From: Eledone cirrhosa
Taxonomy: Eukaryota
Length of the DNA stretch: 64,000 nucleotides
Assembly (NCBI GenBank): GCA_964016885.1
Contig: OZ024753.1
Location: forward strand, 6,634,001-6,698,000
Direction: 5' to 3'
Shown: in pieces, positions 1 to 64,000 of the stretch
Layout of the letters: each line of letters opens with the position of its first letter
Position numbering within the stretch: position 1 is the first letter of the stretch
Notes under the pieces: model-generated
The model's database searches: none
Seen by the model: the letters and a program-made list of their open reading frames with translations, nothing else
What the model was told of the DNA's origin: nothing
Made by a program: the position numbers and the translations under genes

Positions 1-40
1 TATGAGTATACGTGAGTAAATGTGTAATTACATTTTGCTA

Positions 41-1588
41 TCAGTCTTTATATATTTTCTTTTTAAATATCCCTTCTATAAATACAAATCTATTTCTATG
101 AGAGCTTATTGCTTTAGTAAGTCTTTGTTCAACAAAATACTCTTTGCTTACTAAAGTGGATGATTTTTCAAAATTTCTCATATCTTCATTGTTTTGTTCT
201 CTCAAACATTCAGCTACTTCCAAGTTCCTAATCAACAAAAATCTATGTATTCTTTCTTCGGTTTATTTCTTTCAGCTAGTTCTAAAGATAGCCAAAAATA
301 AACAACGTTGGTTATCGAATTTGAGTGAAAAGAATTTGTCTTATAATCTCTTCCGCTATTTTACTAAATTGGACCATGAATAAACAAAATGAAGCGTAAA
401 GCTTTATTTATGTTTCTATCTTAGAGTAACGAATAAAAATATTAAAATATACAAGTATGTTAATTTATTTTCTGGTATATTTCAAACTAAAATATTAATG
501 TGTTGTGTAAACTATCTATCGTTATTTTATTTTATTTTATTTTATTTTACATGTTCTTTTCGCACTTGCTTTCGATTAGAATAGAAAAAATAATGTTTGA
601 CATCGGAAGGTCATAGAATTGCAAATAGTCACATCCATTGTTTGGCATTTTGCCCTCCAGAATTTCAATCTGCTATGGCCTTGTATGCTTCATTTCAATG
701 TTTGCTGTAGACGAAGTACATATCTTTCGTGTTCGTCTTATAAAAAAGGGGGAAATTAATTGATATTAATTGATATTAATAGAAAAATGACCGTACCAAT
801 ATAAAGTGGATTCATTAGAAGAGTCAGCAACAAACATTGAGAGTTGAAGATATAATTCAATATAGAAAAACTAGTTTAGATTCCGTTTGATTAAGTAAGA
901 GTGAAATAACTGCAGATGTACTTATATAGGGTAAATATTTCTATCTAGCACTCTTCAACATATAGAACTGACGTATATGTTGATATGTGGGATTCAGCGA
1001 CGATTGCATTTAATGTACCCACCCATTTAGTCCAGATTCAGACATGTATCCCAGATCTGGTCTTTTTTTGCAGGGGATTGTATGAAGACGTGTCGGCTTA
1101 TTGTTACACAGCTTTATGCGATTACATCTAACATTAAATATTAATACTAATGATTTATTTTACTGCCTTGTAACCGTTCATCGACAATGATCTGTCACGA
1201 TGATTGTATATGTCTGCCACCACTGAAGAACTAGATATGGTACTTTCCGGTCGAACACTTAAAGCGTAATCAATCATTTGTATTGAAGGAATTGTCGTTA
1301 ATATGGCGGAGGTTAAGTTAAAATCGATCTCAGTATTTAATCCAGGCATGGACAACCCTTTTCGAAAAGCGGGCCACATGAGATATGGCTCATCGTCAGG
1401 TGGGCCGCAAGTGCAAAATGCATTCGTGCCCACATTAAAAACAAAGGGCCGTAACTCAGGTTGTTTTGATATGTTTCTTCAGAATTCGTACACGTTGTTT
1501 TCCTCGATCGTAAAAATGATAGAAAGATAAATTACGACTAACAATGTTGGTCCTCTTCGATTACATTCTGAAGATTCATATTTTAAAA
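41..1588 (-). pseudogene. Decayed protein-coding-like segment (unidentified family)
   Basis: Minus strand has a polypyrimidine+AG acceptor at 1589-1590, then a frame LKYESSEC...ENNVYEF*RNISKQPELRPFVFNVGTNAFCTCGPPDDEPYLMWPAFRKG...MNGYKAVK with one in-frame TGA (1479-1481). Stop-interrupted coding-like text continues to ~600, plus ORF 41-238. No confident homology recognised. Confidence 0.35.
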
Positions 1589-2080
1589 CTAGAAAAGAGA
1601 AGTGTAATGTTTATGGGTTTCATAAAGTGTATAGAGTCGTAAATGGTCACATATGTTAACAGTCGCACCGGCACCTTCAGTGGAACGTAGGTCCTTGATC
1701 TTTGATAACGTATAGTCTCGTGGGCTGTGAAAAGGGTCTAAAAGATTGCCTAGTCTAGCCCAGCTCCACCCTCACTAAACAGTAGAACTAAATTGAAATT
1801 GCATTACCAGTGAAACGAAATCAGAATATACGCATGATTAGTGATGTATTTAATCGAATATTCCACGGTTCACACGATTGGTCAGTTGAACAAAGGGTTT
1901 AACTTTCGATTTACTAATTTCAGCGTATTTTCTCTTTTTCATTTTTAATCATATTTCGATATCATGAGATGTTTCTTGATAATATTTTGGTATATTTCAG
2001 AGGATGTTGAGTGTAATTATTTGCTTTACCTTTTCAGTTTTATAATTGCCTAAATGCTAATTGGCAATCAGGTATAAAGA

Positions 2081-2462
2081 TGCCTCGAAATCCCGTACCT
2101 ACATGTCACCAATGTCTCTAAGTCCGTCTGCAATCTATGGAAATCTATTTAACTTCTTTCATTACAAGCTGGTTCAAGGAATCTGGTAAAAACTCTATGA
2201 TTTCATTACAACCACCTATTCTATTGATGGTTAGGAATTATCTTTCCTCACCATAAACGAACTTAGGGACATTGGTGACATGTATGTACGGGATTTCGAG
2301 GCATATGTGTACCCCCAATGTCTCTAAATCCGTCTGCAGTCTACGGAAATCTAGAGTTAACTTCTTTCATTACTTCAAGCTGGTTCAAGGAATCTGGTAA
2401 AACCTTGGTGATTTCATTATAGCCAATATTCTATTGATGGTTAGGAATTATCTTTCCCCATC
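2081..2462. repeat. Local inverted plus direct duplication (A-B-A'-B)
   Basis: 2081-2123 is the reverse complement of 2261-2303; 2109-2250 is directly repeated at ~2316-2462. Confidence 0.85.
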
Positions 2463-3323
2463 ATACACGGGCAAACATTTTGAACAATTATTTCGTTTGG
2501 CTTTCATCGATTTAAAGATTAAATATTACATTATACAAAACTGTACCTATTTTTAAATGTCCGGTGAAACTTCTATGCATTGCATTTAAAACCTATATAA
2601 TATCTCACGGGATTCTAACAAACATCATTTTGGAACTAGATTAAATAACAGATATACGGAATTACTCAAGATTGGGTGGGCAGGTGGATCGGTAAAGGGG
2701 AAGAGAAGAATATCTCAAATAATATATATATTTCATATATTCAAAATCAATAATAAATTATTTTTACAATTAGCAAATGGGAAAGTGATTAGAGAAGTAA
2801 ATATCAACTGCAATAACGAAATCATGTATAATCCCCATTGGGGAAACGCAATTAAGAAATACATTAATGGGACTATATGACTTTCGATTATATATTTACG
2901 TATTTTATACATGCCTCAGCATGTGCATTTCAATCTATACACATTAGAATTATATTCTAATAGATTAAAATGAAACTAAATACATTGCAAATGTATTGCC
3001 TTGACAACATATCCTAATAATACATTATGAGATGAATTTAATGCATTTCAAATTCAAAATGTTTTCTCTTTTTGAAAAATTTATTTTAAATCATATGTGG
3101 CAACGTTCTTTGATAGAATGACCCCACGAATATATATTTATGTTATATCACACATATCGATCAATGATTATCAGAATAACTATTGCAAGATGCCCATATA
3201 TACACAGCAATTAAGTTCTAGGTTCAGAAAGAACTTCATTTAACATTTACAAAGGTTTTCGGAAATATACATTCAATTTTCTGTCATTCATTCATTAGTA
3301 TTAGGTTATTTAATTATCTATGC

Positions 3324-3363
<40 letters not shown>

Positions 3364-3366
<3 letters not shown>

Positions 3367-3561
3367 AGTTGCAAGCGTGGGAAGGACCATTTTGATAAAG
3401 ACCAGTCAACTCTGAAATGCATAGACGGTTGTCCCCCTTGCTTATGCTGGACACCACCAGAGGACGTTAGCCCCAGTGTTTGCATAGCTACGGTTTTCTA
3501 AATGTTTTACCTCGTAAACATACCGTGTTTCTTTAGAAATACGAAACTTTTCTCTAGCTTT

Positions 3562-3566
<5 letters not shown>
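3364..3566 (+). mobile_element. Short element between (TA)n tracts with the 3' half of a hammerhead
   Basis: Flanked by (TA)n on both sides; begins AGAGTTG...CAACTCT-GAAAT-GC-ATA (stem II, GAAA, palindromic stem III, AUA); the CTGATGA part is missing. Confidence 0.45.
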
Positions 3567-3599
<33 letters not shown>

Positions 3600-3919
3600 T
3601 TATACGCACACACACAGAGGGTGGGGATTTGTCACCATTATAGAAAACATCTCAATCTAAAGTTAGCCAACATATATCTAATTCAAAGAAGCATATACAT
3701 ATATAATAACATATGCAAATTTACCGGGCGGGTATATTCCTAGTAGAACCACCTAATACAAGAAAGCACCACTTTCGTTTTTACCAAATTTCACAATTAT
3801 CAAGTGGTGTGCCGTCACTGAAATTAAATCTGATTTAGCTCGGTCACACGGAAAGTGCATTTAAAGATTTAGTAATTATGAAAACCTTAGATTATGATAA
3901 ACATAACCTATTAAATAAT

Positions 3920-4720
3920 TATTTCTACTTTTGGCACAAGGTCAGCAATTAACCTTGGTAGGATTTAAACTCAGAACGTAAAGGGACGTATCTATATGCC
4001 ACAAATCATGTTGTCTGACGCTCTGCGGATTCTGCCAATCCACCACCTAATAATTGTTTCTACTTTAGGCACAAGGCCAGCAATTACCCAGTACATTACT
4101 GGTACTTTATTTTATCGACCCCGTAAGGATGAAAGGCAAAGTCAACCTCGGCGAGATTTGAACTCAGATCGTAAAGGGACGTAACTATGCTGGAAAGCAT
4201 GGCATCCGACCCTCTACCGATACTGCCAATCCACCACCTAATAATAATGACCAAACACGACACCAGCCCCATCTGCAGCATCACAAGAAAAGTAAAGAGA
4301 TAGATTACGAAATGATCAACCAGACACAGTGATTGCTATAAAATATTAAAATAATCTTCACAATATTGTTAAAGTAATATATTGTTAAAGTAATATATGC
4401 ATAAAAACACCATCATTCCATGCTCTTCTCCGTTTGGAGATTCAAAACTTACATTTAAATAATTTCGACAATCAAAAGTTCATAATCAAAAATAATTAAA
4501 TGCAAAATATAAACAAAATTGTAATCAATAATTGTTTCTACGTTAGGCACAAGGCCAGCAATTTTCCAGTGCATTACTGGTACTTTATTTTATCGACCCC
4601 GTAAGGATGAAAGGCAAAGTCAACCTCGGCGGGATTTGAACTCAGATCGTAAAGGGACGTAACTATGCTGGAAAGCATGGCGTCCGACCCTCTACCGATA
4701 CTGCCAGTCCACCGCCCAAT
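3920..4720 (-). mobile_element. Cluster of tRNA-derived SINE copies (octopus-type): ~3920-4050 partial, 4050-4245, 4527-4720
   Basis: Reverse complement has A box TGGCAGTATCGG, B box GAGTTCAAATC(C/T), core CTTTCATCCTTACGGGGTCGATAAAATAAAGTACCAG and an AGTAGAAACAATTAT tail. Confidence 0.85.
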
Positions 4721-5189
4721 TGTAATCAATAATGACATGGAAAAGGTACTATAAAAACGAAACTTAGACATTATAAATTAATTAGTAGGCTAAATACTTA
4801 GTGAAAATTTATGAACTCATATTAAAAAAAAACTGATAAAAAATAAAAGAGAATATAACTTCTAAAAATCAAAATAAAACTAATTTATCTTTTAAAAAAA
4901 GAAAATTTATTAATCAAAGCTGAAGTGATATGTTTTGGTGCTAATAAGATAGAATGGCTAGAAAAAATAAAATAAAATAACATAGGCTGTAGATTATTGG
5001 TTGGTTGTGATATTCGGAGTCATCCCTCCCCCACCATCTAACTATTTCCCCAAAGTAAGCCAGAAAACAGACAAGTGTGTGTGTGGGGGGGGGGGGGTGA
5101 AAGGTAATAAACCTAAGTTAAACCCCACGAGTTATTACATTTTTATGACAATATTAACAACAACGACAACAAAAGGCAACAATAACATA

Positions 5190-5565
5190 AATAAAACAAG
5201 AAAAGAAAGAAAAAAAGAAAAGAGAAAAGAAGAAAAATAAAGAAAAAAAGAAAAAGGAAAAAAAAGAAAGAAAAAAGAAAAAGGAAAAAAAAGAAAGAAA
5301 AAAGAAAAAGATAAAAGAAAAAAAGGAAAACGAAAAGAAGAAAAGAAGAAGAAAGGAAGAAGAAAAGAAAAAGAAGAAAAAGAAAAAGAAGAAAAAGAAA
5401 AAGAAGAAAAAGCAAAAACAAGAAAATGAAGAAGAAGACAAACAACAACAATATAAGAACAACATATAGAATAAACAGAAGCAGCTACAGCCGCAATAAT
5501 AGTGAAAGCAGAATCAGCAGCAGCAATAGTAGTAGTAGTAGTAGTAATAATAGTAGTAGTAGTAT
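5190..5565. repeat. Purine-rich (AAG/AAAG) and (AGT/AGC) low-complexity tract
   Basis: Direct inspection. Confidence 0.9.
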
Positions 5566-5827
5566 GGGAAAATTAATTAATGATGACCATTTAATTTCTA
5601 GTTTAGATTTTGACAGTTCAGGGATTTCAATATCCCTTACTTCATTAGTTGTTTTATGTTGTCGTTCTTGTTGTTTGTCTGATTCTTTTACAATAGTGTC
5701 CGTGCAACTATCAGCAGAGCAGTTTAGATTGATGGAAATAAATATCTTAATATTACACAAATGCCTCTTTCATTTTAATAATGATTAAGACAATGCGCTT
5801 GCTCGCATATCTACATATACAGTAATA

Positions 5828-5880
<53 letters not shown>

Positions 5881-5882
<2 letters not shown>

Positions 5883-6414
5883 GCACCTATGCAAAGTAAA
5901 CAATTTACCACATTCTGAGAAGTGGTCTGAGCATAAGCCAGAGTCGGTGATAGAAAACGATCAGGTGAAGCTGCTATGTGATTTTAGGATACAGACGGAC
6001 AAGAAACTGGAACACAATAGGCCTGACCTGGTGGTTTTGGACAAAGAAAAAAAGATCGTGCCTGATTGTGGATGTGGCCTGCCCATTCGACACGAGAGTG
6101 CAAGAGAAGGAGAGGGAGAAAATTAACCGATATCAGGACTTAAAGTGGGAGGTAAAAAGGGTTTGGAACTGCCATGAAGTCAAAGTGGTCCCGATTGTCA
6201 TAGGCGCACTAGGTACTATCTCAAAAAATGTCCAGGGATGGTTAAAGATCATTGGCACCGCCACGCTTTTTGAAACGCTTCAAAAGGCATGCTTGCTGGG
6301 AACAGCAAGAACCCTCCGATACGTCCTGAATATCTGAGGCTGCAGGTAGTGGCTTGATGTTCATTTCAACAAACTTTCCAGTTAACTAACATCAATGACT
6401 GAGACTCAAAGAAC
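5881..6414 (+). mobile_element. 5'-truncated R4/Dong-clade non-LTR retrotransposon (RLE domain plus 3'UTR) in (TAA)n
   Basis: Translation WSEHKPESVIENDQVKLLCDFRIQTDKKLEHNRPDLVVLDK (frameshift in A-run) CLIVDVACPFD...KINRYQDL...PIVIGALG...LQKACLLGTARTLR is a restriction-like endonuclease. (AAT)n lies on both sides, the known Dong target. Confidence 0.9.
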
Positions 6415-6454
<40 letters not shown>

Positions 6455-6460
<6 letters not shown>

Positions 6461-6830
6461 TTTCAACTTTTGGCACAAGGCGAACAATTACTCTCAGTGC
6501 ATTACTGGTACTTTATTTTATCGACCTCGTAAGGATAAAAGGCAAATATAGCTCGGCAGGATTTCAACTCAGAACGTAAAGAGCCATAACTCTATGATGC
6601 AAAGCATGATGTCTGACGCTGCCGAACCACCATAATAATTGTTTCTATTTTGGCGCAAGGCCAGCAACAAGCCCCAGTGCATTACTGATACTTTATTCTA
6701 TCGACCTCGTAAAGATGAAAGGCAAAGTAAACTTCGGTGGGATTTAAAATCAGAACGTAAAGGGTGATAACTCTATGCTGAAAATCATGGCATATGACCC
6801 TCATCCGATACTGCAAATCCACCACCATTC
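6455..6830 (-). mobile_element. Two tandem SINE copies
   Basis: Same family as 4050-4245. Confidence 0.8.
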
Positions 6831-6878
6831 ATATCTATATAATATATGTTGAGAGTAATAAGTATTAATCTTGTATTT

Positions 6879-7066
6879 CCTTAACACTTTACTGTTATAA
6901 CACATCCTTAACACTTTACTGTTATAACATATCCTTAACAGTTTACTGTTATAACATATCCTTAACACTTTACTGTTATAACATATCCTTAACAGTTTAC
7001 TGTTATAACATATCCTTAACACTTTACTGTTATAACATATCCTTAACACTTTACTGTTATAACACA
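6879..7066. repeat. 27-bp minisatellite, ~7 copies
   Basis: Unit CCTTAACACTTTACTGTTATAACATAT. Confidence 0.95.
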
Positions 7067-7469
7067 TCGACTTGTGGGTCAATTTGATTCTATTTGAATT
7101 CTACAATCAGTGTAATATTAGTCGCTACAGTCATTATATAACAGTCACCAAAATATCTTGTAGCCATTAATTACTTTAATAGTTTTCCTAGAATTCTTCG
7201 TAAAAACTAAAAAGAAACACCGGGAAAATAAGCCGAACTAAAGTATGTTTATTACACTGAATTTCAAAATGCCATTATTTTAAGAACGAGGTGATAATTC
7301 ATGTAAATTAAAAATAATCGAATTGCATAAATGTTAGATTATGAGATACTAATGTATATTCAAACTTACATTAACATTGTTAATGACATTTTTTCCATCC
7401 ACTTATCCATTATTATGAATTCCTCATATGACAACATAAATTGTATCACTGATGTAATTTACTATATTA

Positions 7470-7660
7470 AAATAATTGTTTCTACTTTAGGCACAAGGCC
7501 AGCAATTATCCAGTGCTTTATGGTACTTTATTTTATCGACCCCGTAAGGATGAAAGACAAAGTCAACCTCGGCGGGATTTGAACTCAGATCGTAAAGGGA
7601 CGTAACTCCATGTTGGAAATCATGTCCAACCCTCTACCGATACTGCCAATTCACGGCCCT
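7470..7660 (-). mobile_element. SINE copy
   Basis: Same family core and tail. Confidence 0.85.
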
Positions 7661-8328
7661 TATAATAATATTATAATAATGGTGGATATATTATTAGGGA
7701 TTGACTCCCGTACTTTTTTGTTTTTTTACATATTTAAAACAACTGTGATATAATAATTCTTATTGCAAATGGGACATAAGGCATCGGCCATCCCTTAGGA
7801 AGTGAGATCCCATAATACCAAAGTATAATCAATGTGGTGTGTTAAACTGGCTTACCAATATATACAGTGAATTTATTTGCCCTAGGGGTCAGGAAGACTC
7901 TCGGTTAATATCAGAAACAATACTGAAGGAACAGGAAAACAATAATGATAATAATAATATTACATATAAACGACACCCTTTTTCTCTCTCTATATATATA
8001 ATATAAATTATATATATATTATATATATATATAATATATATATAATATAGATATATTATATATATATTATATATATAATATATATATATATTATATATAT
8101 AATATATATATATTATATATATAATATATATATATATTATATATATAATATATATATATATTATATATATATAATATATATATATTATATATATATATAT
8201 TATATATATATTATATATATATTGCTGATATTAATAAATGGAAACTATTTATAAAACCATATTTATTCTATTACATATATTTCAAGAGTAACCAAAACTT
8301 AAATTAAATATCCCTTTTGTTTATTATA

Positions 8329-8359
<31 letters not shown>

Positions 8360-9152
8360 CATACATATATATATATTATATATTATATAGACACACACAT
8401 ACTTCTGATATCTCAACTGGTATTTCAATGATCATTTTCCATCGTATCTCATTGCGTATGTAACTCTTGTAGATATAGTAATGTCCACCAACGTCAAACT
8501 GATTCTTGCTTTACCATGAGAATTGGAATATCATATGATATTTATTTGACAGCAAATATTAGAGTAATTCAAATTTATCAGAACGGTGCACAGATAGGTA
8601 GAAACAATACTGAGTTCCGTGAAATGTATTCCCAGATTTATAGATAAGGTTAGATGACAGGAAATCTATATGACCATTTATTTCGTTTGGTTTAATGAAA
8701 CTACATATATGAGATTCTCTCGAGATGATATCCTAATGTGTTATGTCATTAGGTATCACTACATACTGAATAGAAATCTAAAATTTTAAACTAAAGTAGA
8801 AATGGAATCTCCTCTTTATTTATCACTTTTTAATAATACAAATTATGATGGGTAAGAAATATATTGTTAAATATGCCATCAGTGATGGGGCTAATTAAAT
8901 CCTTTCTCAATATCTACTACGAAAATGTAATAAATTAATGTTATACAATTATGAGTACATCTTAATTGCATTAGTGATAATATGAACACGAGTAATATAG
9001 AATTCCGTCGACGATGTCGACAAACTATATTCATTAGTTAAACGACGAAGTGGTAGCAGACCGGATCGAGAGTAGGCTTAATTTTTAACCGGATATATGT
9101 GGCAACATTTAATATATCTGACGGATATTATTCATTAAATATATTCAGAGAT

Positions 9153-9237
<85 letters not shown>

Positions 9238-9279
9238 GTATATATATATATATATATATACACATGTATATATATATAA

Positions 9280-9478
9280 GTAATAGGAACAAGTAAGACC
9301 CCGACGGCTGAACTCAAGCCGTTTCGACGGCCAATTCTGGACTGAATTAGTCGTCGAAACGGCTTGAGCTCAGCCGTCGGGGTCTTACTTGTTCCTATTA
9401 CCCACACTACTACCCTAAGTATTGAGTACTTTGGTGCGTTATGGTCCACCTGGTTCCTTACCACATTTCCTTCGTTAT
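9280..9478 (+). mobile_element. Palindromic (TA)n-inserted element, family B, with HHR 3' half in both arms
   Basis: 9281-9400 is a ~55-bp-arm inverted repeat. The right arm reads GAAAC-GGCT-TGAGCTC-AGCC-GTC-GGGGTC, followed by a unique tail to (TA)n. Homologous to 34989-35172. Confidence 0.75.
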
Positions 9479-10099
9479 ATATATAAGTATGTATATATGT
9501 ATGTATACGTACATACATAAATGTATACAGACGTACAGTAGTATGTATATATATATATACATACAAGCACACACATATATATATATGCACGTATCGGTTT
9601 ACCAAACATTTTTTATAATGCTCGGTTTGTTTGTTTGTAAACAAACAAACAGCCCGAATTACGCCGTACAGTGTTTAGGCAACCACGTCACCTTTTTGTT
9701 CAACACTGACACAGAAACGATGTACTAGTTTCAAGCTTATTAGCTATCGTCAGCATCGTATACCTTCCTGCCAGATGGTTGAATGTCTGAAAGTATATAC
9801 TTTCCTTAAGCATATTAACGGCTGAGCAGCTTAATGTGCATTACAAGTAAGTGCCGTAATAGAGTGAGAAATGAAATTTCGTTTCATTCTATTCCATGTA
9901 TATATATATAAATAAATATACATGTATGTATATATATAAATATACATCCATGCATATATATAAATATACATCCATGCATATATATAAATATATACTTGTA
10001 TAAATATATACATATATAAATATATACGTATATGAATATATACATATATATGTATTTCAATATATACATATATAAATATATACATATATAAATATATAT

Positions 10100-10335
10100 T
10101 CTATATATATAAAAGCAAGTCGGTCTGTGTGTATGTCTGTCTGTCCGTGTACACATACGAGGCTCCTTTTAACTTAAGAAGTACTAGGCCGATTTAGCAC
10201 GTGCTATTGAGGCGACCTCTCATTGGCTAGCCAATTAGCTGACATGCACTCAGAAATTGCTAGCTAAGCCATAAACGATCTTGAACAATTCAGGCTATCA
10301 TTCATTTCCCGAGCAACGCCGGGTACATCTGCTAG
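10100..10335 (+). mobile_element. Non-autonomous Helitron
   Basis: 5' TCTATATATATAAAA, internal (GTCT)n, 3' hairpin CCCGAGCAACGCCGGG then CTAG|T. Confidence 0.8.
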
Positions 10336-10703
10336 TGTATATATATAATATATATATATATACATATGTTTGCTAATCTCCATCACACACACACATATAT
10401 ATATATATATAATTGTTTCTACTTTTGGCACAAGGCCAAAAATTAACCAGTACATTACTGGTACTTTATTTTATCGACAATGGTTGGTTCTTCTATAGAT
10501 ATCAACATAAACTCAACATACTTTCACACTGAACAATTGCCGCCAAATAATTTTATCTTCGATCTTTCCGCATCTACTGTCAGGTCTTTTTTAATTTCTT
10601 TCCTTTCTATCTCCCCAGATTAATCCTTCAATACACACACTGATATCCAGCCACCTCTCTCTCCCTCTCTCTCTCTATATATATATATCCCTCTCTCTCT
10701 CTC

Positions 10704-10751
<48 letters not shown>

Positions 10752-10763
10752 ATATATATATCC

Positions 10764-10801
<38 letters not shown>

Positions 10802-10840
10802 CCCTCTCTCTCTCTATATATATATGTGTGTCTGTGTGTC

Positions 10841-10885
<45 letters not shown>

Positions 10886-11049
10886 CCAGTGAGGTGTATT
10901 GATATTAGATTACACGATCTGGTACAATGACCGTGTTTACATTAATGGCAATGAAAGTCTGAATATGTGCTGACACATGAACTGACCGACATCTGTAATC
11001 TCTGAACTAATTAAATGTTCTCTTATTTGACCATCAATTCAACAATAAA

Positions 11050-11330
11050 AATCAACGTATATCTGTAGAGAAGCTTTCGACCCTTGACACTTCAATATGG
11101 AGTGTTAACTGTTTGCCTTAGCAATAACACTATTTGTCAGGATGTTTAGCTCAACAGCAATAAGTTCTTGGTTAGTTGAAGAAATTTGATTGACATAAAC
11201 CTGTCAGACAAGTCTCCAATTTCTTCTGTATCCACGGACAATTTTATTATCTATTAATAAATGTTATTTCCCGTTTCATTTCTCTAACCCCAGATTCCGA
11301 AATATTGAATGTATTGGAGTTGTTGAGAAA
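11050..11330 (-). mobile_element. Degenerate LINE APE endonuclease fragment (probable)
   Basis: Minus frame LLIDNKLSVDTEEIGDLSDRFMSIKF resembles the APE motif L+I...I.E....SDR+M.+K; many stops. Confidence 0.4.
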
Positions 11331-11452
11331 ACTCCATTATTGGAAAGAGACGAATAAATGAGTGAACAGATGAAGTTGAATTATTTTATGTTTGGACAAT
11401 ATTAATGTTACAAAGGTTGAAGTGTGTTGAAGTAAAACACCGTCATTATATT

Positions 11453-12480
11453 AGTGGACCTTCGGGCGGTGGATTGGCAGTATCGGTAGAGAGTCGGACG
11501 CTATACTTTCCAGCATAGTTACGTCCCTTTACGATCTGAGTTCAAATCCCGCCGAGGTTAACTTTGCCTTTCATCCTTACGAGGTCGATAAAATAAAGTA
11601 CCAGTAATGCACTGGGATAATTGATGGCCTTGTGCCGAAAGTAGAAACAATTATATTAGTGGACCTTCGGGCGGTGGATTGGCAGTATCGGTAGAGAGTC
11701 GGACGCTATACTTTCCAGCATAGTTACGTCCCTTTACGATCTGAGTTCAAATCCCGCCGAGGTTAACTTTGCCTTTCATCCTTTCGGGGTCGATAAAATA
11801 AAGTACCAGTAATGTACTGGGTATTTGCTGGCCTTGTGCCGAAAGTAGAAACAATTATATTAGTGGACCTTCGGCCCTTGAGGCCAATAAATGAAATCAT
11901 TATATTACTGGACTTCAGGGCGGTGGATTGGCATTATCGGTGGAGCGTCGGACACCATAATTTGCAGCATAGAGTTACGGTCCTTTGTGGTATGAGTTCT
12001 AATCTCGCCGAGGTTAACTTTGCCTTTCCTCCTTACGGGGTCGATAAAATAAAGTACCAGTAATACACTGGGATAATTGCTGGCCTTGTTCCAAAAGTAG
12101 AAACAATTATATTACAGGACTTCGATCGGTGGACTTGCAGTATCAGTAGAGTTTGTGAAAACATACTTTGTGACATAGTTACGCTCAATTGTGTCCTGAG
12201 TTTAAAACCTGTCGATAAAATAAAGTACCAGTAATGCACTGGGATCGATTTAATCGATGTCCTCCACCCCACGCCACTCCAACCCCGTCGGTCGTTTTTG
12301 AAACGGGAATGTCGATTAATTCGACACCAGTTTGTTAATGGGGTTTATTTTATCGACCAAGCCAGGATAAAAGACAAAGGTAACATCAGCGGGATTTGAA
12401 CTCAGAATGTAAAGAAACCTAACTCTAAGCCACAAAGCATGTTCTCCGAGGCTCTACTAATAGTGCCAATCCACTGCTAT
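11453..12480 (+). mobile_element. Tandem SINE cluster (four + copies, one - copy at ~12300-12480)
   Basis: 11453-11655 and 11656-11860 are near-identical head-to-tail copies with A/B boxes; further diverged copies follow. Confidence 0.9.
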
Positions 12481-12984
12481 ACTGCCTAATATTATATAGA
12501 CCCATAAATAATATTTGTGATATGAAGTTAATTATCAAATAGAATTGTATAGAAACGCGTATCTAAAGAGCGTATATTGTTGTATAGAGGATCGATTCTG
12601 CAGTATTGTAATGTAATCCGTTAGAGGCAAAAGCAATAAAGGATTAGATACGGATCGAAATAGTTGAATGGAAACTATTAATTCACTCCTGTCGGCTTTC
12701 GACAGGAAAACCTGAAGTTACTGAGAGCTGGGTGTATTATGGTGAATCTAAGAGAATGGAGGAGAGGCGTCATCTCTCCCTATAGAGATAGAGTCTAAGA
12801 GATTTTGTTGGAAACCAGGGTTGATTCACAGCTCAGCGGAAAGTTTAAAGGGCATTTTTCGTAGGTAGCTAAGAATACAATAGAATTCTCTATCCCCGGC
12901 TCAAGTGAGAAGATAACTTACCGCCTGAAATATGGAAGTGAATCCCCATTCAATTCCAGTTTGGAGTCACTATATTAGGATGGG

Positions 12985-13180
12985 TGGTGGATTGGCAGTA
13001 TAGGTATAGGGTGGGACGCCATGCTTTGACGCATAGAGTTACGGCCCTTGCCATTCTGAGATCAACTCCCGCCGAGGTTAACTTTGCCTTTCACCCTTAC
13101 GGGGTTCGATAAAATAAAGTACCAGTAATGTACTGGTGTAATGTACTGGCCTTGTGCCCAAAAGTAGAAACAACTATATT
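12985..13180 (+). mobile_element. SINE copy
   Basis: A box, B box-like motif, core and tail. Confidence 0.85.
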
Positions 13181-13522
13181 AGAACCGACGAATGTTTTAC
13201 AAATATGACACATTGAATTAGACGGAAGTACAGTAATAGATTCGTGGTTGTAGATATTCGGGGAGGTGTTTCATAGCTTCTATCGGTGGGGGGGGGGGGG
13301 GGTTCTCTGAAGTAATAGCAATTTTCGTTTGACCATAAGTGTGTATTGATTCATCTATAAAATATTTTTTTCAATTATTGTGTCTTTTAGTGCAAGCCGC
13401 AATTTTTTCCAGCTCGACCTTAGAAAATATACAACATACGCACACAGCCAAACACAGACACGTCACACACACACCAATATATATGTATATATATACACAT
13501 GCATATATAAGAGAGAGAAAGC

Positions 13523-13562
<40 letters not shown>

Positions 13563-13573
13563 CCGTATATATC

Positions 13574-13622
<49 letters not shown>

Positions 13623-13738
13623 AAGTATGTATGTATGTGTATATATATATATATATATAAGAAAGAGAGAGAATATATATATATATATATGAGAGAGAGA
13701 AAGTATGTGTGTATATATATATATATAAGAAAGAGAGA

Positions 13739-13784
<46 letters not shown>

Positions 13785-13793
13785 CAGAGAATG

Positions 13794-13828
<35 letters not shown>

Positions 13829-14612
13829 CTATTGAGAAACTATTTTTGTTTTTTTAGTCGTATTATAATGTTGGTACTTCTATAATTTGTAACTATTTCT
13901 GCATGAATATATCAATACATAGTTGATATTTCACCTTATTACAGCGCTAACTAATTTCATGAATATAAAATAATTACTCAGACACTCGCCTCGATGTTTT
14001 ATTTAATTTTTCAACCGACACAATTTTCACTAATTTCTCTGAATAACATAATGGCTATCACAACAAAACCGTCTACTAATTTTAATTTAGAATGAAATCA
14101 GCGTAGAATTTGCTGTTAAATATATCAAATAAAAATGAACATAAAATTAAATATATTTAAGAACAAAGAAAATCTATCCGTCTGTGTTTTATTCAATTAC
14201 TTTCTAAATATATCATTTAGGTTTATTTGGGACTTGTTATTGTGCAAATATGACATATAGGAAGCAGTCAGAATGAATTTCACATATTACTGTATTTTTT
14301 GGCTCTTTTCTCATTAGATATTACTAATTTAATGTTCACGGGGAGGAAATTGGTGCGCTATGTGTCTGTTATGTAAATACTTCTATGTGAGCTTAATCAT
14401 CCTGTTTCTTTTATCTTCCTACAGACAGAAATGGAAGTTCGTGAAACATTAACGAACAAAATCTTTCCGTCGAGACATTTGCTGTCTGTGTGTCGCAACA
14501 ATATCCTCTTTGTCATATGCTACCAGAAAGCAAACTGGTTTCATATAACGAACACGAAATCTAATTGTCTGTAGTTGGTTTAAATGAATAGGGCATAATT
14601 GCTAGCATTAAA

Positions 14613-14800
14613 TGGTGGATTGACAGTTTCGGTAGAGGGTCGGACGCCATGCTTTGCAGCATAGAGTTACGGCCCTTGCCATTATGAGTTCAAATCCCGC
14701 CGAGGTTAACTTTGCCTTTCATCCTTACGGGGTCGATAAAATATAGTACCAGTAATGCACTGGTTAATTGCTGGTCTTGTGCCAAAAATAGAAACAATTA
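14613..14800 (+). mobile_element. SINE copy
   Basis: B box GAGTTCAAATCC, core and tail. Confidence 0.85.
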
Positions 14801-14989
14801 AATGAGAAGCAATTCCTAAGTTAGATGTTTTTCTGGGAAGCTATCTCTAAGGTGTGGAGTCGGTCAACGTCTCAACTACCCCTTTTTTTCTTTCGTTGTC
14901 TAATAATCATTGCTCCTTCCCCCCGTTTACTCTCATTTATAGCATTTATAGTCCTTTCCTATACTACTTTCTATTACTATATGTTTGAC

Positions 14990-15485
14990 TAAATATTAAA
15001 TTCTTTAAATTGCCCATATCCCTGGCTTTAATAGTAACGGTAATATGTTGGTTGATGTTTCTTCATTTGTCAATGTGTTTTTTGGAATGAGGATGCGTGT
15101 GTTGAGGTGTTCTTTAATGCTAGTGTGGATTGCTCGAGTCGTGAACAATTTAATCCTTTCGACTGGGCATATCCGGCCAGAATTCTCTCATCTCTTTCTG
15201 TTTAAACCGGCTGTAACTGGCCATTTATACTGATGTTAAGGTATTATTCTAAAAAAAATAATATCAAGATCTCATAAATTCGATATTATGTGAGATAATT
15301 ATGTAAAGTAAAGCCTTTACCATGAAAATACAATAGTAAATATAGAGTAATGTAAATGCTAAAGGGATAATAGTAACGGTAATATGTTGGTTGATATTTC
15401 TACATTTTTCAATGTGTTTTTTTTGAATGATGATGCGTGTGTTGAGGTGTTCTTTAATCTTAATGTGGAGTGCTCGAATCGTGAA
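14990..15485 (-). mobile_element. Two Penelope-like GIY-YIG endonuclease fragments (14990-15146, 15365-15485)
   Basis: Minus translations TTRAIHTSIKEHLNTR... and TIRALHIKIKEHLNTR...KHIEKC match the T.R.L..R.KEH motif of PLE GIY-YIG; IKARDMGNLK follows downstream. Confidence 0.65.
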
Positions 15486-15644
15486 TATCTTTAAGTAATT
15501 TTATAGTGCTGCACTCTCTAATAAAGATGTTATGTATTTTTGTATTTAAAGATACGCGGAATACGTAGAATAAGGCCCAGAGTAATTGCAGAATTATTCA
15601 GAAACAAATCCAACAGAATTTGGTTATAAATGAATAGAATATAA

Positions 15645-15765
15645 CTGTTTCTACTTTAGGCACAAAGCCACAATTATCCCAGTGCATTACTGGTACTTTA
15701 TTTTATTGACCTCGTAAGGATGAAAGGCAAAGTTAACCTCGGCGGGATTTGAATTCAGACCATAA
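15645..15765 (-). mobile_element. 5'-truncated SINE copy
   Basis: Tail and core up to the B box. Confidence 0.8.
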
Positions 15766-15887
15766 AATAGAATATCACGTTATTCAAACAACGAGAAGCT
15801 ATATGAGTAACAAGAAATTATAGAATTATAAACAGAATGCAAGAAATTCAATACAGTGTAATCTTTATTGTAAGCAAATATCTGTAA

Positions 15888-16212
15888 CAGGGGTCCCCAA
15901 CCTTTTGGGTCTGCGGACCGGATAGCCATGCAACAGTGGCTCCGCGGGCCGGATGCGCAATTAATACTACTTATATACAAATAAGTAGTCATTTATTTAT
16001 CCCTTATGTTAGATTTGAAACAAAATTCAATATTGATACTTAGAGCGCTGTCCCACGGAGGAAAATACATTTAAACGTTTTATTCGGCAATATCGATAGA
16101 TCGGGTGCGAATTTATTGCAAACTGTACCCTTTTTAGAAACCTCGCGGACAGGGTAAAGGCCTTCGTGGGCCAGATTGAAACCCTTCGCGGGCCGGGGAT
16201 TGAGGATCACTG
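15888..16212. mobile_element. hAT-type MITE
   Basis: Imperfect TIR CAGGGGTCCCCAA / TTGAGGATCACTG, subterminal GCGGGCCGG motifs, 8-bp TSD ATCTGTAA/ATCTATAA. Confidence 0.8.
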
Positions 16213-16329
16213 ATCTATAACATATATAGAGGTCTAAATGAGTATGTATTATACTGCTTGGAATCATGACTGATTTAGGGTAGAGTCATGGCACATCTAT
16301 ATATAAATTTCTGCGATTTTGTCACAACA

Positions 16330-17220
16330 CGGGGTCGATAAAATAAAGCACCAGTGATGCACTGGGGTCGATTTAATCGACTTTCTCCTCTCCACAAAAT
16401 TGCTAGCCTTGGATTATCGGGAGAATCGGACATCTTGCTTTGCAGCAGAGAGTTACGGTCCTGTACGGTCGGAATTCAAATCCCGCCGAGCTTAACTGCC
16501 TTTCATCCTTACGGGGTAAATAAAATAAAGTACCAGTAATATACTGGTTCGATTTAATCGACTTTCCTCACCCCCCAAATTACTGGCCTTGTGCCTATCC
16601 TAGAAACCATTATTTAATGCAATGTTAGTAGATTAAAAGTATAGGAGTATTGGAAAACATGCTCTGTGGCATAGAGATACATCCCATTACGTTCTCAGTT
16701 CAAATCACGCCGATGTTAGCTTTGTCTTTCATATATAAGGGGTTGATAAAATAAAGCACCAGTAACACACTGGGGTCGATTTAGTTCACATTCCTCTCCC
16801 CCCAAAATTGTTCAACTTGTGCCTCAATCAGAAACTATTATTATTAGATATAATATTCAATAAAGCAATTATTTACCGCTCCATAATTTAGAATATCAAT
16901 TTTATTAATTATAAATTAATTACCAAAACGCCTTGATCTCCAATATTTTCTAATCATGTTCTATCCCACAAACTTTATATTTAACTTTCTTGTAGTTTTA
17001 TTTAGATCGAATTGCAAAACAGCAGACATTATATAATCTACGTAATAATTATTGATTATTAACAATTATTTAATTGCATATAGTTATAGCCCTTTACGTT
17101 CTGAGTTCGAATTCCGCCGAAATTAACTTTGCCTTTCATCCTTACGGGTTCGATAAAATAAAGTACCAGTAACGTACTGGGATAATTGCTGGCCTTGTGC
17201 CAAAAGTAGAAACAATTATT
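16330..17220 (+). mobile_element. SINE cluster (several full and partial copies)
   Basis: Repeated core GGGGTCGATAAAATAAAG(T/C)ACCAG at ~16331, 16513, 16739 and 17146. Confidence 0.8.
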
Positions 17221-17744
17221 TAATGTCCTTCATACCTTCTAAAAATAACTGGCAATGGATCGTCAGAAACGCTACAGCAGAGGTTCTTAAACTTTTGGGG
17301 GCCACTGCACCCTTCCCGGCCACGTAATACCATCAATGCCCCCACCCCTATTTTAAGAGAGACTTGCCGACATGCAAATTGTAAATAATATATAATAACT
17401 TAAATCCTTAACTTATAAACAAGATGGTGTAGAACAAAACAAACGAGACAAAATAAAAACTCATTCACTGAAGAGGTCACAGAATGTGTGACGAAAGAGA
17501 TTTGACAATATATAAACAACCATCCAGTTACCAAACCAACCAACCGGAAATTTATAATAAATTGAAGTGAAAACAACAGGTGCGTGTGTTTTTATTGGTA
17601 GCATGACCCGCCGAAAATATAACAATAAATAATATAATATATACTACGTCTACATAAATATTATATATCTTTTATTTTATTATATTTATATATAATATGT
17701 ATCATTTGATATTTACAATGCTAGGTGCTTTTTCCGTGTCTTTT

Positions 17745-18435
17745 ACACGACCACTTCAAAGTGTGGACTGGGTGCTTTTTGTCGTGACACATACACGACC
17801 ACTTTACAGTGTGGACTGGGTGCTTTTGTCGTGACACCTACACGACCACTTTACAGTGTGGACTGGGTGCTTTTTGTCGTGACACCTACACGACCACTTT
17901 GCAGTGTGGACGGGTGATTTTTGTCGTGACACCTACACGACCACTTTGCAGTGTGGACGGGTGCTTTTTGTCGTGACACCTACACGACCACTTTGCAGTG
18001 TGGACGGGTGATTTTTGTCGTGACACCTACACGACCACTTTGCAGTGTGGACGGGTGATTTTTGTCGTGACACCTACACGACCACTTTACAGTGTGGGCT
18101 GGGTGCCTCTCGTCGTGACACATACACGACCTCTTTACAGTGTGGGTTGGATCTTTTTTGTCGTGATACCTACACGAACACTTTACAGTGTGGACTGGGT
18201 GATTTTTGTCGTGACACCTACACGACCACTTTACAGTGTAGGTTGGGTGCTTTTTGTCGTGATACCTACACGACCACTTTACAGTGTCGGCTGGGTGCTT
18301 TTTGTCGTGACACCTACACGACCACTTTACAGTGTAGGTTGGGTCTTTTTTGTCGTGATACCTACACGACCACTTTACAGTGTGGACTGGGTGCTTTTGT
18401 CGTGACACCTACACGACCACTTTACAGTGTGGGCT
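17745..18435. repeat. 48-bp minisatellite, ~14 copies
   Basis: Unit CACGACCACTTTACAGTGTGGACTGGGTGCTTTTTGTCGTGACACCTA with internal dyad CACGAC/GTCGTG. Confidence 0.95.
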
Positions 18436-18474
18436 GAATAATGTGCGCTATAATTTACATACTAATCATTATGT

Positions 18475-18905
18475 GGTTACCGGTTTGTCTTAGATGGTTT
18501 ACCGGTTTGTCTTAGATGGTTTACCGGTTTGTCTTAGATGGTTTACCGGTTTGTCTTAGATGGTTTACCGGTTTGTCTTAGATGGTTTACCGGTTTGTCT
18601 TAGATGGTTTACCGGTTTGTCTTAGATGGTTTACCGGTTTGTCTTAGATGGTTTACAGGTTTGTCTTAGATGGTTTACAGGTTTGTCTTAGATGGTTTAC
18701 AGGTTTGTCTTAGATGGTTTACAGGTTTGTCTTAGATGGTTTACAGGTTTGTCTTAGATGGTTTACCGGTTTGTCTTAAATGGTTTACCGGTTTGTCTTA
18801 AATGGTTTACCGGTTTGTCTTAAATGGTTTACCGGTTTGTCTTAGGTGGTTTACCGGTTTGTCTTAGGTGGTTTGCCGGTTTATCTTGGTGGTTTATCGG
18901 TTTGC
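18475..18905. repeat. 22-bp minisatellite, ~19 copies
   Basis: Unit CGGTTTGTCTTAGATGGTTTAC, with block-wise variants. Confidence 0.95.
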
Positions 18906-19294
18906 TCCTGGCTGCTTATATTTAGATGACATCTGATATTTGTGGGAGGAAGATATAGAGATATTTAAAACTTGGTCAATGTGCATGCGAGAGGTCATAC
19001 TTCGCAAGATATACCCACATAGCAGGCATGTTATCATAAACAGCTGTTTAATATTGGTACTCAAATGTAATATGATTTTATAAATAGCACCCCACCCACT
19101 CATCGGATAATATGTTAGAGCAGAGTTTCTCAAAGTGCCCCACCCCCCGAGGGCGTTGAGAAGGTCTAGGGGAGGAGGGGGGCTGCGGCAGAGATAATAT
19201 AATAGTATATTAAATATCCAATGATACATATTATATATAAATATAGTGAAATAAAAAACATAATATTTATTTATACGTAGACTATATTATATTA

Positions 19295-20209
19295 TCTATA
19301 TATATAAAACTGTGGTTGTCTGTCTGTCTATCGATTTTTGGCACACATCTCCTCTTAGAATCTCTCACGGAATTGCACCGAAATTGCTATACTTGTACAT
19401 TGAGCCCTAGCGAAGACATCGGAAAAAAAAATATTTCAAATTGACCCACCCTATGTGACGAAATCGAATATAATGTATCGATTTTTGAGCGTAAGTTATC
19501 AGTTATTTCCCTTTGTTCTGTTTACATTGAGCGTCTTACGTAAAAAATTACGCTGGCTTTAACAGTTGTCGAGCCAGCAAAATATTGACCTGCAAAATTC
19601 ATCAGTTCGAACACTAAGCTTCCGTTTTGCTTCATTTCCATTTAAAAGCATTTTAAAACAATATTTTTGCTTGAAAACAAGTCTATTTAAAGACTCCGTA
19701 AAACAAGCAAATATTTCGTCGTTAGGCGTGCAGACAGACAGTCGTGCAGACAGACAGTCGTGCAGAGAGGTGATATAGGCGTGCAGACAGACAGTCGTGC
19801 AGAGAGGTGATATAGGCGTGCAGACAGACAGTCGTGCAGAGAGGTGATATAGGCGTGCAGACAGACAGTCGTGCAGAGAGGTGATATAGGCGTGCAAACA
19901 GACATAACTGATAATTTGGTTACGCTAATGTTTTTCTCTGCGTTGCAGTGTTTACATTTTCGATCTTTGTTAATAAATAACCAGTGCAGTTTTTATCCCC
20001 AGCATCCTCTTTTGTTATAACATTCGGGTTATCGTTATGTTTTCTTAACTTCATAAGGCATATTGTTGGTTGAGGGAATATTAATCAAAAACACCACATG
20101 CAAGTCTGCACAGTAGACACTACAGTTTTTAAGCCAAAAAAGAAACTTAACATTGTAACTTTAACACAGCTCCTGAGCGACCCCGAGCAACGCCGGGCTT
20201 TACTGCTAG
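19295..20209 (+). mobile_element. Non-autonomous Helitron containing a 37-bp tandem repeat (19723-19905)
   Basis: 5' A|TCTATATATATAAAAC, (GTCT)n, 3' CCCGAGCAACGCCGGG hairpin then CTAG|T; same termini as 10100-10335. Confidence 0.8.
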
Positions 20210-21613
20210 TATATTATATATAAATTAACGATTTCATTTAGTATATATTATTTAAAATTTGCGTGTAGGCAGGTCTCCCTGGAAATAGGGTTGGGGCCGT
20301 GAGGGGGCGGTGCTGGTCCAAAATGTTTGAGAATATCTGGTATATATTATATTATTTATTATATATAAATTAACAATTTTATTTATTAAAATGTGCATGT
20401 AGGCAGGTCTCTCTTGAAATAAGGTTGGGGCCCTGAGGATATTTCGTGGCCGTGAGGGGGCGGTGGTGGCCCAAAATGTTTGAGAACATCTGGTATATAT
20501 TATATCATTTATTATATATTATTTACATGTAGGCAGATCTCTCTGGAAATAGGGTTGGCGGGCGTTGAGGGTATTACGTGGCTTTGAGGGGGTAGGTGGC
20601 CTAAAATGTTTGAGAACATCTGTGTTAGAATAATAGCAACCCAAAATAAGAATGTATTCTTAGAATCAGTGTCTGAGACACTCCACAGGCCATGAATTTA
20701 ATTGCTAATTGAAGGATATTCAATAGCATCTCACGCCTATTTTGCATTTGCAAACATATATTTGTGATGTAGAAAATAAACATATCCAGTACAAAATTTA
20801 AATACAAGAAACCTAACCACTCATCGTAATTTTAAAAATATCGACGTTGTTATAAAAATTATAGCATGCATTTCATAGAATTCAAAGTAGAATATCAAAC
20901 GAATGCAATCTTTAGATGTCAGCATTTGAAATTTAATGAAACACGCACCTCATATTAATCGATTATAAACAACATATCAGTAACATGTATTTGCATGCAT
21001 ATAATTAGTTGACTCGATGCTAAAAATGTTCCGTTCGAAATATTTATTACATATCGAAGCCAGTAACTATATTTTACAACAAATAAGGCCCCGAAATCCA
21101 ACGAAACATTGAGTGCAGTAAACCATTGGTTAATGTAAATATTATTCAATGGCATTATAGGAGATAAAAAAGACAGGAAATCGAAATGAAAATAACTGAA
21201 TTATGTACATATATAATTAGAGAATATAATAAACAATCAATAGGAACATGTTGAAAGTTGACTAATCATGTTGATATAACAGATGCCCACCTCATCTCCA
21301 TCCGGATAAAAATGATGTGATCTTCCATTTATTGTCGTCGTTTCTGATCAATAGGTCCGATAGACCACAGAAACTATAGAAATTATTAGGAAATCGAGAC
21401 ATGTTCAAGATCATTAAAAAAATTAATAACCATTACCGAGACTGCAAAAATAAGGCGGTAACAACTACAAACGATTAATGAACAGAATTAAAAAGACATG
21501 CGGTTAAAGGAATGTTTAATAGCTTAAATAGGGTGCGTTAACCCACAGATATCGACTCAAGACGAAATTGTTTTTTCACAGTAATTTGTTACAAAATAGA
21601 CTAGACATTAAAG

Positions 21614-21745
21614 CACAGGTTCTCAAACTTTTGGGGCCAGGGCCCGCTCACACCTATGTATATACCATCAACACCCTCAACCTTATGTCCAGAGAGACCT
21701 ACCTACATACAAATTGTAAATAATATATAATAAATAAATTCGTTA
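21614..21745 (+). mobile_element. Solo end of the hAT-like family seen at 17278
   Basis: CACAGGTTCTCAAACTTTTGGGGCC...GAGAGACCTACCTACATACAAATTG is similar to 17278-17390. Confidence 0.55.
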
Positions 21746-22041
21746 ATTCATATATAATAAAAAAAAAATATAATATATACTAGGTATAATTAAATATGTA
21801 TCTTACTATATTTATATATATATATATGTATCGTTATATATCTACCACCCATACCACACACTTAGTCCACAGCAACCACCACCACCACCACAAGCGTCCA
21901 TGTTATCTGCTATTTTTCATGTTTTCCACATCAGTTACCTTATATAAATATTAATGCTTGTGCTTATCTCCCATATTATGTATCCTCCGAATGTTCTTGT
22001 GATAAAGTTGTTATCTTATATTTGTGATTAACTTTTGTTAT

Positions 22042-22090
22042 TAACTCCGATGAAACCGGCATTGTGCTAAGATGAAACGATCGGCAGTTA
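22042..22090 (+). ncRNA. Degenerate type I hammerhead ribozyme
   Basis: TAACT-CCGATGA-...-GAAAC-GATC-GGC-AGTTA: stem I intact, core U4>C and GUC>GGC. Confidence 0.5.
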
Positions 22091-22388
22091 TTAACTGTTT
22101 GAAATACTAAACACTCTTTCATTATTATTTACATTGTATATATATGTGTGTGTGTGTGTGTATGTGTGTTTATGTATGTGTGTATATATATATGTCTGCG
22201 TGTGTGTGTATGTGAGTTTATGTATGTATGTGTATATATATATATATGTGTGCGTGTGTGTGTATGTATGTTTATGTATGTATGTGTGTGTGTTTATGTA
22301 TGTGTGTGTATACACATATGGGTGTGTGTGTGTATGTATGTGTATATATATATATGCGTGTATATATATGTGTGTATGTATGTGTACT

Positions 22389-22421
<33 letters not shown>

Positions 22422-22599
22422 ATTCATACATAAACACACATACACACACATATATATATATATGCACATACAGCCCATTAAGTTGAGCACTCTACAGTTT
22501 CAGGATTACATAACTAATAAGCTCTGTAGCCTACATAGAGCACTCTCTTTTCCTGTACATTTCTGACGGAAATACTTCATTTATCTATATATAAGCAGA

Positions 22600-23035
22600 A
22601 GGGATATTCAATTTGTTGGTAATTCAACAAATATAAATGTTTATAACTGATTCAGAGCACTCAACAGTTTCAGGAGTATTATATACAATGATATTATATA
22701 AATGGAAACTATATTTATAAAACTATATTTATTCAATTATATATATTTAAAGGGTACCAAAACTTTGGTATGCTATCATCAGATAAAATACGAAGTGTGT
22801 ATTATAAATTTTGACATAACCAAGGAGAATATACCTTAACGGTTCAAGTTATCCCAGGTTATCAAGAGATAACTTGAACCGTTAAGGTATATTCTCCTTG
22901 GTTATGTCAACATTTATAATACACACTTCGTATTTTATCTGATGATAGCGTACCAAAGTGTTGGTACCCTTTAAATATATATAATTGAATAAATATGGTT
23001 TTATAAATATAGTTTCCATTTATTTAATACCATTG
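22600..23035. mobile_element. Palindromic (TA)n-associated element, family C, HHR with G12>T in both arms
   Basis: ~170-bp arms (22685-22854 / 22869-23035); each reads CTGATGA...GTACCAA/TTGGTAC...TAAAT-ATAT-ATA; homologous to 28360-28811. Confidence 0.75.
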
Positions 23036-23062
23036 TGTGTGTATATATATATATATATATAT

Positions 23063-23454
23063 AGGAGGAAGTTATAGTTCACTTGAAGCATTGTGTAATG
23101 AGGTATAAACGTTTGAATTTGTAAAGCCAAACAATGCAGGTATGGATATAGAATTAAACAAATGTAAATGCAAAAGATATTGTTGACAATTAGTCTTTTA
23201 CCTTAGATTTATTTAAATGTTCTTAATTTTCGAGATAATATCTGTTCTTCGGAGGGAAGTAAATGGCAAGCTATTTGGAACAGTGGTTTAACCGCTTTAC
23301 TTCCCTCCGAAGAAGAGATATTATCTCGAAAATTAGGGACATTTAAGTAAATCTAAGGTAAAAGACTAATTGTCAACAATATCTTTTGCATTTACATTTG
23401 TTTATTCTATATCCATAGCAGCATTGTTTGGCTTTACAAATTCAAACGTTTATA
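23063..23454. mobile_element. Palindromic (TA)n-flanked element, ~160-bp arms, HHR-like motif at 23302-23339
   Basis: 23104-23263 is the reverse complement of 23296-23454; TCCCT-CCGAAGA-AGAGAT/ATCTC-GAAA-ATT-AGGGA. Confidence 0.7.
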
Positions 23455-23464
23455 TATATATATA

Positions 23465-23750
23465 TATTAATAAGAGGAATTCCAACCTTGTCTGATTTAC
23501 TCGTTTTATTTACAATCCTTTAAAATATATATAATGGTATTATAATGAAATAGTATGATAGAATATTAAATTCTAAGTGTTAATTGAACTTAGAATTTAA
23601 TATTCTATCATACTATTTCATTATAATACCATTATATATATTTTAAAGGATTGTAAATAAAACGAGTAAATCAGACAAAGTTGGAATTCCTCTTATTAAT
23701 ATAATCTTCTATACACAATCATACACACCCGTGTATATTTACCTATCTAT
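23465..23750. mobile_element. Palindromic (TA)n-flanked element, family E
   Basis: ~115-bp arms around 23579-23588 plus a unique tail; the right arm and tail match 55520-55680. Confidence 0.8.
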
Positions 23751-23751
23751 A

Positions 23752-23796
<45 letters not shown>

Positions 23797-24482
23797 GGAT
23801 GTTGTCAGTACATGTGTACTGTTTGCTAAACACAATCCGTAAGTGAAACATATACTTATTTGCTATAAATATACAAATAGGAACGAGTTAATGGATATAT
23901 GTAAATTAAACATTTATAACTCCGCCCTGTCACGTTTGCGTGTATCTACTTAATTCGCTTAATTCTTCTCATAACCAACGTTATGAATAGTTTTGCATAA
24001 TTTCACATTCTCAGGTATATACATTAGTTTATTTTTTGAAATAGATTCCTACGTTTATTTAAGCCGACAGGTATGCTTCTCTTATCATACTCGCGCAGCC
24101 GTCCATCTGTGTGTGTGGGGGGTGGTGGGGGGTGTATGTGGTTATGTGTGTGTGTGTATGAGCGTGTGTGTGTGGTTGGTTGTGTGTGTGGTTGTGTGTG
24201 GAGTGTGTTTCCCCCCCACCACCCTCCCCCGCCCTCGCTTTCTTTTCTTCCAGCCATCTCCGCCCTCGCCTTCTGTATATCTATCTATCTCTGTAGCTCT
24301 CTCTCTCTCTCAATATGTATATATACATCCGTATATATACATATATATATATATATATACGTATATAGATATACATATATAATATATATATATATATATA
24401 TACATATACACATTTATATATATACATGCATATACTTACATATATGTACATAAACACATACATACATATATACATATAAATG

Positions 24483-24534
<52 letters not shown>

Positions 24535-24643
24535 TATATACATACACACATATATAATATATTATATATATGTAATCACACATATATAATATATATATAT
24601 ATGTAATCACACACGCATATCTCCGATCTCTCTCTCTATATAT

Positions 24644-24694
<51 letters not shown>

Positions 24695-24994
24695 CAGGCG
24701 AGTATATCCATATTTGTAATAACCTCACGCGGATAGACATAATGAACTGATTTATGGCTCAGACATCGATACGGAGAGGGAGAGAGAGAGAGAGAGATAC
24801 GGGAGATAACTATACTAGAAATGATTTTTTAAATAATTTTTTTCTTCTATTAATCTTATTTTTCCCCAAAACTGTTTATAATTAATAATTCAAGACGTTA
24901 TATGTTTTCTTATATAGTTAATATTCAATAATCTTTAAATCTACAGACGGTCCCGTCTCAGCAAATTGTGCATATATTTAAATTAAAACCGCAG

Positions 24995-25025
<31 letters not shown>

Positions 25026-26227
25026 TGCATATACACAGACACATACATACTCACGTTCACAGAAACACACAGTCACTGAAACACACACACAAACGTTAAC
25101 AGAAATATACAATCACTCACATTATTACACACACACTCTCACACACAAACAAACACACACACACACACACACACGCACACACAAACGTTAACAGAAATAC
25201 ACAATCACTCACACTATTACACACACACACTCACACACAAACACACAGTCACTCAAACACACACACACACATACATATACACACACAGTCTCTCAAATAC
25301 ACACACACACACATACATACACAGTCACTCAAATACACACACAAACGTTAACAGAAATACACAATCACTCACACTATTACACACACACACTCTCACACAC
25401 AAACACAGTCACTCAAACACACATACACACACACAGTCACTCAAATACACACACAAACGTTAACAGAAATACACAATCACTCACACACACACTCTCACAC
25501 ACAACCACACACACAGTCACTCAAACACACACGCACACATACACACACACAGTCACTCAAACACACACACGCACACATACACACACACAGTCACTCAAAT
25601 ACACACACAAACGTTAACAGAAATACACAATCACTCACACCCTCTCACACACAAACACACACACGCACACATACACACACACAGTCACACAAATACACAC
25701 ACAAAAGTTAACAGAAATACACAATCACTCACACACACTATTACACACACACTCTCACACACAACCACACACACAGTCACTCAAACACACACGCACACAT
25801 GCACACACACAGTCACTCAAACACACACACAAAGAAACATTAACAGAAATACACAATCACATACTATTACACACACACTCTCACACAAACACACAGTCAA
25901 TCAAACACACAGTCAATCAAACACACAACAGACACACACAGTCACTCAAATACACACACAAAAGTTAACAGAAATACACAGACACACACTATTACACACA
26001 GACTCAAACACACACAACCACAGTCACTCAAACACACACACACAACCACACACAAACACACAGTCACTCAAACATACACACACACAAGCACTCACACGCA
26101 CACACACGTTCACAGAAACACACAAACACATTAACTCACACACACATTTATATGCTTGTGTGTGTGTATGCGTGCATGTGTGCGTGTGCGTGCATGTATG
26201 TGAGTGTATGTGTGTGTGTGTGCGTGC

Positions 26228-26270
<43 letters not shown>

Positions 26271-26375
26271 TGTGTGCATGCGTGTGTGTGTGTGTGTGTG
26301 TGTATGTGTTTCTGAGGGATACATATAGACACACATATATACACACACACATATATATATATATGAGTGTGTGTG
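24995..26375. repeat. Complex (CA)-rich satellite with recurring GTTAACAGAAATACACAATCACT / CAGTCACTCAAA motifs
   Basis: Direct inspection. Confidence 0.85.
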
Positions 26376-26599
26376 TTTGGTTGGGTGTATATTTAAATAT
26401 TCTAATCATATTTTAAATAGCAACGTGTATACACTATTATATGCTTAACTACACATATGAAAATATATTTCCTGTCATATTTTTTAAGTATAAAATATGG
26501 TTTCGCCCGTCTACAAAACCAAGTTGTTCGGAATTTTCAAAGTCTTCAATACTTAGGATTGTTTACCATGCATTCTTTTCGTGTATTTTGGACAAAAGG

Positions 26600-27055
26600 A
26601 GGGGACATCTTTTACACCTGACACAGAAGTAATGCGATGGTCTCATTCTCTGAATAACGAGGCCCGCTCCAACAGTTATCAATGGACAATGTACAACGCC
26701 CTATTGATACAACAACAACAGCATTAATAGGGCATATGCGGCCATAGACACTGGGCTGGCCCGCTGCACGTGTGAACCTCACGAGATTGTATTGGCTCTT
26801 CCAGCGCTTCTCTCTTGCCGTTCGCCGAGGAAACGTTTTCTCCATTCTGTCCGCCGGCGCTGTGGGGGCGGCCTGCGCATGTGCCCCCATTTGCTCAGAA
26901 TAGTGAGAGAGGGGGAGATGGAGAGAGATGGAGACGATGACAGTTGGAGATCGCCTCCTGTGTTCTGAGCTGGTGTGCGTGAGAGATAGGGAGAGCGAGA
27001 GAGATGGCGATAATGACAGTGAGAGTTCGACTCCTGTGTTAGAGATAGGGAGAGC
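26600..27055. promoter_or_regulatory. GC-rich unique island, possible promoter or first exon
   Basis: Locally high GC/CpG, GC box GGGGGCGG, TGCGCATG and a GA-rich tract in an otherwise very AT-rich window. Confidence 0.3.
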
Positions 27056-27056
27056 G

Positions 27057-27124
<68 letters not shown>

Positions 27125-27129
27125 TTATA

Positions 27130-44969: not shown

Positions 44970-45593
44970 ATGATATTTGTGTGTGTGTGTATGTCATATA
45001 CTTAAGAATTCAATATTGCTTCATGATTCAAGTGACAATAGTTCCATAAAATCACGCAACATGCATCTCAATATCACTACACCAAATGTTTTGTTAACTA
45101 TTGAAATGATTCTTTAAATCATATATTCTTGGGTTAACGCATGTGTGGGTGTATTTAAGCTTTTATTTATATATATATGTTTGCATGTATGTGTGTATTT
45201 TCGTGTGTTATAAACAATGAAATCTGTGTATAGAGAACAAATAAACATACACAAATAAACACGTATTCAAACAAGTACATATACGTAAATAAATATCTAA
45301 ATACCTATACATATATAAATAAGCATACACAATCACACATTCAAGCTATTTCATTCAAGCTACTATCCCTTTTACAGTAACATACAAATAAACAAAGACG
45401 CGTATTTTCAAGAAACAGTTATTTTAATATTGTTAGGTTTGGGGAGGGTCATATTGTTATAATATTACCAGAAATATATAATAAAACATACTCACTGTCC
45501 CCCCCCCCTCCCGTTGTATTACAACGAGAGAAAACATAATAGTACCACTGATGATGTAACAGGTGGGTGATGAAAGAACTTTGATAGCCTGTG

Positions 45594-45630
<37 letters not shown>

Positions 45631-45900
45631 ATAAATGGTCATGGGCGCGCTACGGATAGATTTTCTGTTTTAAGCGCCAAGGCATCTAAGATCCGTAGTA
45701 AACAGCTGACGAAGAGAAACATTTCTTCTCTTGTTTACGTCCCGATTACCTTCTAACACTGCGTTTTCAGTAACCATACAACCCCGCTTATTTACCTGTA
45801 TATATATATATATATATACATTTTTTTTTCATCTGTTGTTCATCAATGATAAACTATAGGGATATAAAATATATCCAAATCAAACAGTGAGTGTGTTTTA

Positions 45901-46280
45901 TTATATATCTAGGGGCGGGTAAAATTCCCGAGATCGATGGACGAGTTCTCTCCAGCGGTCTCTGTCCCTCATTATCGCTGCCACGTCCCGCGTCTCCAAC
46001 AGTCTAGTGTCTGTCCTTAGGGCATCAACATGCGTTAACCTTGGTCTTCCTCTTCCAGTGTGTCCATGTAGGTCCTCCCACAGGATCACTGAGTGCAATG
46101 TCAACTCTGGATGTCGGTTAGTATGTCCAGCTAACCCCAGTCTCCCCTGTGTCACTTTTGCGCTGACTTTTGGGAGGCTCCCATACAGCTCTGAGTTTTT
46201 CATCCTCAGTGTATACTAATTAATGTTCAGAGCCATCCTCAGCATTCTCGTGTAGCACCCATCCACCATCTGAGTGAGTT
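45901..46280 (-). mobile_element. RTE-clade LINE 3' end
   Basis: RMLRMAL...RLGLAGHTNRH...GRGRPRLTHVDALRTD...MRDRDRWRELV is a typical RTE ORF C-terminus. Confidence 0.8.
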
Positions 46281-47021
46281 ATTATATATTTCTCGCAATA
46301 TTATAACAGTATGCCCCACCCAAATATAACAATATTTATTTCAACACACGATTTCATATAAAAAACCTTGCAAAATAATTTGGTGTAACGATAACTTCTT
46401 TATAACGAGATCGGCCTTACACATCGAGTGTGTGGCATGGGATTGAAAAAAGCGTTCGTTATACTGAAACATTCTTCATAATGGTAGTTGTTAAAACAGA
46501 ACTCTACCTGTATACATATATACATACATGTATATATATATCCGTATAAATATAGATATATACGTGCATATATACATATATGTATATATAGATATGTACG
46601 TACATATGTATGTATATGTAAATATAGATATATAGGTACATATATATACATAAGTATATATAAAAATATACATACATATAAACACATAAGTATATTTAAA
46701 GATATACATACATATATACACATAAGTATATTTAAAGATATACATGCATACAAGTATATATAAAATATACATACATACATACACATAACTATATATAAAG
46801 TTATATATACATACACATAAGTATATATAAAGATATACATACATACATATAAGTATATATAAAGATATACATACACATAAGTATATATAAAGATATACAT
46901 ACATACACATGAGTATATATAAAGATATACATACACATAAGTATATATAAAGATATACATACATACACATAAGTATATATAAAGATATACATACATACTA
47001 CACAAAAGTATATATAAAGAT

Positions 47022-47064
<43 letters not shown>

Positions 47065-47067
<3 letters not shown>

Positions 47068-47242
47068 GAAAGGCTTCTACAGGACTAGAACTGTTTCATT
47101 CGGGAGAAATCATTAGGGCTTCCTGATGATTTCTCCCGAATGAAACAGTTCTAGACCTGTAGAAGAATTTCTATATTTAAACACTGCTTTGTATTGAGTA
47201 CCTTACTTACTCTGGTTACCTCCGATTGAGCCCGGGATAAAC
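47065..47242 (+). mobile_element. Palindromic element, family A, with HHR at 47119-47165
   Basis: CTTC-CTGATGA-TTTC(TCCC)GAAT-GAAAC-AG..CT-GTA-GAAG; the inverted arm has a CTAATGA variant; tail GTATTGAGTACCTTAC...; (TA)n flanks. Confidence 0.8.
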
Positions 47243-47878
47243 TATATATATAAATATAAAATATTAAAAAAATAATGAATAAAACAATGAAACAGTTCCT
47301 TATATTAAACAAAAAAAGTTCATTATTTAACGATCGTTTCTAGGATATATATGTGTTAGAATTGGCATGCATATTCAACAGATCTATGTACAAAATTATA
47401 CAAAATTATACAAACTATCAAAATTAAATATACATACCAACACATATATATGCCGTCTTCAGAAATGTTTTATTCATTATTTTATCTTGACTCTGTATTC
47501 CGTTTATCTTTCACCGAAAGTGATTTCTTTCCATTGAGTTCTTCATACGGATTGGACACTACCGTAAACTCTTGGTAGATTTATCTACATATATAAATAT
47601 ATATATAGTAATAATAATAAATTTGCATACTAAAATCCAAAGAGGGCTCAATAAGGATAATTATATATCAAATATATAAGAACCCTAGAGCAAATATTTA
47701 TTAACACAAGTATCTGTAGATATATATTTGTGGGTATATATATATTTATGTGTTTATATATGTGTGTTTATATATGTGTGTATATATATGTGTATATATA
47801 TATACATGTGTCGGTATATACATATGTGTGTATGAAAGCAGCGATTCTTTGCTTAAACTTTAATCTGTTATTTTAATA

Positions 47879-47921
<43 letters not shown>

Positions 47922-48902
47922 TACATACACGTGCATGATTATTTCCATACACATCTATCCATATATATTTATATATACATTTATAATGTCACATTCACAC
48001 ACAGTTATTTAGTCATTGTAAATGTGACTGAAATATCATTTCTGTTTTAAACGTTTACTGTTTGTATTTATGTTAATTCTAGTTAGATTTTCATTATCTC
48101 AAATATGATCATCAAAAGCTCATTCATAAACAATGCTAGTATATACCCACACATACATCTCTTTCTCTCTGTGTATGTATATATATATATATATATATAC
48201 ACATATATACATACATACACACACATATATACATATATATACATACACACACATATATATATATATATACATACACACACATATATATATATACATACAT
48301 ACACACACATATATATATATATATACATACATACACACACATATATAGACATACACACACATATATATACATACACACACATACATATATACATACACAT
48401 ACATATATATATATATACATACACATACATATATATATATACATACACATACATATATATATATACATACACATACATATATATATATACATACACATAC
48501 ATATATATATATACATACACATACATATATATATATACATACACATACATATATATATATACATACACATACATATATATATATACATACACATACATAT
48601 ATATATATACATACACATATATATATATATATACATACACATATATATATATATACATACACATATATATATACATACACATACATATATATATATACAT
48701 ACACATACATATATATATATACATACACATATATATATACATACACATATATATATACATACACATATATATATACATACACATATATATATACATACAC
48801 ATATATATATATACATACACATATATATATACATACACATACACATATATATATACATACACATATATATATACATATATATATATATATACATATATAT
48901 AT

Positions 48903-51900
48903 AATTAAGTTAAAGATGTACATCCATATATGTATACTGAAATACTAGTATGTATATGAATACACACACGTATACATATGTAGGTGTACCAAGTTTTTTC
49001 ACTGGTCACTTTACTGTGAGTGGCCAGCTATTCTGTATGTAAACACACAGACAAACCGGTTTTTAGAGTCATACTGGTTTTTGAGGAAACACCTCTCCTC
49101 TATTCTCCAGAAAGCCAGACAAGGAATATTGAACTAGTTTCGTTGTTGTTACAACTCATCAGCAATATTTACCTATCTTCCGGCCTCTCTAGAGAATCGT
49201 AAAAGCACATATCGTTATATGCTTTTTCTATGAAAATTAGTAGTGGGCAGACTAATTTGCATAGAGTGTGAGTAAGTACCGGTTCAACGGAGACGATAAA
49301 AACAAATAACGAAACGAAATTAAATTTCGTTTCGTTTGTAACTCACTTTTGTATGACTGACGCTTAAACAATTAAGTTAAAGATGTACATCCATATATGT
49401 ATACTGAAATACTAGTATGTATATGAATACACACACGTATACATATGTAGGTGTACCAAGTTTTTTCACTGGTCACTTTACTGTGAGTGGCCAGCTATTC
49501 TGTATGTAAACACACAGACAAACCGGTTTTTAGAGTCATACTGGTTTTTGAGGAAACACCTCTCCTCTATTCTCCAGAAAGCCAGACAAGGAATATTGAA
49601 CTAGTTTCGTTGTTGTTACAACTCATCAGCAATATTTACCTATCTTCCGGCCTCTCTAGAGAATCGTAAAAGCACATATCGTTATATGCTTTTTCTATGA
49701 AAATTAGTAGTGGGCAGACTAATTTGCATAGAGTGTGAGTAAGTACCGGTTCAACGGAGACGATAAAAACAAATAACGAAACGAAATTAAATTTCGTTTC
49801 GTTTGTAACTCACTTTTGTATGACTGACGCTTAAACAATTAAGTTAAAGATGTACATCCATATATGTATACTGAAATACTAGTATGTATATGAATACACA
49901 CACGTATACATATGTAGGTGAACCAAGTTTTTTCACTGGTCACTTTACTGTGAGTGGCCAGCTATTCTGTATGTAAACACACAGACAAACCGGTTTTTAG
50001 AGTCATACTGGTTTTTGAGGAAACACCTCTCCTCTATTCTCCAGAAAGCCAGACAAGGAATATTGAACTAGTTTCGTTGTTGTTACAACTCATCAGCAAT
50101 ATTTACCTATCTTCCGGCCTCTCTAGAGAATCGTAAAAGCACATATCGTTATATGCTTTTTCTATGAAAATTAGTAGTGGGCAGACTAATTTGCATAGAG
50201 TGTGAGTAAGTACCGGTTCAACGGAGACGATAAAAACAAATAACGAAACGAAATTAAATTTCGTTTCGTTTGTAACTCACTTTTGTATGACTGACGCTTA
50301 AACAATTAAGTTAAAGATGTACATCCATATATGTATACTGAAATACTAGTATGTATATGAATACACACACGTATACATATGTAGGTGTACCAAGTTTTTT
50401 CACTGGTCACTTTACTGTGAGTGGCCAGCTATTCTGTATGTAAACACACAGACAAACCGGTTTTTAGAGTCATACTGGTTTTTGAGGAAACACCTCTCCT
50501 CTATTCTCCAGAAAGCCAGACAAGGAATATTGAACTAGTTTCGTTGTTGTTACAACTCATCAGCAATGTTTACCTATCTTCCGGCCTCTCTAGAGAATCG
50601 TAAAAGCACATATCGTTATATGCTTTTTCTATGAAAATTAGTAGTGGGCAGACTAATTTGCATAGAGTGTGAGTAAGTACCGGTTCAACGGAGACGATAA
50701 AAACAAATAACGAAACGAAATTAAATTTCGTTTCGTTTGTAACTCACTTTTGTATGACTGACGCTTAAACAATTAAGTTAAAGATGTACATCCATATATG
50801 TATACTGAAATACTAGTATGTATATGAATACACACACGTATACATATGTAGGTGTACCAAGTTTTTTCACTGGTCACTTTACTGTGAGTGGCCAGCTATT
50901 CTGTATGTAAACACACAGACAAACCGGTTTTTAGAGTCATACTGGTTTTTGAGGAAACACCTCTCCTCTATTCTCCAGAAAGCCAGACAAGGAATATTGA
51001 ACTAGTTTCGTTGTTGTTACAACTCATCAGCAATATTTACCTATCTTCCGGCCTCTCTAGAGAATCGTAAAAGCACATATCGTTATATGCTTTTTCTATG
51101 AAAATTAGTAGTGGGCAGACTAATTTGCATAGAGTGTGAGTAAGTACCGGTTCAACGGAGACGATAAAAACAAATAACGAAACGAAATTAAATTTCGTTT
51201 CGTTTGTAACTCACTTTTGTATGACTGACGCTTAAACAATTAAGTTAAAGATGTACATCCATATATGTATACTGAAATACTAGTATGTATATGAATACAC
51301 ACACGTATACATATGTAGGTGTACCAAGTTTTTTCACTGGTCACTTTACTGTGAGTGGCCAGCTATTCTGTATGTAAACACACAGACAAACCGGTGCTTT
51401 TACGATTCTCTAGAGAGGCCGGAAGATAGGTAAATATTGCTGATGAGTTGTAACAACAACGAAACTAGTTCAATATTCCTTGTCTGGCTTTCTGGAGAAT
51501 AGAGGAGAGGTGTTTCCTCAAAAACCAGTATGACTCTAAAAACCGGTTTGTCTGTGTGTTTACATACAGAATAGCTGGCCACTCACAGTAAAGTGACCAG
51601 TGAAAAAACTTGGTACACCTACATATGTATACGTGTGTGTATTCATATACATACTAGTATTTCAGTATACATATATGGATGTACATCTTTAACTTAATTG
51701 TTTAAGCGTCAGTCATACAAAAGTGAGTTACAAACGAAACGAAATTTAATTTCGTTTCGTTATTTGTTTTTATCGTCTCCGTTGAACCGGTACTTACTCA
51801 CACTCTATGCAAATTAGTCTGCCCACTACTAATTTTCATAGAAAAAGCATATAACGATATGTGCTTTTACGATTCTCTAGAGAGGCCGGAAGATAGGTAA

Positions 51901-52237
51901 ATATTGCTGATGAGTTGTAACAACAACGAAACTAGTTCAATATTCCTTGTCTGGCTTTCTGGAGAATAGAGGAGAGGTGTTTCCTCAAAAACCAGTATGA
52001 CTCTAAAAACCGGTTTGTCTGTGTGTTTACATACAGAATAGCTGGCCACTCACAGTAAAGTGACCAGTGAAAAAACTTGGTACACCTACATATGTATACG
52101 TGTGTGTATTCATATACATACTAGTATTTCAGTATACATATATGGATGTACATCTTTAACTTAATTGTTTAAGCGTCAGTCATACAAAAGTGAGTTACAA
52201 ACGAAACGAAATTTAATTTCGTTTCGTTATTTGTTTT
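48903..52237 (-). mobile_element. 467-bp HHR tandem array 2: ~5.3 units (HHR on minus) then ~1.8 inverted units (HHR on plus)
   Basis: HHRs at 49126, 49593, 50060, 50527, 50994 (minus) and 51434, 51901 (plus). Inversion at 51394-51395 with GT microhomology; TA/CA-microsatellite flanks. Confidence 0.85.
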
Positions 52238-52257
52238 CATATATATATACATATACA

Positions 52258-52291
<34 letters not shown>

Positions 52292-52371
52292 CATACACAC
52301 ATATATATACATACACATACATATATATATATACATACACATATATATATACATATATATATACATATACA

Positions 52372-52405
<34 letters not shown>

Positions 52406-52972
52406 CATACACACATATATATCTATATATATATACATATATATATATATACATATACATATATATATACATACACACATATATATATATACATACACAC
52501 ATATATATATACATACACATATATATATATATACATACACATATATATATATATACATACACATATATATATACATACACACATATATATATATACATAC
52601 ACATATATATATATATACATACACTTATATATATATACATACACATATATATATATATACATACACTTATATATATATACATACACATATATATATATAC
52701 ATACACATATATATATATACATACACATATATATATACATACACACATATATATATATACATACACATATATGTATATATACATACACATATATGTATAT
52801 ATACATACACATATATGTATATATACATACACACATATATATATATACATACACACATATATATATATACATACACATATATATATATATATACACACAT
52901 ATATATATATATACATATATATATACACATATATATATATATACATATATATATACACATATATATATACAC

Positions 52973-53047
<75 letters not shown>

Positions 53048-53062
53048 CATATATATATACAC

Positions 53063-53097
<35 letters not shown>

Positions 53098-53114
53098 CAT
53101 ATATATATACACAC

Positions 53115-53207
<93 letters not shown>

Positions 53208-53210
53208 CAC

Positions 53211-53243
<33 letters not shown>

Positions 53244-53246
53244 CAC

Positions 53247-53279
<33 letters not shown>

Positions 53280-53335
53280 CATATATATACATATATATAT
53301 ATATATATATCATATATATATACATATATACATAT

Positions 53336-53375
<40 letters not shown>

Positions 53376-53394
53376 CATATATATACATATATAC

Positions 53395-53427
<33 letters not shown>

Positions 53428-53450
53428 CATATATATACATATATATATAC

Positions 53451-53481
<31 letters not shown>

Positions 53482-53492
53482 CATATATATAC

Positions 53493-53525
<33 letters not shown>

Positions 53526-53558
53526 CATATATATATATACACATATATATATATACAC

Positions 53559-53623
<65 letters not shown>

Positions 53624-53668
53624 CATATATATATATACATATATATATATATACATATATATATATAC

Positions 53669-53723
<55 letters not shown>

Positions 53724-53872
53724 TATATATACACATATATATATATACATATATATATATACATATATATATATACATATATATATATACATATATATAT
53801 ATACATATATATATACATATATATATATACATATATATATATACATATATATATATACATATATATATATAC

Positions 53873-53919
<47 letters not shown>

Positions 53920-54535
53920 CACACACATATATACATACACACATATATATATATACATCCATATATATATATATACACACACACTCATATACATATATAT
54001 ACACACACACACTCATATACATATATATACACACACACACTCATATACATACACATATATGTACACACACATACACATGTATATATAAATACACACACAC
54101 ATGTACATGTATATATATATATATATACACACACACACATACACAAATATACACACACGCACATGTATACACACAAATATGCACACACATGTACATATAT
54201 CTATTCACACACATACATATACACAAATATACACACATCTACATATATTATACACACACATACATATATTATACACACACGTACATACATACATATGTAT
54301 ATATACATACACATCAATATATATATACATATATTTGTAAGTATATATACAAATTTAATATAAACCTGAAGTAGATAAATGTAAATTATTCATGACAACA
54401 AAAAATTTGACGGAATATTTTCCATATAAATAATAGAATTTGAATAGAAAACTAAATAATTCTAAGAAATTCTGCGCATGATATTCCTAAGAACTTTTTC
54501 TCTCTCATGTATTAGTCTTCATTTTATATCAATAC

Positions 54536-54668
54536 CACCACAACAAGCAACACCATCAAAGAAATTTAACTTCCGGTTCCGGTCTTTTGACTTGACTATT
54601 TTCAAAGATCTTTTTTCTCCCTCGTATCCATTAAATACTTGCTTAACTTTGCTCAATGCTGTCAATAA
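54536..54668 (-). CDS. Candidate internal coding exon (133 nt) of an unidentified gene
   Basis: TTTTTTAATCAG acceptor, GTATTG donor, one open frame LLTALSKVKQVFNGYEGEKRSLKIVKSKDRNRKLNFFDGVACCG; no homology recognised. Confidence 0.3.
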
Positions 54669-54771
54669 CTGATTAAAAAAGATGATCGTATAAAAATACA
54701 TATATATTTCAATTTGAAACAAAGATGCTTTGCTCCAGCGTAGAACAACGAATGTATACACACATATATGA

Positions 54772-54804
<33 letters not shown>

Positions 54805-54910
54805 GTGTGTGTGTGTGTGTGTGTGTGTGCGTACATACATGCATATAAAATATAATTAGAATTGTATTTCTCGCTCTAACACAGCAGACACATAAATGTA
54901 AGTATTCATA

Positions 54911-54965
<55 letters not shown>

Positions 54966-55081
54966 TACATTTGCTGAGTTAATATATCTTGGCGATTTAA
55001 TTTCTATTGCATTCTTTGGTTTTCGAAATTATTTAAATTTATGTTTCCTATTCAACAATGCTTCAAGAAATCTACAAAACA

Positions 55082-55133
<52 letters not shown>

Positions 55134-55290
55134 GGTAAACATTGATGCAATTCAATTCAAGCACTCAACGTACTTTTCTACATAGGAGTTCCCTGGGGAA
55201 CGGATGAAGGACCCAAAAGCACACACTTCATCCGTTCCCATGTCGATTCAATTTGGATTGGCTCGGAAACATAACCTTATTATGTAACAA

Positions 55291-55368
55291 GCTGTCTGAT
55301 GATGTCACGACACTCGCACACAGAACAGTGTGGCCAGTGTCGTCATTGAAATATATATCTATCACAGC
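55291..55368 (+). ncRNA. Type I hammerhead ribozyme with extended stem II
   Basis: GCTGT-CTGATGA-..ACGACACT..CACAC/GTGTG..AGTGTCGT..-GAAAT-ATATATCT-ATC-ACAGC. Confidence 0.75.
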
Positions 55369-55473
55369 ATTATTATTAAAGGACTTGAACATCTGAAACT
55401 ACTTCGCTTTTCCTTATTCTCTCTCTCTATATATATATTTGAAAATTGCAAACTTGACTGTCACCACAAATTA

Positions 55474-55512
55474 TGAACCTGAAGATTGCGAAAGCATGAA
55501 AGTACTTGTTCA
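55474..55512 (+). ncRNA. Minimal type I hammerhead ribozyme of family E element (55440-55680)
   Basis: TGAAC-CTGAAGA-TTGC(GAAA)GCAT-GAAAG-TA-CTT-GTTCA; palindromic AAGTACTT; predicted cut after 55507. Confidence 0.75.
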
Positions 55513-55678
55513 ATTAACACTTAACATTTAATATTCTATCATACTATTTCACTATAATACCATTATAAATGTTAAAGGATTGTAAATAAAACGAGTAAAT
55601 CAAACAAAGTTGGAATTCCTCTTATTAATATAATCTTCTATACACAATCATACACACCCGTGTATATTTATCTATCTA

Positions 55679-56240
<562 letters not shown>

Positions 56241-57085
56241 CCACTCTCATGCGTAAACCTAATATTAACACTTTGTATTGCCTTTTGCTTTGTTTTTTGT
56301 TTGTTTTCTGTTTTAACTATAATATATATATATATATATGTATTAAGATGGAATGCTTTTCTCAATCACCATCATCCATAGCAATGTCCCTGTTCGCCAG
56401 GAATATGAGCGGTTATTTATATTAATAGGTTAATGGCAAATGTTTCAATACCCTTTCTATTATATTCCGAACTATCCTAAGCTAGTGTATAATTATTAAA
56501 ATGCAGTTCTTGAACAGTTGTCAATGATTTCATGATTTAAAAGTTTATCCTTCCACATCGAGGAAAGAGAACAATTTATATATGTTTATCATTTTTCTTG
56601 GATATTTAAAAAAAATACTAACGCAGGAGACGCCATGTTGTATACAAAAAATATAAACATCTCATTCCGAATAAAAACATGCTAGCTCTACTCAATTGCT
56701 TAATTTTGATAAACAAGTAAGAGCAAATATCCTTCAACTAATCATAAAAGATTAGCAAGGATTAGACATAAACATATTGAAGCAAGGTATCAACAATAGA
56801 AGACAATAACACTTAAAAGATTTAATACAAATGGTAGACATCTAAATGGTAGACATGGAAATTTCATCACCATTGCTTCCACACCTATGGTTTGGCAGGG
56901 ACTGAGAATATGAATAATGATCAAAGAATTAAATCATATATACATATACATATAGGTGAGTATCTGCATATGGGTTAGTGCGGGGCTGTTTATATTTGGA
57001 GAGGGCTGGGGTTCGCCGATCTCATGTAATAATAATAACAACAATATTATATACATATATATATTTTATACACCCACACACATAC

Positions 57086-57126
<41 letters not shown>

Positions 57127-57151
57127 AAAAACGAGGACGTTTCATTTTCAC

Positions 57152-57186
<35 letters not shown>

Positions 57187-57222
57187 TTATGCGTGTGTGT
57201 GTATATATATATATATATATAC

Positions 57223-57413
57223 GTTATTCCGGGTTGAATCGGAGGTAACCACAGTAAGTAAGGTACTCAATACATAGCAGAGTATAACAGTTTTAATATA
57301 GATGAGATTCTACAGGACTATAACTGTTTCATTCATTAGAAATCATCAGGAATCTCCTGATGATTTCTAATGAATGAAACAGTTCTAGTCCTGTAGAATC
57401 TCATCTATATTAA

Positions 57414-57417
<4 letters not shown>
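57223..57417 (-). mobile_element. Palindromic element, family A (second copy), with complete HHR at 57304-57356 (minus)
   Basis: Minus strand GAGATTC-CTGATGA-TTTC(TAAT)GAAT-GAAAC-AG..CT-GTA-GAATCTC with a perfect 7-bp stem I; mirror arm to 57417. Confidence 0.8.
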
Positions 57418-57453
<36 letters not shown>

Positions 57454-58347
57454 GTATATATGTATGTATGTATGTGTGCGTGAGTGTATATATGTGTGTA
57501 TATATATACACGCATACATACATATATATATATATATACGTATATATGTATGTATGTGTGTGTATATATATGTGTATATATATATACACACACACATACA
57601 TATATAGGTATATATATATCTATATATATATATATATATATAGTAAATATCTGTATACGGATATAAGTGTGTATATATATGTATACGAATGTATGTGCAT
57701 ATATATGTATACGAATGTATGTGTATATATTTATGTATACGAATGTATGTGAATATATATATATGGGTGTGTATGTATGTATGTATGTATATATATATAT
57801 ATATATATATGGGTGTGTGTATATATATATGTATATATATATATATATATATATGGGTGTGTGTGTATGCATGTATATAATTATAAATATATATATATAT
57901 ATATAAATGTATATATATAAATATAAATATATATATATGTATATATATAATTCATACATATATATGTAAAGAAATGTGTGTGCGAAAATCATTCTAATTG
58001 CTAAGTGGGTGTTTAGTGAAATAAGACATCTTTCTGTGTCCTATCGTTATTTATTTCTCTTTAATTTGAACTACGATCGGTGAATCTCAACTCAATTTCC
58101 GGTCTGTAAACATTTTCTCCCGCCTAATATTGAAAAAATATTGTTGGTTAAACCGAGATTTTCTTTTCTATATTAATCGGAAGATATTGAAAATTTAAAG
58201 CTACATTCATAATATTTAATACATAAGACCAACTGAAAGAAATGCCGATGCATATCGATGAAAATTATATATATATATATGTGTGTGTGTATGTGTGTGA
58301 GGGAGCTAGTGTGTGAACGCGTGTGTGTGTATATGTATGTAAAGGTA

Positions 58348-58385
<38 letters not shown>

Positions 58386-58576
58386 GAAATAAATATTTGT
58401 ATATTAAAATATATATTCATATATAATATAAATATATATATGTGTGTGTGTGTATGTACATATGTGTGTGTGTATGTATATGTATGTGTGTGTATGTATA
58501 TGTGGGTGTGTGCGTGTATATGTATATATATATATACATATATATATACAGACATATATATATACAGACATATATG

Positions 58577-58608
<32 letters not shown>

Positions 58609-58742
58609 TATATATATATACATATATATACATATACATATATATATATACATATATATACATATACATATATATATACATATATATACATATACATATA
58701 TATATATATACATATACAGATATATATACAGTCAGACATATA

Positions 58743-58776
<34 letters not shown>

Positions 58777-59056
58777 CACACACATATATATAATTGTATA
58801 CATTTTCATGTGTATTTTTCCATGTAATATTTCATATGATCCTTTTCCAACAATTTTGCCAGTGAACTTATATGGTTTTTTCTACATAATACGTTAAAAA
58901 GAAAAATAGACTATATTCATGCATCTTAAAAGATTTTATATTTTAACTTTTTCACTTACATTTTCGTATTTCTTTATTCAAAACGGAATATATTATTGAT
59001 ACAAGCGGAAAAAATCTCTCTATCCCTTTTTCTCACACACACTCCAACACGCACGC

Positions 59057-59093
<37 letters not shown>

Positions 59094-59607
59094 CATTTAT
59101 ATGTATGTACAAGTATATATGTAACACAAACATACATATATACATATGTATCTTTAAATATAAATATATATATATAGGTACATATATATAAAAAAATATA
59201 TGTATGCATATATATATAAATTGATAAGTATATATGTTATATATAAATGTATATATGTTTTATATATATATATACATAAAAATATATATAAATGTATATG
59301 TTATATATATATATATACATTATATATAAATGTATACACGTTATATATATATATACATTGTATATAAATATATATGTTATATATATATATACACTATATA
59401 TAAATGTATATATGTTATATATATATACATTATATATAAATGTATATATGTTATATATATATATATATACATTATATATAAATGTATATATGTTATATAT
59501 ATATATATACATTGTATATAAATGTATATATGTTATATATATATATATATATATACATTGTATATAAATGTATATATGTTATATACATATATATACATGA
59601 TATATAA

Positions 59608-59651
<44 letters not shown>

Positions 59652-60053
59652 GATATATATGTTATATATATACATGATATATAAATGTATATATGTTATA
59701 TATATATATATACATTATATATAAATGTATATATGTTATATATATATATATATGTTATATACATATACATATATATATATATACATTATATATAAATGTA
59801 TATATGTTATATACATATATATATATATATATATACTCATTGTATATAAATATATATATATGTTATATATATATATATATATACACATTCTATATAAATG
59901 TATATATGTTATATACATATATATATATATATATATACTCATTGTATATAAATATATATATATGTTATATATATATATATATATATACACATTCTATATG
60001 AATGAATATATGTTATATATATATATACACATTGTATATAAATGTATATATGT

Positions 60054-60084
<31 letters not shown>

Positions 60085-60618
60085 ACACATTGTATATAAA
60101 TATATAAATGTATATATGTTATATATATATATATATATATACACACACATTATATATAAATGTATATATGTATGTGTGTGTGTGTGTGTATATGTGTATG
60201 CGTGAGAGCAGGGTGGGTGAGGGACCTAGATTGAGTGTTTGCTGAGAAGAATGGAGCAAGAGAGAGGAGTCAGTTAGAATAAGTCTGTATTCTGTATTTA
60301 CATTAATATGGCTACGTTTTATATTTACAGGAAAAAATAGTGTACTTAGGCTTCCAATAATTTTTTCCTGGATAATATTGTAAATAATCATACGATCATA
60401 ATCAGATATATATGTATGCATTACCGCACTCACATATACATAGACATATACCCATATTTACTAGCATATACACCTTATATACATACATATATATATATAC
60501 ATATATATATATGCGTGTGTGTGTAGATACATATGTGTGTGTGTGTGTATACATATATATATATGTGTGTGTGTATAACATATATATGTGTGTATATATG
60601 CATATATATATGTCTGTA

Positions 60619-60657
<39 letters not shown>

Positions 60658-61193
60658 GTATATATACATATGTGTATATATATATATATATACATACATA
60701 TGTATATATACATATGTGTATATATATATATATATACATACATATGTATATATACATATGTGTATATATATATATACATATATGTGTGTATAGATATGCA
60801 TATACATATATATATGTGTTTATATATATATATTCATATATATATATGTGTATATATATATATACATATATACGCGTATATATATATATACATATATACA
60901 TATATACGCGTATATATATATATATACATATATACGCGTATATATATATATATACATATATACGCGTATATATATATATATACATATATACGCGTATATA
61001 TATATATATATATACATATATACGCGTATATATATATATATACATATATACGCGTATATATATATATATACATATATACGCGTATATATATATATATACA
61101 TATATACGCGTATATATATATATATACATATATACGCGTATATATATATATATACATATATACGCGTATATATATATATATACATATATACGC

Positions 61194-61263
<70 letters not shown>

Positions 61264-61949
61264 ATATATATACATATATATATTGAGTTTCATGCTTGTA
61301 CATATGAGCCCTTGTATATAATTCAGGATCTACTAGACTACAATCAATTTTTTCCCTCGACTTCATTTCCCCATCTGAATGAAAACAACTTTGTCAAAAC
61401 AAACATACATCTCATTTTCTTTTTCAATTCAAAATATATTCTAAACCTTGCTCCTTCCTCATAATTTTGTGTCGATATTGTGTGTAAAGATATCTAAAAT
61501 TTAATGGTGTTGCTGAGTTGCAAAATCTGTCCACATACGGATTCAATTTACATTATTTTTTTATACGATTTCTTTATATTTTCTGTTCGTATTTCAAAGT
61601 AAATATTATTTCCCTCCTTTTCATGTTACATACTTAAGTATTTTCTAACGTATTATTGGAGCCAGTTATTATTGGTTAAATGAAATTGATATAGAAACTA
61701 TAAATATATGTGATAATGTGACAGAGAGAACAACACATGCATTCGAAAGCAGACCTGCGTAAAAAGCACCAAGAAGGGCAAAAATCCATAGGGGTGAGGA
61801 CGTGTTTCTATACAGAGACAGCTGGTGGACAATTAGATAGACAGAGTTGATACCAATGCAATGGAGAACATACAGAGGGGAATTAAATCCAGGGGGCATG
61901 ATGATCTGACCCTATACATTGGCCTCACATGGCCTAATATAGCAGTGTA

Positions 61950-62215
61950 GCTCAACCAAAGTTGGATTCATCCGACTAGGGTGAGAAAAAGATGGATTTT
62001 AGATGTGCCAGTTATCGCAAGGGCAGTGTTCTCAAACACTCCTTCCAGCATCTTATCCGACCTGACCCCTAAGCTTCCTCAGCGAGACCAGCCAAATTCA
62101 ATGATGTCATCTAATCACCTTCACGGATCTACCCCTGGGTTTCCTGTCGGTTGGTTTTGATCGTAAATTATGTCTAACGATTATTTCCTGATATTCTATC
62201 TACATGCCCACATTT
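61950..62215 (-). mobile_element. Highly degenerate LINE (RTE-like) 3' fragment
   Basis: Minus strand GHVDR... followed by decayed coding-like sequence. Confidence 0.3.
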
Positions 62216-63034
62216 TCTGTAAAGTGTTTAAAAGTTTATTCAGTTCTCTTAGTGTTCTAGTCAATTGAAAACTTTTTTCGTACTTGTATTTCCTTTGTCA
62301 TTTACTTTCCATCTCATCTCTGCTACAATGATAATTACTTTGGGAATCAATACGATAACAAGCAAATATATAAATTAAATATGTTTTAGAGTCACCTTTG
62401 ACTAAAACATTAATTTATCATACAACGGCTTTCATATAATAGAAACCCCGAGGGCCTATCTCATGTGGAAGGTTCTGGATTAATTTGAGAAATTGAAAAC
62501 TTACTTTGTACCTATATTTTCTTTCTCCTTTACTTTCCATCTCATTTCTGCTAGAATGACAATTACTTTAGGAATATTTCAGATAAGAATCACATATACA
62601 AATGAGTATTTTCAAGAGTCACCTTTCGCTAAAACATTGTTAATTTATCGTACGATGTTTTTAAGGTAAAAAAAACTATGAGGAATTATGAAGTGTGGAA
62701 AGTTCTGGAACTAATTTGAGGAATTAACTAAATGCTGTATTTTTTTTTTTTAGTATTTTTTTTTTGTGGGGGGGGGGGTTAGAGAACCCTCCCAATAACA
62801 CGAGCTCAATATATCAACTCATCTTTACTGTATACGTTCGAAATAGTCATAAATATGATTTCACATAACGTAAAAGGAAATCAACTAAATCTTAAAATTT
62901 TATAGTTAGATAATATTAATGAGCCGGAATCATTTCGTAATTCTTTACGTAATGATTCCACCTCATTAATATTGGTTTCAATTCATAATATATTCTTGTC
63001 TGGACATTTAATTAGTGATATGATGTAGTGTAAA

Positions 63035-63670
63035 TAATTGGTTCTACTTTGGGCACACGGCCAGCAATTATCTCAGTGCATTACTGGTACTTTATTTTAC
63101 CGACCCCATAAGGATGAAAGGCAAAGATAACCTCGGCGTGATTTGAACTCAGAACGTAAAGGGACATAATTCTATACTGCAAAGAATGGTGTCTAACACT
63201 CTACCGAAACTGCCAATGATAATGGTTTTTTATATAGGCATAAGGCCAGCAGTTTTGGGAGGAGGGGAAAGTCGATTAAATCGACCCCAGTGCGTGACTG
63301 GTACTTTATTTTACCCACCTCGTAAGGATGAAAGGCAAAGATAACCTCGGCGGGATTTGAACTCAGAATGGCTAGGGCCGTAACTCTATACTGCAAAGCA
63401 TGACGCTCTGCCGCTACTGCCAATGATAATAATTGTTTCTATTTTAGGCACAAGGCCAGCTATTAACCAGTGTATTACTGGTACTTTATTTTATCGCCCC
63501 CGTAAGGATGAAAGGCAAAGTTAACCTCGGCGGGATTTGAACTCAGATAATAATAATAATGATTTCATTTATTAGCCACAAGGGCCGACATGTAGGGGAC
63601 AATACAAAGACAGGGATTTGAACTCAGAATTGCAAGGGCCGTAACTCTATGCGTCAAAGCATGGCGTCCG
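63035..63670 (-). mobile_element. SINE cluster (three to four copies)
   Basis: Repeated tail, core and B-box sequence. Confidence 0.85.
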
Positions 63671-63689
63671 AATAATAATAATCATAATA

Positions 63690-63790
63690 TAGCATTATAG
63701 ATATTCACGTACCAGCTGACAAGAATACATGTATAAAAACAATAGAAAACTGTCAAAATACAAAGACCTGGAAATAGAGATCAACCTAAC
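63690..63790 (+). mobile_element. Degenerate R4/Dong-like RLE fragment
   Basis: IIDIHVPADKNTCIKTIE(fs)LSKYKDLEIEI after (AAT)n. Confidence 0.6.
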
Positions 63791-64000
63791 GGAGCACATA
63801 CAGAATAAATATCCTACGCATAAAAATTAGTTAGAAATGTCTTTACCTGAATAAAGAAAAACATTAGAGTACCAATTGTTAATACACTTCATAAAAATAA
63901 ATTATTATGACACCCTAATTACATGCTTGGGATCACCAAAGACAGAAAGGGACAATGTATTGAGTTTCGGCTATTCGATCTCATCAGACTAATGGGAAAC

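Follow-up and report, generated by a model that had tools for sequence, protein, structure and literature searches.

Genomic copy ends of a Penelope-like element family in Eledone cirrhosa pile up at the predicted cut of its hammerhead motif

The window, a stretch of 64,000 nucleotides of Eledone cirrhosa DNA (assembly GCA_964016885.1, contig OZ024753.1, positions 6,634,001 to 6,698,000), contains two members of a single Penelope-like element (PLE) family. One of them is a pseudo-LTR (pLTR) copy with its tail at 55440-55680. The other is a palindrome at 23463-23703, with a tail to about 23751. Element positions are counted from window 55440 (position 1). The predicted ribozyme cut follows position 68 (55507) and G69 corresponds to 55508. 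The features are as follows.

23463..23589, minus strand: left arm, pLTR positions 69-193, with the short 3' end (193) in (TA)n
23588..23589: AC microhomology between the arms
23590..23703, plus strand: right arm, pLTR positions 82-193 (80-193 counting the microhomology)
23704..23751, plus strand: "tail" (a term used as in PMC11167929), positions 194-241, on a single arm only, running into (TA)n
23744..23794: (TA)n target microsatellite in the right flank, from the sequence
about 23451-23466: shorter TA run in the left flank, from the sequence
55440..55680, plus strand: reference pLTR and tail copy, element positions 1-241, from an uncut template
55474..55512, plus strand: minimal type I hammerhead, predicted from sequence and folding

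The two arms of the inverted repeat at 23463-23703 are 97.5% identical, and the right arm differs from the left one at 1 of 105 aligned bases. Read on the minus strand, the left arm has 23589 as its first base, opens with GTTCAATTAACACTTAG and does not extend into the upstream AAGTAC. By its sequence, the palindrome consists of two PLE pseudo-LTR arms inserted head to head, an ordinary PLE stub. The preliminary description had placed a hammerhead in the 55440-55680 copy, with a cut after 55507, and had the palindrome junction fall exactly on that cut, the arms being joined through AC. The motif at 55474-55512 is as described, AC at 23588-23589 indeed fits both arms, and the site itself is borne out. 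"Exactly" has to be relaxed. Because the shared AC fits both arms, the 5' end of the left arm is element position 69, 70 or 71, which places it 0-2 nt on the downstream side of the predicted cut (55507|55508). By our own arithmetic, a 3-nt window in a 125-nt arm gives odds of coincidence of about 2% for one junction. A single junction is therefore weak alone, and the family was tested genome-wide. Three stubs lie side by side at window 22685-23751. Five more fold-backs, from hammerhead-like families, are located in the window at 22685-23036, 23104-23454, about 28500-28860, 47050-47200 and 57250-57460. Judged by eye, all five turn upstream of the ribozyme core and none at the cut.

The predicted hammerhead is composed of a 5-bp helix I (55474-78/55508-12), CUGAAGA (55479-85), GAAA (55498-501), a 3-bp helix II with a GAAA loop, a palindromic AGUACU and a CUU triplet at the predicted cut. 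The CUGANGA and GAAA core, a helix I that closes after NUH and a palindromic helix III are those of a minimal type I hammerhead. The G10.1-C11.1 pair is absent from the base of helix II, where U47/U48 stand opposite U58 instead. The same U-U replacement (window 55486/55497) recurs in at least three hammerhead families of the genome. Search with the Rfam hammerhead families gave no match at gathering score in the window. This layout, in which helix I resumes right after NUH, is shared by other hammerhead families of the loci retrieved, an agreement that supports the register of the cut. Over 76 arms, the ribozyme core shows 12 differences in 760 cells, a divergence of 1.6% as compared with 2.3-3.7% in the flanks, where subfamily sites are included; this difference does not establish selection on the ribozyme. 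The folding z-score is about 0 and the helix I duplex amounts to -3.0 kcal/mol. With its CUU triplet, U-U in place of G10.1-C11.1 and 5-bp helix I, the ribozyme looks weak. Also in the window are hammerhead units of 467 nt repeated in tandem, 99% identical and lying in both orientations (31133-33108 and 48898-52240).

An exact 26-mer of the family has 7,577 matches in the 3.0 Gb genome, and longer copies extend upstream into a frame with RT and GIY-YIG. At the full-length locus L180, a 775-aa frame matches RVT_1 (E 2.9e-6; 27.6 bits, below the 29.6 cut-off) and GIY-YIG (E 3.3e-6, above the cut-off). This frame thus has an RT followed by a C-terminal GIY-YIG endonuclease, as in EN+ PLEs. Its translation, inspected by eye, displays a DKG motif, a CX4CxxC linker before the endonuclease and the cysteines and histidines of a CCHH finger. 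Excerpts of PMC8557442 list a CX2-5CxxC linker, DKG and a CCHH finger as Neptune/Nematis features. Judged from these motifs, the family is a Neptune/Nematis-type EN+ PLE. At L180, the RT frame (775) is offset by -1 from an N-terminal frame of 476 codons between stops, with which it overlaps. The offset is also found at L181 and possibly reflects a programmed frameshift. A non-LTR retrozyme, made of non-coding tandem hammerhead repeats, was considered and rejected, the copies being stubs or running into the RT ORF. The 3' ends are fixed: 22 of 81 arms end at 193 and 35 at 240-241 (57/81 together). These ends match the two internal start sites and the tail reported in the relevant part of PMC11167929. 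A mirror footprint, with 3' ends at U68, is seen in none of the 81 unselected arms and in none of 150 arms in total. This is as expected if priming needs the downstream sites.

The 5' ends were surveyed in the first 100 matches on C1, chosen without regard to the 5' end. Arms start above -10 in 23 cases, at -10 to +10 in 60 cases (26 at -4), at 11-59 in 4, at 60-67 in 2, at 68-76 in 6 and at 77-137 in 5. The 68-76 class comes to 5 after removal of one arm that the aligner had extended across its own junction. The dominant 5' end (60/100 arms) lies 72 nt upstream of the cut, and the corresponding copies carry an intact ribozyme. Since these copies pass through it, most templates were uncut. Position -4 (L002:1496; 5 nt before window 55440) is both the main 5' end and the main inversion point, and the reference copy begins 5 nt past it. 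A TATA box, TATATAAG, is located 30 nt above -4, with two CCAAT boxes further up. From these elements, -4 is likely to be the transcription start of a TATA-type promoter. Drosophila Penelope differs on this point, with a TATA-less internal promoter according to the section concerned of PMC2377424. A cap-derived extra G at -4 is inseparable from inverted-arm bases. The peak at 68-76, with its downstream tail, has the same shape as the peak at -4. A splice acceptor or a second start at G69 was rejected: there is no AG before G69 and no TATA at -30.

Search for tight inversion junctions at the predicted cut gave 122 rows, and a hand count yielded 77 events among the 100 matches listed. All but three of these events (74/77) need no base upstream of the cut beyond the microhomology. 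The joins fall into GAAC|ACTTA (class A, 21 events), TGAC|ACTTA (class B, 17 events and one similar), an AATT palindrome (class C, 13 events), GAACAATT (class D, 10 events), GAATT (6 events), other joins at exactly G69 (2 events) and other joins at 70-71 (2 events). The window's own join, GAAC|TTAG, accounts for 2 of the 77 events among the matches listed. Because the geometry of the search favours ends near 67-74, controls matter. The same geometry shifted by -13 nt gave 3 events and by +23 nt 5 events, while arms crossing the cut gave 6. By enumeration, microhomology supply is similar in all four windows. A perfect 8-nt palindrome at 61-68 would be the best joining site if cDNAs ran past the cut, yet it was used 4 times, against 21 times for the 4-nt homology just below the cut at 68-72 (p 5e-4). 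In the first 30 loci, events differ in haplotype, flank and polarity and thus represent independent insertions; the two arms of a copy have matching haplotypes. In short-read contigs, four of six skip joints are at positions 71-75. At the level of the family, the pile-up at the cut is far beyond chance.

Ends joined directly to (TA)n involve no hairpin. Reverse-strand patterns, counted as one row per site, are found 301 times for -4 to +8, 19 times for 63-75 and 3 times for 50-62. For (TA)n ends at 63-76, the complete set of 84 rows corresponds to 41 sites, from which removal of 3 local duplicates and 3 unclear cases leaves 35 events (hand count). The first element base is G69 in 11 of them, and in one more with a deletion; it is 70-71 in 4, 72 in 3, 73-74 in 3, 74-76 in 8 and 63-68 in 5. 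At 50-62, 9 sites give 8 events. Overall, 30 events fall on the 9 positions 68-76 and 13 on the 18 positions 50-67 (p 1e-6), the width of the 68-76 window having been picked after the data were seen. For G69 alone within its own window, p is no lower than 0.013, and the matched T|G comparison gives 8 versus 2 (p 0.055). The downstream background is not low. The A+T-rich window 85-97 has at least 18 (TA)n events among 100 matches listed of 197, a lower bound because satellite copies from C21 fill these matches, and the excess of 68-76 over this side is only about 2-2.5-fold (p 0.002-0.01). The C21 satellite, from about 2464900, has units of about 52 nt made of a (TA)n run and a pLTR fragment from near position 85.

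A third sample was collected without regard to the joining partner. This partner-blind search returned 501 rows, as compared with 26 in a reversed-pattern control. The 100 matches listed represent 95 distinct contexts, of which 12 were dropped as not clearly the element and 19 because they were continuous copies with an indel or a short duplication, leaving 64 arms. Their furthest matched position is 60-67 in 14 arms, 68 in 12, 69 in 6, 70 in 6, 71 in 11, 72 in 1, 73 in 10 and 74-75 in 4. Thus 50 of the 64 arms end at 68-75 and 14 at 60-67, with 18 at 68-69 versus 3 at 66-67; the count at 68 mostly reflects one shared T. The edge also occurs in long copies. L180:1-9801 (G000:C1:21871500-21881300) is a 9.6-kb, 97.9% palindrome of two full-length ORF-bearing units centred on G69, and its downstream ribozymes are intact. 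The cut is also where the inverted arm of L181 begins, and this arm is joined to the ORF. The comparison of family copies proposed in the preliminary description therefore came out on its side: ends are not uniform, and an edge at G69 appears in the (TA)n ends, in the inversions and in the partner-blind sample.

These observations can be accounted for by the following scheme. The pLTR promoter would start the RNA at -4. The element's protein would nick (TA)n and prime cDNA synthesis at the two internal start sites, 193 and about 240, with priming from both sides of the nicked (TA)n. Most cDNAs would extend to -4 across a ribozyme that had not cut. A minority of templates would be cut after U68 by the ribozyme, dimeric through the AGUACU palindrome, and cDNA made on the cut RNA would run off at G69. 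Such cases would be roughly 5-8% as many (5 versus 60 arms; 19 versus 301 sites, background not subtracted). Microhomology of 1-4 nt would then link the cDNA end to the target or to the second cDNA, with 0-7 nt lost. Since the start sites are downstream of the cut, cut RNA would stay a substrate and cutting would not be required. We consider it probable that, in vivo, a small fraction of templates is cut in this way by a slow dimeric hammerhead and that reverse transcription runs off the new 5' end. The edge at the predicted cut is real across this one PLE family and probably points, indirectly, to a minor in vivo cleavage route. We also lean, with somewhat less assurance, towards viewing the copies as a fossil 5' RACE library. 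They would record that RNA was cut at the predicted bond in the germ line, that cut RNA was retrotransposed, up to full length, and in what proportion. The original claim, that the cDNA ended at the 5' end created by self-cleavage and left an in vivo footprint, is thus upheld in part. Arm ends are non-uniform, with a sharp upstream edge at G69; on the other side, the junction is ambiguous by 2 nt, the main 5' end is 72 nt upstream (60 versus 5 of 100) and stalling is possible.

Reverse transcriptase might stall on uncut RNA at a folded or protein-bound hammerhead, against the 3' strand of helix I (69-73), the stalled cDNA being joined there. Most templates are uncut, and PMC11167929 describes uncut RNA as the main in vitro substrate of another PLE. 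Many ends lie not at 69 but at 71 and 73-76 (17 class B and 13 class C of the 77 events), inside helix I or at its 3' edge, where a stall would leave them too. Class B lacks one A of class A, which may reflect a bulge that was repaired or an end that truly lies at 71. Helix I is however weak, with 5 bp and a duplex energy of -3.0 kcal/mol. The edge coincides with the scissile bond, on the far side of this helix, and includes clean non-T|GTTC joins; few ends are found in helix II or in the 5' strand of helix I. Moreover, junctions are scattered (6/6, a small sample) in a tandem repeat whose helix I is longer. We hold stalling to be rather unlikely. The repeat in question, a 311-nt hammerhead unit that is no PLE (2,087 pattern rows genome-wide), is inserted as two inverted arrays at L261-L295 (e.g. 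G000:C1:1239800-1244400). Its junctions are scattered, as for a circular template, in all six arrays resolved out of 8 array centres (small sample), and 8 dispersed breakpoints are distributed as 4 on each side of its cut.

Randomly truncated or longer cDNAs could also be joined preferentially at 68-80 because of the local microhomology there (TGTT/AACA and the AATT palindrome), the ribozyme being incidental. Classes A, C and D do use 3-4 nt homologies there (44/77 events among the matches listed), and more 4-nt products are available in the test window, three in all, than in the -13 control. Upstream of the cut, homologies as good or better are hardly ever used (8-nt, 4 events; 4-nt at 61-65, 2 events; 4-nt at 56-60, none), and a 6-nt one downstream, at 91-97, has 2 events. 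Ends joined to (TA)n show the pile-up too, as do joins to unrelated sequence. The controls go against microhomology alone, which is largely refuted; we judge this explanation improbable. Least credible to us is a chance truncation or an assembly fold-back artefact, the pile-up deriving from one amplified master palindrome. Several class B copies are identical around the join, and no short-read contig bridges the window junction among the pieces listed. Against this, the two arms stop at different points (193 and about 241) within different flanks, another haplotype carries the same join at L172, both subfamilies contain classes A and B, and class B is present in both polarities.

Seen in genomic copies at nucleotide resolution, such an edge provides indirect in vivo evidence on PLE hammerhead cutting. 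It also sets the scale, on which cutting would happen as a minor, dispensable route. If this is true, junction mapping would read the in vivo ribozyme activity of any young PLE family from an assembly alone. With the edge, other families can be tested cheaply and 5'-OH RACE has a precise prediction to go on. Prior work already describes inverted pLTRs, tails and PLE hammerheads, as well as the reading of a ribozyme cut from 5' junctions for R2. We found no report of PLE copy ends piled at a hammerhead cut in the literature searched, which also included parts of PMC6765202, PMC7229834 and bioRxiv 10.64898/2026.07.22.740005, most subscription papers being outside its scope.

The family resembles EN+ PLEs with an inverted, 5'-truncated pLTR and a tail (Craig et al. 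2021, PMC8557442): these share the RT with C-terminal GIY-YIG, DKG and CX4CxxC, (TA)n targets, an inverted 5' copy, a tail at one end and a pLTR hammerhead. In the portions of that paper concerned, the function of the hammerhead is called unclear and, unlike here, junction positions are not related to its cut. As in Poseidon PAc of Anolis (Frangieh et al. 2024, PMC11167929), the tail is defined by two internal reverse-transcription start sites, both strands are cut and extended, and uncut RNA is the main template. The ORF starts downstream of the tail in our family and inside the ribozyme in PAc. According to excerpts of the same study, ribozyme mutants did not affect in vitro insertion, and no RNA-seq reads begin or end at the cut, whereas a minor class of genomic copies is edged there in our case. 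The ribozyme is like the minimal dimeric type I PLE hammerheads (Cervera and de la Pena 2014, PMC4209133) in its core, 5-bp helix I, palindromic helix III, location in the pLTR and expected low activity. It differs by the U-U replacing G10.1-C11.1 and by a helix II of only 3 bp. The relevant passages of that 2014 article state that there was no in vivo evidence for PLE hammerheads and propose circles, whereas this family leaves linear cut-end stubs. The R2 HDV-like ribozyme, as presented in part of Eickbush et al. (2013, PMC3774820), resembles our case in that genomic 5' junctions, formed through chance microhomology and with few bases lost, allow its cut to be read. R2 uses another ribozyme class and its cut is the normal 5' end, while here it is a minority end that ranks behind a likely promoter start.

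Follow-up and report, generated by a model that had tools for sequence, protein, structure and literature searches.

Insertions of Penelope-like elements (PLEs) combine tandem copies with an inverted 5'-truncated copy, have a tail of 30-40 bp that is confined to one end, and show a bias towards (TA)n targets; the steps that make such arrays were called undefined, and the (TA)n-targeting clade, the Naiads, was reported to be without canonical hammerheads (PMC8557442). A circular RNA has already been published as the hypothetical template of retrozyme and PLE arrays (PMC4209133, PMC7229834). For retrozymes, the stated hypothesis is that a PLE enzyme copies such a circle into tandem cDNA (PMC7229834; bioRxiv 10.64898/2026.07.22.740005). 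Circles were also proposed as the templates of more-than-unit copies, with a palindromic stem III that permits cleavage in multimers or dimers but not in the monomeric circle (PMC4209133). A PLE protein was found to cut AT-rich DNA on both strands and to extend both, with two start sites internal to the RNA; its main in vitro substrate was unprocessed RNA, a multi-copy mRNA was proposed, and ribozyme mutants had no effect on insertion (PMC11167929). One of nine Xenopus retrozyme dimers was cleaved, and local tandem amplification was favoured (bioRxiv 10.64898/2026.07.22.740005).

The window, i.e. the whole 64-kb stretch of DNA analysed here, holds two tandem arrays of one 467-bp unit, Array 1 (30787-33108) and Array 2 (48903-52237). 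The units of the two arrays are ~99% identical, and the gap between the arrays, put at about 16 kb in the first-pass annotation, was measured as 15.8 kb. Each array consists of a long arm and a short arm in opposite orientations, arranged head-to-head with the 5' ends joined and the 3' ends pointing outward. Unit positions are numbered on the hammerhead-sense strand, starting at the base after the main outer end. The features are listed below.

29196-30786, no strand: Array 1 left TA tract, whose A-type interruptions give it a polarity opposite to that of the T-type tracts flanking it; a weak mirror of the right tract
30787-31048, minus strand: Array 1 short arm of 262 bp, spanning unit positions 206-467 and lacking a hammerhead
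31049-31089, no strand: Array 1 junction, six inserted T followed by a stub in which 12 bases are duplicated in tandem
31055-33108, plus strand: Array 1 long arm, 4.4 units with four hammerhead copies, outer end at unit position 467
33109-33767, no strand: Array 1 right TA tract, with T-type interruptions
48174-48902, no strand: Array 2 left target tract, (TA)n with C interruptions on the plus strand
48903-51395, minus strand: Array 2 long arm of 5.3 units, its hammerheads in sense on the minus strand; the outer (3') end falls at unit position 393 (putative second initiation site) and the inner end at 236
51394-51395, no strand: Array 2 head-to-head junction, a 2-base GT overlap common to both arms
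51394-52237, plus strand: Array 2 short arm, 1.8 units long; its inner end falls at unit position 88 and its outer (3') end at 464 (putative main initiation site)
51422-51493, plus strand: type I hammerhead motif, one of 11 copies, matching Rfam HH9, core from 51440, predicted cut after GUU at 51470
51733-51761, plus strand: strong hairpin directly upstream of the main 3' end, within a 'tail' of ~70 bases
52238-54333, no strand: Array 2 right target tract, of the same polarity as the left tract

Three of the four outer arm ends lie at unit positions 464-467, just past the strong hairpin, and the fourth at 393; the ~70-base tail with its hairpin is absent from this last end, that of the Array 2 long arm. 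The inner ends lie at unit positions 88, 206, 236 and 296, none of the four (a small number) being at the predicted cut site at 165. A target-site duplication (>4 bp) is unreadable in both arrays because all four outer ends sit inside TA tracts. The flanks of Array 2 are of one polarity on both sides, as expected for an insertion into a single pre-existing tract.

The unit has a GC content of 0.35-0.36 and a period of 467 bp, and it is non-coding, with no stop-to-stop frame of at least 90 codons within the arrays. The sense strand of the monomer folds with a z score of -9.0 relative to shuffled sequences, none of 100 shuffles being as good. Its hammerhead motif has a 7-bp stem I, a 5-bp stem II and a 2-bp palindromic stem III, with a predicted cut after GUU between unit positions 164 and 165. 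The Rfam model Hammerhead_HH9 (RF02275, clan CL00010) matches it over the full length with E 4.5e-8 and 37.7 bits against a gathering score of 52; at gathering scores Rfam gives zero matches in the whole window, and the hammerhead is visible by E-value only. The other 28 sub-threshold Rfam matches in the window were discarded as hairpin look-alikes. A custom hammerhead motif scan gave 13 matches in the window, 10 of them within the arrays, and none in 100 locally shuffled windows. The full stem test is passed by 10 of the 11 array copies, the eleventh having a private stem I change at 50568.

The common state of the family was derived by aligning contigs of three public runs, X1, X4 and X5, to one unit, including 1016 contigs of X1, the deepest of the three, and one contig of X4. 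The X4 contig carries a compensatory pair of changes in stem II (51448/51459) together with GUC at the cut site, and all three changes also occur in X1. This single compensatory event, which is not a covariation analysis, points to a conserved hammerhead structure. A GUU triplet is weaker than GUC in hammerheads.

The arrangement is tandem and inverted, with no terminal repeats around an internal part and hence no LTR structure. The long arms hold 4.4 and 5.3 tandem units, and a type I hammerhead is present in at least two consecutive units (11 cut-site contexts). From these sequence features we classify the 467-bp unit as a non-LTR retrozyme, likely to be mobilised by a Penelope-like element. 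No reverse transcriptase (RT) or GIY-YIG frame was found in the arrays, and none of 11 non-repetitive frames (of 156) elsewhere in the window has a Pfam match; the enzyme would therefore be supplied from elsewhere in the genome. An autonomous Penelope-like element was rejected, there being no frame with RT and GIY-YIG. Pattern scans for the motif of the hammerhead region found 0 loci in metagenome contigs and 0 in viral contigs. With 51471-52237 as the query, part of the unit is present in 20 public runs from 17 studies, with 16 coded organism labels and one wastewater metagenome (three runs, X1, X4 and X5, being those aligned); no RNA run is among those listed, which counts neither for nor against expression. 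About 1% of the raw reads of another run, X21, gave no aligned read, a sample that carries no weight. The spread across the 16 labels may reflect close kin, diet or contamination, or horizontal spread.

Several other repeats were observed in the window. A fold-back element at 28358-28808 lies in the same TA tract as Array 1; its arms are 95% alike around a short spacer, each arm has a hammerhead motif (cores at 28545, minus, and 28723, plus), and ~100 extra bases are present at one end only. An older copy of the same shape lies at 22587-23026 (70%), with a fragment at 8229-8306. Between TA tracts at 27762-28031 there is an insertion, single-copy in the window, with a hammerhead motif (core 27940, plus strand) that has an 8-bp stem I and a palindromic stem III. 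An inverted pair at 33768-34115, 98% alike with a short TA spacer, lies within the right tract of Array 1 and has kin near 17510-17640 and 38320-38352; the custom motif scan found no hammerhead in it. Several families of hammerhead-bearing insertions seem to have used the tract at 27.6-34.7 kb as a landing site. The other tandem repeats are 48 bp x 14.6 (17744-18436), 22 bp x 19.5 with 97% matches (18477-18904) and 205 bp x 2.1 (11445-11874). Three short frames (5969-6337, 45901-46215 and 55686-56003), which we take to resemble C-terminal pieces of non-LTR retrotransposon proteins, gave no Pfam match.

Three substitutions sort the units by array with zero exceptions.

51507, plus strand: unit position 201, G in 7/7 Array 2 copies and A in 4/4 Array 1 copies; common state A
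51593, plus strand: unit position 287, G in 8/8 Array 2 copies (the common state) and A in 5/5 Array 1 copies
51618, plus strand: unit position 312, C in 8/8 Array 2 copies and T in all Array 1 copies (five and the duplicated stub); common state T

Taken one by one, the three sites would sort perfectly by array by chance with probabilities of 1/330, 1/1287 and 1/3003, values that are not to be multiplied as the sites are linked. Pairwise differences among the nine full units number 0-2 within an array and 3-5 between arrays. The first-pass annotation had given three array-specific motifs for each array and described the variants as common to both inverted arms. The motifs are indeed specific: GTAGATGTACC (6 copies) and GGTCATTTTAC (5 copies) occur in both arms of Array 1 and never in Array 2, and GTAGGTG(T/A)ACC (8 copies), GGTCACTTTAC (8) and CACCTCTCCTC (7) occur in both arms of Array 2 and never in Array 1. 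The four copies of CACCTTTCCTC are likewise confined to Array 1, but only to its long arm, because the short arm stops short of that site. Sharing between arms therefore stands for Array 2, whose short arm spans each of the three sites twice, and in Array 1 for two of the three sites, 287 and 312 being the only ones spanned by its 262-bp short arm.

Private changes are isolated, as the first-pass annotation had noted: those it had placed at 49921 and about 50567 in Array 2 lie at 49921 and 50568, and we add one substitution in Array 1 (31429) and several indels in Array 1 within 90 bp of the inner junction, i.e. a 2-base insertion near 31134, the 12-base duplication (31066-31089) and the six inserted T (31049-31054). 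Neither array contains mosaic units. The description of the insertions as recent has only the count of three private substitutions in ~5.65 kb as its basis.

All three runs have the same common state, 201A, 287G and 312T. In X1 the Array 2 alleles 201G and 312C account for ~0.4% and ~1.3% of contig depth, which is not an allele frequency and comes from a run whose organism may differ from the window's species; both are absent from the contigs of X4 and X5. The Array 1 allele 287A is below the 2% listing threshold in all three runs. The arrays thus depart from the common type by one rare change in Array 1 and by two others in Array 2, and neither array descends from the other because each is altered at its own sites. 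The presence of a rare allele in every unit implies a bottleneck of one unit followed by multiplication. It is well supported that each array descends from one founder unit, and the earlier proposal of one founder template per array has gained a stronger footing than the sequence alone had given it, since the array-fixed alleles are rare in the family. A single haplotype per array is not proof of a single molecule, as one active source locus may dominate the RNA pool and supply both arms.

The proposal of two independent insertions is also supported: the junctions, ends and flanking tract types differ, the arrays share no unique flank beside them, and their alleles were derived separately. It is scarcely credible that one insertion was segmentally duplicated with its surroundings and then homogenised separately, and we reject this in spite of the 99% identity of the units only 15.8 kb apart, as the junctions, arm lengths, ends and flanking tract types all differ, each array departs from the common state at its own sites, and with the arrays masked a comparison of 20001-41000 with 41001-64000 gave six BLAST matches, none adjoining an array.

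The X4 contig is a closed cycle of 497 bases (467 + 30) without flank, over window positions 51394-51860; both a circular RNA and a tandem array would assemble in this way. Five of the nine listed substitution sites (51507, 51669, 51675, 51802 and 51813) are A/G on the sense strand, and the RNA is highly paired. Editing of the template RNA is a possible source of these changes, the sites being too few for statistics.

The template of the arrays was continuous. The predicted cut site is crossed 11 times, each time intact over 30 bases, and three of the four arms, of 844, 2054 and 2493 bases, exceed the 303 bases that could at most be copied from a cleaved linear monomer (cut at 165, primed at 467). 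These lengths and intact crossings, together with the lack of mosaic units, imply a continuous template, whether circle, uncut multimer or DNA. The same crossings and the lack of mosaics speak against jumps between separate linear monomers. Among the loose ends listed for X1, TA-joined ones lie at 51773 (unit position 467, 12 contigs) and 51704 (position 398, 4 contigs), 30 further loose ends falling outside the listing, and with the arm ends in the window they indicate two recurring TA-joined 3' end sites ~70 bases apart.

On balance we lean towards reading each array, from its sequence, as a head-to-head retrozyme insertion into a TA microsatellite, for which a Penelope-like RT would have copied one circular RNA for several rounds. 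A donor array would be transcribed as a multimer, in which adjacent hammerheads would pair through the palindromic stem III and release 467-base monomers. A host ligase would circularise the monomers, and a monomeric circle, having no partner ribozyme, would be stable. A Penelope-type endonuclease would then cut both strands of the TA tract, each 3' end priming reverse transcription internally at a U-rich site (unit positions 464-467 or 393-398). The RT would travel 1.8 to 5.3 rounds, and the two cDNA ends would be joined at the 2-base overlap in Array 2 or through an untidy patch in Array 1. Array 2 is the clean case for this copying model. We hold it possible, more tentatively, that each array is the record of one RNA circle, with both TA strands primed on the same molecule and its changes copied into every unit of both arms. 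The rolling-circle reverse transcription of a single circular RNA suggested by the first-pass annotation is the most likely route, but a linear multimer, a dominant source locus or DNA amplification could give the same pattern. These considerations about the copying route draw on two arrays only.

An alternative hypothesis, which we find unlikely, could be that the same Penelope-type enzyme copied an uncleaved linear multimer from an already uniform donor array, with one RNA or several RNAs of the same locus serving both target ends. Such a multimer would also be crossed unbroken at the cut site, and the GUU triplet and 2-bp stem III of the unit may slow its cleavage. Unprocessed RNA was the dominant substrate of the PLE protein and ribozyme mutants were neutral for insertion (PMC11167929), and eight of the nine Xenopus dimers were uncleaved (bioRxiv 10.64898/2026.07.22.740005). 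In our assessment the unprocessed-RNA result, the cleavage of one dimer in nine and the GUU triplet would all count against the circle model. The bottleneck would merely be shifted one generation back, as the donor would still have had to become uniform for a rare allele, and Array 2 would need at least seven units of uncut template if its arms came from non-overlapping parts. The hammerhead seems to have been kept under selection, to judge from the compensatory pair and the GUC in X4, and the lack of inner ends at the cut site (0/4, a small number) argues weakly against a partly cleaved linear RNA.

A DNA-level origin is best considered with the flank of Array 1. The TA tract on its left has 46 A-type and no T-type marks in 29200-30799 (~1.6 kb) and is flanked by T-type tracts. 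Read outward, both Array 1 tracts open with blocks of 20 and 23 bases, and the agreement of their block patterns is equalled by 0 of 500 local shuffles and 1 of 500 anchored shuffles, the corresponding numbers for four control tracts being 52-500 of 500. A second mirror score is marginal (49/1000 shuffles), and the two scores thus differ in strength. In their first 400 bp the left tract has 15 irregular bases and the right tract has none. Given this inversion and the weak mirroring of the right tract, the Array 1 short arm and the left tract may together have been copied, in inverted form and as DNA, from the end of the long arm and the right tract. Possible alternatives are that the element landed at the centre of a TA palindrome or that there is a local assembly fault at the noisy left tract. 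If the short arm is a DNA copy, the sharing of alleles between the arms of Array 1 is uninformative about RNA. The both-arms argument rests on Array 2.

The inverted left tract, 1.6 kb long and resembling the right one, shows that an inverted duplication may have occurred, and one could accordingly ask if a short insertion was amplified or homogenised wholly at the DNA level, by unequal exchange, slippage, gene conversion, break repair in the fragile TA tract or a rolling small DNA circle. A satellite growing locally would then have left the fixed variants as founder effects, and the authors of bioRxiv 10.64898/2026.07.22.740005 prefer local amplification in their discussion. We judge this improbable. 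The two arms of Array 2 are both longer than one unit, have different outer ends and lie between unmirrored flanks, and yet they share the rare alleles, so that conversion across the inversion would be needed. None of the private changes has spread to a neighbouring unit, and the outer ends lie at recurring sites also seen in another run, as RT priming predicts.

The arrays could also be artefacts of assembly or library preparation, with polishing making the units uniform and fold-back chimeras making the inverted arms. The irregular bases of the Array 1 left tract (15 against 0) may be noisy sequence, and no strand-change joint at 51394, the Array 2 junction, is listed in X1, X4 or X5. We regard such an origin as very unlikely, as polishing would favour the common allele rather than fix different rare alleles in each array, the private changes of single units are retained, neither junction is a mirror point, both end sites and the rare alleles of Array 2 recur in X1, and three further inverted elements lie in or beside TA tracts of the window.

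Elements of this kind are known already, and the rolling-circle model is in print. Where rare alleles are fixed throughout an array, across both of its separately primed arms, they form a signature countable in any long-read host assembly, one that separates circles from linear multimers and local amplification. Literature searches limited to open-licence papers listed none that uses array-fixed rare alleles as such a test. The family is young and apparently abundant, which makes the rolling-circle hypothesis countable in one assembly, a question that two arrays cannot settle. If the one-circle reading is true, a young, high-copy family of this sort would prove rolling-circle retrotransposition in animals at genome scale for the first time, and it would be a read-out of the variants of single RNAs, by transcription error or editing, fixed into the germ line.

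In comparison with the known systems, the unit resembles the metazoan non-LTR retrozymes in being a non-coding low-GC tandem repeat with a type I hammerhead per unit (PMC7229834; bioRxiv 10.64898/2026.07.22.740005). Its 467-bp monomer is slightly above the 150-450 bp range of PMC7229834 and inside the 51-972 bp of bioRxiv 10.64898/2026.07.22.740005. Its 2-bp palindromic stem III is of the kind active in dimers (PMC4209133). Relative to Rfam HH9 the hammerhead has the same core and topology but a shorter stem III, a GUU triplet and a score under gathering. Head-to-head arms, TA targeting and array-fixed rare alleles are seen here, and none of them is described for retrozymes in the parts of PMC7229834 and bioRxiv 10.64898/2026.07.22.740005 available to us.

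The L1 twin-priming inversions are similar in their opposed cDNA arms primed from both target ends and in a joint with 1-2 bases of overlap, but the arrays differ from them in having no poly(A) tail, tandem copies of more than one unit, internal initiation and a microsatellite target. Apart from the length of the tail, the agreement with endonuclease-bearing Penelope-like elements is good: both arrays have tandem copies and an inverted 5'-truncated copy joined at the 5' end, and further similarities are an apparent tail at one end only, the (TA)n bias and a hammerhead in the repeat (PMC8557442); putative internal initiation at two sites would match the PLE mechanism (PMC11167929). They differ from autonomous Penelope-like elements in the lack of an RT or GIY-YIG frame, and their tail is ~70 bases long as compared with 30-40 bp in Penelope-like elements (PMC8557442).
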